Assembly: GCF_000142905.1 (NCBI RefSeq)
Contig: NW_013657646.1
Coordinates: forward strand, 182,367 to 246,196
DNA length: 63,830 nt
Reading direction: 5' to 3'
From: Thecamonas trahens ATCC 50062
Lineage: Eukaryota; Protista; Apusomonadida
The position numbers and the translations under genes were made by a program. Positions 1 to 63,830 of this stretch are shown here, in pieces; the stretch's first letter is position 1, and each line of letters starts with the position of its first letter. Below the pieces are notes generated by a model that saw nothing but the letters and a program-made list of their open reading frames with translations, did no database searches and had not been told where the DNA came from.

Positions 1-8
1 GCCCCCTC

Positions 9-1138
9 ATGTCATCTCTGCCACCCTCTTCTCCAGGCATGGTGACCTTCGAGGCGACGCGGGGCAACCTCGCTGCGTTGGCCCCGGCCTTCTCGGCAGT
101 GGCCGCTTCGGCCACGGCTGCTCTTGCCGCCGACCACCTCCCGCTGCCTCTGGCCCTCGTGGTCGCCACCCACGCCCTTGATCGGACCTTCCACCTCGCT
201 GCCCATGTGCTCTCGTACCCAGCACCGGTTGCTGCCGATGATGGCGCTGCTACCGCCCCGGAGAGCCCGCTGCGTGCGGCACAAGCCCGCGCTGCTGCTG
301 AGGCCGCTGCCGAGGCCGGCGAGACCGCCGTCGATGTGCGGAGCCAGACCTGGCTCCGCATCCACAAGCTGCTCGCCCGCAAGTGCGGCTCATGGGTCGA
401 GTCGCTCTCTCGCGGACTCGGTCTTCGCCTTACCGAGCTCGCCTTTATCAACATTCTCGAGCACAGGCTCTCCATCGTCCTCGGCAGCATGCTCTTCTCC
501 CCGTGGAGACGGTCAAGGTGACGACCAACGCCGACTGGGCAGTCGTCGGCGTCATCGGAGTAGTTCTCGTCCGTGGCGTGCTTCTCACTCCGCTCCGCCA
601 CATCCGAGTCCGCTACCAGACACTCCTGCCGAGCGCGGCGGAGCTCGCGCCGCCCGAGGATGCCACCGTCCGCGAGCCGTCGTGGTTCGCCTACCTCCCC
701 ACAGACTCGCTGGTGGCACTCGTTCGTGTTGCGTGCAAGGTTGTTGCTGATGGCGCTCTCTTTACAGGCGTGCCGGCAGCCATGGCCTCTGCCGCCATCG
801 CCGCCATCCCGCACACCCTGCCGTACCTCGACCTGTTCCCGTCGACCGTCGGCGGGCGCGTCCTTCTTGCCGCCGCCGTCGCCCTCCTTCGCACTCCGTT
901 TGACGTTCTCGCCTCGCGTTCCTGGCTCTGCGATGTCTCGCCGGCTGACGTCGGCGCCGCTCTTCCACCGGCCGCTGTGCGCAAGGCGCGCGTTCCGCTC
1001 CCGCGCCTCGCAGCTTCGGGCAGGTCCATCCACGGCATCACCGGATTCTACTCGCCGCTCCCGTCCGCAGAACTCATCTCCAACACCATATCGATTGTTC
1101 TCGGCCGCACCCTTGATCCGTGGTGGGTGGGCCTTTAG
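9..1138 (+). CDS. Divergent mitochondrial-carrier-fold (SLC25/Ugo1/MTCH-like) membrane protein; apparent frameshift at C-run 499-502
   Basis: ORFs 9..521 and 383..1138 join if one C is added (..SMLFSP/VETVKV..). Carrier-like motifs TPLRHIRVRYQT, TPFDVLASR, LSRGLGLRL and GITGFYSPL with hydrophobic helices. Confidence 0.45.
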
Positions 1139-1319
1139 CATGCTGGGTGCTTCGCCCGCGATCTCTGCGCCCCGTCGTGTCTTGGACCCGCCCATCAAAC
1201 TATGTGTGCCCTCGGCATGAAAGTGTGACGTTGTTGCCGACCACGCCCCCACTACAGAACAGTACTCTACCGGGCGGCCGGACCCCTATCCCTGTACACC
1301 CCTCTGCGCAACTCAGCCA

Positions 1320-2018
1320 ATGGCAGTAAAGGCGCATTTCTACGGCCAGGCCGTGTCCATCGCCATGCTGATGGGCGCTCGCAAGGGACGGTACCGCAAA
1401 CCGTTCCGGGAGGAAGCTCCGCGAGGTTTGGCGAAGGATATCCGCAGCGAGTTGACCGAGACCGTGAGCAAGAACATGTGCAAGGTGTCAATCGACCGCT
1501 CCCTTGGTTGGATCAAGGTCGATGGCGACATGGTTGTGCGCACCACGTTCTTCACGGGCCGCAGGGGAAGGAGCCGGAAGGTTATCTCAGGCTGGTGCAC
1601 CATCGAAGAGGTGAAGACTGTTCTCCGGGCTACCGCCGCCTATCCGAACCTCTTTAAGGAGATGGTCCGCCTATCAAAGTTCTACAGTGATGCAGACTAC
1701 CTTATGATCACCGCGCCGGGTGATGACGACGGCGAGGCAGCTGTTGTGCCGGATCGGCAGCTCTCCAGCGACGACATCGAGCCGCTTGCCGGCGACGAGC
1801 CGCCTTCCGTGGCTGATCTGACTGGATTTACCGTCCACGGCTTCCAGCTCTGGGCCTGGCCACACCATCCGTCGGGTAAGTCTCGCCACGATCATCTCGT
1901 GCGCCACTGGACGCTGGTGGCGGGTCATCACCTTCTCCGTTCCGGCTGGTTCCGCGCCGACGAGCTGTGCGCGGTTGCGCGCGAGGTCGTCGCCGAGCTC
2001 CTGGCCACGTCCACCTGA
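1320..2018 (+). CDS. Hypothetical protein, 232 aa
   Basis: ATG-initiated ORF with protein-like composition; weak internal duplication (SGWCTIEEVKTVLRA / SGWFRADELCAVARE). Confidence 0.55.
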   Translation: MAVKAHFYGQAVSIAMLMGARKGRYRKPFREEAPRGLAKDIRSELTETVSKNMCKVSIDRSLGWIKVDGDMVVRTTFFTGRRGRSRKVISGWCTIEEVKTVLRATAAYPNLFKEMVRLSKFYSDADYLMITAPGDDDGEAAVVPDRQLSSDDIEPLAGDEPPSVADLTGFTVHGFQLWAWPHHPSGKSRHDHLVRHWTLVAGHHLLRSGWFRADELCAVAREVVAELLATST

Positions 2019-2272
2019 GCGTGCAATTGCAATCGCACCCTTCCCTCCGACGCTCCTCCATCTTCTTCCTCCCCCTCTCTCCCCGTCAATATATGCCTCT
2101 TCCTCTCAATTGGCCGCGGTACGCTTGCCTTGGCCGAGTCCGGCAGACTGGCCGGCGGCCTAAACCTGAAAGCGGCATTGGTATTTGTTAGCGGGTGCGG
2201 GAGTGGCAGCTCACTCGCATCCGGTTGGTTCTCGGAAGGCCGCCGCACCACGTGGCGAGAGAGGGCGGGTCG

Positions 2273-4360
2273 ATGGGCGGAACGAGCTCCAAGAAGGAGG
2301 CGCTTGCTGTTGCGGCGGCACCAACAACTCGCATTGTGCCTCAGGGCCTCAACTTTGTCTCGCATTCGGCAGCCAAGGCGTCGGCAGCTGTCGCCGGTGG
2401 TGACGGCGTGGGTTCGGCCTCTCGCCCGTCCATTCCGCCTCGCGCCCGCTGGACCTCTCTGGACGAGGTACCTGTCCACGGGCCTTACGAGCGGCGGGCG
2501 GTGCTTGGCGCTGGGCAGTACGGAGTGGTGCTACTGGTGGCACTGGCCGGCAGCGATGATGCAGCGGCTCGTGCGGCGGCCGTCGACAACCACGGCGGCG
2601 ACGGCGGCAGTGATGGCGAGGTCTACTGCATGAAGGTCATCGATGTGGGCTCTTTTTCGGCGCAAGAGCTGATGCATGCCATGGCCGAAGTCACAGTCCT
2701 TGGCGCCATGCATTGCGCGACGATTGTGGACCTCCGCGAGTCGTGGGTCGAGGACGACGACCTGGTCATTGTCATGGAGGCTGCGCTCTCGGGCGATGTC
2801 GAGTCGTTGGTCGAGTCGACGCGGGTCGCGGGTGGAAGACTGGATGCTGACGTGGTGTGGATGTGGGCGATCGAACTGCTGCTTGCGGCCCGACACATCC
2901 ACACCCGTGGCATCATCCACCGCGACATCAAGGCCGAGAACGTGTTCCTCACTGGCGACGGGCACGTCAAGCTCGGCGACTTCGGCATTTCTGTGGCGCA
3001 GACCGACATCGATGACGATGACCAGGTCAGCGCGCTGCCGCGCTTTGGCACACCGTACTATCTGGCGCCCGAGTTCTTTGGCGGAGCGTCGCCGCGGGCA
3101 CCGGCTGCCGCCGCCAAGCGCGACATGTGGGCGCTCGGCGTGGTTCTCTTTCGCATGCTCACTCTTCGCTTCCCTTTTGAAGCCAGCTCGATGCGGGCCC
3201 TCCGCCGAGTGATCAAGCACGAGCCGGCGGTGGTCCCACGCAAGGCTGCACCTCCAGCACTCGCCAGCCTCGTCGAGGAGTTGCTCTGCAAGGATCCAGC
3301 GGAGCGGCCGTCGGCCGACGAGCTTCTCAGTCGCCCCGAAGTCCGGACGCGGATGATGGCATGCGTGCCTGAAGCGCTTTATTTGCCCGAGTTTCCGGAC
3401 GAGGCTGTTGGGCACGCGATGCCAGACGCACGCAGCCATCCGATGGCGGCGGCTCTTGATGCGGTTGACGTGCCGAGCATCTGCGTCGGCCTCGCGGCCG
3501 GCGAGACTTCGCCGCTGGTGGGCGCGTTCTCCCCGCTTGACGCCGCCGGGCACCCGTATGTCCGCACGCCCGCTGACTACTTTGCGGTTGCCGAGCACTC
3601 GGAGACCGACCGCGAGCGCGCGTTTGCGCCGCTCGCTGGCAGGCTCGCCCACATTCTGCTCACAGAGGACTTGGGCGAGGCGAGGGCGCGGCGAGCGGAG
3701 CGGCTGCTGAAGCGCACACACTCGTCGCAAGAGCTAATCGATTCGCTCCGCGAGCACCTCGCCGACGCAAGCGAGGTCGAGACCACGCCGCTGCTGGCAG
3801 GCCTGGCGGCCGAGGACGCTGGGCAGCGTCCGATGCTCTCGCCGCGGCTCTCGTCGCGACTGCCACACTCTCCACGGCAGCGGCAGCGGTCGCCAGCGAC
3901 AAGCCTTGGGACCGGCACGCTGTCGACGGCGTCGTCGACGACACTCGACTCGGACGATGAGCTGACGTCGACCTCTTTCTCGACCTCTGACTCGGATGCG
4001 GGCTCGGTGGCTGGCAGCGACGGGTCGCAGCCGCGGTCACGGTCGCGGGTCCGGTCCATGCTCACGGCCAAGCTGATAGAAAAGTTGGAGCAGACACGAC
4101 GGTCGCCGCACTTTCGGGCCCTCAACTCGGTCCGCAGATCGTATTTGCGCGAGCGGCGGCGGTCGCTAGTCTCGCTCCCGACTCGGACCGACCTATCACC
4201 GTCGGCAAACCGCCGGCGGGCCATGTCGCGGCCGTCACGGTCCAACGAAGAGCTGCTCTCACCCGGCCTGATGCGGACTGGTAGTGGCAGTAGCGATGGA
4301 AGTTGCGAGCACGAGGCCGAGTGCGGGTCGCTGCTACTCTCTGTGCCGCAAACGAAGTGA
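2273..4360 (+). CDS. NEK/NIMA-like Ser/Thr protein kinase with probable N-myristoylation
   Basis: LGAGQYG, YCMK, HRDIKAENVFL, KLGDFG, GTPYYLAPE, DMWALG. First ATG gives MGGTSS. Ser/Arg-rich tail. Confidence 0.88.
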   Translation: MGGTSSKKEALAVAAAPTTRIVPQGLNFVSHSAAKASAAVAGGDGVGSASRPSIPPRARWTSLDEVPVHGPYERRAVLGAGQYGVVLLVALAGSDDAAARAAAVDNHGGDGGSDGEVYCMKVIDVGSFSAQELMHAMAEVTVLGAMHCATIVDLRESWVEDDDLVIVMEAALSGDVESLVESTRVAGGRLDADVVWMWAIELLLAARHIHTRGIIHRDIKAENVFLTGDGHVKLGDFGISVAQTDIDDDDQVSALPRFGTPYYLAPEFFGGASPRAPAAAAKRDMWALGVVLFRMLTLRFPFEASSMRALRRVIKHEPAVVPRKAAPPALASLVEELLCKDPAERPSADELLSRPEVRTRMMACVPEALYLPEFPDEAVGHAMPDARSHPMAAALDAVDVPSICVGLAAGETSPLVGAFSPLDAAGHPYVRTPADYFAVAEHSETDRERAFAPLAGRLAHILLTEDLGEARARRAERLLKRTHSSQELIDSLREHLADASEVETTPLLAGLAAEDAGQRPMLSPRLSSRLPHSPRQRQRSPATSLGTGTLSTASSTTLDSDDELTSTSFSTSDSDAGSVAGSDGSQPRSRSRVRSMLTAKLIEKLEQTRRSPHFRALNSVRRSYLRERRRSLVSLPTRTDLSPSANRRRAMSRPSRSNEELLSPGLMRTGSGSSDGSCEHEAECGSLLLSVPQTK

Positions 4361-4404
4361 CGCGAGTCTTGCTCGGCTTCAGTTGATGAGAGATACAGTC
4401 ATGT

Positions 4405-6447
4405 TTACGCGTTCATCTTGGCCACGATCCGCTTGCCATACTGCGAGGCCTGCAGCTCGTCGGCGACGGCGCGGAGAGCCGAGACGAGAGCCGCGCGCAT
4501 CTTGCCGCGCATGACCGAGAGAGCGGTCTGGATAACATAGTTGCCATACGAGTCGTGGATGAGGGTGGTGAGTGTGGAGCCGGAGACGAGGCCGGCCATG
4601 AGGTTGGCACGGCCGCGGTGCGAGGTGGCCTTGAGCGACTTTTCGATGACGTTGGAGGCAAACTTGCGTGTGGCTAGGTCTGCGACGGCCGGCTGGAGGC
4701 GGGCGGCGATGGCGTCTGCGAGACGCTGCTCGCCCGAATCGAGGACGTACTGGACAACGTAGTTGCCATACGGGTCATTGGCGAGAGCAAGGGTAGCGTC
4801 GATGACGGCGGCGGCGAGTGAGGTCCGCAGCTCGGGCGTGCCGTAGTCGAGCGAGCGCTGGATGACACAGCAGCCATGGCGATGCCGGCCGACGTGCAGC
4901 AGGTGTGTGTGTGCGGCGGCGTGGACCCATGCCGAGTCGGGGTGCGGAAAGTGCGAGAGCACGCGCTGCAGCACGTGGTTGCCGTGCGGCGAAGTCATGA
5001 GGTCGACCACGACGCTCTCAAAGGAGGCGCGGAGCAGGTCGATCTCCTCGCGGGTTGTTGCCGTCTCAACCATCTTCTGCACAGTCCGCGTCCCGTGCGT
5101 CTCCATGGCGCAGCGGGCAAGCGCGCCGCGGGTGGCACGCATGAGGCGAAGGCGGATAGCCGGCTCGGCCAGCTCGAGCACCTTTTGGCAGAGGTAGTTG
5201 CCGGCGGGATGGCCCATGAGCTCCGGAAACTCGGGCTCGACCATGGGCAGCAGAATGGCAAGGCCCGGGGAACCTGAGGCCTCAAGCACCTGCTGCAGGG
5301 TCTTGCAGCCGACAATATCGCGCGAGAGCTGTGCGATCTTACCGGGCTCGCTGGCGAGGGTGCGGAGGGCGGCAAGCGGCGCCGAGTCGGAACCGGCGAG
5401 CACGGCATCGTGCGCAAACATGCACTGGTTGCCCCACTTGCAGTTGCCACGGGCAAAGAAACGACACGGCCGCGAGGTCTGCTGGTCGAGCTCCTGCTGC
5501 TCACGGTCCTGCTCGCGATCCTGCTCCTGCTGCTGGGCCTGGAGCTGGGCGAGCCGCTGCTGCTGCTGCATCTGGAGCTTGGCCATCGAGTTGTCAAAGA
5601 CGACCTGGGCCTGGGCCTGGGCGTGTGCTTGCGCCTTTGCGTGAGCCTGCGCCTGTGCCGCGGCCTGCGCCTGTGCCGCGGCCTGGGTCTTTGCTGCGGC
5701 CTGAGCCTGTGCCGCGGCCTGAGCCTGTGCCGCGGCAGCCATGGCAGCAGGGTGGCCATAGTAGCCATAGCCCTGATTGTACGCCTGCTGGTGCTGCTGA
5801 TGCGGGTGGTGCGGGTGGTGCTGCTGGACCGGGGGCTGGTACATCGGCTGAGCGTGGGCCATCGAGTAGTGGGACGCGTACGAGACGCCGTAGTGCGGCA
5901 GCGACTGCTCATAGGCCAAGGCGTACGAGGGCGGAGTAGGCGGAGCGAGCGTATGGGCATGCGATTTGGATGGATAGGTCGACTGAGGAGCATCTGCCGG
6001 CTCGGCGGGTGCGTTGACCAAGATTGGAGCGAGCGGGGCGGCCGGCGCCGCGAGCGGGGCAAGCGGCTTTGCCGGCGAGGTGAACGAGGGGCACGGCGGC
6101 GGCTTTGCCGGGGTGCTGTTCTCCTTGTCCGAGGTTGCAGCTGCATAGACCGACTGCGCCTGCATGCGGCGGATGTGAGAGCCCCAAATCTGCATGGAGG
6201 TCGGAGTCGCCGGCTCTGCCGTCTGCGACGTCCGCATGGGCGAGAGCGCGCGCAGTGGCGTCCCGTTGCCCGGCAGTTCGCGGTAGACTCTGAAGAGCGA
6301 GTAGTAGGCGGCGGACTTGCGGATGTCCTTGGACGGGGTCGTCTCGTGGAAGGCGAACAAGCCCTCACACGTCACATTTGCGCCAGTGCTGCTTGCTGCC
6401 TTGCCCGTGGGCCGGCTGGGGGTAGGGGGAGCTTGTGCACTGGCCAT
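4405..6447 (-). CDS. Pumilio/PUF RNA-binding protein (8 repeats) with CCCH zinc finger and Q/A-rich low-complexity region
   Basis: CRFFARGNCKWGNQCMFAH (C-x7-C-x5-C-x3-H). Eight repeats GCKTLQ, GNYLCQ, GTRTVQ, GNHVLQ, GCCVIQ, GNYVVQ, ASNVIE, GNYVIQ. Start taken at MASAQ. Confidence 0.92.
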   Translation of the reverse strand: MASAQAPPTPSRPTGKAASSTGANVTCEGLFAFHETTPSKDIRKSAAYYSLFRVYRELPGNGTPLRALSPMRTSQTAEPATPTSMQIWGSHIRRMQAQSVYAAATSDKENSTPAKPPPCPSFTSPAKPLAPLAAPAAPLAPILVNAPAEPADAPQSTYPSKSHAHTLAPPTPPSYALAYEQSLPHYGVSYASHYSMAHAQPMYQPPVQQHHPHHPHQQHQQAYNQGYGYYGHPAAMAAAAQAQAAAQAQAAAKTQAAAQAQAAAQAQAHAKAQAHAQAQAQVVFDNSMAKLQMQQQQRLAQLQAQQQEQDREQDREQQELDQQTSRPCRFFARGNCKWGNQCMFAHDAVLAGSDSAPLAALRTLASEPGKIAQLSRDIVGCKTLQQVLEASGSPGLAILLPMVEPEFPELMGHPAGNYLCQKVLELAEPAIRLRLMRATRGALARCAMETHGTRTVQKMVETATTREEIDLLRASFESVVVDLMTSPHGNHVLQRVLSHFPHPDSAWVHAAAHTHLLHVGRHRHGCCVIQRSLDYGTPELRTSLAAAVIDATLALANDPYGNYVVQYVLDSGEQRLADAIAARLQPAVADLATRKFASNVIEKSLKATSHRGRANLMAGLVSGSTLTTLIHDSYGNYVIQTALSVMRGKMRAALVSALRAVADELQASQYGKRIVAKMNA

Positions 6448-6532
6448 GGCGCCGTCCAAAATTTTTGAATTGATTTGAGTCGGATGGTTTTCCAGGAGAT
6501 CAGCAACTGCAACGGCCAAGCAAGCAAGCCAG

Positions 6533-6660
6533 CGAAACGAACGCGACGAACGAACGCAACGAACGAACAAAGGAGGAAACGAACGAACGAATGAACGAAC
6601 GAACGCAACGAACAAACGAACGAACCGATGCCACGAACAAACGTCGAACGAATGCAACGA
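6533..6660. repeat. Degenerate (GAAC)n microsatellite between divergent genes
   Basis: cgaacgaacgcaacgaacgaac... read directly from sequence. Confidence 0.85.
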
Positions 6661-6735
6661 TCGATCATATCGTTGCTGGTGGTGGTGGTCGGCTGCGGGA
6701 CCAGACCTCACCCCTTCCCCCTCGCCCCCGCACTC

Positions 6736-7149
6736 ATGTCCGAGCCGTACCAGTATGCGGTGACTCGTCGGCTACAGGTGGAGCTGGCCACGGGAGAGAT
6801 GTCGGCAACAACACAGAGGCTGCTGGTCGATGACGATGGCGACAAGGAGGCCGAGCTGTCGGGAGAAGCCTACACCGGCCCGCTGGCCGTTACCTCGGGC
6901 GTGGTCACCGCCGGCGGCACGCTGCTGCTCACAGACCCATACGGCTTCCACGCCAAGCGCGAGCAGGACGAGGGCAGGGCAAGTCAGTCTGCTGTAAAGC
7001 CTTCTGTCGCACCCTCGGCCCAACCCTCGGCCCAATCCTCGGCAGCAGCCTCTGCCGCCGATCTGGCCGCCACCGACGAGTACTACCCCTCAGATGTGTA
7101 CGACGTCCGCAACACCAACCTGTACTACGGCAAGACGTGCATCTTCTAA
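6736..7149 (+). CDS. Small hypothetical protein (137 aa) ending ...YYGKTCIF
   Basis: ATG after C-rich leader, GC3-rich codons typical of the neighbouring genes, TAA TGA double stop. Confidence 0.55.
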   Translation: MSEPYQYAVTRRLQVELATGEMSATTQRLLVDDDGDKEAELSGEAYTGPLAVTSGVVTAGGTLLLTDPYGFHAKREQDEGRASQSAVKPSVAPSAQPSAQSSAAASAADLAATDEYYPSDVYDVRNTNLYYGKTCIF

Positions 7150-7695
7150 TGACCGATTGTGCCCCTCCCGGTCTTATGGAGACATGACCACGCTGGGGCC
7201 GCCATGACGCGCACGATCACAGCGCCAAGCGCACAACAACGCCCAAGCCTCTCGACCGAGCTTCTCACGTAAAGCCATCACCGCCACCCTATATCACCTA
7301 ATCAAACCCGATCTGCCATCTGCCGTGGCCGGTGGTAGGTAATATGATNNNNNNNNNNNNNNNNNNNNNNNNNNNNNNNNNNNNNNNNNNNNNNNNNNNN
7401 NNNNNNNNNNNNNNNNNNNNNNNNNNNNNNNNNNNNNNNNNNNNNNNNNNNNNNNNNNNNNNNNNNNNNNNNNNNNNNNNNNNNNNNNNNNNNNNNNNNN
7501 NNNNNNNNNNNNNNNNNNNNNNNNNNNNNNNNNNNNNNNNNNNNNNNNNNNNNNNNNNNNNNNNNNNNNNNNNNNNNNNNNNNNNNNNNNNNNNNNNNNN
7601 NNNNNNNNNNNNNNNNNNNNNNNNNNNNNNNNNNNNNNNNNNNNNNNNNNNNNNNNNNNNNNNNNNNNNNNNNNNNNNNNNNNNNNNNNNNNNNC

Positions 7696-9162
7696 CCGCC
7701 AACCTCGCCTGCCGCAGACGAGTACGGCTCGATTCTCCATGACGAGGCCGGCTCGTACTTTGCGCCCACCATCTCGACTCCGCCGCAAGACGCAACGACC
7801 TCAAAGCGCCGACGTGGGAAGAAACGTGGCGTCAAGGTTATCCGCTTCAGCGCGTCTGGCACAGGCGCTGTGGCTACAGGCGCGACCGGGGCGGGTGCGG
7901 CCGGCTGCACAGCCGCAGCGGGCACTGACCGCAGCGACGCGTCGGGCTTTAGCTTTACCAAGCTGCCGCTGCCTAGGCCTGGCGAGGCAAGTGATGGCGT
8001 GCCGAGTGTGGTGGTCAACGGAGTGCGGGCCGAGGCACGGGCGGAGAAGCGCAAGTCAGCGCTGAGCGGGATCATGGCGGTAGAAGAGGCACGGCGCCGG
8101 CGGACGGCACATCTTGCAGGCAAAGCATCCGCGCTGCGAGTTTTTGTCTCGTTTGCACCGACCAAGGCCGCACCAGTTCCGCTCTCTATTCCACAGTCGT
8201 CGACGATCGAGGCCATCGTGACGGCCACCATCGAGGCGTTCAACGCCGATCCGAGCAGAGACACCAAGCTCGAGCCCGACGCGCGATTCTACCAACTGCG
8301 GCTGACCGACGACGACGCGGGAACCCCCGACACCGATCTCCCGCCGCTGGAGAGGACTCAAATGCTGCGCAACATCGGGTGTACCGATTTTGCTCTGGTG
8401 GTGAATCCGAAGGCACCGGCGGCGCGGTTGGCGAGTGGCGGCGGAACCAGCAAGCGGCGGTCGGTTGTCTTTGCAGCGGCGGATCAGGTCAAGGATGGTG
8501 AAATCTGCCTCCGCATCGAGTTACCGGACAAGACAACTTCTGCGGTCATTGTGCCGGAGGAGTTGACGGTCGGCCAGTTTATCACCACGGTCTGCCGCAA
8601 ACGGTCGCTCGGCTCCGACTTCGTCGATGCGTACATTCCAGGCATTTCTGTGGCGCTCAACAAGGGCCTCGTACTCCGCGACCTCGGGGCAACAGAGATC
8701 TCGCTGGAGGCGTCAACGCCGACGTCGCTGGCGGCGGCGCGGCGCAACTCGGTGGCAGCTGCGGCGTCGACGGACACCGGCGACTTTAACCACATGTTCA
8801 ACCAGTTTACCGCCATCATCTACAAGGAGTATGAGGTGACCAAAATCAACAAGGCTGGCAAGCGGCAGCCGCGGGTCCTCGGCATCGACGACAAGCGTAT
8901 CACTAACAAGATCCCCGAGTCGGAGAAAAAGTCGGGCCTCATGTCACGGTTCGCCAAGAAGAACCCCAAGCGCCCCTTCCGCAACGTCGACGAGATCATC
9001 AACATTGAGCACTCGGAACACCTCGCCGACGGCAAGGCCTTTTCTATCTACTTTCGCGGTGATGAGCACACCGACTACGAAGCCATCAGCAGGTCGCAGG
9101 CGTCGGAAATTGTGGCCAAGATCACGTACCTCATGGGTATGGCCGAGTCGTCTGAGCGGTAG
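7696..9162 (+). CDS. SIN1: TORC2 subunit SIN1/Avo1/MAPKAP1 homolog (CRIM + RBD-like + PH); 5' end in gap
   Basis: CRIM-like YQLRLTDDDAGTPDTDLPPLERTQ; ubiquitin-like RBD (LRIELPDK..TVCRKR); SIN1 PH (YKEYEVTKINK..RVLGID..YEA..ASEIVAKITYLM). Frame open from the gap edge. Confidence 0.85.
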   Translation, partial: PPTSPAADEYGSILHDEAGSYFAPTISTPPQDATTSKRRRGKKRGVKVIRFSASGTGAVATGATGAGAAGCTAAAGTDRSDASGFSFTKLPLPRPGEASDGVPSVVVNGVRAEARAEKRKSALSGIMAVEEARRRRTAHLAGKASALRVFVSFAPTKAAPVPLSIPQSSTIEAIVTATIEAFNADPSRDTKLEPDARFYQLRLTDDDAGTPDTDLPPLERTQMLRNIGCTDFALVVNPKAPAARLASGGGTSKRRSVVFAAADQVKDGEICLRIELPDKTTSAVIVPEELTVGQFITTVCRKRSLGSDFVDAYIPGISVALNKGLVLRDLGATEISLEASTPTSLAAARRNSVAAAASTDTGDFNHMFNQFTAIIYKEYEVTKINKAGKRQPRVLGIDDKRITNKIPESEKKSGLMSRFAKKNPKRPFRNVDEIINIEHSEHLADGKAFSIYFRGDEHTDYEAISRSQASEIVAKITYLMGMAESSER

Positions 9163-9484
9163 CATGCTGTTTAACCCTTTACTGTACGGAATGGACAAAC
9201 TTGTCCATCGCGCAAGCCGCGCTCCGCGACGCTCCACAGACGTCCATCAATCGCGGTAAAGAGTAATACAATGGGCTAATGGCTGCCACAACAAAAAACA
9301 GTCGGCGATGCAGAGATGGACGCCGCACGCGCAGGCCAAGCAGGCGTCGGTCGGTGGCCTGGAAGTCAAGCATCATCGAGTTGTTCACTTTAAGACGCGC
9401 GACAACGCGTCCGAACGACCGAACCGTAAAGGGTTAACACTGTGCATTGTCCGCACCCCCGCGCCCCAGCGGCGCTCGCGACGG

Positions 9485-11008
9485 TCAGCTCGCGCTCTTC
9501 TTTGGGCGGCCGCGGCGCCTTGCCGGGGGCGTGATGTGGGTCCACTGCTCGTCGGTGAGGATGTGGTAGAGCTCAGCGTGGGAGCGCTTGATGGTGTCGA
9601 GGGTGACGCCGTCGGAGCCGAGCCAGGCCTCGCCCGTGAGCTTGAAGCGGACGAGCTTGCGGGCAATGTCGTCGTGCTGCGGGCATTTGAGCGAGTTGGA
9701 GCACATTTTGCGGGTCGACATGTTGACGACGCCACAGACCTTTGTGAGAACCTCGATGACGGCGCTCGGCGCTAGGTTCCACAGGTAAGTGCTGGAGTCG
9801 ATGGCAGCCATGGCCGGAACTTTGAACAAGTCGGCAACTTCGACGATCTTGGGATCAGTCTTGGCGCGGGCGCTGACGATCCCGTTGTAGCGGTGCATAA
9901 AGCCACCAAAGGTGAGCTCGTTTTCGAGCTGACTCAGCTCGAGGCCGCCGAGGGCGTCGCGATTCATACCGGCCAGGCTCTCATGAAGAGTGTAACTCTT
10001 GGCCGAGGCGGCGGCGGCGGCGGCAGCAGCAGCGGCGCGGGCAACGCGCTTCCGCTCGTCACTTGCGCGCTTCTTCTCGCTTGCGCGCTTCTTCTCATTT
10101 GCGCGTTTCCGCTCTTCCAGCTCCTGCCTGCGCCGTTCAGTGGCAGCCTCAGCGGCGGCCTTGGCGGCGGCCTTTTCCATCGCGGCGGCCTCTGCGGCGT
10201 CGGCCTCTGCGGCGGCAAGGGCGGCGGCCTGCGAGGTGGTGCGAATGAACTCCTCCATCTTGTTCCAGTCGACGTTAGGGTCGGTGGCGATGCGGTGGAG
10301 GTCTGCTTCGGACTGCATGGTCGAAAGATCAAAGCCCTTGTAGGGGACGGCAAAGGGAATGGGCGAGCGAGTGCCCGAGGCGAGCGCGTCTGCGGCCGAG
10401 GCGGCAGACCGGCGCGGAACGGCACGGGCTGTCCGGCCCATGCCGAGACACGAGGCCAGATGCGCGGCAAAGCGCGAGACAGCCACCGATCGCGAGCAGA
10501 GCTCGCACGGCACGTATTGGGTCGACGACGGCAGCGGCTGCGAGGCCGACGGCGGAAGCTTCTGGGTGGCAGCGGCGGCTCCGTCGGCCGAGCCGCCGGC
10601 AGCCGAGCCACCATCACCACCGGCGGCGTAGCTCAGAGACGAGGCCGACGACAGCTGGGTTAGGTCACGGCCAAAGACGTCGACGCCTGGGAAGGAGACC
10701 AGCTCGCGGGTGCAGTACGGCTCGCAGACAAGGCAGACCTCGCCGCGGGCAGCCGAGCGGTGCATCTCCAGGGCGACCTCGACCATCATGTGCTCGACTA
10801 GCTCGTCGAGGGTCTCCACCGCCGCCCGCGCCCGTGATAGCGGCGCTCCGCTCGCCTCCTGCTCCGCCACCGCCGCGTACACCTGCCCCACTCTGGCGGC
10901 GAGGTCGGCCTGCTGCGGCCGGGCTCCCCCGGTGCCGGGCCCGACCCCGCCACCGCCCCCACCACGCGCCACGCCGTCTTGCCCGAGCTGGCCGTCTTGC
11001 CCCTGCAT
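9485..11008 (-). CDS. ATXN7L3: SAGA deubiquitinase module subunit Sgf11/ATXN7L3-like (Sgf11 zinc finger + SCA7 domain)
   Basis: LDELVEHMMVEVALEMHR..DVFG; CELCSRSVAVSRFAAHLASCLGMGR; C-terminal CGVVN..KMCSNSLKCPQH. Confidence 0.85.
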   Translation of the reverse strand: MQGQDGQLGQDGVARGGGGGGVGPGTGGARPQQADLAARVGQVYAAVAEQEASGAPLSRARAAVETLDELVEHMMVEVALEMHRSAARGEVCLVCEPYCTRELVSFPGVDVFGRDLTQLSSASSLSYAAGGDGGSAAGGSADGAAAATQKLPPSASQPLPSSTQYVPCELCSRSVAVSRFAAHLASCLGMGRTARAVPRRSAASAADALASGTRSPIPFAVPYKGFDLSTMQSEADLHRIATDPNVDWNKMEEFIRTTSQAAALAAAEADAAEAAAMEKAAAKAAAEAATERRRQELEERKRANEKKRASEKKRASDERKRVARAAAAAAAAAASAKSYTLHESLAGMNRDALGGLELSQLENELTFGGFMHRYNGIVSARAKTDPKIVEVADLFKVPAMAAIDSSTYLWNLAPSAVIEVLTKVCGVVNMSTRKMCSNSLKCPQHDDIARKLVRFKLTGEAWLGSDGVTLDTIKRSHAELYHILTDEQWTHITPPARRRGRPKKSAS

Positions 11009-11156
11009 CCACGTCACGCCCGCGTGTGTCCGTCTGCGGTGTGCCGAGTGCGGTGGCGGGGGGTATGAGTGTGAGTGCGGGGGAAGACGGGGAGGCGACT
11101 CGCCGGGTAAGGGGAATGTCTCCGAGTCGGGAGCGGGCGCGGGTGGACAGGGGGGG

Positions 11157-12383
11157 CTATGTTACTGACAGCTGGACGGCAGCTTGGAGGCCACCGATGG
11201 CGAGGCCGAGGAAGGCGCCGACAAGGATGAGGATTATTTCGTCCTCTTCAAAGATGGGATGGAGCATGCGCTCAAAGGCGGCGGGCGGGAGGCCGCGAAG
11301 AGCTGTGGCGAGGCGCGGCTCGATGGCCATGGCGTCGGCGGTGTAGCTCTCGGCGTCGGCGAGGAGGACCGGGAGGCGGAGGAAGAGGCGATGGGCGACT
11401 TGGCGCTTGAGGCGGGCATAGGTGCTGGTGCCGAGGTAGAGGAGGGTGAGCGGGAGCGAGGCGCCCACCCACTCGTCGACGGCAGTGTCGAGCTTGGAGC
11501 GGATGAGCTGGTGGAGGGCGGGCGAGCGTGGGCCGGAGCTGAGCTCGTTGAAGACGTGGTGCGGAGTGATGAGGCGGTTGGCGACGAGGGCGGCGTAGAG
11601 GTCCGAGACCTCGTCCTGGCGCTTGAGGAAGAGGCCCTGCAGGACGATGCGGCCGCCGCAGATGGGGCGCGGCTCGACCGGGCGAAAGATGGCCTTGAGC
11701 GCAATGTAGTTTGTGGCGTAGCCGACGATAAAGCCGGCGAGCGGCAGGGTCCACCACTGGCGGACAAAGATCCAGACGACCATCTGGAAGAGGCCAAAGA
11801 GGAAGCCGAGGACAAAGCCCGAGCGGCGGATAAAGTCAAACTCGTCGGCGCCGATCTCCATGAACAGCTCGTTGAGCAGCGACTTGTTGGAGGTGAGGAG
11901 GGCGACGACCATGGACTCGAGGTCGATATAGTGTTCGACCGAGGCTGTGACAGCGTCCATGGTCGACGCCATGATGGCTGCGGCCTCGGCGTAGACAAGG
12001 CCGTTGATCTCGATCTTGACCTCGGGCGAGGTGAGGTACCACAGGGTCGGGGCGTGCTTCTCGGCGACTCTGTTGACAACGATCTCAACCTCGTCGCGGA
12101 GCTTGGCCTCGACAGCGGCGGTGACGCGGGTAGCATCGACATTGCGCAGCAGCTCGTCGACCGGGAGCAGGTCCTCGGTGATGAGGCGGATGGCCTTGGA
12201 CGACATCTTGGCGGCTCTCCGCGGGATGATGCCCTGCCAGCCGAGCCACGGCTCCCACCATCCGACAAACTCGAGCGGGTAGAAGGTCATGTGTAGGGCG
12301 ATGACGTTGGTGAGCCAGCCGAGGCCACCGGCCACAAAGGGGATGGCTGCGATGAGGACGACCTCGAGCGGGGCGGAGGACAT
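11157..12383 (-). CDS. DUF445-family membrane protein
   Basis: Duplicated GWLTNVIALHMTFYP / GYATNYIALKAIFRP motifs, GWQGIIPRRAAKM, LQGLFLKRQ, C-terminal EEDEIILILVGAFLG. Confidence 0.82.
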   Translation of the reverse strand: MSSAPLEVVLIAAIPFVAGGLGWLTNVIALHMTFYPLEFVGWWEPWLGWQGIIPRRAAKMSSKAIRLITEDLLPVDELLRNVDATRVTAAVEAKLRDEVEIVVNRVAEKHAPTLWYLTSPEVKIEINGLVYAEAAAIMASTMDAVTASVEHYIDLESMVVALLTSNKSLLNELFMEIGADEFDFIRRSGFVLGFLFGLFQMVVWIFVRQWWTLPLAGFIVGYATNYIALKAIFRPVEPRPICGGRIVLQGLFLKRQDEVSDLYAALVANRLITPHHVFNELSSGPRSPALHQLIRSKLDTAVDEWVGASLPLTLLYLGTSTYARLKRQVAHRLFLRLPVLLADAESYTADAMAIEPRLATALRGLPPAAFERMLHPIFEEDEIILILVGAFLGLAIGGLQAAVQLSVT

Positions 12384-12725
12384 GGGCGGGGTGGGTGGGT
12401 GGGGGTATGGGGGTATGGGAGAGGGGGGGTGTGGGGGAGGGGTGTGGGGTGTGGGGTGGGAGGAGTGCTGCGTGTGGTTGTGGTTGTGGTTGTTGTGTGC
12501 GGTGGTGGTGGCGGTGGTGGCGTGGCGTGTGTGGTGGCCGTGTGTGGTGGCTGCGCGCGGTTTGTGGCAGGACGGCTTTGCTTGGCTTTGGGGACTCCAG
12601 GAGGGGAAGTTGCTCATGTTGGGCGGGTGTATGATCGGAGGCTAGGCGTGGGCGGGCGTCTCGGTCTCGGTGTAGGTGTGAGAGGCCGGCGTGTGGCGTC
12701 GACAATCGACAGGCAGCATAATGAT

Positions 12726-13253
12726 CTACGACTCACCGTTGATGGCAACGAGCTCGACGGTAAAGATGAGGGTGGCGCCGCCGGGGATCTTGGGCGGCGA
12801 GCCAGACTCGCCATAGCCGAGATGGGCCGGGATCTTGAGGCGGCGCTTCTCGCCGACGCACATGTTGTGGAGGCCGCGGTCCCAGCCCTGGATGACCATG
12901 CCCTGCCCGAGGGTAAACTCAAACGGGGTGCCGCGGTCGAGCGACGAGTCGAACTTGGTCCCGTCCTCCAGCGTGCCGGTGTAGTGCATAGAGAGCTTGT
13001 CGCCGTTCTTCGACTTGATCGGGCAAGTCTCGGGCCTGTCGGTCCCATGGCGGTGAGGTAGAGTGTGTCTGTGAGTGGGCGTGGGTGTGGCGTGTTGCTG
13101 ACCTCAGTGCACTCGCTTGCCGCTTGCTGGTGCGTACCGGTGGGTCACGCCAATGCGCAGCTGCGGGAGCTTGTCCTCGGCAGCCGCAAGGGCGGCAAGG
13201 CAAAAGAGGGCCACGGCGACAGCCGCAACGACAGTCCAAGTGGTGGTCTTCAT
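12726..13253 (-). CDS. FKBP2: ER FKBP-type peptidyl-prolyl isomerase (FKBP2/FKBP13); 2 exons (13253-13138, 13035-12726)
   Basis: Signal peptide [86 protein letters not shown] intron 13036-13137 restores the frame. Confidence 0.92.
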
Positions 13254-13475
13254 GGTGTGGTTGGGAGAAGTGTGGCGTGTGGGGGGTGGTTGTCGCCTGA
13301 CGGGCAGCGGGCGGCGGGCGAGGTGCGACGGCTCGGTTCTTTGATGCTAGCCTGGTCCCGCGGGGTCTTGGTCCCTGTGATACAGCCGGCAGTGCTCTGG
13401 AACGGATCCAGTGAAATGTGAAATGTGGCGGAAGTGATGGGGGGAGGGGTCAGGGGGAGATGGGCATTGTGGCGG

Positions 13476-14574
13476 TCATGTCCACAGGCCGGCCGGCTTG
13501 TTGGACTCGGTCTGCCGGCCAGGCAACGGCGGCAGGGTCGACGGACGGTGCTGTGGGTCGTGCTGCAAAGAAGGGTCCTGCGGCAGGGGTGTGCCGGTCT
13601 CGGCGTCGCCACCGCTTGCAGGCGCGATCTTGGCGGCGGCCTTGTTCTTGCGGTGGTGGCGGAAGAGGAGGGCGGCGCAGATGCAGGCGCCGAGGAGGAG
13701 CGACCAGGTAACGTAGAACTTGTACGACGACGGGTTGAACGGCTGCGAGGCGTCGGCAATGCGCTGGCGGATGGAGCGAGCCTCCTCCGGCGAGGAGCAT
13801 GTGAGGCCGACGGTGTTTGCCGGGCAGAGGCACTTGTTCGGCGCGATGCAGGCGCCGCCATTGAGGCACCTCGGCGAGCAGACTGGGGTGCAGACGTGGC
13901 TTTCTGTCGAGTCTGCAGTCTTGTTGTACCCGTCCATACAGGAGCAGGTATTAGGGGCGGTGCATGTGGCGTTGGCGCATGCAGGGCTGCAGACTGGGGT
14001 GCAGACCGACGGGGAGCCAGTCCAGAAGCCCAGCTCGTTGCAGCGGCGGGTCTGCGATCCCGAGCGGGTGTATCCGGTCGAGCATGAGAAGAAGCACGAA
14101 GAGTTGAACATGGTTGATGCTGCTGGAGTGCACGCCATCAGGCCGCCTGGCACAGCAGGGACCAGCGGGCCGCAATCGATGTCTATCAGCTTAGTGCCAC
14201 AGTCGGCCATGCCGTAGCCCGCATCACACACACAGTTGTTGCTCACGCACGACGCATTGACCTTGCACTCGGGCGTGTTTGACGCTGTGCAATAGTTGCC
14301 TCCTTGCCCTGTCATCAGCATCCCCCTCTTATGTCGGTAAGTCCTCCCTGCCCTTCCTCGGACACCTCGTGTCCCTTCCCCCCACCCCCCTTCCCGCCAC
14401 CCCTGGACCCAGCCACACACACACCCACCGACAGGCGATCACCGAGGTGGACAGAGGCGGTACGAACGCATACTACGCCATCTCCCGCACGCACATACCC
14501 AGACTGAGTGGTACAAGAGCTAGGACAAGAGCCGCTCCCAATATGGCCACCCACAGGCATGTATTGAGAGCCAT
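13476..14574 (-). CDS. Type I membrane protein with EGF-like and Sushi/CCP domains; 2 exons (14574-14499, 14308-13476)
   Basis: Exon 1 encodes signal peptide MALNTCLWVAILGAALVLALVPLSL; phase-1 GTATGT..CAG intron; CVCDAGYG, CSTGYTRSGSQTRRCNELGFW, CLNGGACIAPNKCLC; TM VTWSLLLGACICAALLF. Confidence 0.82.
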
Positions 14575-14748
14575 GGGTGCCGAGTCCTGTCTTGCTCATC
14601 CTTGCAAACGGGTGAATGGCTGGCAGGCAGTGGCACGAAGGGTGGAGGGTGGGGGGGGGGGGGGGTAGAGGCAACACCTGTGCGGCATGATGGTGGGCAG
14701 GTGAATGGATGATGTGCAGGTGGATGATGGCCATTCATCATCATCATC

Positions 14749-15274
14749 ATGGTGCTGATGTGGGCGATCCGTCTGCCTGTCATCATCATCGTCATCTTCA
14801 TGGTGCTGATGTGGGCGATCCGACTGCCCGTCATCATCATCGTCATCTTCATGGTGCTGATGTGGGCGATCCGACTGCCCGTCATCATCATCGTCATCTT
14901 CATGGTGCTGATGTGGGCGATCCGACTGCCCGTCATCATCATCGTCATCTTCATGGTGCTGATGTGGGCGATCCGACTGCCCGTCATCATCATCGTTATC
15001 TTCATGGTGCTGATGTGGGCGATCCGACTGCCCGTCATCATCATCGTCATCTTCATGGTGCTGATGTGGGCGATCCGTCTGCCCGTCATCATCATCGTCA
15101 TCTTCATGGTGCTGATGTGGGCGATCCGACTGCCCGTCATCATCATCGTCATCTTCATGGTGCTGATGTGGGCGATCCGACTGCCCGTCATCATCATCGT
15201 TATCTTCATGGTGCTGATGTGGGCGATCCGACTGCCCGTCATCATCATCGTCATCTTCATGGTGCTGATGTGGG
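14749..15274. repeat. Tandem array: 10 full copies + partial of a 51-bp unit
   Basis: Unit ATGGTGCTGATGTGGGCGATCCGACTGCCCGTCATCATCATCGTCATCTTC starting every 51 nt from 14749; only three variant positions. Confidence 0.97.
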
Positions 15275-15345
15275 GGAGCTGGTCATGATGGTGTCTAGCC
15301 GCATGGGCATGATATCCCGGTATCATTCCTAGGTGGCTCGAGCCA

Positions 15346-17115
15346 ATGAGTGCAGACCAATGCGTTTGGGTGGACGCTGTCGGAGCCACTACTCGTCCCG
15401 ACACCATGGAACAGGCGTCCAAAGGGCTCGGCGGGCCGTTGTACAGCCCGCAGATACAGCAGTTGCAGCGCGGGAGCAAGAGACGAGGATCGCGGACGTT
15501 GCCGTTGCCGCCGGTGCTGGTGGGCGGGCCCGAGGTGGTGTTCAAGGTCCGCGCCCTCGACGGCCGCTCCTGGGTCATGGTGGCCCAGCACGCCGAGGAC
15601 CTCTCCTTTGCCGCTCTCATGTCCGCCGTCTATGCCGCAGACCACAGCTCAGCCTATGCCCGCAGAAAGTATCTGTTCTGGCTCGACGGCGACGGCGACG
15701 TTATCCGCATCGCGTCGTCAGACCACCTAGTCGCCGCCGTCGCTGACGCCCTCCGTGCTCGCATTGCCGCAGCCCGCGCCGCCATCGTCAGCCTCCAAGC
15801 CAGGGAGCTGGCGAGGGCCAAGGCCAAGGGGAAAATCAAGGGCAAAGGCAAGGGCAAGGCCAAGTCCAAGGCAAAAGCCAAGGCCAAGGCCAAGGCCAAA
15901 GCCAAGGCCCTCGCTCGTCGTGACGGTATTGACCTGCATCAGCCGCTCAAGATCAAGCTCTATCTGCGCAAGTCGCACGTCCCGCCACCGGCGCCGGTAC
16001 CTTCTGCCAAGGCCGAAAGTCACACACGCTCGCATCGGCGCAGTGACCACTTGCAGTCGCGCCCACAGAGCGATGGCCGCGAGAACTTGGTCGGCGCGCC
16101 GCAACTCCCTCACCCCGACCCGCAACACACAGGCTCGGCGCCGCAGCCCACCAGCACGCCAGTACCAGTGCCACCCCCATCAGCGCCCAGTGTGCCCATC
16201 GCAGCTGGTGGTCCGCCACCGCCACCGCCACCGCCACCGCCGCCGCCGCAGCCGTCTGGGTCAGCGGGAGGCGCGCCACCACCACCGCCACCACCGCCGC
16301 CTCCGCCGCCAGGCACCGGCTCGAGTTCTACCGGCCACACGGCAAGTAACCTCATGGATGCCATCAAAGCCGGCAAGCGACTCAAGACCGTGGACGAGTC
16401 GGCCAAGAAGGCCAAGGCCAAGTCGCCGCAGTCGGATCTTCTGGCGTCGATCCAGGGGCTCGACAAGAACTCGGTCCTGCGCAAGGTCTCGCCCGAGGAG
16501 ATCGCAGCCAAGCCAAAGCGCGAGCTGACCGGGCGCGAGCTGATGATGGCCAAGATCCGCGCAGGCGCCAAGGAGCAGCTTCGCGAGGTGACGGAGGAGG
16601 ACAAGAAGAAGCCGCCGCCCAAGCTCGAGGGCCGCGACCTGATGATGGCCATCATCCGCGACAAGCCCGAGCTGAAGAAACTCGACCGCGCCTCCATTCC
16701 GCCACCCAAGAAGGAGGTCACCCCACGTGACGAGCTGCTCCAGTCGCTAGCCGCCGCCAAGAAGCTTCGCAAGGTCAAGCCGAAGGAGACACCCACGCTT
16801 CTCGGCATCACGCCCGACCTTATGGGCGGGCGCGGCTTCTTTGGCGTTCGCAAGATGGATCTCGTCGATGGCCCGCTGCCGCCCTTGGAGGCGCCGGCTC
16901 CTCCGCCTGCGGCAGCTGGGCCAGCTCCCACGCCCGACACCGACAGCAAGGCCGAGATCAGCGGCGGAGGTGGCGACGCTGATGCCCCGCCCCCTCCTGC
17001 CTCCCCGCCTCCTGCAGCCGATCCTCCTCCGCCCCCCCCGGCCCCCCCGGCCCCCCCACCTCCCTCCCTCACTGTCACCACCGCCAGCGAATCTCCCGGC
17101 AATCCGGCCGAGTAA
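15346..17115 (+). CDS. PB1 domain + Lys/Ala basic tract + polyproline + five tandem WH2 motifs (actin-binding protein)
   Basis: PB1: VVFKV..FWLDGDGDVIRIASSDHL. WH2: LMDAIKAGKRLKTV, LLASIQGLDKNSVLRKV, LMMAKIRAGAKEQLREV, LMMAIIRDKPELKKL, LLQSLAAAKKLRKV. Start codon uncertain. Confidence 0.8.
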   Translation: MSADQCVWVDAVGATTRPDTMEQASKGLGGPLYSPQIQQLQRGSKRRGSRTLPLPPVLVGGPEVVFKVRALDGRSWVMVAQHAEDLSFAALMSAVYAADHSSAYARRKYLFWLDGDGDVIRIASSDHLVAAVADALRARIAAARAAIVSLQARELARAKAKGKIKGKGKGKAKSKAKAKAKAKAKAKALARRDGIDLHQPLKIKLYLRKSHVPPPAPVPSAKAESHTRSHRRSDHLQSRPQSDGRENLVGAPQLPHPDPQHTGSAPQPTSTPVPVPPPSAPSVPIAAGGPPPPPPPPPPPPQPSGSAGGAPPPPPPPPPPPPGTGSSSTGHTASNLMDAIKAGKRLKTVDESAKKAKAKSPQSDLLASIQGLDKNSVLRKVSPEEIAAKPKRELTGRELMMAKIRAGAKEQLREVTEEDKKKPPPKLEGRDLMMAIIRDKPELKKLDRASIPPPKKEVTPRDELLQSLAAAKKLRKVKPKETPTLLGITPDLMGGRGFFGVRKMDLVDGPLPPLEAPAPPPAAAGPAPTPDTDSKAEISGGGGDADAPPPPASPPPAADPPPPPPAPPAPPPPSLTVTTASESPGNPAE

Positions 17116-17225
17116 ACGCCTTCCTTTCCTTGCTGTCGCCGGCCGCCGGGCCTGGCACCCGGTCACCGCCACCGCCCACCCGCAGGCTCACCCGTCGGCC
17201 CACACTCACCTCACTCGAGCTCGCC

Positions 17226-17919
17226 ATGGCGGCAGCAACCATAGCGGCACTCGAGGCCGAGACGGCGGCACTCCGTGCGCGTGTGGCCGCGCGACGTCCG
17301 CTGGTGGCGCTATTGGCTGGCGAGGCGGACTCGGGCGACGGCGGGCTGGCGGCGGCGGCCGACATGGCCGGCGCGGCGGCGGCGCTGAGCGCGGCCGGAG
17401 CCCGGACGACAGATGTGGCACGCGGGATGGTGCGGCTGCGGCTGGATCGTGATGTAGCTGTGGCTGAGGCTGCTGAGGCCGGCGCACGTGCTGCTAGAAT
17501 GGTGGCTGATGCTGCAGACGCCCGCGTGGCGGCGGACGACGCGGCCACGCGTTTTTGTGGCGGCGGCGGCGGCTGCGGGCGCACAGGCGGCGGACGACGC
17601 CGATGATGCTGCCAAGAGCCAGTATCTACGGGCCAAGGCTGGCGAGTATGCTGACGCCGTCGGTGAGATGGAGGCGCGGATAGAGGCGCTGGCCATTGAC
17701 GGCCGCACGCATCCACAGCTGACGGCGCTGGCCGCCGAGCTCGCCGACGTCCGCAGCGAGCTTGAACCGCGGCTCAAGCGGCTGGAGGCCTACCGCGACC
17801 TCCCACCGGACTTGCATCTGGCGTCGGTGGCCCTCGTCCGCGCCCGCGAGCGGCTGGGCGTGCTGGAGGATGAGATCGGTGCCCTCATTGCCGGCATCCG
17901 GCCGTCGTTCGACGAGTAG
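17226..17919 (+). CDS. HAUS1/augmin subunit 1-like protein; apparent frameshift at T-run 17552-17556
   Basis: C-terminus LEPRLKRLEAYRDLPPDLHLASVALVRARERLGVLEDEI resembles the HAUS1 C-terminal motif. Two ORFs join on removing one T. Confidence 0.6.
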
Positions 17920-17974
17920 CGCCCATATACGCTGGACGCGATGCATATTATTGAAGCTAAAGGTGCGTTGCGCA

Positions 17975-18874
17975 CTATGCAGTGAACGGCGACTCGCGCA
18001 GCTCGGCGAGCTCGTCAGCGGCGATGGAGCGGAGCGAGAACCAGACCGCAAGAGCGACGATGATGCAGAGGACGAGGGTGATAAACAGGTTCCGGAGAGA
18101 GATGCCACCGATGGCGATAACCGAGGCTGGAAGGACGTAGACCTGCGGCAGCGCCGCGCCTTGCGCCGGACGCCCCTCAGTGGGGAGCGGGCGCTTGGCG
18201 TCGCGGGCCGGCGACGGTGGCGGCGGGGGCGGCAGCGGGTCCAGCCCTGCGGAACCACTCGAGCTTACCGAGCTAAATGCCTCGCCGTCGCCGACATCGC
18301 TCGAGTCATAGCTCGAGTCACCTGTGGAGGTCGCGAGCGGCGAGAGCTCCGGGAGCTCGGGCGCGACGACGGCGCCGATCTTCCAGCGGGCGGACTTGTC
18401 GGGCGACGCGCCCTTGCCGAGGCGCAGGGCAGCGAGGAGCAGCGGGCGGGCGAGGTCGTCACCGACAATGCGGTACTCAAAGAGGCGTGGATGCTGTGTG
18501 CGCGGAGTAGCGTCGGCGAGAGCGTCGAGGTCGATGACGAGGTCGACGGGCGGGCGCGAGGGGAGGGCGAGGACAAGCAGCGGGAGGTCGGGGGCGGACC
18601 TGGAGGAGAGGGTCAGGACCGAGGAGGGAGAGCTCTGGACAGAGTCTGCCGCATGAGGGACATCCTCCCCTGATGTGTGGCCAGCAGTAGCAGAGCCAGC
18701 AGTAGCGGCGGGGCTGGCGGACATGGCTGGTGGGTAGAGGGTGAGGATGGCGTGGGAGGCGTTGGCCATGGCCACGGCCAGCGGTGGAGGGGAAGGACCC
18801 GGAGGAGGTACCGCATGGGCGAGGCATAGGCAGAGGGCGACAAGCACCACAGCCACGGCGGTAGCTGTGCCCAT
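17975..18874 (-). CDS. Uncharacterised single-pass membrane protein
   Basis: Signal peptide MGTATAVAVVLVALCLCLAHA; C-terminal TM LFITLVLCIIVALAVWFSL. Confidence 0.7.
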   Translation of the reverse strand: MGTATAVAVVLVALCLCLAHAVPPPGPSPPPLAVAMANASHAILTLYPPAMSASPAATAGSATAGHTSGEDVPHAADSVQSSPSSVLTLSSRSAPDLPLLVLALPSRPPVDLVIDLDALADATPRTQHPRLFEYRIVGDDLARPLLLAALRLGKGASPDKSARWKIGAVVAPELPELSPLATSTGDSSYDSSDVGDGEAFSSVSSSGSAGLDPLPPPPPPSPARDAKRPLPTEGRPAQGAALPQVYVLPASVIAIGGISLRNLFITLVLCIIVALAVWFSLRSIAADELAELRESPFTA

Positions 18875-19042
18875 CCCACAGCCTCGGCGAGTTGGGTGGG
18901 TACAGGACCGGATGGTGGGTGAGCGGGGAGGGGAGGAGGGGGAGGAGGGGGGGGGGAGAAGGGGGGGGATCGGAGAGAGGAAGAACGGAGGAGCAGGGGA
19001 GGGGGGGGGTTCGGGATCAGAGAGAGTGAGGGCAGATCGAGT

Positions 19043-19090
19043 GGGGGTTGGGGGGTTGGGGGTTGGGGGTTGGGGGTTGGGGTTGGGTTG
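19043..19090. repeat. (GGGGGTT)n G-rich tract, G-quadruplex-compatible
   Basis: gggggttgggggggttgggggttgggggttgggggttggggttgggtt within a divergent intergenic region. Confidence 0.75.
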
Positions 19091-19465
19091 TGGTAGAGCG
19101 GGAGGGAGGGAAGAGAGGGTGATGGTGATGGTGGTGGTGGGGGTGGATGGGTGAGGGTGAGGGGGGGAAATGGAGCCGCTGCTCCTTCTCGGCTTTGGTC
19201 GTCCGCTTGCTGGCCACGTGGCCATCGTGCATGCCATCGAGAACAGGGCTGTATCACGGCGATGCTCCTCGATTCTCCTACGCTCCATGACCATCCAGGT
19301 CATTCTTCCCCCTCCGATCACCTCCCTCCCCCCCCCCTCCCCTCCCCCCTCCCCTCCCCCCTCCCCCCCCCCCGCTTTGGTCCCCCAACGGCTCCTGTCG
19401 ACCACCGCCGCCGCGTCCTCGTCCCCGCCCGTCCAGCCAGCCACACGTACCCACTCCTCGCGACG

Positions 19466-22400
19466 ATGACAACCCTGCGGAGCGTGGTGGAGGAGACCGT
19501 GCCAGAGCTGTTCCCGGCACTGGTCAAGCATGTCTCGCATCCGTATGCCCTGGCCATGGCCCTCGACGACCTGCTCCCGGGCCCGCCGTTGCCGCCGCCC
19601 GACGCGCCTCCGCTGGCGGATGCCGTGCCGACGCTGACGCTGACAGAGGGCACCCGGGCCCTGTTCTACTCGCTGAGCAAGTCGTACCCGGGGCTATTTG
19701 GCCCGTCGTCACAGACCGCCAATCTTGAGCTCGCACTCAGCTCCATGCTGCTCTCGTCGTCGGCCGAGGCCCGCTCGACCGCAGCCTCGCCGAGCAGCAA
19801 CGCCGACGAGGTCGACGCTGCACTTGCCTCGCTGCTGAGCCCGACGCCTGCGGCGCGGCCGGGCTCGGACGGAGCTGGTCCCGATAATGCTGACAGCCCA
19901 AGTCGCAGCGCCGACGCCGGTGCGGCGCGGCACATGGATCCGCTGGTCAACACTCTTGTTGAGCACCTGGCGCAGTTGCCGCTCGAATCGTATCTGGTGG
20001 CGCAGGACGCGGTCGGCTTCCTGTATCTGCTGTTCGAAGCGCAAGTGAGTAAGGCGAGCGGAGGGCTTGGGGCTGATGGCGAGGCGCACACCGAACTCGC
20101 TAGCAACATTGCCGATCGGGTGGCCGATGCGATCCCGTCGATTTCGGCGTCGTTGTTGGCGGTGCTTATCCGCAACTACTTGCGTATTTTTGGACGAACG
20201 CTTGGCCTTTCGTCCGTGCCTGCCATCTACACACTTATTCCGTCGCATGGCGAGCTTGCGGAGCTTCGGGCTGCGTTGGCGGCGATGTCGTCTGCGGGCG
20301 AGGATCTGACGCTTGAGGCTGCCAACGACGCGCTGGAGACGCAGCGGCTTCGTGACCAGCTAGCATCGCTGTCTGGGACGGAGGCGCCAGCCGCCACGAC
20401 TGAGGCTACAGAGACGTCTGAGACGTCGATCCGGCTGATGCGGACGAATAAGGAGCTGCGGGCGAAGCTTCGCGAGGCCAAGGCAGACGCCAGCAACGAG
20501 CTCGCACAGGTCCAGGCTGAGCTCCGCGACTCGGTGCTGCGGGCAGACAACCTGGCGTACGATGTGGAGCGGCTGCAGAAGGCGCTCGATGAGCGTGTGG
20601 CCAAGGACGCGTCGCTGGAGAGCTCGCTGACCAAGCTGCAGTCCAAGGTTGCCGACCATGCGCTCGAGTCGGAACAGTTTGCGCTCGAGCGGGCTGAGCT
20701 CGAGTCGCGTGTCCGATCTCAGGCGATGGAGCTCGAGGCTCTGCGGGCGCGGGGGTGGCTGGCAACGACGACGGTGGAGATGACAGCAGCGTGGCAACGG
20801 GTCGGTCGCTGGAGACGGCATCGCCGATGGCATCGCCGCGAGTGGCGAGCACGGTGGCAGATCTTGCCGATGCGCGTGATGAGATTACGCGGCTGGAGCG
20901 GGTGATCCGAACGTCGGCGGCGACACACGCCGAGGCGCTGGACGCGTTGCAGCACGAGCTCAACGAGGCCCGGGCTGAGAATGAGCACCTGTACAAGGAG
21001 CAGGCGGCCCACGTGCGCGAGCACGCAAGCCTGCTGCGTGAGCTCGAGTCTGCACGCGACTCGGCCGACGATGTGCAGGTTGAGCGGCGGCGACTCAACG
21101 CCGTCATTGTCTCGCTCAACTCGGAGCTGAAGCATACCAAGGCTGCGGCAGAGCAGGCCCTCGAGCTGGAGAAGGAGGCGGCAGCGAACCGGGTGTTCAA
21201 GCTGGAGCGTGCCCTCACACGTGCGCAGGCGCTGGCTGACTCTGTCATCGACGCGTCTGGCGGTGATGGGCGGGGAGCAAACGGGAGCGCGGCGCTCGCC
21301 GACGCCATGCGCGAGTGGAACGAGGAGCGCAACGACTTGCTCGACCACGTGGCGCAGCTGCAGTCGAAGATTGCACGGGCGACCGACGAAAAGGCGGAGC
21401 TTGTGGCCGAGTTTGAGGAGACGCTGCGCAAGACACGTGAGGTGTACGCGTCCGAGTCCAACCGCAAGACTGCCGACGGCGAGGCGGCGCTGGAGCGCGC
21501 GCGTGCGGCAGCAGTCAAGGCGGCGCGCGAGGCCGATGCAGAAAAGGCCGAGCTGCTGGACCAGATCGACGAGCTGCAGGCGCGTAACGCGACGCTGGCA
21601 CAGCGGTGCGACACTTCGCTCGGGCACAACGAGTCTGTGCAGCTGCAGCGGCGCAAGTGGATGGACGAAAAGGCGCGGTTCCTCCGCGACGCGGAAAAGT
21701 GGCAGGTCGAGCGGTCTGCGCTCATTGCAGCCAAGACCAAGGTGCTGATGGAGCACAACGAAGAGATCAAGGTGATGCGTTGCATGTGGGATGAGGAGAA
21801 GGCATCGCAGCAGGCGCTGCTGGATGCCGCGCACGCCAAGACCAAGCTGTACAAGGGCGAGGTCGAGGAGCTCAACGCCGAGCTGGAGAAGATCCACGCC
21901 AAGCTTGCCGAAGCACAGGCCGAGCTGCGGGCGCAGCGGGCAGAGTTTGAGAGCGCGGTCAGTGTCGAGGCAGCCAAGATTTCGGCCGAAAAGGAGGCCG
22001 GGCTGACGCGGGCGCTGGCAGACGCACAAACCATGCACCAGCAGGCGATGAATGTGATCGAGGGGTACAAGAAGCAGATGCGCGAGTCGCAGCTGATTGA
22101 GGAGCAGATCGAGAGCGAGCTGGCCGAGGCTGCATCTGCGCGGGCGACCGTGGCCAAGCTGACCGAGGAGAACGCGCGTCTGAAGGAGGAAGTGGTGGCC
22201 AAGACGCAGCTCATCGAGGTCTCGTCGATCCACTCGCACCTTGCGGTCATGACCGAGTGTGAGGAGCTGAAGGCGGTCAACGCCAAGCTTGTGGCGCACA
22301 ACAAGACGCTCGACAAAGGCCTGCGCAACACCAACCTCGCGCAGCAGCGGTTGGCGGCGGCGCTGGCGTCATCGAACGCCAAGGTCGAGACGTGGAAGCG

Positions 22401-22563
22401 CAAGGCGCTGAACCTCCGCGACAAGCTCGACCGGATGGAGCGGCTCGGCGGTTCGCGCCTGGGCAACGAGCGACGAAGCAATGCTGCGGCATCGTCATCG
22501 TTCATGGTTGCCGCTGCTGCGTCGATGCGTAACGCCGGATCGACACCGCAGCTGCGGCGTTGA
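19466..22563 (+). CDS. Long coiled-coil protein with N-terminal degenerate RhoGAP-like domain; apparent frameshift at G-run 20751-20755
   Basis: VPELFPALVKHV..LAQLPLESYLVAQDAVGFL..LLAVLIRNYLRIFG followed by roughly 700 aa rich in heptads. ORFs join on adding one G. Confidence 0.7.
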
Positions 22564-22881
22564 GCCTTCTTGCGTCCTGCTGCCGATGTGCTGGATACAG
22601 AATGAAATGGCCGGGCTGGCGGTTGCAGGCAGAGTGCCCGAGTTCGGCCGTTGTTCAGTGTTTGGCGGGGAGGAGGCGGCCGCCACGCCAGATGAGCCAC
22701 CCACCCCTTTCCCCACCCCTTTACGCACACTCGTCTTGGCGCTGGTGTAGCGCGAGGCGACTGAGCGCAGCGGGGCGGTTGAGCCAGGCAAGGCAAGGCG
22801 AGGCGAGCCGAGGGGGGCACAAGCCGGCGAGAAGGCGAGCAGAGAGCAGGTGGCGGGCGTGGGCGGCGGGTCGAGGGCGGC

Positions 22882-24576
22882 ATGAAGAAGACGGTGACGG
22901 TGCGGCGCAAGTCGCGGCGCAAGCGCAAACGGGTGCCTCGACCGCATAGCGCTACGGCGAGCGGCGGTAGCAGTTGCGGTAGCAGTAGCAGTACCAGTAG
23001 TAGTAGCAGCAGCAGCCGTCGCGATGGCGATGATGGTCGGGACCGTGGCGGCCGACGACGGGGGGCGCGGGCGAGAGGCAAGGGCAAGGACAGGGAGGAG
23101 GGGAAGGACAAGGGGCAGAGCAGCAAGGGCAGATCATCAGCCAAGGACCGTCAGGGCAAGTCGTCGGCCAAGGACCGTAAGGACAAGTCGTCGGCCAAGA
23201 GCCGCAAGGGCAAGTCGTCGGCCAAGAGCCGCAAGGGCAAGTCGTCGGCCAAGAGCCGCAAGGGCAAGTCGTCGGCCAAGAGCCGTAAGGGCAAGTCGTC
23301 GGCCGAGGACCGAAAGGGCAAGTCGTCGGCCAAGGACCGTAGGGGCAAGTCGTCGGCCAAGGACCGAAAGGGCAAGTCGTCGGCCAAGAGCCGCAAGGGC
23401 AAGTCGCCGGCCAAGGGCGGTGGGTCGTCGTCGCCAACCTCGCCCTCCTCCACCTCCTCCACCTCTACAACCTCCAGGGACAAGGATAAGACCAAAGCCA
23501 AGAGAGGACGCAAGGCCAAGTCGCGTGGGAAGCGCGCATCGTACTTGAGGCCGTCAATGTCGCGCTCACGAATGGGTTCGACGGTGCGGGCGTGGGCTGT
23601 GCCGTCCAAGTCCAAGCTACGCCTACTGGCGGATGAGGGCAAGATCGGGGCCAGCGAGCTGAAGAAGCTGGCCAAGCGGCTGCGCGGGAAGCGCACCATC
23701 TCGCTGGGCAAGTTTATGGCGGCAGCGTTGGCAAGCGGTATTGTGTCGCGGCGACGGCGGCTTGGCCTGTGGGCCATGCTCGCCACTTCGGCCAACAAGC
23801 TCAACGTGCACGAGCTGGATTTGTACGTGGCGTTGATGACCGGGACGTCAGCGGCGACGATGCTTGCGGGTTGGGCGCGTGTCTTCGACCGCGGCTCGCG
23901 CGGACTCGATGCCGCCGCAGTGCGGAACATGTTTGTGGCGGCGGCGGTGACCAAGACTCGTTGCGACTTTGCCTTGCCCGGCATCCACAAGGCGACCAAG
24001 TCGACGCCGCTGCGGTTTGCTTATTCGAACGATGATGCACAGCCTTTCTTGGCGGCGGCAGACGCGTTCTTTGCACGCGCGGTCCGCAAGACTGCATCGA
24101 GCAAGTATATCACCGCCGACGAGTTTGCTCGGATGCGCAAGGCCAAGGAGCTTGGGCCGATTGTGGCGTACTTTACCTCGGTTGCGCGGGCGCTGCCGAG
24201 TTCGCGCGGTGCAACGTCATCCGATTCGGGTTCGGGTAGCTCGGGCAGCTCGGATAGCTCGTCGGCGTACTCGTCGGCACCGTCGTACTCGTCGGGGCGG
24301 GGCCTGCAAACCTCGGTGTTTGTTGACGAGGTGAAGCGGCCACGTGGGGCGCGGTACCGGCGCGACCACAACGATACCGGGCGGGCGGACACGCGGTCGC
24401 ACATTCGATCACGGGCGCGCGAGTACCTCTCTGGCGCGTCGATGGGCGGCTCGGGCTCGTCGAGCAAGCGGGCGTCGAGCTCGCGCAAGGCATCGGCGCG
24501 TGTCCGGCGTGACGAGCTCGACGACGCTGACGTTTTTCACCTCGGCCATTGGGCGGATCTGTACTCGGAGCTGTGA
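22882..24576 (+). CDS. Highly basic protein with 10 x SSAK(S/D)RKGK repeats and degenerate EF-hand-like core
   Basis: 27-bp repeat; ISLGKFM, LNVHELD, RVFDRGSRGLD, YITADEF resemble decayed calcineurin-B/NCS EF-hands. Confidence 0.7.
   Translation: MKKTVTVRRKSRRKRKRVPRPHSATASGGSSCGSSSSTSSSSSSSRRDGDDGRDRGGRRRGARARGKGKDREEGKDKGQSSKGRSSAKDRQGKSSAKDRKDKSSAKSRKGKSSAKSRKGKSSAKSRKGKSSAKSRKGKSSAEDRKGKSSAKDRRGKSSAKDRKGKSSAKSRKGKSPAKGGGSSSPTSPSSTSSTSTTSRDKDKTKAKRGRKAKSRGKRASYLRPSMSRSRMGSTVRAWAVPSKSKLRLLADEGKIGASELKKLAKRLRGKRTISLGKFMAAALASGIVSRRRRLGLWAMLATSANKLNVHELDLYVALMTGTSAATMLAGWARVFDRGSRGLDAAAVRNMFVAAAVTKTRCDFALPGIHKATKSTPLRFAYSNDDAQPFLAAADAFFARAVRKTASSKYITADEFARMRKAKELGPIVAYFTSVARALPSSRGATSSDSGSGSSGSSDSSSAYSSAPSYSSGRGLQTSVFVDEVKRPRGARYRRDHNDTGRADTRSHIRSRAREYLSGASMGGSGSSSKRASSSRKASARVRRDELDDADVFHLGHWADLYSEL
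23134..23415 (+). repeat. 27-bp coding tandem repeat, about 10 copies
   Basis: tcgtcggccaag(agccgc/gaccgn)aagggcaag units. Confidence 0.93.
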
Positions 24577-24659
24577 CTGTGGCGGAGCTGCGGGGGGAGA
24601 GTAAAGGTCGAGGATGGTACATTTAATACGGATCAGCGTGAATCGCGTCAAGCGCGCGC

Positions 24660-25433
24660 CTACCGGCGGTTGGCAGCCTTCTTCTTGGTCCGGGCAGCCT
24701 TGTTGGCCTTGGTCTTGGCCGAGGCCTTGGACGTCTTCTTGGTCGACTTGGCCTTGACGCCCTTGCGGGCACCCTTCTTGGCGGCGGCCTTCTTGGTCGT
24801 CTTCTTGGTGGCGGCCTTCTTGGTGGCGGTCTTCTTGGTCGTCTTCTTGGTGGCGGCCTTCTTGGTCGACTTCTTGGTCGACTTCTTGGTCGTCTTCTTG
24901 GTTGTCTTCTTGGTCGTCTTCTTGGTGGCGGCCTTCTTGGTCGGCTTCTTGGCAGCAGCCTTCTGCACACAGTGCAGCCGGCGTAAGCAACTCTGGTGTG
25001 AGTTGTGCGCTGCGCGGAGGTGCAGAGTGCCGGGTGCAGGGAGGGGACCGACGGCGCGGAAAAAGTGGCGCCAAAAAGATGCGACGCCACCAACTGCCAG
25101 GCGGGGGTGGGTGCGGGCAAGACGGGGGGTGGGGAGGTGGCAGCTTGCGGGAGGGGAGAAGATACGTACGGCCGCCTTGGCGAGAGCCTTCTTGGTCTCG
25201 GGCGCGAGCTTGAAGGAGGCGCGGTACTGGACGAGGGTGCCCTTCTCCAGCTCGCGACGGAGGGTCTTGCGGAGGTAGAGGGCGAGCTTGTCGTCGGAGA
25301 CCTTGTAGTTGGCCTGGATCCACTTGCCGATGGCGTGCTGCGACGAACCAGTGCGGTCCGCCATGTCGGCAACAGCCTCGAAGATCATGTCCGCATACCG
25401 CGGGAGCTTGACGGGTGCCTTTGACTTGGCCAT
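24660..25433 (-). CDS. H1: Linker histone H1; 2 exons (25433-25170, 24962-24660)
   Basis: Winged-helix globular domain YADMIFEAV..GSSQHAIGKWIQANY..GTLVQYRASFKL; K/A/T-rich tail; 207-nt GTACGT..CAG intron 24963-25169. Confidence 0.93.
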   Translation of the reverse strand: MAKSKAPVKLPRYADMIFEAVADMADRTGSSQHAIGKWIQANYKVSDDKLALYLRKTLRRELEKGTLVQYRASFKLAPETKKALAKAAVRIFSPPASCHLPTPRLARTHPRLAVGGVASFWRHFFRAVGPLPAPGTLHLRAAHNSHQSCLRRLHCVQKAAAKKPTKKAATKKTTKKTTKKTTKKSTKKSTKKAATKKTTKKTATKKAATKKTTKKAAAKKGARKGVKAKSTKKTSKASAKTKANKAARTKKKAANRR

Positions 25434-25885
25434 AGTGGTGCTTACGAGGAGTGTGTTCCCAGCCCGTCACCGCCAAATCTACCTTGTTGGCCGCCCCCAA
25501 AAAAACGTCGCCTCGCCGCCCGTCGACCGTCACACGCTCGCCAGTGTGCACCACCCGCTGCGCATCCTCGTGTCGTTCCAGTTCCAGCCAATCCGCGCTT
25601 GGCGGGCCAAGTGGAAAGCGGTTGTCACCGCATGGCGCGCAGGTTGCGGCGTCGATGCCGGGCGTGCCTGGCGCCCAGAGCCGCGAAAGGCGCGACGTGC
25701 CGGTAGAATCAAGGTGTCGCTCGTACCCCGACCCTTCGTCCAGCATCGATTGCCATCGCGGCGCAAGTTATGTCCACACAAGCGCGGCTTGCCCCGATGG
25801 TGATATGTGTGTGGTACTGGTGGTTGCGGGGTGTGTGTAGGCTGCTTGGATGAGGTAGATCAAGCGGATGGTGGCGGCGCGCAGT

Positions 25886-25987
25886 GTGTACGTACACGCA
25901 CCTAATTGCTCGTACACGACCTCGATACTGTACGTACACCACCAAATTTGTACGTACAGGGTGATCAGACAGGCGCGGGCATAAAAG
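25886..25987 (+). promoter_or_regulatory. Putative histone promoter: three palindromic TGTACGTACA boxes and a CATAAAA TATA-like element
   Basis: Copies at 25887-25896, 25929-25938 and 25949-25958; cataaaag at 25980-25987, about 60 nt before the H3 ATG. Confidence 0.55.
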
Positions 25988-26048
25988 CAGCGCATGTTTC
26001 GCGGAGGAGATGGACGTCTGCATAGGCATCCCAACCAAACACTTCAAC

Positions 26049-26462
26049 ATGGCTCGTACCAAGCAGACCGCCCGCAAGTCCGCCACCGGTGCCAAGGCAC
26101 CGCGCAAGTCGCTCGCCACGAAGGCCGCGCGCAAGTCGGCGCCGGCCACCGGCGGCGTCAAGAAGGCCCACCGCTACCGCCCGGGTACCGTCGCTCTCCG
26201 TGAGATCCGCAAGTACCAGAAGTCGACTGAGCTCCTCATCCGCCGCCTTCCGTTCCAGCGCCTCGTCCGTGAGCTCGCCCAGGAGTTCAAGGCTGACCTC
26301 CGCTTCCAGTCGTCGGCTATCGCCGCCCTCCAGGAGGCCACCGAGGCCTACCTCGTCTCGATCTTCGAGGACACCAACCTGTGCGCCATCCACGCCAAGC
26401 GTGTGACCATCATGGTCAAGGACCTCTCGCTCTCGCGCCGCATCCGTGGCGAGCGCGCCTAA
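26049..26462 (+). CDS. H3: Histone H3 (variant, one-residue tail insertion), intronless
   Basis: [20 protein letters not shown]...[12 protein letters not shown]...RRIRGERA. Confidence 0.98.
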
Positions 26463-26516
26463 GCGTCTCTTTGCTGTCTTGGCTCGCCAAGATGGCATCC
26501 ACCGCAACTACAACCT

Positions 26517-26532
26517 GGTTCTTTTTAGAACC
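26517..26532 (+). promoter_or_regulatory. Histone 3' UTR stem-loop
   Basis: GGTTCT-TTTT-AGAACC followed by ACCC, 54 nt after the H3 stop; fits the GGYYYT-TTTH-ARRRCC-AC consensus. Confidence 0.88.
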
Positions 26533-26733
26533 ACCCCCGTCTGGCAATGGGAAACAGAATGAACGCAACCACTACCGCAGCCACCATCATGCGACCACTG
26601 CCCCGTGACAGCCCACCTACTATGCTTGTTCACACACACACGCGCGCGCGGGTGTGTGTGTGTGTGTGTGTCTGTGTGTGTGTTCAGCCCCGAATCCGAA
26701 ACTGCTACATCTCTTGGTCTTGAGTGTATTACC

Positions 26734-27660
26734 TCACTTGCGCGCCACGGTGCGGACAACCTGGGCCGACTTGACGACGGCCCACGTCAGGCGCTTCATG
26801 TAAAAGGTGCCAGCGCCGACGAGGCCGAGGAAGACAAGGGCGGTGAGACCGGCAAGGCGGCGCTCCTCGAGCTCGGGCTCGGCGACCCAGGCGAGGAACA
26901 TGGTGACGTCCTTGGCAGCCTGCGAGGCCGTACCCGGGGTGCCATCCTCAAACTCGACCAGGCCGTCCTCGAGGGCCTTGGCCATGCCGATGGCGCCGCC
27001 GGGGAAGTACGGGTTGTAGTGGAGGCCGTCGCGGAGCTCGACGCCCGCCGGCGGGTCCTCCGGGTAGCCGGTGAGGAGCGCAAAGACGTAGTTGGCGCCG
27101 TCGTGGCGGGCCTTGACAATGAGCGAAAGGTCCGGCGGGAGCGCGCCGTTGTTGGCCTTGCGCGCAATCTCCTCGTTCGCGTACGGCCGCGGGAAGTAGT
27201 CCGAGAGCTTGCCGGGGCGCATGAACATCTCGCCCTCGTCGTTGGGCCCGTCCTCGACCTCGATCTCCGCCGCCAGAGCCTTAGCCTCCTCCTCGGTGTA
27301 TGCCACGCCGACAAGGTTGCGGTACGCCAGCCGGTCGAGCGAGTGGCACGTCGCGCACACCTCCTTGAACACCTGGTGCCCGCGCCGGATCGACGCGTGG
27401 TCGTACGTGTCGGTCCATCCGGTGTGGTCCCACGGGTACGACGGCGGGTGAAGCGCGTCGGACGCGTACACAGCCCCAGCCCCAGACTCGGTTGCGTAGT
27501 AGAAGCCCACGCCAGCAGTCACCACGCCCGCAAGTCCGAGCGCGTCCTTGACCCACGACGCCTTCTTCCCGGCGCCCGCAGCCGCCGTCGTCGACGCCGC
27601 ACGCGCCATCGCCCGGGTGCTCTGCACCGCAGAGCGCACAATACCACTACGCGCAAACAT
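26734..27660 (-). CDS. CYC1: Cytochrome c1, mitochondrial (complex III)
   Basis: Presequence; [26 protein letters not shown] heme motif, [24 protein letters not shown]-terminal TM. Confidence 0.98.
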
Positions 27661-28452
27661 CGGTCCTTCCGACCTGTCCACAAAAACACGCCCACCCGCA
27701 CACATACGTCAGTCTCTCCGCCCACAGCTGGCCCTTGGGCCGCTCGCCCGCCGTCTCGTCTGCTCACGACGCGTCGCCAAAAAATTCCCCCCTCCCCGCC
27801 GTCCTCGCCCTTCTCCCCGCCTGCTCTCCACGCTCCGCCTCAGCCGCCACCGCACCACACCAATGTCCACACCGCTACGTTCTATTGGAACTCCATCTCT
27901 CCTGGCCGTCCAGCGCCCCCTCCTCTAACCCTCGCCCGCTTCCCAGCGCCTCGCCCGCCCACCAGCCCTCGACTGCGAGGGGATGCCCGCACCGCCACAC
28001 ACAACGCCCTGCACACGGCGACAGCTCGCTCCTGCACCCGCCTTTGCCACCGCAAGCCATACTCGTTGTCGTCCTCTTCTATAGCTGTAACGTACCAGTT
28101 GGCAAGAGACGAGTGTGCTCACCGCTTGTTGTGGGAAGGCCAAACCTGCGTACCTTCCTCACTCCCGCTGCCGCCGCCCGACCATGGCCCGACAGCCGGC
28201 GGTCGGCCAACCGGCCGGCAATTTGGCACTCGGCCCCAACCGCAGCCGCCAGCCACCAGCCACCAGCCATCAGCCGCCTGTCGTTCACTTCCTTTTTTTT
28301 TCCATTGACTTTGCTGCTCTGTGCAAGCCACGTCCAATCAACACCCCTTCCGCACGGCGTCCACCACCACATCCGTAGCCCCACGTCCACACTCGCCATT
28401 CCTCTCCCGCCGTCATCCTCTCCATCCTCTCCATCCTCTCCACGCGCTAGCC

Positions 28453-31400
28453 ATGTGGGCCTCACGCCTACTGTGCCTTGCTCTGGCCGTCCTTGCGCTC
28501 GCCTCGTCGGCACGGGCTGTGCGTACGTGCCGCCTGCTCTTCCCTTGTTCTGCCTCGACGCCTCTCCCGCTTTCCCTTCCCTTCCCTCCGCTTCTTCCCT
28601 TGCCGTCCCCCCTCCCTCCCTCCCTCCCCCCCNNNNNNNNNNNNNNNNNNNNNNNNNNNNNNNNNNNNNNNNNNNNNNNNNNNNNNNNNNNNNNNNNNNN
28701 NNNNNNNNNNNNNNNNNNNNNNNNNNNNNNNNNNNNNNNNNNNNNNNNNNNNNNNNNNNNNNNNNNNNNNNNNNNNNNNNNNNNNNNNNNNNNNNNNNNN
28801 NNNNNNNNNNNNNNNNNNNNNNNNNNNNNNNNNNNNNNNNNNNNNNNNNNNNNNNNNNNNNNNNNNNNNNNNNNNNNNNNNNNNNNNNNNNNNNNNNNNN
28901 NNNNNNNTCCTCCCTCCCCGTCCCTTTCCCCTTTCCCCTTTTCCCCCTTCCCCGTCCCTTCCTTCCTTCGTCCCGTCCCCCTCCCCTCCCTCCCCCTCCC
29001 CCCCCCCCCCCCCCCCCCCCTCCCCTTCCCCTCCCGTCCCCTTACTTCTTCCCTCCCCTCCCTCCTTTGGCTCTCGGTCGCTGCGGTTGCAAGTGCTCGA
29101 CACCCGAAGAGTAGACAGCACCTCTTTTTTTTGTGCTCTCGCCGTTTCTCACGCTTTCTCTCTGCCCTGTTACGCACTCGCAGTCGAGTTCTACCACACG
29201 CCGCCGGCCAACAGCGGCGCAGCGGCGGCGGCCGCAACGGTTGGCATCCGTATCCGGTCGTATACAGGGACACTCATTCAGATCGGACTCAAGACCAATA
29301 TCGGCTCGGGCATCACTTACCAGGTCTACCGGTCGACGTCGCCGTCATCGGGCTGGTCAAAGGTGTACGACTCGGGGCTCGTCTCGTCGAGCATTTCCGG
29401 GGGCTACACCTCGCACTCGCTCACCTACTCGCTCACCTCCAACTACTACTACATCGTCCGCGCACGGTGGACGAGTACAACGCGGAACTTTTACTACGGT
29501 GACAACGTAGTGCCGTACACCAACGGTCCGACGACCTACGGCGGCATCTCCAGCTCGACGAACAACGCGGTCAACCGGATCTACGGAGTCCGCATCAAGC
29601 TTCGCTCCTGCACCCCGCTGCCCAAGCCGGCCAACGGTAACGTCAACCCAGGGACGACAACCACGTTCAGCTGCAACATGGGCTACACCCTCGCAGGATC
29701 GTCGTCGCGGACATGCCAAACAAGCGGGGTGTGGACCGGAAGCACAACGTCGTGCCCCAAGAAGGCCAACTACTGCCCGTCGCTGGCGGCGCCGTCTAAT
29801 GGCGCGCGCTCGCCGTCGCCCTGCCCGCGCAAGTACCAGAACTCGTGCTCGTTCTCGTGTAATGCCGGCTACTCGCGTGGCGGCTCATCGTCGCGGACCT
29901 GCAATCTCAACACCTTTTCGTCGGGTGTGTGGTCCGGCTCGACCACGACCTGCAACCGCATCAACAGCTTTTGCCCAGCACTCTCGGCACCGTCCAACGG
30001 CGTGCTCTCGGCTGGCACCTGCTCGCGGTACGTTGGCTACTCGTGCGGCTCGGTCTCGTGCAACACCGGATACAACCGAGTTGGCCCGTCGTCGCGGACG
30101 TGCCAGACCAACGCGCGATGGTCGTCATCGGCTTGGTCGTGCGCCCTCGACACAACGTACTGCCCGGCGGTTCCTCCCGCGCCGACCAATGGGGTGTACA
30201 CTTCCTCGTGCTCGGCGCGCTCGTACCTTGCCTCGTGCTCGCGTGGCTGCAACTTTGGCTACACACTCTCGGGCGCAGTGACAACGACGTGCCAGGCATC
30301 GGCGTTGTGGTCGTCGGGCACGCCGTCGTGCCTCCTCACGCCAGGCTACTGCCCATCATACCCGGTGGCGGCCAACGCAACGCGCGCACCGTGTGACGGA
30401 AAGCTCGGATCGAGTTGTGGCCCGACCCAGTGTGCACTCGGCCTGACGCTTGTCGGCGCTGCGACCCGGACCTGCACCGTCGGTTCGGCCGCAAGCGGGA
30501 TCTGGTCCGGCCTTGAGCCGTTCTGCTCCTCGACGTCTGCGGCAGACTCGCTGACGACAGCAACGGCGGCAACCATCGTGGCCGGTACGCGCTGGGCCTT
30601 TGACGTCCTCCCGCGCGACGCTGGCGGCGTGCCCACCACTGCCGGCGTCGACATTGTCGACGTCGTCCTTGCCGGCACCTTTGCCGGCGAAGGCACCTCG
30701 ACCGCCAACTCGACTTGGCTCCATCCCACCAAGTACGCGGTCACGTACAAGCCGCCTACCCTGGCGGGTGACCATAGCGTTGAAATCTGGCTCAACTCGT
30801 ATCTGATGGGCACATACGTGCTCACCGTTGTGCCTGCTGCCGTCTCGGCACCGCACTCTGACGCCGATGGCGAGGGCATCCTGTCGGTGACTGAAGACGG
30901 CGGACTGTTCCTTCCGGGCCATGCCACGTCGTTTGTGGTCACGCCACGCGATGCGTACGGCAATAAGGTTGGCACAGCCGGAATCTCGCTTCCGGTCGGC
31001 CTCCTCCGCGACGCTCTCGGCGATCCGTGGCCTGTCTCAGCCACCATCGCCGACGCCGACACCTTTGTGGTCTCGTACATCGTGCCGGCGTCGGGGCGGT
31101 GGACGCTGTCGCTCACGCTCGACTTAGTCCCGATTGGCGCCTCGCCGTGGCTCATCACGGTCGCCATCGAGTGCCATCCCGGGACGTCGGCGTTCTCGGT
31201 CACCGGGCCGTGCGTCATCTGTCCCGAGAACACATACTCGGACCAGATCTCGCTTCGCGAGTGCCTGCCGTGCCCCGAAGCGAGCCAGGCCGGAGTCGGT
31301 GCATCGACTGTCACCAACTGTACCTGCGTGACCGGCATGTACTCGCCCGGTGGGGTGCCCGGCGTGGCGTGCATGCCGTGCCCGCTCGGCGCCAGCTGCA

Positions 31401-32923
31401 ACGGCGGCGTTTCTAATCCGACGGCGCGCCCGGGCTTCTCGCCGGTCGATGGTTCGACCGACTCGTTTGTGCAGTGCCCGAACCCGTCTGCGTGCGCCGG
31501 TAACGGCGCGTGTAGCAGCGGCTACAAGGGCCGGCTTTGCGCCGAGTGCGACCTCGGCTTCTACCGGCTCGGCGCCGAGTGCAGACGATGCAAGACCGAG
31601 CTGACCGTTATCATGGTCGTCCTCCTCTTGGTCCTCGCCTTTGTCGGCTGCGGCGCGCTCGTCTACCTCAACGTCCAGCTCTCGGGCTCGCACATGTACG
31701 GCGCCGCCGGCGCCATGATTGGACTCTCGGCGCTGCAAATCATTGCTCTTGTCGGCTCGATCGATGTGGCCTGGTCCAAGACCGCGCGCGCCATTCTGGA
31801 CGGCCTCTCGTTTGCCAACTTCAACGTCGACCTCACCTCGCCCGAGTGCTCGATGACGCTCTCGAACCCGTGGCTCTTCCGCTTCATCCTCACACTTTGC
31901 CTCCCGGTTGCCGGCGCGCTCATGCTTGCGCTTGTTGCGGCGCTTGTCCTTCTCTACGTCGTCCATCATCAGGGCAAGGCCGAGGTTGGGGTTTCGGGCG
32001 TCATCCAGGCCGCCGGCCGCTCGTACTTTCAGGTCCTCAACGTTGTCTACCTTCCGTTGATCTCAGCCACTTTTGGCGTCTTTGACTGCGTCCAAGTCGG
32101 CTCCACGGGCACATATGTCATGGCCAACGCCGCGTCGCAGCTCTGCTACACTCATTTTTACTGGGCCACCGTCTTTCCGCTCGCGGTAGTCTTCAGCATC
32201 GCATACGGGCTGGGCATTCCACTGGCGCTCGGCGGCATGCTGTGGCGGGCGCGGCGGCAGCATGACGAGATCATGTTCCATCTCAAGTACGCCTTTCTCG
32301 TCGCACGTTATCGCAGTGGCATGAAGCTGTTCGAGGTGGCGGTCCTCGTCCGCAAACTCCTTGTCGTCATCGCCCTTGTACTGTTTGGCAACGGCCGCCA
32401 CGAGGCGCTGCTGGTCGTTGTAGTCCTCGCCGCAACCGCCATGCACGTCTCGCGGGCAGTCCCGTACGTCCGCTCCTCACACAACAACCTCGACACTGGC
32501 GCATTGCTTGCAACTATGTGCGTCATCATCGGCGCGCTTGCCGAACAGGGATCGGCCATGGGCGAGCTCGCCATGACCGGCGGGCTCATCGCCATACTTG
32601 TCGCTATTGTGGCATCGGTTGTCTACGACGTCGCCACCATGCGCAAGCGGCGGAACGATGAGTTCGCCGAGGGTCTCGAGTCGGCAGACCACGAGGCAGT
32701 GACCACCAAGGTCGAGTCCGAGTTTGAGATGGCGTCGTTCGGCTCGACCTCGGTGTGTGTCTACGAGGTTGGCGCCGACTCGATCACAGCCGGCGGGACA
32801 GCGACGGTCGGAATGCCTGGAGGCTCTATCGGGCCGCAGGCGTCGACGGCGGTCGTCGGGCCAGACACCTCGCTCCATTCGGCGACGCTGCAGTCGGCGA
32901 CGTTTGATTCGTTTTACCAGTAG
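28453..32923 (+). CDS. Large multi-pass surface protein: signal peptide, about 6 Sushi/CCP repeats, 2 filamin/Ig-like domains, TNFR/GCC-like Cys-rich region, about 7-9 TM C-terminus
   Basis: Exon 1 28453-28522 (MWASRLLCLALAVLALASSARAV); GTACGT donor and CAG acceptor at 29183 are phase compatible (intron spans a gap). CNMGYTLAGSSSRTCQTSGVW-type repeats, RDAYGN, CPENTYS, YKGRLCAECDLGFYR, hydrophobic helices. Confidence 0.85.
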
Positions 32924-32935
32924 TTACGCCCGCGC

Positions 32936-33405
32936 TCACGCGTCGGCGGCCGTGGCCGAGCCCGAGAGAAAGGCGCGCAGCTTGTCGAGGGCGCGCCGGC
33001 GGTGTGAGATGGCGTTCTTGGCCTCCGAGTCCATCTCGGCAAAGGTCTCATCCGAGCCCTCGGGCTGGAACACCGGATCCCAACCAAAGTCTGTCGGTCC
33101 GCGCGGCGGGACGATGCTGCCTGGGCAGATGCCCTCAAAGACTACAACAGGCTCGCCCGGGCCAGCCGAGTAGGTAAACACACACCGCGCCTTGGCCGAC
33201 TTGTCCTCGTACGCCATCAGTAGGTTGTTGAGCCCATCGTGGCCGAGCTTGGTCAGAAACGACTTGATGTACACACCCGGCAAACCGCCGAGAGCGTCAA
33301 ACGACAGCGAGGTGTCCTCGCAGATGACCGGCCCACCCACAATGCTCGCCGCCAGCTTGCACTTTTCCGTCGCCACGTACTCGGGCTCACCCTGGTACTC
33401 GGGAA
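32936..33405 (-). CDS. ITPA: Inosine triphosphate pyrophosphatase (ITPA/HAM1), 3' exon only
   Basis: [41 protein letters not shown] acceptor at 33407-33406. N-terminal exon not visible. Confidence 0.92.
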
Positions 33406-33423
33406 CTGTTCCCCCCCCCCCCT

Positions 33424-33522
33424 CTGGTGGCTGGTGGCTGGTGGCTGGTGGCTGGTGGCTGGTGGCTGGTGGCTGGTGGCTGGTGGCTGGTGGCTGGTGG
33501 CTGGCGGCTGGTGGCTGGTGGC
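33424..33522. repeat. (TGGTGGC)n heptamer microsatellite, about 14 copies
   Basis: Read directly from sequence. Confidence 0.95.
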
Positions 33523-33620
33523 ACCTGCTGCCGCACGGCCGCCCGTCGCCTGCCAGTTGCCACAGGTTGGCGCCAACCTCCCGGCCACCACCCACTCCAC
33601 CCACACTCCACCACACACCC

Positions 33621-35914
33621 ATGTCACAGCGCCCCTCCCCGCGCAAGGGTTCGCGGGTGGCAAANNNNNNNNNNNNNNNNNNNNNNNNNNNNNNNNNNNN
33701 NNNNNNNNNNNNNNNNNNNNNNNNNNNNNNNNNNNNNNNNNNNNNNNNNNNNNNNNNNNNNNNNNNNNNNNNNNNNNNNNNNNNNNNNNNNNNNNNNNNN
33801 NNNNNNNNNNNNNNNNNNNNNNNNNNNNNNNNNNNNNNNNNNNNNNNNNNNNNNNNNNNNNNNNNNNNNNNNNNNNNNNNNNNNNNNNNNNNNNNNNNNN
33901 NNNNNNNNNNNNNNNNNNNNNNNNNNNNNNNNNNNNNNNNNNNNNNNNNNNNNNNNNNNNNNNNNNNNNNNNNNNNNNNNNNNNNNNNNNNNNNNNNNNN
34001 NNNNNNNNNNNNNNNNNNNNNNNNNNNNNNNNNNNNNNNNNNNNNNNNNNNNNNNNNNNNNNNNNNNNNNNNNNNNNNNNNNNNNNNNNNNNNNNNNNNN
34101 NNNNNNNNNNNNNNNNNNNNNNNNNNNNNNNNNNNNNNNNNNNNNNNNNNNNNNNNNNNNNNNNNNNNNNNNNNNNNNNNNNNNNNNNNNNNNNNNNNNN
34201 NNNNNNNNNNNNNNNNNNNNNNNNNNNNNNNNNNNNNNNNNNNNNNNNNNNNNNNNNNGCGCAAGGGTTCGCGGGTTGGCAAAAGGCCCACGCGGCACTG
34301 GCACGGGCTGTCGGCCGTGGCGGCGCTGACGCTGGTGACGACGGCGACGACGACGGCCCCAGAACTGGCGGCCGAGCTGGCGGCGGCCGACGGAGCGGTG
34401 GTGGAAGTACTGGCGGCGGTGGCTGCGGCGAGACAAGCAGCCAGTGCTCGCGCGCCACGGCGCGGCGGCCCGTCGCGTGACGCCGCGCTGGAGGCGCTGG
34501 CGGCCGACGCTGTCGCCGCGCGCAAGGCCGGACGGCTCGGCACGCCGCTGCTGCGGGCGGTGGCGCGCAAGCTCGGGCAGGGGGATCGGCTGGCGGACGC
34601 AGCCAAGGGCCTCGAGACCGAGTTGGAGGCCGTCCTCCGCGACTATCACAAGCTGAAGGCCAAGCACACCAAGGCGCTCGGGCGGGCCAAGGTGCTCAAG
34701 GACGGCCTGCGCCGGTCCAAGGCCGCCCGTCGCGACGACGCTGCCACTACCTCGGCGCTCATCAAGTCGGCGCACAGCTACATTGACGCCAACGTCCGCG
34801 CCCGCTTTCCGCAGGCGCGATTTCCGGCGCTCGCCACCCTCCCGCCGCTCCCGGCAAACGTCAAGATCAAGGACGTGAGCGCGCTGCTCAAGTCCCTCGT
34901 CCGCGCCCTCCTCGCTGACATTGTCACCCTCCTTGGAGCCTCGGGTGCCGGCTCGTCGTCGGCGGCCGCAGCCGAGACCAAGGCTGTCGCCGCAAAGGTC
35001 GCCGCCCAAGTCGCTCGCCTCCGCGATGATGACATGGCAGCGCTGGAGGCCTACAAGACCGAGGCACAAGCCCGTGTGGCCGAGGCGCTCGAGAGGCTCG
35101 CCCTCCGCGAGAGCGAGCTTGTCGCTGACATTGAGATGGAGCGCGACGAGCTGGAGTATCAGATCGAGAGCCTCCGCCGCGAACTTGCCAGCGCGCAGCG
35201 TTGCGCGCCGTCGGCCAACTCGAGCCCGGCACCGCTTGCTGCTCACCACACCTCGCTCGCCGCCGCTGAGGCTGCGTTCGAGTCGTTGCTAGCCGACGCC
35301 GACGCCCGCGGCGCCAGCTCGCCCGACGCCGCTGCTGCTGCCGCCGTCGCCACAGCCCTGCTTAACCTGCCCGAGCCGCCGCCGGCGGATATGGGCGACT
35401 ACGAGGGCGACGACGTCCGCGCCCAGTGGAGCGTCTCTGAATGGGACTCGGCGCTTGCGCTCGAGCGCGAGCGGCGAGCGGCGCTTCAGCACCGCTATGA
35501 GGCTGTTGTGGCCCTCCTCCACGACCGGACCAAGGACGCGCTGACCGCGGCGACTCGCCTGCCCGCACAAGGCGGTTCCACAGTCTCACCGTCCAAGGCT
35601 GCGGCACTCAAAAGCCGGCTCGAAGCCGAGCTTGCGTTCTCAGATAAGCTCCGCGCCACCGTCGAGCGGCTGCAGTTTGAGCTCGAGGAAGCCCGCGCCG
35701 AACTGGCTGCACTGAGAGAGCAGTCGATGGCGCAGGTGGCAGCACTGTCGCCGCCACACCGGCCGCATGCCCATCTCGATCTCTCGGACATTTACTCGCA
35801 CGACCACATGGCGCTCGAGGAGCTCCACGCCAAGCACACCGCACTCGCCGAGCGAATGGCGCAGGTCCAGGCTGCGCGGGTAGCAGCCGAGGCCCGTGCC
35901 GAGGCCGCCGAGGT

Positions 35915-35946
<32 letters not shown>

Positions 35947-36818
35947 AAAACGACGCTGGCCTTGCAGATGTCTACGCCCACGACCACAAGGCGCTTGCTG
36001 AGGCCCAAGCCCGAGCCGATGAACTTGCCGAGCGGCTGGTCAAGGCGCTCGAGGGCAAGGCGGCGGCCGAGTCACGGGCAAGTACTGGAGCAAGCGTGGC
36101 GGCTGAGGAGCTTCGGGCCGAGCGCGATGCGGCGCGGGCACACGCAGCCCGGCTGGAAGACGACCTCGCGTTCTACGTGGCGCATTTCAAGGACCTGACC
36201 GCCGACGAGGTCGAGCTCTCACGAGTCGAGCTCCTCACTAAGCGAGTCGAGCTACTGCAGCACGAGCTCGCTTCCGAGCGGGCCAAGGGACGCGGCTCGG
36301 ATCCCGAGTGGGAGATGGTCCTTCGCGAGAAGCGCCAGCTTGAGGCGCAGGTCCGCAACCTGTGGGCCCGCAATCGTACGCTCGAGGGCGAGAGCGGCGG
36401 ACAGAGCGACGTCTCGTCCACGGCGCTGCACGATGCCGAGCTCGAGCGGACCAAGCTTGCTAACCAGCTCCGGCTTCTCCAGGAACGGTTCAATGTCCGC
36501 GCTGCCGCCGACGAGTACGAGCTGCAGCGGCTGCGGGCGCAGGTGGCGGCATCGCGGCGGCGGCCTGCCACGGCGACGTCAGCAGGCGGAGCAGCCGCAG
36601 AGCCGCATCCAGACACACCAGCGCCGCAATCGCGGCGACGGCGGCGGCGGCCCGGAGCCGAAGCTGACCCGTCAGCCGTTCTCTCCGAGCTCGAGGTGAC
36701 GCGGCTCGAATCGGAGCTCAACGCAGTCCGCCGAGAGCGGAGCGCAGTCGATTCGGAGCGTAAGCGGCTCGAGGCAGCGCTGGTGGCAGCACAGAGTGGT
36801 CGGCAGCGGGCAGCATGA
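33621..36818 (+). CDS. Long Ala/Glu/Arg-rich coiled-coil protein (spans gap)
   Basis: Open frame 34260-36818 with heptads and duplicated D(I/V)YxHDHxAL motif; probable ATG at 33621 ([13 protein letters not shown]). Confidence 0.72.
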
Positions 36819-36847
36819 TGTCATTTTACGAACAAAGACCTGCTGCG

Positions 36848-39077
36848 CTACCGGCGGAAGCGGAGGAAGAGGCCGAGGCCTGCGGTGAGGGCGACGCCGA
36901 GGCCACCGAGCGCAACGAGGGCGCGGGTGTGCGCGGCAGCGGCGAGAGCGGCGTGTGAGACCACGTCCTTGTTGGCCGAGTGGACGGCCCTGGCGGCGGT
37001 CTCCAGCTCGGCAGTCATGCGATCGACGGCGGCGGCGGCGTCGGCAGCTGCTGTCCGGTGCTCGCCAGCCTCCTTCTCGAGCGCCTTGTAGCGTGCGGCA
37101 AGGGCGGCGAGGACCTGGCTCTGGGCCTCGACCTGGCCGGTCAGCTGGGCCACGTTCTTGACCTCGACCTCAAGGCGGGCCTCAAGCTCAGACTTGGCGG
37201 CAGTCACCTCGCGGGCCGAGGCGTCGGCGGTGGCGACCTGTGAGCGGAGGGCGTCGGCCTCGCGGCGGGCGGCGGCAACCTGGGCCTCGAGCTCGGGCAC
37301 CTTGGTCATAGCGTACTCGTTGTTAGCCTCCGACTCGGAGGCGAGGAGAAGCTGCAGTGCCTGGGCAACTTCGATCTGGTCGGCGAGCTGGGCCTTGATC
37401 GCGTCGGAAGCGGCCTCGTCATAGTCGGCCGGAAGTTTGGCCTGCGCCACGGCGTGGGTCCATGCGGCCTTGCGTGAAGCAATCGCCGCCACAGCGACCG
37501 AGTCGGTTTCGGCGTAGCTCGGTGCAACAATAGTCAGCTGTGACTCGGTGGCGGCTGCAAAGGCGTCGGGCGAGGCCCAAACACCGGTGGCGAGGCCGGC
37601 GGCAAAGGCGGCGCCGAGCGCAGTCGTCTCCAGCATGGCTGGGCGCTCAACCGGGATCCCGATGAGATCGGCTTGGGTCTGGAGGAGCAAGTCTGAGGCG
37701 GCCATGCCGCCGTCGACCCGCAGCGAGGAGAGGGCCACGTCGGGCGCGTCGGCAGCCATGGCCACCAGCACCTCGGCAGTGCGGAAGCACGGCGCCTCGA
37801 GAATAGCACGTGCAATGTGGCTCTTGTTCGACTTGAGCGTGAGGCCGGCAATGACGCCGCGAGCGTGCGGAGTCCAGTGCGGCGCAAAAGGCCCGAGAAG
37901 GCCGGCACAAAGACGACCCCGGCGGTGTCGTCCACCGCCGTCGCGAGCTCGTTGATCTGCTTCGGCGAGTCGATGATGCCGAGGTTGTCGCGCGCCCAAC
38001 GCACACCGAGGCCTGCCACAGCGACCGAGCCCTCAAGCGCGTAGTGGACCGGCGCGTCTGGGCCGAGCTGGTAGGCAACGGTGCCGAGGAGGCCGGCCGA
38101 CGAGAACCGCGGCGTGGTGCCAACATTGAGGAGCATGAAGCAGCCGGTACCGTACGTGTTCTTGGCGAGACCTGCAGCAAAGCACCGTTGGCCAACCAGT
38201 GCCGCTTGTTGGTCGCCGAGGCAGCCGGCGAGCGGGACGTGAGCAAGATCCGGCACGACGGCCGGGTCAATGCGGCCGTATTCCTCGGCCGAGGACACAA
38301 TGGTAGGCAGGGCAGTCGGTGGGAGGTCAAACAGCTCCAGTGCCTCCGACGACCACTTGAGGCTTGACAGGTCCATAAGACACGTCCGCGACGCGTTGGT
38401 CACATCGGACACGTACACATCGCCGCTTGTCAGCCGGGCGATGACAAAGGCGTCGACGGTGGAGAGGCGCAGGTCACCGTCGGCGGCGGCGTCGGCCACG
38501 GCCGGCACATTCTCCAGCAGCCAGCGCATCTTAAAGGCCGAAAAGTAGGTCGACATGGGAAGGCCGGTGATGGCGGCCAGGGCGCGCTCGCCGCCAGCCT
38601 CGGCGGCAATGCGGTCGACAATGGCTGCCGTCCGCACGTCGGACCAGATGATCATCGGCGCCAGAGGCTGCCCGCTGGCGGCCGACCATGCCACCGTCGA
38701 CTCGCGGTGGTTGGTCACGCCGACGCAGCCAATGGCTTCGGGAGCAATGCTGGCCTCGGCCTCGGCCGCCGCCACGCCCGCCGCCATCACCGCCACGCAC
38801 GCCTGCAGCACCGCCTCGGCGTCTTGCTCCACCCACCCGGGCTGTGGCGTCGCCGTCGGCACCTCTTGCGCCACAGACGCCGCCACCGTCCCGTCGTGCT
38901 GGAAAACAATGAACCGTACCGACGATGTGCCTACGTCCAGTGCCGCCGCATACTCTGTAAAGGGGGGAGATGGAGAGGGTGAGGAGGAGGGGAGGTAGGA
39001 GGAGGTAGGGGGGGGCGGTGATCGATCACTGCCTGCTTTCGCCGTTTTACGGAAAAGGTCGTACTCTGGTCAGCCAT
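36848..39077 (-). CDS. GK: Glycerol kinase with C-terminal coiled-coil and tail anchor; intron 38955-39064; apparent frameshift at 37886-37889
   Basis: MADQK/YAAALDVGTSS, PGWVEQD, TNHRESTVAW, YFSAFK, DVTNASRT, GDQQAAL, KNTYGTGCF, FVPAFSGL/FAPHW, LRVDGG, ETTALGAA. Confidence 0.93.
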
Positions 39078-39378
39078 GTTGCGCGGGGAAGTGTGGGTGT
39101 GTGGGGTGGGGGTGGTAGGAGGTACGGTGGGGGTGGGGTGAGATGGAGTGGGAGAGGGGTGAGTTGGTGGGGGTGGGGATGCTGAGGCTTTGCCAGAGGC
39201 AGTGGAGGTGACGAGGGAGGACGGCGTCTTGATCCTGACCGTGGGCCGTCGGGCGGCGGTTGGCGGTGGCACGCGGCAGGTGGCACAGAGCCGGCGTGTT
39301 CCAAGGTCCGCACAAGGGTACGTGGATGGGCCTAGAGCAGAGAGCACCACACCCGTCGCTGAGAGCGGTGACAGCGGG

Positions 39379-39797
39379 ATGTCTGACGACGAGGCTGCGC
39401 TGCTGGAGCTGCTTGCACTCGAGGGCGCGGGTGAGGGCGAGGGTGAGGGCGAGGAGTACGAGGTCGAGTACGAGTACATCGAGGTGGAGGAAGTTGACGA
39501 CGACGGCGACGGCGTGGTTGACCGCGTCTTGGTCGATGAGGACGGCGACGGCAAGGCCGACGTCGAGTACACTTTTGAGTATGTCGAGGTTGAGGTCGAT
39601 GGTGGTGACGGAGACGGCGGCGGCGGCGACGATGACGACGACGACGAACTGGGCCTGCTTGACGCGCTGCTGGCGGACGGCGACGGCGAGGAAGAGAAGG
39701 AAGGAGGCGATGGCAGCGGGGCCGGCGGAGGGGATGCGTCTGATGGAGATGGGCCCAGTGACGATGGAGGCGCCGAGTTGGATGCCCTGCTGGCGGC

Positions 39798-39829
<32 letters not shown>

Positions 39830-42372
39830 CCGGAGCGGCCGGGCAAGGTGCTACCCGGAGCGCGGGCGGTGACGACGATGACGACGACATCAACGATCTT
39901 AATGCGCTGCTTGCTATGGGGAGTGGTGACGACGAGGTAGATGGAGGCGCAGACGGCGTCGGCAGTGGACAGGCGGCGGTGGCGTCGGGCTCGTTCTCGG
40001 CCGAGGCGGACGCCATTGACGCGCTCATCGACGAGCAAATGGCCAATGATGAGAACGTCGAGGAGGACAAGGGTGCCGATGAGACGATGGATGCTCTGCT
40101 TGCGCTGCAGGAGTTCTCGGACGATGACAAGGCTGGCGGCACCAACGACGATGACGGCGGCGATGACGAGGCCGATGCCGCGCTGGCGGCGCTGGACGCG
40201 CTCATGGACGATGATGACGACAACGATGCGGCGGCACTGGCAGTGCTGGAGAGTGTTGCAGACGACGGCGACGGTGCCAAGCCGACTGACGGCGATGGCA
40301 ACGACGATGGCGCGAAAGAGGCGGATGCGGCACTGGCAGCGCTTGCCGCTCTAGGTGAAGACGATGATGACGACGGTATCGACGACGGCAATAGGATCGA
40401 CGTAGACGGTGGTGGAGTTGCGTCCGACAATGATGATCCGGCCCTGGCACTTTTGGAGGCTGTGACTAGTGAGGATGGAAGCAATGGTGACGATGCGTTG
40501 GCGGCGCTCGATGCGCTGGCCGACGACGAGTCGGACAACGACGCCGATGCACTCGCCATGCTTGCTGCGCTTGGAGCCGACGACGGCGATGAGCCAGTCA
40601 AGGCTGCTGCAGGTGGTGCAAGCGACGACGGCAGCGAAGAGTTTGACTGGGCAGCGCTTGGAGCCGACGACGACGATGAGCCGGTCAAGACTGGCGCAGG
40701 TGGTGCAAGTGACGACGGCAGCGCAGAGTTTGACTGGGCAGCGCTTGGAGCCGACGACGACGATGAGCCGGTCAAGGCTGGCGCAGGTGGTGCAAGTGAC
40801 GACGGCAGCGCAGAGTTTGACTGGGCAGCGCTTGGAGCCGACGACGACGATGAGCCGGTCAAGGCTGGCGCAGGCAACGAGAGTGGTGGCGGCTCCAGTG
40901 GCTTTGATTGGGCCGCACTTGCCGACGACGAGAGCGACGAGAGCGGGTGTGGCGGCGGGTCGAGCTCGCCTTCGTTTGCGTTTGGCGACGGTTCATCAGG
41001 CAGCGACGACAGCTCCAGCTTTTGTTTCGACAAGAGCACGGATACCGAGTCCGGTGCAAACCTTTTCGGGAGCTCGTCAGCCAGCAAGTCAGAGAGTTTC
41101 GGCTTTACCCTTGGCGACAGCGACTCTGGCGAGAGCGACGACGAAGGGCTGTCAGCGTTCATGTCGACCGACTCGGAGGAGGAACCCATCAAAGCGGTGA
41201 TGATGAAAGCAGCAGTCGGCAAGGAGAGTGCTGGGCGGCGGCGGCGGCGGCACCGGCGGGTGAGCAAGCATCGCGATGTGCGTGGGCTTGGGCTCTCGCC
41301 ATCGTACGATCCGCGACTCGACCCGCGGTCGCCGGTCTTTGATCCGTCACTTGCTGCGTACGACGCACGTCTTGATCCTGCGTCGCCGATGTACAATCCA
41401 CACCACCCCGCCGGGGTAGCGCATCCCTACATTGCACCGGCGCTCTCGCCAGCCGAGGTCGAACAGCGGTATGCACTGGCGGCGACTGCTGCCGCAGCCG
41501 CAGTGGCGGCCGCCGTCAAGGCACCGCTTCCGAACCACAGCTCGCCGCCGCCTCACGCTCGCAGCAGCGTCTCGCGTCGACGGGCGAGCCACAGCCACGG
41601 ACATGGACACGGGCACCACCATCGCCGCGGCTCGTCTGCTGTTGGATCGCCGATCCACTTTCGCCCTGAGCATGGCTCACCTTCGCCGCCTCCAGCAGCT
41701 GGGCGATCGCCACTGAGCCGACCGCCTACAACGGCGGCAGCGCCGGGGTCGGCGCCTCAGGACCGGCGGCGGTACGAGCAGCGGCGGAAGCGCGAAAGTC
41801 CCCGGCGCAAGCGGTCGCGGCGAGAGAGCCCGCGGCGAGAGAGGTCGCGACGAGAGAGGTCGCGGAAGCGCAGCGCACGCAGATCGCCGAGGCATCACGG
41901 CTCGAGTCCGAGATCACAGCGGCGGTCGCGGCGGGGGTCGCGGCATCGGTCGCGGCACCGGCATCGGTCGCGGCGGGGGTCGCGACATCGGTCGCGGCGG
42001 TCGCGGCACAGCCGCAAGCGCTCACGGTCGCGGTCGCGGCGACATGGGCGACGGCATGGGCGGCGGCGCAAGACGTCACCAACCGTGTCGGAGATTGCGG
42101 CCGAGGTCCGGGCGCTCGAGGCGCAGTCTGCCGTGTCGCTCGNNNNNNNNNNNNNNNNNNNNNNNNNNNNNNNNNNNNNNNNNNNNNNNNNNNNNNNNNN
42201 NNNNNNNNNNNNNNNNNNNNNNNNNNNNNNNNNNNNNNNNNNCGCGGCGACCGGCGCGGCAGCTGTGAACGCGCGCGGAATCCCGCGCGATGCGGCGGCG
42301 CGCAACGCGCTCCACCTCGCATACCTTCGGCAGCAGCAGCAGCTGTTGCAGACGCTCGCGGGAAGGGTGTAG
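39379..42372 (+). CDS. Very acidic low-complexity protein with repeated short linear motifs and C-terminal Arg/Ser/His-rich region (spans gap)
   Basis: Open frame of about 1000 codons; D/G-rich with DALLA repeats, FDWAAL repeats, YDPRLDP repeats, RS tract. Confidence 0.72.
40564..40920 (+). repeat. 87-bp coding tandem repeat (about 3.5-4 copies, 29 aa)
   Basis: gtttgactgggcagcgcttggagccgac recurs at 40641, 40728 and 40815. Confidence 0.9.
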
Positions 42373-42478
42373 AAAAGTAGGCTGCGGTCCATTGTTTCGT
42401 TCACTGTGGGGCGCGCCGTCGCGCGTTCGAACGGCAGTGGGCACGGGGGATGCAATAAAGCAAGAGATATCGGGCGTG

Positions 42479-43645
42479 TTAGGCCTCGAGGGCGGCAAGC
42501 TCGGCCTGCATGGCGATGCGCTGAGCGCGGAGCTTCTCCAGGCGGGCGATCTTGTCCGAGGCGACAGAGGAAGCCGTAAGAGTGGCACCGCCAGCGGCCG
42601 CGACCTTGTTAGTGAGCGCGGCGTGGTGGTCCTGGAGGGCGACGATGGCGTCGATGGCGTGGTTGAGGATGGCGAGCTGCGAGAGCGGCAGGTCGGTGAG
42701 CTCGGGCATGGTCGACTTGAGCTGGCGCAGGAGGAGGGTAAAGCGCGGCGGAGCAGGGGTCGACGACGAGACGGCCGAGGTGAACGAGCCGAGCGGGCGC
42801 ATGCGCTTGGACGGCGGGACGCCCATGGTGGCCATGGACGAATCCATCTTACGCTTGTACGAGAGGTGGTCAGCAGCGTCCTTGGGCCCGCTGAGCAGGG
42901 CCATCGAGGCGAGCTGGTGGAGGCCCGGGTTGACGGCGCCCGACGGCGACGACGGGTTGGTGTGGGCGGGGCGGGCCGGCGCTTGAGCCATCGGCGGCAT
43001 CGGCGGACGGGTGTTGGGCGGGAAACCGGCGTGGTGGCCATGTGCCTGCGCGGCTGCTGCTGCGGCGGCGGCGTTCATCATGTGCGCCGGCGGGACGCCC
43101 ATGGCGGCCATAGCGAGCGACATGCCCATCGACATGAGAGCCTGCGGCGGGACCTGGCCGCCCTGCATACCCTGCATACCCTGCATACCCTGCATGCCCT
43201 GCATCATTTGCATGTAGAACATAGCCTGGGCCTGCGCAGCAGCGGCAGCCTGTGCGCGGACGCGGGCCTGCACCTGGGCGTGTGCATCATGGCCAGGGTG
43301 CACCGCGGGAGGAGGGTGCGCAGGTGGATGCGCCGGCGCGTGCGTAGGTGCGTGCGTAGGTGCGGGCGCACGCACAGGTGCGTGCGCAGGTGCGGGAGCA
43401 GGCGTGGGCGCCGGCGCCTGGACCGGCGGGGCCACGGACTCGGCCTTGACGGCAGTCGGCTTGGTGACCTGCATCGGCTCGGGCGCGGTGACCGAGGAGG
43501 CGGCGGCGGCGTTGGTGAGAAGCGAGAGAGCGCCAGCGGTTCCCGGACGGGAGGAGTGAGCAGAGTCGCCAAAGTCGTCGCGCGGCGACGGAGTCTGGGC
43601 CGAAGAAGCCGCGAGGTTGCGCCGGATGTGTGACGGCGCCGGCAT
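42479..43645 (-). CDS. Helix-loop-helix (HLH-zip-like) protein with low-complexity A/P/Q/M N-terminus
   Basis: RFTLLLRQLKSTMP..LSQLAILNHAIDAIVALQ followed by coiled coil. Start uncertain (alternative ATGs near 43840). Confidence 0.65.
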   Translation of the reverse strand: MPAPSHIRRNLAASSAQTPSPRDDFGDSAHSSRPGTAGALSLLTNAAAASSVTAPEPMQVTKPTAVKAESVAPPVQAPAPTPAPAPAHAPVRAPAPTHAPTHAPAHPPAHPPPAVHPGHDAHAQVQARVRAQAAAAAQAQAMFYMQMMQGMQGMQGMQGMQGGQVPPQALMSMGMSLAMAAMGVPPAHMMNAAAAAAAAQAHGHHAGFPPNTRPPMPPMAQAPARPAHTNPSSPSGAVNPGLHQLASMALLSGPKDAADHLSYKRKMDSSMATMGVPPSKRMRPLGSFTSAVSSSTPAPPRFTLLLRQLKSTMPELTDLPLSQLAILNHAIDAIVALQDHHAALTNKVAAAGGATLTASSVASDKIARLEKLRAQRIAMQAELAALEA

Positions 43646-45670
43646 GGCCGGTCGGGTGGCAGGGCCAGGCGACGGCGGCGTGGCCGACCGCGACGACGAG
43701 ACCGAGCGGGAGGAGGCCGGAGCAGCAAGAATCTGAGGACGGCAGGCACGCGGGTTGAGCGCGAGGGCCGGGGGTGACGAGTGGCTCTTTCCTGAGGGGT
43801 GGGTGTGGGCTGGGGACGAGTGCGGGCGAGTTGACATCATATTTTGGGGCAACGGGAGAGTGCCGGCAGATTTTCAGCGGTGCGACGGCAGGAAGGCAGG
43901 GACAGCAAGCACGTGGGTGTGGGTGTGGGGGGGGGGGCAGCTCGCTTAAGAGGGGAAGGCGAGGGGCGAGGGACAGGGATTTGGGCCTGTGGGGGGTTCG
44001 GTTCTGGAATACGGAGCGGAGAGTTGTTTGCGCGGGACGAAGGGGTGCGGCGGTGCCTTGCGGAGGAACGGGGGCTCTGCGGGTGTGGCGTAGAGAGCGG
44101 TGTGACCCACGCCAGCGTGTAATTGGGACAGTTTCTTGGGCGAGTCCCCTCCTCCGCCCACGAGGGTATGGCCATTCGGAACGAAGCAAGAATCCTACGC
44201 TTGAAGGGACAAGCTGGGCCGTATACCACTGCTGCCACTAAGGGCTTGATGACCTTGGTTGCACATGAGGCTCTCTGTATCCCCCCACATGCCCATCCCT
44301 GCAGGAGGGTGCTGACGTTGCCGGCCGGCGCTTCCGTGCAGCAGTTTCACGTTGCTAGCGCACAGCGAAAACGGACGCTTCGGCCACTCGCCAGGCGGCG
44401 GTACGCGACCGGTCCGTGCAGACTGTTCCAGGCAGCTACAATACCGGCGAGTAGCATAGGTTGTACAGCACTGCATTCCCCCCATTGCAAGTTCCTTGTT
44501 TTTATGTGGCTATGCTCACGAGTGCTGCAGCCGCTTGGCGGGGCATGCCCCCACCCGGGCCGTCGTGCTCCACCACCTTAAAAATCGGCATCCCGCACAT
44601 ACGGCGCGACGCAACGTGGACCCGGCAGTCACTTGTGCGACCCTTGTTCCGCAGAGTGCCCAGCCAAGGCGCATGCCAGTGACTGGGCAGCACTGAGCAG
44701 GTAGCAGAGGGGGAAGGGGGCCCCGAGGGGATTGGCCTTTGCTCCAGGTAGGGCATGGGCTGCGCATTGGTCTCGAGGCGGGGGGGGGGGCGCATGCTGG
44801 TGGTGGTGGTGGAGGTGGTGGAGGTGGTGGCGCACGTTGACGTGGCCAATGTGCCTTCCGAGAACAACGAATTTTTGCAAAGTTGAACAAACCTTTGCGG
44901 CAGGAAGGTGCGGCACTATTGACCATTGCGAACGTGGTGCGGCTGTCGTGCTGGGGGAAGGGGCGGGGGCAAGGGGTGGGGGGCGGGAGGGGGGGGGGGG
45001 AGGTCGGGGGTGATGCGGCACAAGGCTGAATGACAGCTGAGATCTGTGCTTGCATTGCGGGCACGCCATGTGCACATTGTTCGTAGTGGGAAGGATGGGC
45101 GAGGGGCATGGGTGGGTACCCCAGCCTTGGTCTTGTGCCCTGCCTCGCTTTGTGCCAGGCATGCTCTGGGCGGTGCACCGGCCACCACTCTCTTCCGACC
45201 TCGCATATGTGCCATGCTATTACCACTCGCTGCACGCGCGTGACCTGACGAATGCGTGACTTTCGAAGCACGGCCACCAAGGCCTGGCCTGCTCGCACAC
45301 TAATCGGCTGCTGCTCCTCACTGTCGCATCCACAATCCAACAAATGATGGCGGTGGTGCCGCTGCTGCCGAGCGGTGACGCTCACCGAACTCTTGCCCAA
45401 TCGATGCCTCACGGGGCCGCGCCCGGGTCCAGGCATACAGATCGGACCATGTTGCGCACGACTAGAAGCCATGTGGCCCACGCATGCTATCCAAGACTTG
45501 GGCCATCAAATCCCATCGGATGGGGAGGTAGGTCCCTTGCTCCGGGCGATCGAGGCCGCCATTTGCTCGTGAATCAATGGGTGCGTTCGAATCGACAGTC
45601 AAAGATGGCATCCCCCCCATCCCTCCCTCCCCTCGTGGCCGCCACACCCACCACCGCACTCGAGACAGTC

Positions 45671-46576
45671 ATGGTGGCAACCCGGCGACGCGGACGCAAG
45701 GGTTCGAAGAAGAGCAGCGAGGACGAGGCGGGACCGGTGGACCTGTCGCCGGCAGTGGCGGCGTTCGAGGCTGCGCTGCTGAAGCGGTTCGCGGCAAGCG
45801 GTGGCGAGGATGGCCGGCGCGGCGAGGGCTCGGTGAGCGACGAGGATGACGACGGCGAGGTGGTGATGATGAGCCTGGAGACCAAGGATGAGGCGCGAGT
45901 GCGCAAGGTGGCGGAGATGATCCAGGCGCGGCGGCCGATCCGGCTTGCGTGTGCGCTCGATTCGGCGTTCCGGAGCGGCCCGCGGTGGCGCAACGCCCGC
46001 AGGTGGGCCAGCCACCGCCAGGCGGCCGAGTCTCACCGGATGGCGGAGCTTGAGGCGGCGATTGTGGTTGGCCCAACGCTCGAGGCCGAGCGCAAGGCGC
46101 CGCATCCGAAGGCGCACAAGGAGGAGCGCCGCAAGTTCAAGGAGCACTCGGCCAAGTACGCGTCCAAGGACTGGTTCAACATGCCGGCGCCCGAGCTCAC
46201 CGCCGAAGTCAAGCGCCAGCTCGACGTGGTCCGGCTGCGGGCGTACACCGACCCCAAGCGATTCTACCGCAACATCCATGGCGACTCGATCAATCGCAAG
46301 AACCACAAGTACCCCAAGCACTTTCAGTTTGGCACCGTCATCGAGTCTAAGAAGGACTTTTACTCGGCCCGCATCGCCAAGAAGGATCGTGGCAAGGACC
46401 TTGTCGACGAGCTGCTCAAAGACGAGAAGGTTGCCGCCTACACCGCCCGTATTGTCCGTGACAAGTCGGCTGCAGGCATGGTCGGCCGCTACGAGGGCAA
46501 ACGCCGCAAGCGCAAGAACCGGACCAAGGCCTTTGCCGAGCGCCGCCAGAAGCGCCAGAAGCAGGGTCGCGCCTAG
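45671..46576 (+). CDS. FCF2: Fcf2/DNTTIP2 pre-rRNA processing protein
   Basis: DWFNMPAPELT, LRAYTDPKRFYR, PKHFQFGTVIE, FYSARI, LVDELL. Alternative ATG at 45605. Confidence 0.9.
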   Translation: MVATRRRGRKGSKKSSEDEAGPVDLSPAVAAFEAALLKRFAASGGEDGRRGEGSVSDEDDDGEVVMMSLETKDEARVRKVAEMIQARRPIRLACALDSAFRSGPRWRNARRWASHRQAAESHRMAELEAAIVVGPTLEAERKAPHPKAHKEERRKFKEHSAKYASKDWFNMPAPELTAEVKRQLDVVRLRAYTDPKRFYRNIHGDSINRKNHKYPKHFQFGTVIESKKDFYSARIAKKDRGKDLVDELLKDEKVAAYTARIVRDKSAAGMVGRYEGKRRKRKNRTKAFAERRQKRQKQGRA

Positions 46577-46660
46577 CCGCGCAAGCCCGGCGAGCTGCAC
46601 AGCCTAGCCTCTGTCTCAGTTAGCTCGCTTTACTCTGTCTTGCCCATGCGCTACTTGGCC

Positions 46661-48807
46661 TTACTTGAACGAGAACCTCACCTTGACCAGGTAGCGGATG
46701 ATGACTTGCGACTCGTCGTAGACAACAAACTCGTCGTAGAGGAGCGACGAGTCTGTGTCGAGCCTGGCCGGCACTGGCTTGCCGAGCGGGACTCGGACAC
46801 CGTTGCTCATCTTAAAGACGTGCTTGGGATTAGTCCGCGTCTTGCCCTCGCCGTGGGTCGAGTGCGTGCCCGGTGGTGGGCCGTCGAGTGGCTCGGCAGC
46901 GCGTGCCTTGTAGCTCGTTCCGAGCGCAAACTCGGCGAGGACAAGGAGGCCTACGTCGGCGGTCTTGGTCGCCCAGCAGTACTGCGCAGCCTTGGACACC
47001 ATGTCGGTGCCGTAGATGCCCTTGCCAAACATGTAGCCGGTGACAGGCGCTTCGGCGGCGCGATGCGGAGACCTTGCCGGAGGATGCCGACCATGTTGGA
47101 CATCCGCGTCCCGTGCCAGAGGAGGGTGCGGTTGGCAAGCGCGCCGTGGGGCGCGTAGCGGGCAGATGCACCGGCACGCTCGACCTCGAGGATGTCGAGC
47201 ACCTCGAGCGAGTACCGCTTGTGGGTCGGGGCGTGTGTGTTCTTGGCATACATCCGAATCATGGTGTCGACGTCCGAGCCCGGCGCCACCGGCGCCATGG
47301 TTGTCTGTAGCATGTTGTACCGCGCGGTGATCGGATGGAGGCCCGATGAGGTCGCCACAGACTTGAGGCTCTTGGTCGTGGCCTGGATGTCCGACAGCGC
47401 GTCCATGAGCTGGATCTTGGTTTTGAGCATGTCGATCGAGTCGATGACCGGCGGTCGCCGCATGCCGAACACGTGCGGCACGAGCGTGTAAAAGTTGGAC
47501 GAAAGGTCGGTGAGCACGTGACGCCGGCCCGGCCCGTTGAGCTCGTCCTCGATCTCCTTGAGCTTGGCTCGTCCCTTGCGGACGTGCGATTTTTTGAGCT
47601 TGCCCAGCGGAAGCTTGTTGGCGTCATAATCCATGCTCATCACCCGCGACGTCGTCGAGTTGAGGTCGCAGATCATCTCCACCACTGCCTGTACACTCAG
47701 CGGAAGGCCGCACGACGGCCCGTCGTCCTGATCGTCATCGCCGCTTCCACCTGCTGTCGCGGCGGCCGTCAGCGGCTTGGCTCGCTTCGGTGGCGGCACC
47801 GGTACCATCGCTGTCGCTGCCGCTGCCGCCACAGGCTTGCCCGCCAGCAAGCCTTCCAGCCATGACGCCGGCACAACCGGCACGCCAAGGCTGAGCGCCG
47901 TCTGTTCCTTGACCGTATTCGAGCCGGGGTTGGCAGTAACCAGGTAGTCAACGCTGGACGAGACCGACGTGACAACCGAAGCCCCAGTCGCCGCAATCTG
48001 CTTCTCAAGCTTGTTGCGGACAGTGCTAAACCGACCAGTGAGGCAGAGACAGAGGCCGGCGATCGAAGTCGGGAGTGCCGCACTGGCTGGAGCTGCCGGC
48101 GGCGACGGCTGCCGCTTGCGCTTCTGGCGTGCTCCTCGTGATTGAGCGGCCACGCCCGTTGCCTCAAAGTCGGCCTCGTCGGCACGCTTTCCGCCGGTCA
48201 CCGCCGCCGCCAGCCAGGCCTCGGTCACCACAAACGCCGACGTTACCGACTGGAACTTGGGCGGCGGCTCGACACCGTCCGGCAGGACGACGTGTGAGAC
48301 ACGCGCCGCCGAGAACCGCTTCACCACCTCGGCGCCGAGCGCCTCGGCCGCCGCCGAGAGCGCTGCCTTGTCGTCGGCAAACGACTCACCACGCGGCGCA
48401 TGCAGGAACAAGCAGCAGTCCTCGAGCACCGTAGACGCTGTGGCCGATGCTGCTGCCGCCAAACGGCCTGGCCCCGCTGTCGCAAGGGTCGCTGCAGCAG
48501 GTCCGCTGGCGGTTGCGCCGGTCTCCTTCAGCGAGTGCGGGGACCAGTCGACGAGCGCGCCGGCAGCAACAGCCGCAGCAAGCCAGTCCTCAGACACAAC
48601 CGGGACCGAGAGCGCCGTGGCCTTGCGGATCTTCTTCGAGTCCTTGGCCACATCGTCGGGCACAGCCATGACGTAGTCGACGTCTGCCGTGCAGACAAAG
48701 GTCGCTGTCCCGCCTGCAGCCTCGACCGCTGCCGCAGCGTCCTGGCGCGGACCAAGGCCGGCGTACTTGGCCGACGCCACGCACACAGTCACGCCAGCCA
48801 AAGCCAT
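46661..48807 (-). CDS. Poly(ADP-ribose) polymerase: 3 BRCT + regulatory HD + catalytic domain; apparent frameshift near 47054
   Basis: BRCT cores VPVVSEDWL, FVVTEAWL, VPVVPASWL; KLPLGKL, SNFYTLVPHVFG; LLWHGTR, LRIAPP/EAPVTGYMFGKGIY, LYDEFVVYD. Confidence 0.93.
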
Positions 48808-49155
48808 ACCGTGGTGTGTGGAATTGGGGGAGGGGGGGGGGGGGGGGGGAGTCAGGTGAGCAAACTCGTGTGTGGCGGCCGTTGGCAGGTGCTGGAGCTG
48901 CTGCCAAGAAAGGTCGTGGTTTACGAACGGTCACGCGCTGCGGCCACCACCACCTCCTCCTCCACCTCCTCCACCTCGAGGCACAAACACGGACCGAGAC
49001 GGAGAGTTAAAGACGGTGCAAGGGGACGGACACTTGCCTGTGCAGCTGCAGACCACTGCACCGCTGGCCTGGGCGTAGGGCATCCACACACACTCTCTCT
49101 CTATCTCTCTCTCTATCTCTCCTCCCCTCCCCCTTCCCCTCGCTTCCCGTTCACC

Positions 49156-52100
49156 ATGTTTGGCGCAGCTGGGTCAGGCGAGTCGGACGACGACATGGCC
49201 TTTCTGACAAAGGCGCCCAAGAAGCGCGGAAAGAAGTCGGCGGGTGGGAAGAAGGGCAACGCAGGCGCAGGAAAGAAGGGCAAGGCAGGCGCTGGGAAGA
49301 AGGGCAAGACCAAGGCAGGAGGCGACAAGGCCCGAGGCAGCAAGGCCGGTGGCGGTGCCAAGGCTAAAAAGTCGTCGCAGGGCGGCGGCCTCTTTGACGA
49401 TCTCGACAACATGTTTGACGATGACGAGCCCGACATCCTCGACTTTGGCACAAAGACAAAGGCAAAGACAAAGGCACAGGCAAAGGCAAAGGCACAGCCA
49501 GAGGAACTGCCCAAGAAGACCTCGGCCAACGGCAGATCAAAGTCGCGCAGCAAAGCTGCGCGCAAGATCAAGTCCAAGACTTCCAAGGCTGGGGCCAAGT
49601 CCAGGTCCAAGCCCCAGGCCAAGGTCGTCACGTTCGAGTCGGACGCCGACGAGTCGGAACCAGAGCCAGAGCCGGAGCCCGAGTCCGAACCCGAGCCCGA
49701 GTCCGAAGCCGAAGCCGAGTCCGAGCCCGAGCCCGAGTCCGAGCCGGTGAAGCCGAAGAAGAAGAAGAAGAAGGGTGCCGGCAAGGGCAAGAAGTCCAAG
49801 ACGAGGTCCAAGAAGACAGCTACTGACAGAGGTAAGAAGAAGAAGGGCGGCAAAGAGTCCAAGCCCAGCAGAGTGGCCGAAGAAGACGACGACGATGCCG
49901 GGGCCAGGGGCCCGATCTCCAAGGACGAGCTGTTTTCCGGCGGCGGCGGCCTGTTTGGTGGCGGTGGCGGCGGTGGCGGTGGCGGCGGCCTGTTTGACGA
50001 CGGTCTGTTTGCGCCTACCAAGCCCAAGGCCAAGAAGAAGAAGACCAAGGCGTCCAAGAAAAAGGGCGCCGTGTCGAAGAAAAAGGGCGTGGCTTCCAAG
50101 AAAGGCAATGCGTCCAAGAAGAAGAGCAAGAAGAAGGGCAGCAAGTCGACCAAGACACCGGGCAAGGTCAAGACCGAAGCCGAAGAGTCGCTGGCGGCGC
50201 TTGGACTTGTCGACGACGGCGATGGCAGTGCTCCGTCGGACGAGTACTACTCGGACGATGACGGCGGCGCCAAGGCGACCGCTAAGACTCTGGCGGTCCA
50301 GGCTCAAGCGGTCCAGGCGGCCAAGAAGAGCGCTGTGACGGCCGAACCCGAGTACGAGTACTACTCGGATGAAGATCCGGTTGTGGCGGCCGTGAAGGCA
50401 CCAGAGGGATCCAGAGCCGGCCGCAGTAGCCCGTCAACGTCGACAGTGAGTCCAGCACTCGCTGCTGAGGCTCTCGCCACGTCCGAGGCAGAGCCGCAGG
50501 CAGAGCCGGTCCGTGGCATGACCGACGCCGAGCGGATTGCGGCGCTGGAGGCCGAGCTCGCGGCAGTGCGACCCAACGAAATGTCGGCGACGGCGTCGAC
50601 AGAGCTTGTGGGCAAGGTTGAGCCTGCAGCGTTTGGGTCGTCGATCCGCGAGTACGGATGCTACAGCTGCCGGACGACGTACGACGACTTAAGCATCAAG
50701 TTCTGTTCTGGCTGCGGCGGCGAATGCGGGGTGCTCATTGCACCGCTGACGGTGTGCTCGGCGTGTGGGCGAGTGGCAAACAAGGACGCGCGGTTCTGCA
50801 CCGAATGTGGGTCAGGAGTGGTCGAGGCGTCGCAGCCGAAGTTTGAGTGCGCGAGCTGCACCCGCGAGCTCCCGATGGGCATCAAGTACTGCCAACACTG
50901 CGGTGGTGCGTGCCGGCCGGTGGCGCAGCTCTCGCGGCCGGTCATCATTGCCAAGCTCCGCGACCTCGAGTCGCAGTGGAAGACCAAACACTGGCTCCGC
51001 GAGGAGGCCGAGGCCAAGCTGGCACGGGTCGAGGGCCGTGCGCCGGCGGCTCGGGACGAGCTGGCTCTGGAAGAGTACGAGAAGCCTGTGCTCTCGGTCG
51101 AGACTGTGCTGCCGTACTACGCGCAGACAATGCTGACGACGACGAACCGGTTGGTGGCAGACACGGCTCTGCCCGGTCTGCGCGGGCGTGCCGAGGCGGC
51201 GGCGGCGGCGGCGCGGGCAGCCAACGAGGCCGACGCCAAGCGCGCCGAGGACAAGGCGACCGCGATGCTGTCAGCAACGGTGCTGCAGTCGGAGATTGCC
51301 GCGCTGACTGCGGTCATCAACGCGCTTGGCAAGGAGATCCTCGACTGGCAGCAGGCGCTGCGGGTGCTGCCGACGCCGTCGGCGGCGGGCGAGGCCGACC
51401 GCGGATCGCGGAGTGCCGCCGAGGCCTACGAGGCGCTGCGGGTGGCGCGGCTGGAGGCCGAGGCCGAGGCCCAGGACGCGCGTGAGGCTGCCGCCTTTGC
51501 GTCGCCGGCGCTCAAGCGGCGGATCGAGCTTCCCGCTGAGACCTTTGTGAGCAGCGTTAGCGCGCCCGGCGCCCGCGACACGCTCTGGGTCTGCGAGTGC
51601 TCGTTCACCAACCCGGGCCTCGCCTCGCGGTGCCTCGAATGCATGGCGCGGCGGCCGTCAGCGGCGAACTTGGAGCTGCGGCGCGAGCTACTGGCGCCCG
51701 AGCGTGTCGCCCGTGACGCGGTCCTCGACTACGACCTGGAAGTCGAGCAGGAGAAGGCGCTGGCAGCGATCGAGGCGGACCGTGTGTCTGCGGCAGTGGC
51801 GGCACGGGTGGCGGCCGAAAACAGGCTCCCGCCGCCGCCGCCTGATCACGAGGACGAGTTCTACGCCGCGCACCCGGGTGCGGCGGCAACGTACAACGTG
51901 CGGTCGGTCTATCCCTCGGTCGGCGAAGACGGCGAGCTGGATGGCTCCGACGGCGACGATGACGACAGCGCGGCGTGGGTCTGCAATTGCTCGGCGGTGA
52001 ACCCGGAGCGGGCGACCCGGTGCGTCTCGTGCTCAGGCCTCAAGTCGTATTCGGTGGTGAGCACCCGTGCGACCGGCTCGGTCCTGGGCATGCTCGGCGC

Positions 52101-52389
52101 CGACTCGTGGAAGTGCCGGTGCGGGACCATCAACGTTTCGAGCGCAGGCAAGTGCGTCATGTGCACCGCGGGCAAGGACTCGGTCCTCGACTGGATCTGC
52201 GACTCGTGCCGCAACGCCAACCCTGCGTCGGCGTCGTCGTGCCTCCGGTGCTTTGCGCCGCTCATCCGCTGCGGCAAGTGCACCCGTAATCCTGCGGCCA
52301 AGTACTGCGACTACGGGCGGTGCTCGGCGTGCTGCCCGTCGTCGTCGGGTGTGGGGCGGCCGTGCTCGGCGATTAACCACCGCGTGTAA
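49156..52389 (+). CDS. Multi-zinc-finger protein: Lys-rich N-terminus, double zinc ribbons, coiled coil, four RanBP2-like fingers, C-terminal Cys cluster
   Basis: CxxC..FCxxCG triplet; WVCECSFTN, WVCNCSAVN, WKCRCGTIN, WICDSCRNAN; CGKC..YCDYGRCSACC. Confidence 0.8.
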   Translation: MFGAAGSGESDDDMAFLTKAPKKRGKKSAGGKKGNAGAGKKGKAGAGKKGKTKAGGDKARGSKAGGGAKAKKSSQGGGLFDDLDNMFDDDEPDILDFGTKTKAKTKAQAKAKAQPEELPKKTSANGRSKSRSKAARKIKSKTSKAGAKSRSKPQAKVVTFESDADESEPEPEPEPESEPEPESEAEAESEPEPESEPVKPKKKKKKGAGKGKKSKTRSKKTATDRGKKKKGGKESKPSRVAEEDDDDAGARGPISKDELFSGGGGLFGGGGGGGGGGGLFDDGLFAPTKPKAKKKKTKASKKKGAVSKKKGVASKKGNASKKKSKKKGSKSTKTPGKVKTEAEESLAALGLVDDGDGSAPSDEYYSDDDGGAKATAKTLAVQAQAVQAAKKSAVTAEPEYEYYSDEDPVVAAVKAPEGSRAGRSSPSTSTVSPALAAEALATSEAEPQAEPVRGMTDAERIAALEAELAAVRPNEMSATASTELVGKVEPAAFGSSIREYGCYSCRTTYDDLSIKFCSGCGGECGVLIAPLTVCSACGRVANKDARFCTECGSGVVEASQPKFECASCTRELPMGIKYCQHCGGACRPVAQLSRPVIIAKLRDLESQWKTKHWLREEAEAKLARVEGRAPAARDELALEEYEKPVLSVETVLPYYAQTMLTTTNRLVADTALPGLRGRAEAAAAAARAANEADAKRAEDKATAMLSATVLQSEIAALTAVINALGKEILDWQQALRVLPTPSAAGEADRGSRSAAEAYEALRVARLEAEAEAQDAREAAAFASPALKRRIELPAETFVSSVSAPGARDTLWVCECSFTNPGLASRCLECMARRPSAANLELRRELLAPERVARDAVLDYDLEVEQEKALAAIEADRVSAAVAARVAAENRLPPPPPDHEDEFYAAHPGAAATYNVRSVYPSVGEDGELDGSDGDDDDSAAWVCNCSAVNPERATRCVSCSGLKSYSVVSTRATGSVLGMLGADSWKCRCGTINVSSAGKCVMCTAGKDSVLDWICDSCRNANPASASSCLRCFAPLIRCGKCTRNPAAKYCDYGRCSACCPSSSGVGRPCSAINHRV

Positions 52390-52471
52390 AGAGGCGTGGC
52401 GTTGCTCACTCGCGTAGATTTGTTCACTTTGCGGTCAGAGGCTAAAGGCTAGCAGAGAGGAGGACCCGCCA

Positions 52472-53941
52472 TCACCAGCCGTCGGCACGACCGCAGCGCT
52501 CGCAGGCGCGCGGAGGAGGGGCATCGGGGTCGGCCTGTGGCACTGGATGCTTGCCGGCGGCGATCTCGGCCTCGAGGCGAGCGAGGGTGGTCTCGACGCG
52601 CTCGCACACGTCGTCCATCTCTTCGTCGGTGATGGTGAGCGGCGGGGCAAGGCGGATGATGTGGCCATGGGTTGGCTTGCACAGCACGCCCTCGTCCTTG
52701 AGCATGTGGCAGAGGTCTGTGGCCGACGCACCCTGCAGAGCCTCGGTGTCCATGACAAAAGCATTGAGGAGGCCCTTGCCGCGGACAGTCTTGATGAGCG
52801 GCGAGCGGAGGGCGGCAAAGCGGGCGCGGAAGGCCTCGCCCTTGGCCTGGGCAGTGGCGGCGAGGTTCTCCTCTGCGACGACGTCGAGGGCGGCAATGGC
52901 GACGGCGGCGCCGAGCGGGTTGCCGCCAAAGGTCGAGCCGTGGGTTCCCGGTGTGATGACGTCCATGACGTCGCGGTCGGCGAGGACGGCCGAGATGGGA
53001 TAGATACCGCCGCCGAGGGCCTTGCCGAGCAGCACAATGTCCGGGCGGACGTTGTCGTGGTCGACAGCCAGCATGCGGCCGGTGCGGGCGATGCCGGTCT
53101 GGATCTCATCGGCGATAAAGAGTACGTTGTGCTTGTCGCAGAGGGCGCGGGCGGCAGCGAGGTAGCCGTCGGGCGGGACGACAACGCCGGCCTCGCCCTG
53201 AATGGGCTCGAGCAGCAGGGCGCCGACAGACTCGCCGTGCTCGGCGAGGGTGGCCTCGAGCCCGGCGAGATCGCCAAAGTCGACCTTGAGCTGGCCCGGG
53301 ACAAGCGGGTGGAAGCCCTCGGTAGCGTCCGGGTCGCATGACATGGAGATGGCGCCGAGCGTGCGGCCGTGGAAGCAGCCGCAGGCCGAGATGATTTGCA
53401 CGCTCCCGCTCGGCACACCCTTGACGTCGGTGGCCCACTTGCGGGCGATCTTGAGGGCCGACTCGACGGCCTCTGCGCCGGTGTTCATGGGCAGGACGGC
53501 CTCGTAGTCAAAGGTCTGACAGATTTTCTCGGCAAAGGCCGGGAAGATGTCGTTGTAGAAGGCACGAGAAGAGAGCGAGAGCGTTTGGGTTTGGTTGATG
53601 GCGGCGGCGACGAGCTTGGGATGGAGATGGCCCTGGTTGAGGGCCGAGTAAGCCGAGAGAAAGTCGTAGTAGTGGTTGCCCTCGGGATCCCACACGTTGA
53701 GGCCCTTGGCCCGGGAGAAGACTACGTCCAGCGGCGAGTAGTTGTGCGCTCCGTACTCGTTGTCCAGCGCAATGGCCTCCTCAGATGACAGGTCCGTCAC
53801 GGGCTCAGCCGTTGCCACCTGCGGCTTGGCCTTGCTGCTGCCTGCCGCGGAGGCCGTCTGCGTCGATGCCGCCCGCGCAGCGAGTGCTGCTGCTGCTCCG
53901 CGGACGGTGTGCGGGAGTGTGAATGAGGTGAGGCGGAACAT
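52472..53941 (-). CDS. OAT: Ornithine delta-aminotransferase, mitochondrial
   Basis: YGAHNYSPL, DFLSAYSALNQGH, PMNTGAEAVE, FHGRT, EPIQGEAG, DEIQTG, LGKALGGG (PLP Lys), HGSTFGGNPL. Confidence 0.97.
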   Translation of the reverse strand: MFRLTSFTLPHTVRGAAAALAARAASTQTASAAGSSKAKPQVATAEPVTDLSSEEAIALDNEYGAHNYSPLDVVFSRAKGLNVWDPEGNHYYDFLSAYSALNQGHLHPKLVAAAINQTQTLSLSSRAFYNDIFPAFAEKICQTFDYEAVLPMNTGAEAVESALKIARKWATDVKGVPSGSVQIISACGCFHGRTLGAISMSCDPDATEGFHPLVPGQLKVDFGDLAGLEATLAEHGESVGALLLEPIQGEAGVVVPPDGYLAAARALCDKHNVLFIADEIQTGIARTGRMLAVDHDNVRPDIVLLGKALGGGIYPISAVLADRDVMDVITPGTHGSTFGGNPLGAAVAIAALDVVAEENLAATAQAKGEAFRARFAALRSPLIKTVRGKGLLNAFVMDTEALQGASATDLCHMLKDEGVLCKPTHGHIIRLAPPLTITDEEMDDVCERVETTLARLEAEIAAGKHPVPQADPDAPPPRACERCGRADGW

Positions 53942-54329
53942 GGTAAGCGTAGGGGGGTGGCGTGCGGAGAGAAGTGGTGGAGGCGTTGGCAAAGTGGCAG
54001 CAGGTGACGTCGGTGCCGCGTCATGTGCTGGGCAGTCGCGACTCGGGCGCCGGGTTTCGGCGTCACGGGGTTGGGAGGAGGAGACGGAAGATGATGGTGT
54101 GTTTTCTCTGGGCTTCATGTGCGGCAGGGTATAGAGTAGCTAGCGGGTAGATGGGTACGCTGCAGTGCGCACACAACAGCCACGAGTCGGCGGCAGAGTG
54201 CTCGGGGCGCAGGGGCTGGCGAGCACGGGTCGACGAGATGTTGGTCAGAGAGGATCAAGAAAGAGAGAGAGAGAGAGGGAGACGGAGAGCGCACGCGTGA
54301 GGGAGCACGGGAGCGTCAGGATCTCCAGC

Positions 54330-54668
54330 TTAGAAACCGTGCACCTTGATGTTCTGGGCGTCGACGATCTGCTCGTTGACAAGGAACTCCTGGACGTGAG
54401 CACGCTGGTCGCCCTGCAGCTGGATGACGGTACCGTTCTCCTCGTCCTCGACGATGTTGCCGTTGCAGGCCAGCGACTTCTTGAGCGCCTTAAGCACGCG
54501 CTTAAAGTTGAGCTTGGGGGTGAGCCCCTGGACAGTGGTCAGCGACTTGCGGCCGTTGCGCTGCTGGATGCGGATGTGGACATACGAACCGACGTCACCA
54601 CCGACGAGCTCGTTTTGGGCCTCCTGGAACGGGTCGAACGTCACTCCGAAGTCTTGCTCCAGGCTCAT
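54330..54668 (-). CDS. EIF1: Translation initiation factor eIF1/SUI1
   Basis: FDPF, VHIRIQQRNGRKSLTTVQG, ACNG, IQLQGDQR, IKVHGF. Confidence 0.98.
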   Translation of the reverse strand: MSLEQDFGVTFDPFQEAQNELVGGDVGSYVHIRIQQRNGRKSLTTVQGLTPKLNFKRVLKALKKSLACNGNIVEDEENGTVIQLQGDQRAHVQEFLVNEQIVDAQNIKVHGF

Positions 54669-55735
54669 GCGCTGCGCGTGGGGAACGAGGGGGGAGGCGC
54701 GGGTGAGTGAGAGGCGAAGAGAGCCAGACTCGGTTGGTGGCGGGGAGGGGGGGGGGGGGGGGGGGAGGGGAGGGGAGGGGGAGGGGGAGGGGGAGGGGGC
54801 GGAGGGGGGGGAGGGGAGGAGGAGGTGGTGGGAGGGAAGGAGGAGGGAGGTGGTAGGGGANNNNNNNNNNNNNNNNNNNNNNNNNNNNNNNNNNNNNNNN
54901 NNNNNNNNNNNNNNNNNNNNNNNNNNNNNNNNNNNNNNNNNNNNNNNNNNNNNNNNNNNNAGGAGGAGTGTGGGAGGAAGGAGAGGGAGTGTAGGAGGGG
55001 GGGGGGGAGGGGGGGGAGGCAGGGGGGGGAGTGTTGCTCGTGGGCCGAGTGCTCGATGCAGTCATCCTTCGCAAAAATTCCGGCCTTCTCTGTCCCTCTC
55101 ACCCTTAGGGACGGGTATGGGCGGCGGGCGTGGGTGCCGACATGGGTGCGAGGAGGGCGGGGAGGGAGAGAGAGAGAGAGAATGTGTGGAAGGGAGTGAG
55201 GGGAGGGGAGGGGGGAGGGGAGGGGCGTACAGGATTCGGGAGGGAGAGAGTGAGATGTGGCGTGCCGAGTCTGGACGGAAGCAGGGAACGAGGTCGGCTT
55301 GTGGGGGGCTGGGGTGTGCGGGTGAGTTGTCGGTGAGTGTGAGTTTGTCGAGTGCGTCGGGTGAGTGTCTCGGTGTGGCCGGAACGACGACTGGAGGATG
55401 TCAACCCATGACATCAGCATGCCACACCAGTATGCGCAACATGGTGGCTCATTGTGCACATCTACGCCGTATACGTGTTCATGCACTGGCACATACGGTC
55501 TAGGAGGGGGAGACTGCGTTAAGATGGCGGTTGCTGCCCCAGGATGCCCGGCATGGTTCGGAACCGCCATCAGTCCGCCGTGTCCGACCCAGTGGTGTGA
55601 GCGGTGTGTCCCAGACTGACCCAACCCCCAGCAGCAGCGGCAGCACAAAACGCGGCGGCTCTGCACGCCACCGCCTCGCCATCGTCGCTATACACACACA
55701 CACTCTCTCTCTCTCTTTCCAACTCATATATCATC

Positions 55736-56850
55736 ATGTCTGCTACCACTGGCAAGCGCGGCATCGGCATCAACGGTACGCTCCCGACAACAGCGGCGTG
55801 CTCACGTATTCCCCTCCTCCTCCTCCCCGCACTCACTGCCACTGTGGTACGAGGGTAGGCCTCGGGCGGATCGGCAAGCTCGTGCTGCAGATTAGCGAGG
55901 GCCGTGAGGGGTGCCCGGTCCAGGTTGTGGCCATCAACGACCCGTTCATGTCGTGCGGCGACATTGTGTACGCCATCAAGTACGACTCGGTCCACGGCCG
56001 ATTTGCCGGCACGGTGGTTGAGGGCGACGATGGCGAGTCGGTGGTCATCAACGGGCGGCGGGTGGCAGTGGGATCGTCCAAGGAGCCGGCGGCGTGTAAC
56101 TGGGCCGCGCACGGTGCGTCGATCGTGGTCGACTGCTCCGGCCAGTTTACCTCGCTCGCCGGTGCGTCGGAGCACCTCAAGGGCGGCGCTGAGCGGGTGG
56201 TGGTCTCGGCGCCATCCAAGGACATCCCGATGTTCGTGCTGGGCGTGAACGGCGACGAGCTGACCGCCGACGACCACGTTGTCTCAAACGCCTCGTGCAC
56301 GACCAACTGCCTCGCGCCGCTGGTCAAGGTCGTTCACGACGCGTTTGGCATCGAGGAGGCCGTAGCCACCACCGTCCACGCCGCCACCGGCTCGCAGCGC
56401 ATTGTTGACCTCAACAACAAGAAGAACCACCGGCTCGGCCGCTCCGGTATGCTCAACATCATCCCATCGACCACGGGCGCCGCTGCCGCTGTCGCCAAGG
56501 TCTTCCCTGCCCTCGACGGCCGCATCACTGGCATGGCCATGCGTGTGCCCACCGCAGACGTCTCGGTCGTCGACGTCACCATCAAGCTTGCCTCACCGGC
56601 CTCGCTCGACGACATCCACGCCGCCATGACCGCCGCCGCCGCCGGCGACATGGCCGGCATCCTCGGCGTCACCGCGGACGCCGTCGTCTCGACAGACTTT
56701 GTCGGCTCGACCTACTCATGTGTCTACGACGCCGATGCCTCCCTCGCCCTCTCCGACACCTTTGTCAAGCTCATCGGATGGTACGACAACGAGTACTCGT
56801 ACACCGCCCGCCTCGTCGACCTCATCGAGCGCGTCGTTGCCCTCGCGTAG
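55736..56850 (+). CDS. GAPDH: Glyceraldehyde-3-phosphate dehydrogenase (divergent); intron 55776-55858
   Basis: GING/LGRIG across a GTACGC..TAG intron; AINDPF, KYDSVHG, SNASCTTNCLAP, TGMAMRVPT, WYDNE. Confidence 0.96.
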
Positions 56851-57734
56851 CAGCCCAAGCTCGCCCACGCCGATGCCGCCTCCCCCCTATCCGCAATACC
56901 CGCACCGATGACAACGATGCACAGAGGCTGGTCATGACCAGGCCCAGCAGATGAGCTGCTGCTGCAATAGACTGCTGTGGGAGGCTCCTCTCGGAGACTG
57001 CCATGGCAAGAGGTACAGCCTCTGTGATGGCTGCTCTGCGGCTGGCTCTGTAGCTGTAGCTGGCCCAGGCTCTGAGGGCGAGGGTGGAAAAAAACCGCTT
57101 GTCCAATATCACGTGGTATCACCCCAATTTCCATGGCGTTAAAAAACGTTGCACAGCCGACGAGAAATGGGCAAAGAGGGGGAGAAGGGCGAGAAGAGCG
57201 TGGGGGAGGGGGACAGCCACGGGCACCACGGGCCACAGCCCCGTCAGCCACGCATCGCCACACCCCTCCCCATCACACACACACACACACACGCTCCGCA
57301 CACAACCCCATCTGCACACAGGTGGCTGCAAGCAGGCGGTGGGTGCAAGCATGAGCGTACCGCCACCACAACGCCGGGAGGCCTGTCCACCGACTGTGGG
57401 CCGACTCGCCGACGAGCGGCGTTCCAAGGGGAAATGTCCCCACGCGAGCCATCCCTCCGAGGCAGCAGTGGCCGCTGCTCCACGCAGCAACGGGCAGAAG
57501 ACAACCATAATCAGAAACGACGTTCCATGGCATGGCCCTGGGTCATGCAAGCCGGCTGAGTCGCAGATGTGGTCGACGCAGCAGGCCGGGAGAGTCTGCT
57601 TGACACTGCCGGACTCAACAACGGCGGCTGGGGAGCCACGCCCACGCCCACGCGCATGCGACTTGCCCGGCCTGCACTCTGCGCACGCTCTGGGAGGGCT
57701 GCCGAGGCGGCAGCGAGGCGGAAGACGGCAGGGC

Positions 57735-59017
57735 ATGGTGATGGCCGTAGCGGTGGCAGTGGCGGTACTCGTCGCGCTCCTCGTCCCACTGGCAGACGGC
57801 AACATTATCGAGCTGGTGCCGACCGGTACTGAGCCGCCGCACGTCTACGCCACGCCGACCATCCCCTTCCTTCTTACTTCGACGGTCAATTGCGCGCCCG
57901 AGCTGGCGGGCGCGATGCTGGAGACGACGGAGGGCTCGCGCCTGACAAGGTTCGCCCGCAGGCTCGACGACGTGTTTGCGTACGACATCGAGATCACCGT
58001 TGTTGACGCCTTGCTCCCGCAGGCTGTTTACGTCAACATGTCCGAGGCGATGCTGACCTGCGAATCAACGCCGTCGCCGCCGCTCTCGGCCAAGGCTATG
58101 TTTGACCCGTCGGCCCAGAGCTCTGACGACAGCGAGTCGCTGCTGGGAACCGTCCCAATGTGGGCCATCATTGCCGCGGCCTCTGCCACCCTCTGCTGCG
58201 GCATCTTCTGCGCTTGCGTCTTCAAGGCTGGCTCGCACCGCAAGCACCACATTGAGCCGCAGGAGGAAGAGTACATGGCCAACTCGCGGTCGGCAAGGGT
58301 GCTGGAGCACTCTCTTATCGCCCAGGGTTCAGAACTCGGCTCGTACAAGAACATGTCGTCCCATACCCTGGCGTCGGTAGCCTCGCCGCGATTCGTCTCA
58401 GACTCGACAGGTATGATGTCGTCGGCCGCGGGACGCGCAATGGACTCATCCAGTGTCGTCGCGCCGCGCTCCATTGTCGAGCAAAGGCGCGGCGACGGCC
58501 GCGGCCGCGCTGAGACCCTGCCGCTGGAGACCATCCACGAGCCTGTCGGCGCTGCAGCCGCAGGTGTCGGGCCCGGGCGAAAGCCGAAGCGAACTGACTC
58601 GCAACGCGCCCCGCCCCGCTCACCAAACATAACTCTATGCCACACAAGCTCCGCAAGGGCCGCTCCGGCCGCGGCCGTGACCTCCATCGCTCGCCGTCGT
58701 TTGTTCGCCGCGCCGCTGCCGCGGGCGGCGAAAACTCAAACTCACACTCCAACTCCAACTCGCCGCGCCCGCGTGCCGAGCAGGTCAAGTCCATGTCGCC
58801 GCGCGTCACCCGCTCGCCCACCCGCATGCGTGCCATCCTCGCCCTCTCGCAGGCCGAGCTCGAGAGCGAGCTCGTCCACGACTCGGCCAGCCCAGCCGTC
58901 GACAAGCGCTCCTCACGCCGCGACATTCACAAGCTGCATCGCTCCTACACGCGCACCATTGGCGCCCTTAACTCTTCGGCGCCTGCCGGTCACGCGCGGA
59001 CTTCATCGGATGCGTAG
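57735..59017 (+). CDS. Uncharacterised type I membrane protein with Ser/Arg-rich cytoplasmic tail; apparent frameshift at C-runs 58609-58617
   Basis: Signal MVMAVAVAVAVLVALLVPLADG; TM WAIIAAASATLCCGIFCACVF; plausible coding frame continues in ORF 58637..59017. Confidence 0.68.
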
Positions 59018-59117
59018 TTCGGGCGGCTGCAGGCCATGGCATGTTATTGAATCTGTCTCTCTTCTTCTCTCTCCACGCTTGCGCACGTCCCGTTCACAGT
59101 AGGTACTTGAGCTGTGC

Positions 59118-62100
59118 TCACGACATCATGCTCGATCCGTCTTCCGACAACAAGTCGCCGAGCTCGACGCCCTGGACTGACGTGTCGCCGATCGACCTGG
59201 CGGTCTCGGACAAAACCGAGCTGTGCGAGCACTCGTGCGAGGTGGGAGACGCCCACAAGGCATCAGAAGCGGCTTGAGTCAAGCTGCGCTGCGACAAGCG
59301 GCGAATACGCGAGCCCGAGGTCCGTCGAGTGTGGGAGATCGAGACCGACCGCCGCACTGCCATCCGCTCACGAATGCTCGCCACCCGGTCTTTGACCGAC
59401 ATGGCCGATCGCGATTCACCCGACTCCAAGTCAGGGTTGGACCGCGTCGATTCGGCCCGCGAGACCGAGTTGGAGCGATCACGCTCCAGGTCAAGCACAT
59501 TGGACACCGAGTTGTTGAGGCCAGAGCCCCGCGAACGGAACGCGGTCACCGAGCGGATTTTTGTCATTGTTCGCCCCTGCGTCCGGGACCGAGCCAATGT
59601 GTTGCGGGTGCGCGAGCGCGAGGACGAGCGCGCAACAGGGAAGGTTCGGTCCGGCGACCGCCGTTGCGCCGCAGCCTCGGTCAACCGCGCTACCAGCGCC
59701 ACCGACGTCTTGGCCGAGTCGTGGATCGAGTACGTGAGCGGGATGGCGGTGGTCTGTGGCGTCGTCGCATTTGCCACTCCTTGCTCACCGTCGGCCGAGA
59801 CTGCTGCTGCTGCCGCTACTGCTGCCCGCATCCCGATTGGTGTACCGGCGCGGATGCCGCGCGGCATTGCTTCTGCAAGACCCTGGTCAGCCTCTGGATC
59901 GAGGAGCTCGACGGCCTCGGCATTCTTGTAAAGCCGCCTCTCGGTCAGCGCCGAGGTGCGTCCAGCCAGCTCCAAAGGCAACAGCTCCCACACCTCGCAC
60001 GTCTCGTGGATGCCGTCGAACGAGAGGCGGGCGATCGGAGTGAGGATGACGTCGACCCGCGGCGATTTGGGGCCGTCACGCGGCGAGCGCTTGGCGCTCG
60101 GCTGCCGCGACGCGGCGAGCGCGTCGACAACCGGGCGTGAGACCATGATCTGCCCACCAGCGCCAGAGTCAGTAACTAGTGTGGCGAGCTTGACCACTCG
60201 CCCAAAGTAGAGCATCCGCGCTGCGCGCTCATCAAAGGTGTGTGAGGCGGGGCCGACGTGGACACCCATCCGGACTCGCACCCCGTTCCACACGCTGGGA
60301 TCCCCAGTCGGCAGCGCCTCGTTCAGCCATGCCGGCCACGCCGTTGCCATCAGCGCATCCTGCACGTAAACGCAGAACGCGATCACGTCCTCGACGTTGG
60401 TGTAGGCAACAAAGAACGCGTCGCCCTCGGTCTTAAACTCGTAGCCGCCGGTCGCCGCCATGGTGTCGCGCATGATGGCGTTGTGCGTCTCGAGCACGTC
60501 GATCATGGCTGCCGGATCAGTCTCCCACAGCATGGTCGAGCTCTCAATGTCGGTGGTGACGATAAAGACGTTGCCGGTCGGCGCCGCCTTGGTCAATTCC
60601 GCCTGGTGGGCTGCCACTGTTGCCGACTTGCGCGCACGATAGAGGTAGAGCAGAACAGCGAGGACGAGAAGGCAGAGAATGACAAGCGACGAGCCCATCG
60701 CCGCCGCCACCATGGGCGTCACCATCTTGGTCTCAGACTTGATCCGCGCCCGGGCGCACAAGCTTGTGCCAGCCGGCACACACAGACCGCATGGGTCCAG
60801 CTCAAGGCCCGAGTTGGGAAGGCCGTCGCAGCCGGCACACAAAGTGTTGTTGCCGTGGCACACGCTGCAGTCGTCTTTGGCGAGATTGGAGCCAAAGCAA
60901 GCGCCGCAATCATCCATGGCCGCATTCCCGCCGCGGCAAACGCCGCAAGCATCGCGATCGGCGTCGCCGCCAAAGCACACACCACATGAGTCGCGGTCAG
61001 CGTTGCCGCGGAAACAGATCCCGCAGTCGTCAAGGAAAAATTGGCCGTGGAGATGAGCGACGTCCCGCCCGTGCACGAGTTACAGTCGTCAACCGTGGCG
61101 GTACCGCTGCAGGTCCCAGTACAGTCGTAGGTGGCGGACGAGCCGAGGACTCCGTCGCAGCCCATGATGCACGACGTGCCGTCGCCGCCACAGACGCCGC
61201 AGAGATCAAAGAGCGCACCGCCATCAGAGACAAGGACCCCGTCACAGCCGACGCACGTCGAGTTGTCGCCGTCGCACACGCCGCAGGCGTCGAGACTCCC
61301 CGACGCGCAGGTTGTGCACGTCAGATCCTGACCAAAGCACACGCCGCACGAGTCGACATGGTAGTTGTACGGGAGCCGGGTTGAGATGTTGCCGCCGGCG
61401 CACATGCCGCAGTCATCGATGGTCGCATTACCACCGCACACGCCGTGGCAGTCAAACTGGATGCCCGAGCCGTAAACACCGTCGCAGCCAACGTAGCAGA
61501 CTGTCGCGTTGCCGCCGCAGACACCACAAGCGTCGAAATGGGCACCACCAGACGGGATCGGCACCCCGTCGCAGCCGAGACAGGTCGATCCGTCACCGTC
61601 GCACACTCCGCAAACGTCGCGGACGAGGCTCGAGTTGGGCACCCCATCACAGCCGGCGCAGGTCGCGTTCGATCCAAAGCACACGCCACAGTCGTCCTTG
61701 TGCGCATTGGCGCCAAAGCATACACCGCAGTCGTCCTTAGCGGTGTTGCCGCCAAAGCACACGCCGCAATCGTCGCGGTCGGCGTTGGCCATGCGGCCCG
61801 AGTCGCCGCCAGAGCAGACGTTGCAAGCATCAAGCGATGCCACACCATTGCACGTCCCGGCACAATCCATGCCGTTCGGATGGGCGCAGGTGGTGCAAGG
61901 CGTGCCCGGGGTAAGGCAGGCATAGCCGGGCTCGAGCTGACATGAGGCCGAGCAGCCATCACCAGGCGATGCGTTGCCGTCGTCGCACGACTCGACACCG
62001 GCAATGACAACGCCATCTCCACAGGCGGCTGATGGCGGCGGCGGAGGAGATGGCGGCGGCGGAGGAGATGGCGGCGGCGGAGGAGATGGTGGCGGCGGAG

Positions 62101-63601
62101 GAGATGGTGGCGGCGGAGGAGATGGCGGCGGCGGAGGAGATGGCGGCGGCGGAGGAGATGGCGGCGGCGGAGGAGATGGCGGCGGCGGAGGAGATGGCGG
62201 CGGAGGAGGAGATGGCGGCGGCGGAGGAGATGGCGGCGGAGGAGGAGATGGCGGCGGAGGAGGAGATGGCGGCGGCGGAGGAGATGGTGGTGGAGGTGGT
62301 GAAGGCATCGGTGAACACGACGACGGGGCGGTTCCGGTGCAGGACCATCCGGCCTCGACAGCACACAATGACGAGCAGCCATCGCCGGCAACAGCTCCGC
62401 CATCGTCGCAGGACTCGGTGCCCTCGACATACCCGTCGCCACAGGTGACGGGGGCAGGGGAGGTGGTGTAGGTGAGTGGTGGGAACTTGCGCGGCTGGGA
62501 GCAGATGCCAGCTCCCGGGAGGCCACCACAGCCAATGCCGGCCTCGTTGGGCGACACCTCGCTGTCAAGGCGAAAGAGGCCAATCAAGCCGGTCTCGCAT
62601 CCGGTGAGCGTAGCGAGGCGATCACCGTCGATCTCTGCTGCCGTCCGCGAGTAGTTCCACACCCGCATATCCCACATGCGATCGGCCACTTCCCAGCGCA
62701 TGCGATAGTAGCCGATGTTGAGGCCGAGGCCGCTCGACGAGAGCGTGTATGGCGAGCTGCTCTGCTGCAGGACCAGGGTTGTCTTGGGCATGCCGTCAAC
62801 AAAGATAGACCACGTTCCGGTGCCAGAGTCAAAGACGCCCGCCAGATGGACGTCGACGCCCGGCGATGCCGAGCCGGTCGGAGCTTGCGCCTCGTAGTAG
62901 CCAAACCCGCCGGTGGCCTGGAACCCAATGGTCCGGTGGGCCTCGTTCGTAGTGCCAGGCTGGTCAAAGATGTCATCGCCGAGAAAGCGGATGATAAAAT
63001 CGGTGGTGGTGGAGTGGAACGAGAAGATGTCGACGCGAGAGGTCATGGCAGTGGTGTCGAGGCGGAGGTTGAACTCAAAGGTGGCGTCACCGACGATTTC
63101 CAGCGACGGCCAGCTGCCGGTCGGCGGCTCAGAGTACGAGCACTCAGGCGTGGCCAACGGCGACGGCGGACCGGGGCTTGATGCCGAAAACGTCTTGCGC
63201 GCCCAGTTGATCGAGTACCCGGTCCTTGTGGTGAAGCTGTTCGACTGGAAGACGACGACAACCTGCGAGGCCTCAAAGTACATGGTCTTGCCCGCAGCCT
63301 CGTTCCCGGTTACACGGATCTTGAGAAACTCGGCACTCGGAATGGTCGTCCCTTCGTAGATGTACATGTAATCAAAGCCGTTCTCGAGGTCAAAGGTGTT
63401 GAAGACGAGCTCGATGCCGCCATGGACAAAGTCAAAGGTGTAGCTGCAGTCTGCATTGTTGATGTAACTGGAGCCTGGCGTGGCAATGGTGCCTGATGTC
63501 GCGGACCCCACAGAAGTGTAGCTCTCATCAGAGCAAGCAAACACACCAGTGGCCAGGCAAAGTACGAGGAAAGCAAACCAACGCCCTGTCCTCTGCAACA
63601 T
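59118..63601 (-). CDS. Receptor-type class III nucleotide cyclase: signal peptide, CUB, LamG/pentraxin, Cys-rich CGDG repeats, (SPPPPP)15, DxCGVC repeats, TM, cyclase; apparent frameshift at 61036-61040
   Basis: YINNADCSY..FDLENGFDYM (CUB); HLAGVFD..DMRVWNYSR (LamG); CGDG..ESCDDG; TDIESSTMLWE, YEFKTEGDAF, VRMGVHVG, GGQIMVS. Confidence 0.88.
62031..62301 (-). repeat. 18-bp coding tandem repeat, about 15 x SPPPPP
   Basis: gatggcggcggcggagga units on the + strand. Confidence 0.95.
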
Positions 63602-63830
63602 GTTCTGCCTTCTGATGGCGTAGAAGTGCTTGCAACCACAGCACCAAAAAATGTGCGTCGTTGGGAAAAAAATGGTCGAGAGAACGTGAGGAAGGAAGTC
63701 GGGGGTGGTGGAGCAGCCCTAATTGCGACCAAGGTGGGATACAAGTCCACGGTGGTGTGCGGGGCAAGGGAGGCGGGAGGAGGGAGGGGAGGGGGGAGGG
63801 GAGGGAGGGAGGGGAAGGGGGGGGGGGGGT

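Follow-up and report, generated by a model that had tools for sequence, protein, structure and literature searches.

A Thecamonas trahens gene predicted to combine a PB1 domain, polyproline tracks and a Spire-type WH2 array

The window analysed here is a 63,830-nucleotide stretch of the genome of Thecamonas trahens, an apusomonad protist whose genome is GC-rich and intron-poor. On its forward strand, a single unbroken coding frame of 569 codons plus a stop runs from 15406 to 17115 (Table 1). The open reading frame listed for this place, and adopted in an earlier note on this DNA, covers 15346-17115 (+; 589 aa) and opens at an earlier ATG. GC content at the third codon position rises from 0.55 over 15346-15405 to 0.82-0.88 from 15406 on, and the ATG at 15406 lies in the context caccATGG. 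On the strength of this jump and this context, the true start is probably 15406, giving a 569-aa protein with the ATG at 15346 upstream of it; the listed frame is real, and its start is the less likely of the two. Together with the in-frame domain matches, these features indicate that 15406-17115 is a real gene, apparently of a single exon. A 51-bp tandem array occupies 14735-15274 upstream of the gene. A link between it and the gene was considered and rejected: the frame is shared, but in-frame stops lie between the two and no convincing splice sites were found. The downstream neighbour, from about 17130, is a HAUS1 homologue.

Table 1 Features of the gene, with residues numbered from the ATG at 15406
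Feature	Coordinates	Strand	Basis
Coding sequence (probable start)	15406..17115	+	ORF list, start context, codon-position-3 GC, PB1 and WH2 matches in frame
PB1 domain (very probable), aa 42-131	15529..15798	+	Pfam, hhalign, AF2, Foldseek
Basic K/A/G tract, aa 136-168	15811..15909	+	Translation; 6-bp tandem repeat
Pro/Ser/His-rich linker, aa 192-268, low complexity	15979..16209	+	Translation; no Pfam family
Polyproline run 1, 12 Pro, aa 270-281	16213..16248	+	Translation; TRF repeat 16213-16247
Polyproline run 2, 12 Pro, aa 291-302	16276..16311	+	Translation; TRF repeat 16274-16310
WH2-1, aa 316-329, LKTV	16351..16392	+	Best Pfam WH2 stretch; regex
WH2-2, aa 345-361, LRKV	16438..16488	+	Regex; Spire WH2-A position (colinear alignment)
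WH2-3, aa 379-395, LREV, 'ELT' before	16540..16590	+	BLASTP; Spire WH2-B type
WH2-4, aa 412-426, IRDKPELKKL, loop proline	16639..16683	+	PDB match 3ue5_B; Spire WH2-C type
WH2-5, aa 444-457, LRKV then KPKETPTL	16735..16776	+	BLASTP; Spire WH2-D type
C-terminal Pro/Ala-rich tail, aa 461-569	16786..17112	+	Translation; no recognisable domain

A regular expression for a helix followed by L(K/R)x(V/L) found five motifs between 16351 and 16776, their starts 29-34 aa apart. The same expression has a background of 0.23 matches per 1,000 aa when all six frames of the window are translated; about 0.04 would thus be expected in 167 aa, and none of 5,000 segment shuffles reached three or more motifs. The Pfam WH2 family (PF02205) scored 31.0 bits over two stretches of the excised array, above its cut-off of 23.1, and 23.0 bits, just below it, when the whole ORF was searched. 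Tandem Repeats Finder detected no repeated DNA unit of about 96 bp in the array, which indicates that the WH2 units are old. We assign all five motifs as WH2; the earlier proposal of five such motifs about 30 aa apart thus stands, far beyond chance.

The earlier note had treated the array as generic and unrecognised, a view that comparison with Spire overturns. WH2-3, WH2-4 and WH2-5 align colinearly with Spire WH2-B, WH2-C and WH2-D, linkers included (BLASTP, 38% identity over 94 aa, 2 gaps, E 5e-14), and pairwise BLASTP gave similar results for all three Spire sequences compared (P0006, P0041 and P0034). WH2-2 falls at the position of WH2-A, its similarity to that unit being weak. Among 1.84 billion representatives, the only significant matches confined to aa 349-496 were Spire fragments (P0006, P0020 and P0034). 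P0006, from Drosophila, carries KIND and WH2 and matches the array with E 1.8e-5, and in P0041, a cluster mate of P0020, the final part of a KIND domain is present. The PDB sequence match to the WH2-4 region is likewise a Spire WH2 construct (3ue5_B, E 2.3e-4). When units were compared one by one, reciprocal best pairs joined WH2-4 to WH2-C and WH2-5 to WH2-D in three of three Spire sequences, and WH2-3 to WH2-B in two of three. WH2-5 scored 72 against Drosophila WH2-D and at most 46 against its own paralogous units. The best unit match of WH2-1 is also Spire WH2-D, the most canonical type, and WH2-1 appears to be a generic polyproline-adjacent WH2. Convergence on equal spacing could contribute to the match with Spire, because WH2 motifs are short. 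The array nevertheless reads as a Spire-type module on a new chassis, not as a wholly new nucleator, and nucleation is its predicted activity.

At the N terminus, several lines of evidence point to a PB1 domain. Pfam PB1 (PF00564) fell short of its gathering threshold of 23.6 bits in each run, with 17.4 bits for the complete ORF, 20.3 for the first 165 aa and 21.5 in a six-frame scan of the genome; PB1 was the only fold family that Pfam reported there. Alignment with hhalign to ten PB1 domains of the same genome gave 93% (E 3e-7). An AF2 model built on an alignment of PB1 paralogues, and hence biased toward the PB1 fold, has a pLDDT of 87, a pTM of 0.76 and the order beta-beta-alpha-beta-beta-alpha-beta. 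Single-sequence AlphaFold modelled the N terminus poorly (pLDDT 49), yet returned the same secondary-structure order up to alpha-2. With the AF2 model as query, the top seven Foldseek matches were all solved PB1 domains (NBR1, TM 0.80), the best being those of NBR1, aPKC/Par6, MEK5, p40/p67phox and p62. A phmmer search of PDB sequences with the PB1 region gave no match. The position of the last strand is ambiguous: it may be 'AIVSLQ' (aa 126-131) or 'LKIKLYL' (aa 181-187), past the K/A insert, and hhalign with a longer N-terminal query favoured neither.

Candidate residues for both PB1 interaction surfaces can be traced. The beta-1 lysine is K47 in 'VVFKV' (codon 15544-15546); it is the only invariant column of the PB1-paralogue alignment and marks a type-B face. 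The OPCA-like loop spans W92-L108 (15679-15729), with an acidic stretch W-L-D-G-D-G-D-x7-D at aa 92-106. Judged against the reference motif Y-x-D-E-D-G-D-x8-D/E-x-D/E, the segment W-L-D-G-D-G-D-x7-D-H-L lines up with the paralogues' OPCA but has Gly and His at two positions that are usually acidic. The N-terminal domain is thus very probably a PB1 domain with a basic and a putative acidic, OPCA-like face, as had been suggested before from its lysine and acidic loop.

Between this domain and the WH2 array, the K/A/G basic tract noted earlier is present and is encoded by a GGCCAA microsatellite (15.7 copies, 15816-15909); it may be a recent low-complexity expansion. The two polyproline runs are likewise there, each of 12 residues and not the 10-11 first counted. 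Their microsatellite encoding suggests that the basic tract and the polyproline runs may be evolutionarily labile. Run 2 ends 13 aa ahead of WH2-1, and the polyproline with WH2-1 aligns with the polyproline and WH2 end of leiomodin-2 (E 5.9e-8, the best PDB sequence match in this region). Beyond WH2-5, the tail is weakly acidic, with few acidic residues and no Trp; its C-terminal 111 aa contain no Cys and matched no Pfam family at E ≤ 10.

Pfam and the translation also agree with the earlier observation that the protein has no FH2 domain and no acidic-Trp C terminus, and they revealed no Spir-box/FYVE_2, Cobl domain or VCA region. KIND was found neither in the protein at E ≤ 10 nor, as any candidate, in the whole genome, a null result that is credible because the same scan found PB1, WH2 and FH2 in the genome. 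The Cobl ubiquitin-like domain (PF09469) matched nothing in protein or genome, and the protein contains no WH1, PBD/GBD, SCAR, EVH1, Tmod/LRR, F-actin-binding or tetramerisation motif. Four known identities were rejected. As a WASP-family nucleation-promoting factor the protein would need a CA region with Trp and a GBD, both of which are absent, and the genuine WASP of this genome lies elsewhere. It is no formin, as it has no FH2; the genome has 19 FH2 loci, each of them on another contig. It is not Cobl either: it has no Cobl domain, and its similarity to Cobl is limited to proline-rich segments. Finally, SPIRE is defined by KIND, a WH2 cluster, GTBM and FYVE_2, with KIND needed for 'SPIRE-like' proteins too (Kollmar et al. 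2024, PMC11231147), and a protein with neither KIND nor FYVE_2 is neither. Pfam likewise gave no recognisable GTBM, a myosin-5 globular-tail binding motif whose short sequence varies widely even within holozoans.

PB1 joined to actin-binding WH2 in one protein was found in no paper by full-text literature searches and in no protein by sequence searches. Within these searches, the earlier view that no described nucleator has this architecture holds for the combination and fails for the array, which is Spire-like. No orthologue emerged from word-index homology searches, for which the queries were the full protein and, separately, its PB1 and WH2 regions; a scan of metagenome contigs found no relative, and a search of the organism's own proteins found no paralogue, returning low-complexity matches only. 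The exact 569-aa and 589-aa forms are absent from a collection of 15 billion proteins, which may lack this genome's records. Since no orthologue was found, conservation cannot be shown, and the evidence base is one gene in one genome.

Among known systems, SPIRE is closest. In both, tandem WH2 motifs recur about every 30 aa, with WH2-3, WH2-4 and WH2-5 corresponding unit for unit to B, C and D, and both have the 'ELT' lead-in, the loop proline of WH2-C and 'ETPTL' after WH2-D. By analogy, the expected biochemistry would be shared as well, namely nucleation, sequestration and severing through a longitudinal actin string. The Thecamonas protein differs in having a PB1 N terminus and no KIND, in lacking Spir-box/FYVE_2, and in adding a fifth WH2 behind two polyproline tracks, which Spire does not have; its lineage also lies outside Holozoa, to which SPIRE is reported to be confined. 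The 'SPIRE-like' protein of Physarum is a KIND-WH2 protein (PMC11231147), whereas the Thecamonas protein has no KIND.

Resemblances to other families are more partial. Cordon-bleu (Cobl) shares the general layout, with a beta-grasp domain at the N terminus, a middle rich in Lys and Pro, and tandem WH2 motifs at the C terminus, but the Thecamonas beta-grasp domain scores as PB1 and not as PF09469, and Cobl has three WH2 motifs with one long linker where Thecamonas has five evenly spaced. VopL and VopF join proline-rich stretches, several WH2 motifs and a self-association domain, and offer a parallel in concept, that of oligomerisation making a WH2 string an efficient nucleator; they are bacterial effectors with three WH2 motifs, they dimerise through a C-terminal VCD that is unrelated to PB1, and no sequence similarity to the Thecamonas protein was detected. 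Polyproline directly ahead of WH2 is found in Ena/VASP, leiomodin and the WASP family, from which the protein differs in having no EVH1/WH1, GBD, Tmod/LRR, tetramerisation domain or CA end. With the PB1 scaffolds (p62/SQSTM1, NBR1, Par6/aPKC and TFG) it has in common the predicted fold of the N-terminal domain, its basic face and, putatively, its acidic one; full-text literature searches found no paper, and sequence searches no protein, in which PB1 is joined to actin-binding WH2.

Taken together, these comparisons make it fairly probable that the gene product is a modular actin-assembly factor, consisting of PB1, a long and flexible linker rich in basic residues and proline, two polyproline tracks and a Spire-related WH2 array, and that its WH2-3, WH2-4 and WH2-5 share ancestry, position by position, with Spire WH2-B, WH2-C and WH2-D. 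Such a protein would capture profilin-actin on its polyproline tracks, and its array, like that of Spire, would align four to five actin monomers on a single strand. Low occupancy would lead to filament seeding, and high occupancy to monomer sequestration or filament destabilisation. PB1 would stand in for the KIND/formin binding of Spire, fixing the array's place of action and the number of arrays that work together. It would do this by associating with itself head to tail or by docking on another of the genome's PB1 proteins, which include several kinases.

How PB1 might be used separates the two most serious alternatives. The protein may be a signalling adaptor that forms a heterodimer, through its PB1 domain, with a kinase or scaffold that also bears PB1, the WH2 array being merely recruited or regulated there. 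At least nine other PB1 proteins are encoded in the genome, among them Kelch-PB1-kinase, PB1-kinase, TPR-PB1 and NBR1-like proteins, and kinases and scaffolds dominate the set. Heterotypic pairing is established as the commonest PB1 mode, and solved complexes of this kind are among the Foldseek matches. With no particular partner linked to the protein, we hold this adaptor role only tentatively, as a substantial possibility; it is compatible with the modular actin-assembly factor described above.

The other use of PB1, proposed in the earlier note, is self-polymerisation, in which a type-AB PB1 domain would form p62-like head-to-tail filaments and cluster WH2 arrays on a membrane through the basic tract. 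Both faces appear to be in place, with K47 invariant and the D-x-D-G-D-x7-D loop aligned with the paralogues' OPCA, and the Foldseek matches include PB1 domains that form filaments, those of p62 and AtNBR1. Dimerisation is also established as raising the activity of tandem-WH2 nucleators such as VopL/F and Spire-formin (PMC11231147). Against this stand the Gly and His in the OPCA loop, the general tendency of two-faced PB1 domains to work in heterodimers and the supply of possible partners in the same genome, while membrane clustering would depend on a tract that is a microsatellite product. We therefore regard a self-polymerising nucleator as possible but somewhat unlikely.

Among tandem WH2 proteins, weak nucleation or mainly sequestration is common. 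The Thecamonas protein might instead serve elongation or monomer delivery, feeding profilin-actin to existing barbed ends in the manner of Ena/VASP or buffering G-actin like ciboulot, tetrathymosin and actobindin. The polyproline right before WH2-1, as in VASP, WIP, N-WASP and leiomodin, would suit such a role, as would the finding that Spire WH2 clusters also sequester monomers and sever, and depolymerise filaments at high concentration (PMC11231147); about 19 formins, a WASP and a VASP, moreover, are already encoded in the genome. However, the array matches Spire WH2-B, WH2-C and WH2-D, which nucleate, and in Spire clusters at least two WH2 motifs are needed and two or more are enough, potency rising with WH2 number (PMC11231147). 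As the protein also has no EVH1, F-actin-binding or tetramerisation motif, we consider a pure elongation or delivery factor rather improbable. A non-functional locus is very improbable, be it a long ORF arisen by chance at 65% genomic GC or a low-complexity pseudogene in decay: long ORFs do occur in all six frames here, no orthologue was found and three segments are microsatellite-encoded, but a Lys-rich WH2 array and a PB1 domain would hardly arise in GC-rich non-coding DNA, codon-position-3 GC is 0.80-0.92 over both, and 569 codons run without stop or frameshift and include significant Spire matches.

Tandem-WH2 nucleators are few, comprising Spire, Cobl and VopL/F, and how oligomerisation or partners boost their weak intrinsic nucleation is debated. 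Because this design was found in none of the papers and database proteins that could be searched, it is credible that PB1, polyproline and Spire-type WH2 together define a new kind of actin-assembly factor. According to the latest survey (Kollmar et al. 2024, PMC11231147), SPIRE arose in Holozoa, and Physarum has a single KIND-WH2 precursor; the survey infers an ancestral SPIRE with three or four WH2 motifs, with no outgroup evidence. WH2-B, WH2-C and WH2-D outside Holozoa would push the differentiated cluster toward the root of Obazoa/Amorphea, and PB1 in place of KIND would mark the cluster as a mobile module, able to join various targeting or oligomerisation domains.

A more speculative proposal, which we think doubtful as a whole, is that the Spire-type WH2 cluster (A-D) predates both Holozoa and its fusion to KIND, and that on an apusomonad PB1 chassis head-to-tail self-assembly turns it into a multivalent, profilin-fed nucleator. 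If true, the protein would be an independent answer to the dimerisation requirement that Spire meets by binding formins. The compact 569-aa product would be a natural construct in which to ask whether plain valency, supplied by PB1 polymerisation, makes a strong nucleator.

Codon usage suggests that the protein starts at the second of two ATGs. GC at codon position 3 is 0.55 before this ATG (15406) and 0.82–0.88 after it, and remains high across the N-terminal domain and the WH2 array; given this jump and the context caccATGG, we number the protein from 15406 (569 aa). Overall GC in the window is about 65%, and all six reading frames contain long open frames. We conclude that the frame under study is a real gene, and its translation contains every sequence feature listed for it in an earlier note. 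Directly upstream, the 51-bp tandem array overlaps an open frame of its own (14749-15288, forward strand) in the same reading frame as the gene, with codon-position GC of 0.46/0.24/0.93, and translates to a 17-aa ultra-hydrophobic repeat. In-frame stops lie between the array and ATG 15406, and no convincing splice sites were seen there.

Features of the window around and within the gene under study
Feature	Window position	Strand or placement	Protein position (aa)	Description
Sushi/EGF membrane-protein gene	13476-14420	-		Upstream neighbour; Sushi/CCP repeat and EGF-like repeats, then hydrophobic segment
51-bp tandem array	14735-15274	Between Sushi/EGF gene and ORF under study		10.6 copies, 97% identity
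ORF under study	15346-17115	+		Open frame from first ATG
K/A/G basic tract	15816-15909 (repeat)	+	136-168	Coded by (GGCCAA) x 15.7
Polyproline run 1	16213-16247 (repeat)	+	270-281	12 Pro, CCGCCA-type repeat
Polyproline run 2	16274-16310 (repeat)	+	291-302	12 Pro, CCGCCA-type repeat
HAUS1 (augmin subunit 1) homologue	17130-17919	+		Downstream neighbour; Pfam 41 bits, cut-off 40
PARP	46951-48804	-		BRCT domains, PARP regulatory and catalytic domains

The Sushi/EGF product resembles the membrane proteins that serve animals in adhesion or as receptors. The HAUS1 homologue is spread across a pair of ORFs (17130-17606 and 17488-17919) that overlap but differ in frame, indicating a short intron or an assembly frameshift, and the PARP catalytic match is cut short where its ORF stops, which points to a probable intron beyond. 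Across the source assembly (28.7 Mb, 131 contigs), the FH2 domains of about 19 formins read uninterrupted, indicating an intron-poor genome; typical amorphean cytoskeletal genes are present, including WASP (WH1, PBD and two WH2) and Ena/VASP, a gene content that fits the apusomonad Thecamonas trahens.

Five helix-plus-L(K/R)x(V/L) motifs, WH2-1 to WH2-5, occupy window positions 16351-16776. Across all six translated frames of the window, a WH2-like regular expression matched 0.23 times per 1,000 aa, versus five times in this 167-aa stretch, and none of 5,000 shuffles of the stretch held three or more motifs. When excised, the array reached 31.0 bits with Pfam WH2, against a cut-off of 23.1. 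Among PDB sequences, phmmer matched the polyproline and WH2-1 part to leiomodin-2 (E = 5.9e-8) and WH2-4/5 to a Spire WH2 construct (E = 2.3e-4), better than to N-WASP (E = 0.07). HMMER, run exhaustively over 1.84 billion representatives, returned only 38 matches at E ≤ 1e-3, none of them under 1e-10 and none covering the PB1 domain. Matches restricted to WH2-2 to WH2-5 were P0006, a Drosophila KIND and WH2 protein, that is, Spire; P0020, whose cluster mate P0041 bears the end of a KIND domain; and P0034, with the same hallmark sequences. BLASTP aligned 94 residues with P0006 across three WH2 units plus linkers, at 38% identity (60% positives) and a pairwise E of 5e-14 with only two gaps, and P0041 and P0034 behaved alike.

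In unit-by-unit scoring, WH2-4 paired with Spire WH2-C, and WH2-5 with WH2-D, as reciprocal best matches in each of the three Spire sequences; WH2-3 and WH2-B paired in this way in two of three. WH2-5 scored higher against Drosophila WH2-D (72) than against its own sister units (at most 46). WH2-2 holds the position of WH2-A without specific likeness to it, and WH2-1, adjoining the polyproline, is a generic WH2. Such a pattern is what one would expect if both arrays descend from a cluster whose units had already differentiated; with motifs this short, convergence is a less likely alternative. Judged by these alignments, the array is Spire-type. The earlier note had proposed a nucleator of unrecognised architecture: the combination of PB1 and WH2 domains came up in none of the full-text or sequence-similarity searches and is indeed previously undescribed, but the array is recognisably Spire-related.

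Short tandem DNA repeats encode the two proline runs, each slightly longer than the 10–11 residues first read, as well as the basic tract, but not the WH2 units, from which we conclude that the WH2 array is old and diverged. The low-complexity linkers may be recent, and these microsatellite-derived segments may vary in length between strains.

Pfam detects no KIND, FYVE_2, FH2, Cobl, WH1 or PBD in the protein, and the C-terminal tail, which lacks Cys and Trp and has few acidic residues, offers neither a zinc finger nor an Arp2/3-activating CA end; the absence of FH2 and of an acidic-Trp terminus had been read correctly from the sequence. Membership of SPIRE is ruled out by the lack of FYVE_2 and of KIND, the latter being replaced at the N-terminus by the probable PB1. 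Whole-genome searches found no KIND or Cobl candidates. Neither an orthologue nor the protein itself was found in any sequence collection searched, which is weak evidence because apusomonads are clearly under-sampled there. In full-text literature, PB1 was co-mentioned with WH2 or actin nucleation only in unrelated contexts. SPIRE is reported across Holozoa but from no other eukaryotes, Capsaspora having lost it and Physarum having a KIND-WH2 protein; the ancient holozoan SPIRE is inferred to have had three or four WH2 domains, and Thecamonas, Apusozoa and PB1 are unmentioned (Kollmar et al. 2024, PMC11231147). Nucleation takes two or more WH2 domains, whereas one is enough for sequestration and severing, and four are far more potent than two (PMC11231147). 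The catalogued Thecamonas WASP-family proteins all have VCA ends (Kollmar et al. 2012), whereas the protein under study has none.

The N-terminal domain very probably adopts a PB1 fold. PB1 is the sole fold family that Pfam reports there, at 20.3 bits (cut-off 23.6); a six-frame genome scan with PF00564 placed nine loci over the cut-off and the gene under study at 21.5 bits. Aligned with ten PB1 domains of the same genome, the proposed beta-1 Lys (K47, within VVFKV) forms the single invariant column and the OPCA-like acidic loop (W-L-D-G-D-G-D-x7-D, aa 92-106) lies in register with their OPCA motifs, with Gly and His at two usually acidic positions. Comparing the lone sequence with the paralogue profile, hhalign gave 93% probability (E = 3e-7). 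AlphaFold2 without an alignment produced a poor model (pLDDT 49) still ordered beta-beta-alpha-beta-beta-alpha; the paralogue alignment yielded the complete beta-beta-alpha-beta-beta-alpha-beta fold (pLDDT 87, pTM 0.76) but pulls the model toward PB1, and we therefore grade the fold as probable rather than proven. The best Foldseek matches of the model in the PDB are PB1 domains of NBR1 (TM 0.80), aPKC/Par6, MEK5, p40/p67phox and p62. Two segments are candidates for the last strand: AIVSLQ (aa 126-131), which forms it in the model, and LKIKLYL (aa 181-187), past the K/A insertion.

The genome's other PB1 proteins include TPR-PB1, two Kelch-PB1-kinases, PB1-kinase, CBS-PB1-TPR, Arm-PB1-EF-hand, SAM-PB1 and one NBR1-like protein. 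Loci L010 (C9:469750-472980) and L016 (C26:165575-168802) each join a Kelch beta-propeller, PB1 and protein kinase in one open frame, an architecture that we do not recognise among characterised kinases. Unusual fusions also occur at L014 (C72:12575-15754; armadillo repeats, PB1 and an EF-hand pair) and L011 (C56:37642-40878; CBS domains, PB1 and TPR). Separately, L032 (C30:244908-247967; SH3, PBD (CRIB) and a weak WH2) and L028 (C64:132756-135824; SH3 and WH2) may be small actin regulators, either resembling WASP-without-WH1 (WAWH) or of another kind; WAWH has been reported in Thecamonas (Kollmar et al. 2012).

We propose that the WH2 cluster would line up four to five bound actin monomers, seeding filaments at low ratios and sequestering monomers or destabilizing filaments at high ratios, like Spire clusters. 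The two 12-proline tracks just upstream match in length those that bind profilin in the FH1 of formins, in VASP and in the WASP family, and could pass profilin-actin to WH2-1. With a basic and an OPCA-like acidic face, PB1 could self-associate head-to-tail or dock onto another PB1 protein of the same genome, and either mode would set the array's valency or its location. In Spire, valency or location is set by KIND/formin and FYVE/Rab binding, a role that PB1 would fill by analogy here. The predicted actin-binding module is recognisably related to the WH2 cluster of Spire, and we class the protein as a putative tandem-WH2, Spire-like actin-assembly factor, neither a SPIRE member nor a categorically new system.
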